From the IMG/VR virus record IMGVR_UViG_2728369182_000003: 5,295 nucleotides of DNA. One strand, written 5' to 3'. Shown here one piece after another: positions 1-5,295 of the stretch. The position numbers and the translations under genes were made by a program. Position 1 is the stretch's first letter. Each line of letters opens with the position of its first letter. Below the pieces are notes generated by a model. That model saw only the letters and a list, made by a program, of their open reading frames with translations, did not search any database and was not told the DNA's origin. This DNA is from a virus (Duplodnaviria; Heunggongvirae; Uroviricota; Caudoviricetes).

Positions 1-424
1 TGTCAGCGCAGTCAAACGCGCCGGCGGCCTGCCCGCCCGGACTGTCAATGTCCAGCAGTATGCCCCGCACCTGGCTATCTGCCATTGCCTGCTGAAGACA
101 GGCGACAATGCCGTCATAGCCAGTCATTCCGGAAAATGGCCGCATCCCCCCCAGCCGGTGCACCAGCGTGCCGGTCACCGGCAGTACCGCAATACCGTTC
201 ACCACCCGGTAAACACGGGCCGGTCGTTTACCTCCGGCCATGTACTCGTCCGTTTCAGCCAGCATTCCGGGAGCATCAAACTGTACCTGCTGTTGTGGTA
301 CCGAAAGACTTGCTGCCCCCATCTCGCGCCCGAGCGCGCAAAAGAAAACCCGCGCATAGGCGGGCTCCAGAAGCAGCGGTTCATTGAATGCTGCGGCAAT
401 AATGTGTGAAAGATTACGTCTCAC
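1..424 (-). CDS. C: Head maturation protease / scaffold protein, lambda gpC-like (S49 peptidase family), N-terminal ~141 codons only; the gene continues past the left edge of the window
   Basis: Hand translation of the minus strand from GTG at 424..422 gives (V/M)RRNLSHIIAAAFNEPLLLEPAYARVFFCALGREMGAASLS...GIAVLPVTGTLVHRLGGMRPFSGMTGYDGIVACLQQAMADSQVRGILLDIDSPGGQAAGAFDCAD. This aligns with lambda gpC as I recall it (...LRNLPHIASMAFNEPLMLEPAYARVFFCALAG...GILLDMDTPGGMVAGAFDCAD). An upstream in-frame stop at 463..461 bounds the start; GAGGAG (440..435) lies 10 nt upstream of the GTG. The start overlaps the portal stop by 11 nt. Not in the ORF track because no stop falls inside the window. Confidence 0.85.
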   Translation of the reverse strand, partial: MRRNLSHIIAAAFNEPLLLEPAYARVFFCALGREMGAASLSVPQQQVQFDAPGMLAETDEYMAGGKRPARVYRVVNGIAVLPVTGTLVHRLGGMRPFSGMTGYDGIVACLQQAMADSQVRGILLDIDSPGGQAAGAFDCAD

Positions 425-1257
425 GTGGTGTTGTCTCCTCTTCCGGCCTGCGACTCTCCGCTATCTGCTGCTGATACGCCTGCGCTATCCACACCGGACG
501 TGAGAGTCCGGCTTTTTCCCGCTCTGCAGATTCCCTGACCTGCTGGCGGAAAATGTCCTGATAATCCTCGCCCATCAGCGCCAGCTCTTTCTCATACGTG
601 CTCAGTCCGGAATCAATACGCATCACCGATTCCTGAACCTCCTTGAGCCCGTCAATGGCCATTCTTCCGGCACCAATCCACTCAGCCCGTGACCAGGCTG
701 AACGCGCCTGATAAAAATCAAAACGTGCCCGTGGCGGACGAATAATCCCCCGAAGAAGTGCCTCTTCCAGCCAGCAGGAAAACATCTGCGTGGCCAGCCG
801 GGCCGCAATAAATTTTCGTCGTCCCATAAAATAGCGCCACGACTCATTGGCGGAGGCGCGGGCACTTGAATAACTGACCTTCGAGTAATCACGGGACAAC
901 TGTTCGTAGGAAACACCAAGACCGGCGGCGATATACCGCAGCAGCGCCTGTTCAAGCGCCGAAAATCCATTGTCTGAATCCTGCGCGGTCTGCAGTTTCA
1001 GATCATCACCAGGGAAAAGGTGCGGAATTTTGACACCGCCCAGCGTCACGTTATTCGTGTCATACCAGCTGGAGAACTTCTCCAGAATATTAATAAGCGG
1101 ATTATCCTTCTGCCCCTGCGGCGCACCGGCGATATATTCAAAGGCCTTTTCGGTATCCAGTTCACTTTCAATTGTCGCTGCATACATCGCCTTGACAATG
1201 GCCGACTGAAGCTGTGTTGCCTGCAGGGAATCGAGCATCTTCAGCCGTTCCATGACG
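414..1257 (-). CDS. B: Portal protein, lambda gpB-like, C-terminal ~280 codons; the 5' side is broken by the N-run at 1258-1321
   Basis: ORF 414..1253 translates to (V)MERLKMLDSLQATQLQSAIVKAMYAATIESELDT...GLGVSYEQLSRDYSKVSYSSARASANESWRYFMGRRKF...WIGAGRMAIDGLKEVQESV...STYEKE. This is near-colinear with the lambda gpB C-terminal half (MEQMKMLDTLQNTQLQSAIVKAMYAATIESELDT...GLGVSYEQLSRNYAQMSYSTARASANESWAYFMGRRKF...). Stop TAA at 416..414. The M at 1253 is an internal Met of the portal, not the true start. Confidence 0.92.
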
Positions 1258-1321
1258 NNNNNNNNNNNNNNNNNNNNNNNNNNNNNNNNNNNNNNNNNNN
1301 NNNNNNNNNNNNNNNNNNNNN
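1258..1321. other. Assembly gap, 64 N, inside the portal gene
   Basis: Run of n characters. The portal reading frame differs on the two sides (frames of 1810 and 1253 differ), and lambda has about 40 residues between the flanking motifs, so the N length is not the true length. Confidence 0.99.
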
Positions 1322-1823
1322 CCCGGAGCGAGGAAAATCATCCTCACAGATATGGTACGCAACGGCACGACCATATCGATCGACCTCCACCCCGGCCCGC
1401 AGAAAACGGTTCCCGATACCATGTCCTGGCGTGTCCACCCGTTTCGGACTCACGGCTTTAAAACGCGTACGAAACAGTTGCGTGCTCTCCGTATCCCAGA
1501 CCGGCTGCACAAAGATTTCGCCGTTAAACGCATGAACGCCCACACCTTCACGGATAAATTCCGTAAACGTGCGTTTCCCTTCCACGTCGATCTCACCAAA
1601 CATCCCTTCTGCGTATTCTGACCAGGCCGCCTCCACCTCATCGACAAAACTTTTTGTCGCGGTCTCCCGCATCCCCAGCCAGCGCCAGTTCGGGCGGTAG
1701 CTGATAAGAAACATATGCCCGACAATGTGATCCTTATGCAGGGCCACCGCATTGGCCGCTATCCCGTTATTGCGCACCAGATCATCTGCCCGGGCATTCC
1801 CCAGACGCAACGCGGGCAGCAGG
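1322..1823 (-). CDS. B: Portal protein, lambda gpB-like, N-proximal/middle segment (about residues 45-213), bounded by N-runs on both sides
   Basis: Minus-strand translation ...LLPALRLGNARADDLVRNNGIAANAVALHKDHIVGHMFLISYRPNWRWLG...VEAAWSEYAEGMFGEIDVEGKRTFTEFIREGVGVHAFNGEIFVQPVWDTESTQLFRTRFKAVSPKRVDTPGHGIGNRFLRAGVEVDRYGRAVAYHICEDDFPRSG matches lambda gpB (...GNARADDLVRNNGYAANAIQLHQDHIVG...REVEAAWKEFAE...IDVERKRTFTMMIREGVAMHAFNGELFVQATWDT...LFRTQFRMVSPKR...). Confidence 0.87.
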
Positions 1824-1930
1824 NNNNNNNNNNGTGATCCTTATGCAGAGCCACCGCATTAGCCGCTATTCCGTTATTGCGCACCAGATCATCTGCCCGG
1901 GCATTCCCCAGACGCAACGCGGGCAGCAGG
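1727..1930. repeat. Direct repeat pair (1727-1823 and 1834-1930, 97 bp, 3 mismatches) either side of the 10-N gap; probably unmerged overlapping contig ends
   Basis: gtgatccttatgcagGgccaccgcattGgccgctatCccgttattgcgcaccagatcatctgcccgggcattccccagacgcaacgcgggcagcagg versus the same string with A, A and T at the capitalised positions. Both copies encode the same portal peptide (LPALRLGNARADDLVRNNGIAANAVALHKDH), so all three differences are synonymous. Confidence 0.9.
1824..1833. other. Assembly gap, 10 N
   Basis: Run of n characters, flanked by a 97-bp near-identical direct repeat (1727-1823 and 1834-1930). Confidence 0.99.
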
Positions 1931-2064
1931 GCCGCATCGGCACTCTGCGCCGGTGGCAACCACTCAGCCATTTGCCCGCCAAATCCTGCACCGCCCCCGT
2001 TGTAGCTGAGGCTCTCCCGAAGCGGAACGCCGTTCACATCAATCAGGACAGGCGTTCGTTTCAT
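1834..2064 (-). CDS. B: Portal protein, lambda gpB-like, N-terminal 77 codons including the true start ATG at 2064..2062
   Basis: MKRTPVLIDVNGVPLRESLSYNGGGAGFGGQMAEWLPPAQSADAALLPALRLGNARADDLVRNNGIAANAVALHKDH against lambda gpB MKTPTIPTLLGPDGMTSLREYAGYHGGGSGFGGQLRSWNPPSESVDAALLPNFTRGNARADDLVRNNGYAANAIQLHQDH. The ATG overlaps the W stop codon (minus-strand TTATGA, revcomp of 2061-2066). GGGAG sits about 9 nt upstream. Confidence 0.88.
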
Positions 2065-2193
2065 AAGCTCACTCCCAGCGGACGACGGCGACGGCGGGTT
2101 GTCCCCAGTACCGACTCAGCATCATTGATCGCACGGTTAAGCTCATCCAGAGAGGCCGCCGTATATTCAATTCTTCGTCCATCTTTCTGGACA
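2061..2193 (-). CDS. W: Head completion / head-tail joining protein, lambda gpW-like, C-terminal part (about residues 26-67) with stop TGA at 2063..2061
   Basis: Hand translation in the W frame: VQKDGRRIEYTAASLDELNRAINDAESVLGTTRRRRRPLGVSL*. Lambda gpW has ...[44 protein letters not shown]. The ORF track's 2069..2686 call ends in a different frame because it reads through N-runs. Confidence 0.8.
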
Positions 2194-2203
2194 NNNNNNN
2201 NNN
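2194..2203. other. Assembly gap, 10 N
   Basis: Run of n characters separating the W C-terminal segment from a displaced portal fragment. Confidence 0.99.
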
Positions 2204-2480
2204 GACGGCACGGCCATATCGATCGACCTCCACACCGGCCCGCAGAAAACGGTTCCCCATACCGTGTCCAGGCGTGTCCACCCGTTTCGGACTCACGGCT
2301 TTAAAACGCGTACGGAATAACTGCGTGGTTTCCGTATCCCAGACCGGCTGCACAAAGATTTCGCCGTTAAACGCATGAACGCCCACACCTTCACGGATAA
2401 ATTCCGTGAACGTGCGTTTTCCTTCCACGTCGATCTCGCCAAACATCCCTTCGGCGTATTCCGACCAGGCCGCCTCCACC
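2204..2480 (-). pseudogene. Displaced second copy of an internal portal fragment (about residues 93-185), lying between the two halves of W; about 94% identical to 1362-1637
   Basis: Encodes VEAAWSEYAEGMFGEIDVEGKRTFTEFIREGVGVHAFNGEIFVQPVWDTETTQLFRTRFKAVSPKRVDTPGHGMGNRFLRAGVEVDRYGRAV. Against the copy at 1362-1637 I count about 16 nucleotide differences but only two amino-acid differences (S->T, I->M). It has no start or stop of its own and is bounded by N-runs on both sides. Confidence 0.75.
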
Positions 2481-2511
2481 NNNNNNNNNNNNNNNNNNNN
2501 NNNNNNNNNNN
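2481..2511. other. Assembly gap, 31 N
   Basis: Run of n characters. Confidence 0.99.
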
Positions 2512-2611
2512 ACCGGGTTGTCCCCAGTACCGACTCCGCATCATTGATCGCCCGGTTAAGCTCATCCAGAGAAGCCGCCGTATATTCAATTCTGCGACCA
2601 TCTTTCTGGAC
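2512..2611. repeat. About 100 bp of W coding sequence that duplicates 2094-2193 with about 5 mismatches
   Basis: Both copies encode VQKDGRRIEYTAASLDELNRAINDAESVLGTTR; the differences are synonymous codon swaps (ggt/gga, cgc/cga, gct/gcc, cgg/cgt, gcg/gct). Confidence 0.88.
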
Positions 2612-2686
2612 AGACACCACCCGTTTACCGGTTAATAAATCAAGGCGCGCCTGACGCAGCGCCTGCAGTTCAGCGACTGTAACCAT
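2513..2686 (-). CDS. W: Head completion / head-tail joining protein, lambda gpW-like, N-terminal 58 codons with start ATG at 2686..2684
   Basis: MVTVAELQALRQARLDLLTGKRVVSVQKDGRRIEYTAASLDELNRAINDAESVLGTTR against lambda gpW [51 protein letters not shown]. Strong Shine-Dalgarno GGAGGAG about 5 nt upstream (revcomp of 2690-2696). The start overlaps the terminase stop (2672..2670) by 17 nt. Confidence 0.87.
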
Positions 2687-3641
2687 TCACTCCTCCGGAC
2701 AGCTTCGCTGCCAGTTCTTTAAGGGTTGGCCGGGTCGTCTCTTCTTCCCGGGATTTTGCCAGTACAGCCAGATCAAGCTGCCAGCGTTGCACGGACACAC
2801 GTAATGCCGCGTAGGCATACACCAGGCAGTCCAGCGCTTCGTTACGCCGCTTTTTGTTATCCCACAGCAGACGCATCTTTCCTTTTTCCCACTTCTCCAC
2901 AAGCTCTTCCGCGACCAGTTGCTGCGCCTCTGTCTGCGAAAAAATCTCCGGATCATCAGGAAAACGGATGGCATACGACGTGGCTTCATCCGCAGGCGTG
3001 GGCTCGGCTTTCATACGGGCATAGAGAATTTCTTTTGCGGTGTCCGTCCCCACTTCACACAGATACACGCCCCGCTGATTGCGGGTTTTTGGCATGGTGA
3101 TCACCGGCTTGCCATAGACAGATGCGCCTTTTACCGGCAGCACCCGGAAAACACCGTGTTTTTTTGACCTCTGATAAACGATTTCGCCATCGATCCCCCC
3201 GATGTCCCAGCAGACACGGGAAATGGTCATTTCGGTTCCGTCTGCATGGCGGTATTTTTTGTTGATCGCCGCATCCACACGTAACAGCGTCTCTTCCTCA
3301 TCGNNNNNNNNNNNNNNNNNNNNNNNNNNNNNNNNNNNNNNNNNNNNNNNNNNNNNNNNNNNNNNNNNNNNNNNNNNNNNNNNNNNNNNNNNNCGCACAA
3401 CCTTATCCATCAGCACCTGGTGATCGAGTTTTTCGCCCACAGCCTCTTCCCAGGTCTCGCCCAGCGTGGTGTTCACAAAGGTTTTCAGGCCGTTGGGATC
3501 TTTCAGTGCATCCAGCCAGTCATAGACAATCTGTACCCAGGTGGTGAACGGACTGTACGCCGTCCAGATATGGAAAGTGATGGAGCGCGGCGGCGGAATT
3601 TCATCACCCCGGGCGCTGAAAAACATCAGGCCGTCACGGGT
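2670..3641 (-). CDS. A: Large terminase subunit, lambda gpA-like, C-terminal (nuclease-side) portion downstream of the in-frame TGA; contains the 90-N gap
   Basis: Same frame as the upstream segment. TRDGLMFFSARGDEIPPPRSITFHIWTAYSPFTTWVQIVYDWLDALKDPNGLKTFVNTTLGETWEEAVGEK...DEEETLLRVDAAINKKY...ISRVCWDIGGIDGEIVYQRSKKHGVFRVLPVKGASVYGKPV...GVYLCEVGTDTAKE...LWDNKKRRNEALDCLVYAYAALRVSVQRWQLDL aligns with lambda gpA ...TRDGILWFSSSGEEIEPPDSVTFHIWTAYSPFTTWVQIVKDW...TFVNTTLGETWEAKIGER...DDEQTLLRVDEAINKTY...ISRICWDTGGIDPTIVYERSKKHGLFRVIPIKGASVYGKPV...LWDSKKRRNEALDCFVYALAALRISISRWQLDL. Stop TGA at 2672..2670. Confidence 0.88.
   Translation of the reverse strand, partial: TRDGLMFFSARGDEIPPPRSITFHIWTAYSPFTTWVQIVYDWLDALKDPNGLKTFVNTTLGETWEEAVGEKLDHQVLMDKVVXXXXXXXXXXXXXXXXXXXXXXXXXXXXXXXDEEETLLRVDAAINKKYRHADGTEMTISRVCWDIGGIDGEIVYQRSKKHGVFRVLPVKGASVYGKPVITMPKTRNQRGVYLCEVGTDTAKEILYARMKAEPTPADEATSYAIRFPDDPEIFSQTEAQQLVAEELVEKWEKGKMRLLWDNKKRRNEALDCLVYAYAALRVSVQRWQLDLAVLAKSREEETTRPTLKELAAKLSGGVNGYSR
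3304..3393. other. Assembly gap, 90 N, inside the large terminase gene
   Basis: Run of n characters. Lambda has about 48 residues between the flanking motifs (...MAERKE and DDEQTLLRV), so about 144 nt would be expected; the N length is probably nominal although the frame is preserved. Confidence 0.99.
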
Positions 3642-4544
3642 TCACATGCCCGTGTTTTCACAGATCCACCGCCCGTTACTCTGGTCAAGCTCAGACTGAT
3701 GGATCACACAGCCATGATGCTCACAAAGGTAGAAAACACTTTCTGGCTTATTCTTCTCCCACTTAAGACCGAAAGGCGAGGCATCATCGCCAAATTTCAG
3801 ATACTGCTCCTCCCCACAGTGCGGACAGGGCACATAAAAACGCATGAAGTGTGCCGACTCGTTAGCGGCTTTTTCGATCTGGCAGGAGCCTTTGATTTTA
3901 GGCGTCGAGCCGCGAATGGATTTTGGCCATACAGAGCCCTCAATACGTTTATCCCCCAGCAGGGTTGGCGAACCCTCTTTTTCAACATCCGGTTCGAACG
4001 AGGAAAGCTCGTCATAACAGACCACATCCACGGATTTTTCACGGTAGTTTTTTGCTGCCGCACCACCCAGACACCAGAACCCCACACCGGAGGAAAAACG
4101 CTTCAGGGTGAGCGTATTATCGCGGTGTTTTCTTCCGAACCATGGAGCCAGCTCCAGCAATGCAGGAACATCCCTTATCGTTGGCTCAACATGAGATTTC
4201 ATAAAATCTTCAGCAGCTGAGTCCGTGGGCTGAAAAAGAAGGCTGTTGCGTGATTTATGCTCAATAAAATAAGCCTCCACTCCCAGCAACATCTTTGTAT
4301 AACCAACACGGGCAGATTTAATCAGGTTAACCGTGCGAATCAGATCGTTGCCCATACAGTTCATGATGCCAACCTGAAACGGCAGTGTTTCCCATCGCCC
4401 CGGGGTATAAGACGACTCTTTAGGAAGGTAATAATGTTTATTGGCCCACTGAACTGTCGTCAGTGGAACAGGAATAATGAGAGATAAAAGCCCTGTAGCT
4501 ATCGCACCGGCTGCATTAGCTGCCTTCTGCGCGTCTGAAATCAT
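3642..4544 (-). CDS. A: Large terminase subunit, lambda gpA-like, N-terminal (Nu1-binding and ATPase) portion of 300 codons, ending at an in-frame TGA (3644..3642)
   Basis: From ATG at 4544..4542: [100 protein letters not shown]...[37 protein letters not shown]...[23 protein letters not shown]...[54 protein letters not shown]...PFGLKW......[15 protein letters not shown]......ICE.TG. This is near-colinear with lambda gpA (...[63 protein letters not shown]...). I prefer the ATG at 4544 over the ORF track's start at 4586, which falls on a TTG codon (TTG or CTG at 399, 1810 and 85 are likewise printed as M by the track); it gives an N-terminus of lambda-like length and a 29-nt overlap with the Nu1 stop. 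Confidence 0.88.
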
Positions 4545-5064
4545 CGATCCACCCGCCCACGTTTTCACCGGCCTTAGCTGCAACATTGGAGGCTTTCGCG
4601 ATTTCAGTTTTCACCACATCAAGGTGTGATGGTGAAATGTCCGGATATTTACGCTGTAATGTCAACGGCACACGCACAAGTATCCCCGAAATCTCCTGTG
4701 CCACACGTTGCAGAATGAAGGTAAACAGTTCAGTTTCCAGCACTACTCCGTCTTCACGGGCATTTTTCAGTTCCTGCGCATCTGCCTGCGCTTTTGTGAG
4801 CCGGTAGCGTTCATAGTCAATGGTGCCGGGTTGTAAATCTGACTCCGCTGCCGCACGCAAATCGTCCAGTTCTTTGCGGAGCTTTTCGTTTTCGATATCA
4901 GTTTCCCTCTGCGCATACCACTGAATTGCCATGGCAGTATCAAATACAGATTCAATGCCCTTACTACCTTTGGAGGCGCAAGGGAGTCCCTGAGACTGCC
5001 AGCGTTCAATCGTCCGCGGGTCCACGTTGAAAATTTCGGCAAGCCTCTTTTTATTAACCTTCAT
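4516..5064 (-). CDS. Nu1: Small terminase subunit, lambda gpNu1-like (N-terminal winged-HTH DNA-binding domain), 182 aa
   Basis: [104 protein letters not shown]... against lambda Nu1 [104 protein letters not shown].... ATG at 5064..5062, TAA at 4518..4516. Confidence 0.93.
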
Positions 5065-5240
5065 GAAAACAACCCATTATCAAATACAAGGCCCGACATG
5101 AAAACGCCAGAAAAAGGCATTTTCGGACACTTTCATGTCGGACCTTTACGGATGCAATATTAAAAAAAACAAAAAGTTATATTCGAGAAGTACCGACACG
5201 ATTTTCCCTGAAAAATTTTCATAAATAGTGAAAAACCGCG
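5065..5240 (-). promoter_or_regulatory. cosB-like region between cosN and the Nu1 start; expected small-terminase binding region
   Basis: Position is equivalent to lambda cosB (between cosN and the Nu1 start). The cosN-proximal part (minus strand CGCGGTTTTTCACTATTTATGAAAATTTTTCAGG, about 5206-5240) closely matches lambda CGCGGGTTTTCGCTATTTATGAAAATTTTCCGG. The Nu1-proximal part is diverged and holds a 14-bp inverted repeat. A-tracts at about 5163-5177 and 5210-5219. Confidence 0.55.
5090..5144. repeat. 14-bp inverted repeat (5090-5103 ggcccgacatgaaa; 5131-5144 tttcatgtcggacc; 1 mismatch) with a 27-bp spacer, 26 bp upstream of the Nu1 start; candidate Nu1 recognition elements
   Basis: Direct reading: revcomp of 5131-5144 is ggtccgacatgaaa against ggcccgacatgaaa at 5090-5103. 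A third partial copy ttcggacac lies at 5122-5130. Confidence 0.6.
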
Positions 5241-5252
5241 AGGTCGCCGCCC
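5241..5252 (-). other. cosN core: the 12-nt cohesive-end sequence, identical to phage lambda's
   Basis: Plus strand aggtcgccgccc, whose revcomp is 5'-GGGCGGCGACCT-3', the lambda left cohesive end. Flanks also match: minus strand ...CAGGTTACG|GGGCGGCGACCT|CGCGG. Confidence 0.82.
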
Positions 5253-5295
5253 CGTAACCTGTTGGATCGACGGAAAGGACCCGAAAACGAGAATA
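5253..5295 (-). other. Genome right-end side of cos (cosQ-containing region); what would be the last ~43 nt of the mature phage genome
   Basis: Minus strand TATTCTCGTTTTCGGGTCCTTTCCGTCGATCCAACAGGTTACG resembles the lambda right terminus as I recall it (...ACGGGTCCTTTCCGGTGATCCGACAGGTTACG). Because cos is contiguous here, the sequence comes from a prophage, a circular or concatemeric form, or a circularised assembly rather than a linear virion end. Confidence 0.55.

What the first reader, a model, noticed from the sequence alone, without database searches (positions are those of the whole stretch)
3624..3647. In-frame TGA splits the large terminase at a conserved Trp position
The minus strand reads ggc atg tga acc cgt gac ggc (G M * T R D G) where lambda gpA has G I W T R D G. 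The reading frame is identical on both sides (4544, 3644 and 3626 are all in phase), and conserved terminase sequence continues for about 320 codons downstream. The simplest reading is a TGG->TGA nonsense change giving a 300-aa ATPase-only product, which would make this prophage packaging-defective. Alternatives are a base-call error in a visibly low-quality assembly, low-level UGA readthrough by tRNA-Trp restoring the native residue, or reinitiation at the in-frame ATG six codons downstream (3626) giving a two-piece terminase. The last two are speculative.
Basis: partly seen in the sequence, partly recalled or inferred. Interest (0 to 1): 0.5.

Follow-up and report, generated by a model that had tools for sequence, protein, structure and literature searches.

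The report
Nonsense-mutated terminase in decaying prophage
A single G-to-A change has turned a tryptophan codon into a stop codon in the DNA-packaging gene of a phage 21-like prophage of E. coli; the change is real, is inherited by a whole bacterial lineage and is already annotated as a pseudogene, so it is ordinary prophage decay.

Summary
On the minus strand, TGA at 3644-3642 is codon 301 of the large terminase gene, which starts with ATG at 4544.

- **Ancestral codon.** Phage 21 gene 2 and lambda gene A both have Trp (TGG) at this position. Over 1859 nt, from cos into the gene, the window differs from phage 21 by this one base only.
- **Not a base-call error.** The same TGA is in three independent complete E. 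coli genomes (HM670, KE51, AHB19), where RefSeq marks the gene "pseudo, internal stop". It is also in six other long assemblies, and the exact 300-aa product is recorded on 154 contigs.
- **Rare and derived.** Only 3 of 1273 complete genomes that match the site carry it, and none of the 23 matching phage records does.
- **Position in the protein.** The stop lies between the GpA_ATPase (46-293) and GpA_nuclease (323-601) domains. The product therefore lacks the cos endonuclease and the portal-binding C-terminus.
- **Other damage.** In all three complete genomes the same prophage also has an IS3 element in replication gene O.
- **Alternatives.** Readthrough of UGA-A by tRNA-Trp is chemically plausible but untested. 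Reinitiation at ATG307 has a poor ribosome-binding site.

Verdict: an already annotated nonsense pseudogene, of low interest.

The parts
2670..4544 (-). Large terminase gene (phage 21 gene 2 / lambda A homolog), now a pseudogene with an internal stop. It contains a scaffold gap at 3304-3393.
   Evidence: Window 5295-3394 is 100% identical to HM670/KE51/AHB19, where PGAP annotates 'phage terminase large subunit family protein, pseudo, internal stop'. The translation is identical to phage 21 gp2 except W301*. Pfam finds GpA_ATPase and GpA_nuclease.
3642..3644 (-). Premature stop codon TGA (codon 301). The ancestral codon is TGG (Trp301), and the change is G903A in the gene.
   Evidence: Searches show the codon. 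It is the only difference from phage 21 over 1859 nt. It is the only difference from phage 21 gene 2 in 8 of 9 long assemblies. It is exact in 3 of 1273 matching complete genomes.
3642..4544 (-). Truncated ORF encoding a 300-aa N-terminal fragment, which is the packaging ATPase domain only.
   Evidence: Pfam GpA_ATPase covers residues 46-293, E = 1.3e-57. This exact protein is on 154 contigs, for example EQQ77655.1 of E. coli HVH 109.
2670..3626 (-). Downstream in-frame ORF from ATG307. It carries the endonuclease domain and the C-terminal portal-binding end and is probably not translated efficiently.
   Evidence: Pfam GpA_nuclease. The Shine-Dalgarno duplex upstream is only -1.9 kcal/mol, against -6.8 to -9.5 for four neighbouring genes and -3.1 for gene 1. 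Gene callers list it as a separate 336-aa ORF on 67 contigs.
3304..3393 (.). Scaffold gap of 90 N inside the terminase gene. It stands for 144 bp (48 codons) in the complete genomes.
   Evidence: window 3394 corresponds to L001 5207, and window 3303 corresponds to L001 5352.
4516..5064 (-). Small terminase subunit gene (phage 21 gene 1, Nu1 family). It is intact and overlaps the start of the large subunit gene.
   Evidence: ORF list. Annotation of the identical sequence is WP_000867568.1 'terminase small subunit'. Pfam Phage_Nu1.
5087..5252 (-). Phage 21-type cos site (cosN cohesive end, cosB R3-I1-R2-R1), intact.
   Evidence: Window 5252-3394 aligns to phage 21 bases 1-1859 with one mismatch, the TGA. 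The site coordinates are taken from the phage 21 annotation.

Best explanation
A real, vertically inherited point mutation (G903A, TGG->TGA, Trp301->stop) has inactivated the large terminase gene of a phage 21-like lambdoid prophage. The prophage is integrated next to sitABCD in a lineage of extra-intestinal E. coli. [quoted passage not shown] The product can still bind the small subunit and ATP. It has no cos-cutting nuclease and no C-terminal portal-docking end, so the prophage cannot cut or package its DNA. The mutation is recent, because there is no further decay in the gene. It is one of several lesions in a prophage that is turning into a cryptic remnant. Shown here: the mutation, its ancestry, its reproducibility, the domain content of the fragments and the other lesions. 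Inferred from established lambda terminase biology: the loss of packaging.
For: TGA is codon 301 in frame. Phage 21, lambda and the paralogous prophage copy all have TGG/Trp there. The window differs from phage 21 by this one base over 1859 nt. The HM670 gene product equals phage 21 gp2 at 642 of 643 positions. The same allele is in HM670 (USA, stool), KE51 (USA, urine) and AHB19 (UK, blood), annotated 'pseudo, internal stop'. It is also in six further assemblies and on 154 contigs / 242 index blocks. It is rare among relatives: 3 of 1273 genomes and 0 of 23 phage records. The three 50-kb prophage loci differ by only 2-5 SNPs, apart from HM670's extra IS3 copy in gpJ, so inheritance is clonal. 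Pfam places GpA_ATPase at 46-293 and GpA_nuclease at 323-601, and only the first lies in the 300-aa product. Literature: lambda TerL has an N-terminal translocation ATPase, a C-terminal endonuclease and a portal contact at the extreme C-terminus. Loss of only the last 5 residues (Aam42) already gives a very low phage yield (PMC4856287; PMC7229814). The same prophage carries IS3 in replication gene O and in a DUF1382 gene in all three genomes, and in gpJ in HM670.
Against: No expression or phage-production data exist for these strains. UGA followed by A is a context reported to be prone to misreading by tRNA-Trp (PMC5289835), which would restore the wild-type residue, so the block may not be absolute. 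The rest of the head and tail module is intact, and downstream of the stop the gene carries at most one substitution. That is expected for a recent mutation, but it gives no positive evidence of relaxed selection. One search finds one SNP in nine copies. The background rate is about 2-5 SNPs per 50 kb, so there is no statistical power.
Confidence: 0.9

Rival explanations
1. The TGA is a sequencing or assembly error in a poor draft, and the true codon is TGG.
For: The window is a low-quality scaffold. It has five N runs, a gap of the wrong length inside this gene, and interleaved fragments of two paralogous prophages.
Against: The 1902 nt around the codon are 100% identical to three finished genomes from different laboratories and countries, all with TGA. 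Six more long assemblies carry it, and the exact truncated protein is on 154 contigs. Collapse of paralogs cannot create TGA, because the paralog has TGG.
Confidence: 0.01
2. The stop is leaky. tRNA-Trp misreads UGA-A at a low rate and inserts the original Trp, so a small amount of fully wild-type terminase is made. That amount would be enough for some packaging, of this prophage or of other phage 21-cos elements.
For: The stop is UGA with +4 A. [quoted passage not shown] A UGA reporter gives about 2% readthrough at 37 C and 4% at 25 C in K-12 (PMC10570021). Readthrough would restore the native residue exactly.
Against: Nothing suggests selection for this. The stop is confined to one clone. 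There is no significant local RNA structure (z = -1.1) and no Rfam match. The reporter figures come from K-12, whose RF2 variant is known, from my own knowledge and not tested here, to terminate UGA poorly. The prophage in all complete genomes also lacks a functional O gene, so it should not replicate on induction whatever the terminase level.
Confidence: 0.07
3. Ribosomes that terminate at UGA301 reinitiate at ATG307, 15 nt downstream. This would give separate ATPase and nuclease polypeptides that assemble into a working two-piece terminase.
For: ATG307 is in frame and close to the stop. The break falls between the two Pfam domains, in a segment absent from distant gpA homologs. Each fragment would therefore be a whole domain. 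Gene callers do predict the 336-aa ORF.
Against: The Shine-Dalgarno match is weak, at -1.9 kcal/mol, against -6.8 to -9.5 for gene 2, W, portal and protease (gene 1 is also weak, at -3.1). The split is not conserved in any relative. Terminase mechanics rely on communication through the covalent interdomain link (T4 gp17, PMC3074133). Residues 301-306 of the conserved WTRDG motif would be lost.
Confidence: 0.02
4. The UGA is a programmed recoding signal, either selenocysteine or regulated readthrough.
For: Only that the codon is UGA.
Against: Relatives have TGG, and the sequence is otherwise identical to phage 21, so no recoding element can have evolved. No SECIS or other Rfam family scores at the gathering threshold. 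The local fold is not better than shuffled sequence.
Confidence: 0.003

Closest known systems
Phage 21 terminase large subunit gp2 (OL657228, UMO75417.1), the lambda gpA family
   Same: The protein is identical at 642 of 643 aligned positions (the stop column counted; 641 of 642 residues), and the nucleotides are identical except G903A. The cos site, small subunit gene and gene order (1, 2, W, portal, protease) are the same.
   Different: Codon 301 is TGA instead of TGG, so the gene cannot give the 642-aa protein by normal decoding.
RefSeq pseudogenes K8B93_RS10460 (HM670), U8P20_RS12180 (KE51) and AC9VTI_RS19095 (AHB19)
   Same: They have the same sequence and the same internal stop, and the three sit in the same prophage at the same chromosomal site.
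   Different: Nothing differs at the finding. The window is a gapped, partly chimeric draft of the same locus.
Classical nonsense mutants of lambda gene A (for example Aam42)
   Same: These are premature stops in the large terminase that remove C-terminal functions and abolish phage yield unless suppressed or complemented in trans (PMC4856287).
   Different: Aam42 removes 5 residues and is an amber made in the laboratory. This opal arose naturally in a prophage and removes 342 residues, including the whole nuclease domain.
Natural UGA readthrough by tRNA-Trp in E. coli (UGA-A context)
   Same: It has the same stop codon and the same +4 base. Readthrough would insert Trp, the ancestral residue.
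   Different: There is no evidence that readthrough here is used or selected. The stop is a recent lineage-specific mutation, not a conserved feature.

Membership tests
Lambda gpA-type large terminase (TerL) | N-terminal GpA_ATPase domain (PF05876) | tested here: met
   Residues 46-293 of the 300-aa ORF, E = 1.3e-57.
Lambda gpA-type large terminase (TerL) | C-terminal GpA_nuclease domain (PF20454) in the same polypeptide | tested here: not met
   The domain is encoded (E = 1e-47 in the window's downstream ORF; 323-601 in phage 21 gp2) but is separated from the ATPase domain by TGA301. The locus is therefore a pseudogene of this family, not a functional member.
Lambda gpA-type large terminase (TerL) | Gene context: cos, Nu1-type small subunit upstream, gpW and portal downstream | tested here: met
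Nonsense pseudogene in a decaying prophage | A sense codon at the site in close and more distant relatives, with a single-base change here | tested here: met
   TGG in phage 21, lambda and the paralog, and a non-identical sequence at the site in the other roughly 1270 matching genomes. G903A is the only difference from phage 21.
Nonsense pseudogene in a decaying prophage | The allele is reproducible in independent assemblies, so it is not an artefact | tested here: met
   Three complete genomes, six further long assemblies and 154 contigs.
Nonsense pseudogene in a decaying prophage | Other inactivating lesions in the same prophage | tested here: met
   IS3 in replication gene O and in a DUF1382 gene in HM670, KE51 and AHB19, and IS3 in gpJ in HM670. 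This cannot be checked for the window's own genome, because those genes lie outside the window.
Programmed stop-codon readthrough or selenocysteine recoding | The stop codon is conserved among relatives | tested here: not met
   3 of 1273 genomes and 0 of 23 phage records.
Programmed stop-codon readthrough or selenocysteine recoding | A downstream stimulatory RNA element or SECIS | tested here: not met
   No Rfam family at the gathering threshold. The local fold has z = -1.1 against shuffles.
Programmed stop-codon readthrough or selenocysteine recoding | A leaky stop context | tested here: met
   UGA followed by A. This context is reported as prone to tRNA-Trp misreading (PMC5289835). The actual readthrough level was not measured.
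Naturally split (two-gene) large terminase | The split is conserved in relatives and the downstream ORF has its own ribosome-binding site | tested here: not met
   All nine aligned homologs are single polypeptides. The anti-SD duplex upstream of ATG307 is -1.9 kcal/mol.

The most novel reading that the evidence does not exclude
The opal codon is functionally leaky. In its UGA-A context, tRNA-Trp restores the native Trp301 often enough that the lineage keeps a low level of authentic phage 21-type terminase. That terminase could still cut and package cos-21 DNA, for instance a recombinant with the co-resident prophage or a cos-bearing satellite. The 'pseudogene' would then be a down-tuned gene rather than a dead one.
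Probability: 0.05. Interest if true: 0.35.

Novelty: already known. Interest (0 to 1): 0.08.

Why it matters
It matters little beyond annotation. It tells anyone working with this E. coli lineage (HM670, KE51, AHB19, HVH 109 and relatives) that the sit-adjacent phage 21-like prophage cannot package DNA by itself. It also shows that the split "ATPase" and "nuclease" ORFs in draft annotations are two halves of one broken gene. It is a clean natural example of very early prophage decay, with a single nonsense change in a gene otherwise identical to that of a living phage. Together with strain FCI5, it shows how recombination with a co-resident prophage can overwrite such a lesion.

Tried and rejected
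- **Base-call error.** Rejected after finding the identical allele in many independent assemblies.
- **Paralog collapse as the source of the TGA.** Rejected because the second prophage copy has TGG.
- **Selenocysteine or structured recoding.** Rejected. There was no Rfam hit and no significant fold.
- **Solved-structure search to place residue 301.** No PDB relative is detectable by sequence. Pfam boundaries and a nine-sequence alignment were used instead.
- **Release factor 2 allele in the TGA-bearing strains.** This bears on the readthrough level. I fetched K-12 prfB and searched the E. coli genomes. The search lists only the best-scoring records, so the HM670 copy could not be retrieved and the check was abandoned.
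- **Lambda gpA domain paper PMC2082050.** Not held by the library.
- **Relaxed selection downstream of the stop.** There is no statistical power: 0-1 SNP per copy, against 2-5 SNPs per 50 kb of prophage.

Full report
**Observation.** The minus strand of the window reads ...aac acg ggc atg TGA acc cgt gac ggc ctg ATG ttt.... TGA is at 3644-3642 and the next in-frame ATG is at 3626-3624. The mechanical ORF list shows a 314-aa ORF ending at this stop and a 318-aa ORF starting at 3626 in the same frame. The start used by the annotations of phage 21 and of the E. coli genomes is the ATG at window 4544. From there, TGA is codon 301 and ATG is codon 307.

**What the gene is.** Window 5252-3394 aligns to bases 1-1859 of phage 21 (OL657228) with a single mismatch. 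That stretch holds the phage 21 cos site (cosN, cosB R3-I1-R2-R1), gene 1 (small terminase, window 5064-4516) and the first 1150 nt of gene 2 (large terminase). The one mismatch is the third base of codon 301, TGG in phage 21 and TGA here.
- Phage 21 gp2 and lambda gpA are 67% identical, and both have Trp301, in GMWTRDG and GIWTRDG respectively.
- Pfam places GpA_ATPase at residues 46-293 and GpA_nuclease at 323-601 of the intact protein. The 300-aa product holds only the first domain, and the downstream ORF holds only the second.
- I aligned nine gpA-family proteins spanning 27-91% identity. The WT(R/K)D motif is present in all five lambda-like members: 21, lambda, the E. coli paralog, a Pseudomonas phage and a Vibrio phage.
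- The roughly 20-residue segment that carries the motif is missing from the four distant members. The Trp is therefore conserved within the lambda-like branch, and it sits in an interdomain segment rather than in a family-wide core.

**Is the TGA real?** Yes.
- The 1201-nt query around it is 100% identical in three finished E. coli chromosomes. These are HM670 (O2:H1, stool, USA), KE51 (urine, USA) and AHB19 (blood, UK). In each, PGAP marks the 1929-nt gene as a pseudogene with an "internal stop". Codon 301 is TGA in all three.
- A 61-nt query centred on the codon is exact in only these 3 of the 1273 complete genomes that match it.
- None of the 23 matching phage records is exact.
- The exact 300-aa product is in the public protein collection on 154 contigs, for example EQQ77655.1 from E. 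coli HVH 109. The 336-aa ORF from ATG307 is on 67 contigs, often with adjacent accession numbers.
- A position look-up lists the 300-aa product in 242 index blocks, 65 of them on contigs longer than 1 Mb.
- In nine long assemblies the gene differs from phage 21 gene 2 only by G903A, and one assembly has one extra SNP.
- The three 50-kb prophage loci differ from each other by 2-5 SNPs, apart from HM670's extra IS3 copy in gpJ.

The mutation therefore arose once, recently, and is inherited clonally. It cannot be a base-call error or a product of paralog collapse, because the co-resident paralog has TGG.

**Consequence.** Lambda-type TerL carries three functions: the translocation ATPase in the N-terminal domain, the cos endonuclease in the C-terminal domain, and the portal contact at the extreme C-terminus. 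A nonsense mutation removing only the last five residues (Aam42) already gives a very low yield, which wild-type terminase rescues in trans (PMC4856287; PMC7229814). A stop at codon 301 removes the whole nuclease domain and the portal-binding end. By inference from this established biology, the prophage cannot cut cos or package DNA.

The prophage is damaged in other ways too. In HM670, KE51 and AHB19 an IS3-family element interrupts replication gene O and another interrupts a DUF1382 gene. HM670 has a third in the tail-tip gene J. This is a prophage on its way to becoming cryptic, and it carries iss/bor and a porin gene next to sitABCD.

**Alternatives.**
- **Readthrough.** The stop is UGA followed by A. 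That context is reported as especially prone to misreading by tRNA-Trp (PMC5289835). K-12 reporters give about 2-4% UGA readthrough (PMC10570021). Readthrough would restore the native residue, so a trace of wild-type protein is chemically plausible.
  - Against it, nothing indicates selection. The stop is clone-specific, there is no Rfam element, and the local fold is no better than shuffles (z = -1.1).
  - The K-12 figures probably overestimate readthrough in natural isolates. This is from my own knowledge of the K-12 RF2 variant and was not tested.
  - The O::IS3 lesion makes the question moot for phage production.
- **Reinitiation at ATG307.** The spacing is only 15 nt and the break falls neatly between the domains. 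However, the anti-Shine-Dalgarno duplex is -1.9 kcal/mol, against -6.8 to -9.5 for gene 2, W, portal and protease (gene 1 is -3.1). No relative has a split gene. Terminase function depends on communication through the covalent interdomain link (PMC3074133).
- **Selenocysteine.** This is excluded for the same reasons as readthrough selection.

**Comparison with what is known.** This is the phage 21 large terminase gene with one nonsense change. It is already annotated as an internal-stop pseudogene in RefSeq, and as two adjacent ORFs in older drafts. It fails the membership test for a functional gpA-type terminase only on the uninterrupted-ORF criterion. It meets every criterion of an ordinary nonsense pseudogene. 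It fails the criteria for programmed recoding and for a naturally split terminase.

**Things seen on the way.**
- **The window is a poor scaffold.** It has five N runs, and the 90-N gap inside the terminase gene stands for 144 bp. Downstream of the terminase gene, portal and protease fragments of two paralogous prophages are interleaved, at 100% and about 95-97% identity to the HM670 locus.
- **Copy-2-like bases.** Three bases in the 3' part of the terminase gene (3003, 2992, 2970) match the second prophage copy rather than the first.
- **A second prophage.** KE51 has a second lambdoid prophage about 70 kb away with an intact 642-aa large terminase. It is 84% identical to gp2 over residues 1-300 and 98% identical after that. 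Its small subunit is unrelated at the N-terminus.
- **Strain FCI5.** It carries the same prophage with the same two IS3 insertions, but its terminase is intact. All 98 differences from KE51 over 50 kb lie in one patch of about 3.9 kb, running from terminase nt 693 into the protease gene. Of these, 87 equal the base of the second prophage copy. This is a gene-conversion tract that spans codon 301. Either it repaired the TGA, or it occurred in a sister line that never had it.

**Verdict.** The feature is already known as an annotated pseudogene and is of low interest.

Noticed in passing
window 1258-1321, 1824-1833, 2194-2203, 2481-2511, 3304-3393 and the segments between them: The window is a gapped, partly chimeric scaffold. 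Portal and protease fragments of two paralogous lambdoid prophages are interleaved between N runs. Segment 2480-2204 is 100% identical to the HM670 locus, 1823-1332 is 94.9% identical to an overlapping part of it, 2193-1834 is 97.2% identical and 1257-1 is 97.4% identical. The 90-N gap in the terminase gene replaces 144 bp.
   Followed up: partly
window 3003, 2992, 2970 (terminase nt 1596, 1607, 1629): Three bases differ from HM670 and phage 21 and equal the base of the co-resident second prophage copy and of strain FCI5. They change ...KADPTPVDE... to ...KAEPTPADE.... This is either a short conversion tract or mixed paralog reads in the draft.
   Followed up: partly
L022 (E. coli FCI5, NZ_CM172810) 25643-29582, compared with L007 (KE51) and L009: FCI5 has the same prophage, the same site and the same two IS3 insertions, but an intact terminase (TGG). 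All 98 differences from KE51 over 50 kb cluster in a patch of about 3.9 kb, from terminase nt 693 into the protease gene. Of these, 87 match the second prophage copy. This is a gene-conversion tract between co-resident prophages that covers the mutated codon.
   Followed up: yes
L006/L007/L008 4559-5868 and 13977-15287; L006 42830-44140: Identical IS3-family elements interrupt a DUF1382 gene and replication gene O of the prophage in HM670, KE51 and AHB19. A third copy interrupts tail-tip gene J in HM670 only. The prophage is therefore defective independently of the terminase stop.
   Followed up: yes
L009 (KE51, NZ_CP141080 2445212-2456468): A second lambdoid prophage lies about 70 kb from the first. 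Its large terminase is intact, with TGG at codon 301. That terminase is 84% identical to gp2 over residues 1-300 and 98% identical over 301-642. Its small subunit has an unrelated N-terminus, so its cosB specificity is probably different.
   Followed up: partly
window 5087-5252: There is a complete phage 21-type cos site (cohesive end, R3, I1, R2, R1), base-for-base identical to phage 21. The packaging signal is intact although the enzyme gene is broken.
   Followed up: partly
L006 19506-23479 and 47523-50000: The prophage carries cargo genes between Q and cos: an OmpC-like porin, iss/bor and a TonB-family protein. It sits directly next to sitABCD. These may explain why the remnant is retained.
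   Followed up: no
protein collection, cluster 1: The 90%-identity cluster that holds the 300-aa terminase fragment has as its representative a 421-aa Alistipes glycoside hydrolase/polysaccharide deacetylase. This looks like a clustering or indexing oddity of the database and not biology.
   Followed up: no
window 3633-3652 (minus strand): A 6-bp inverted repeat, CACGGG/CCCGUG, brackets the AUGUGA. The 56-nt fold is not better than shuffled sequence (z = -1.1), and the repeat also exists in the wild-type gene.
   Followed up: yes
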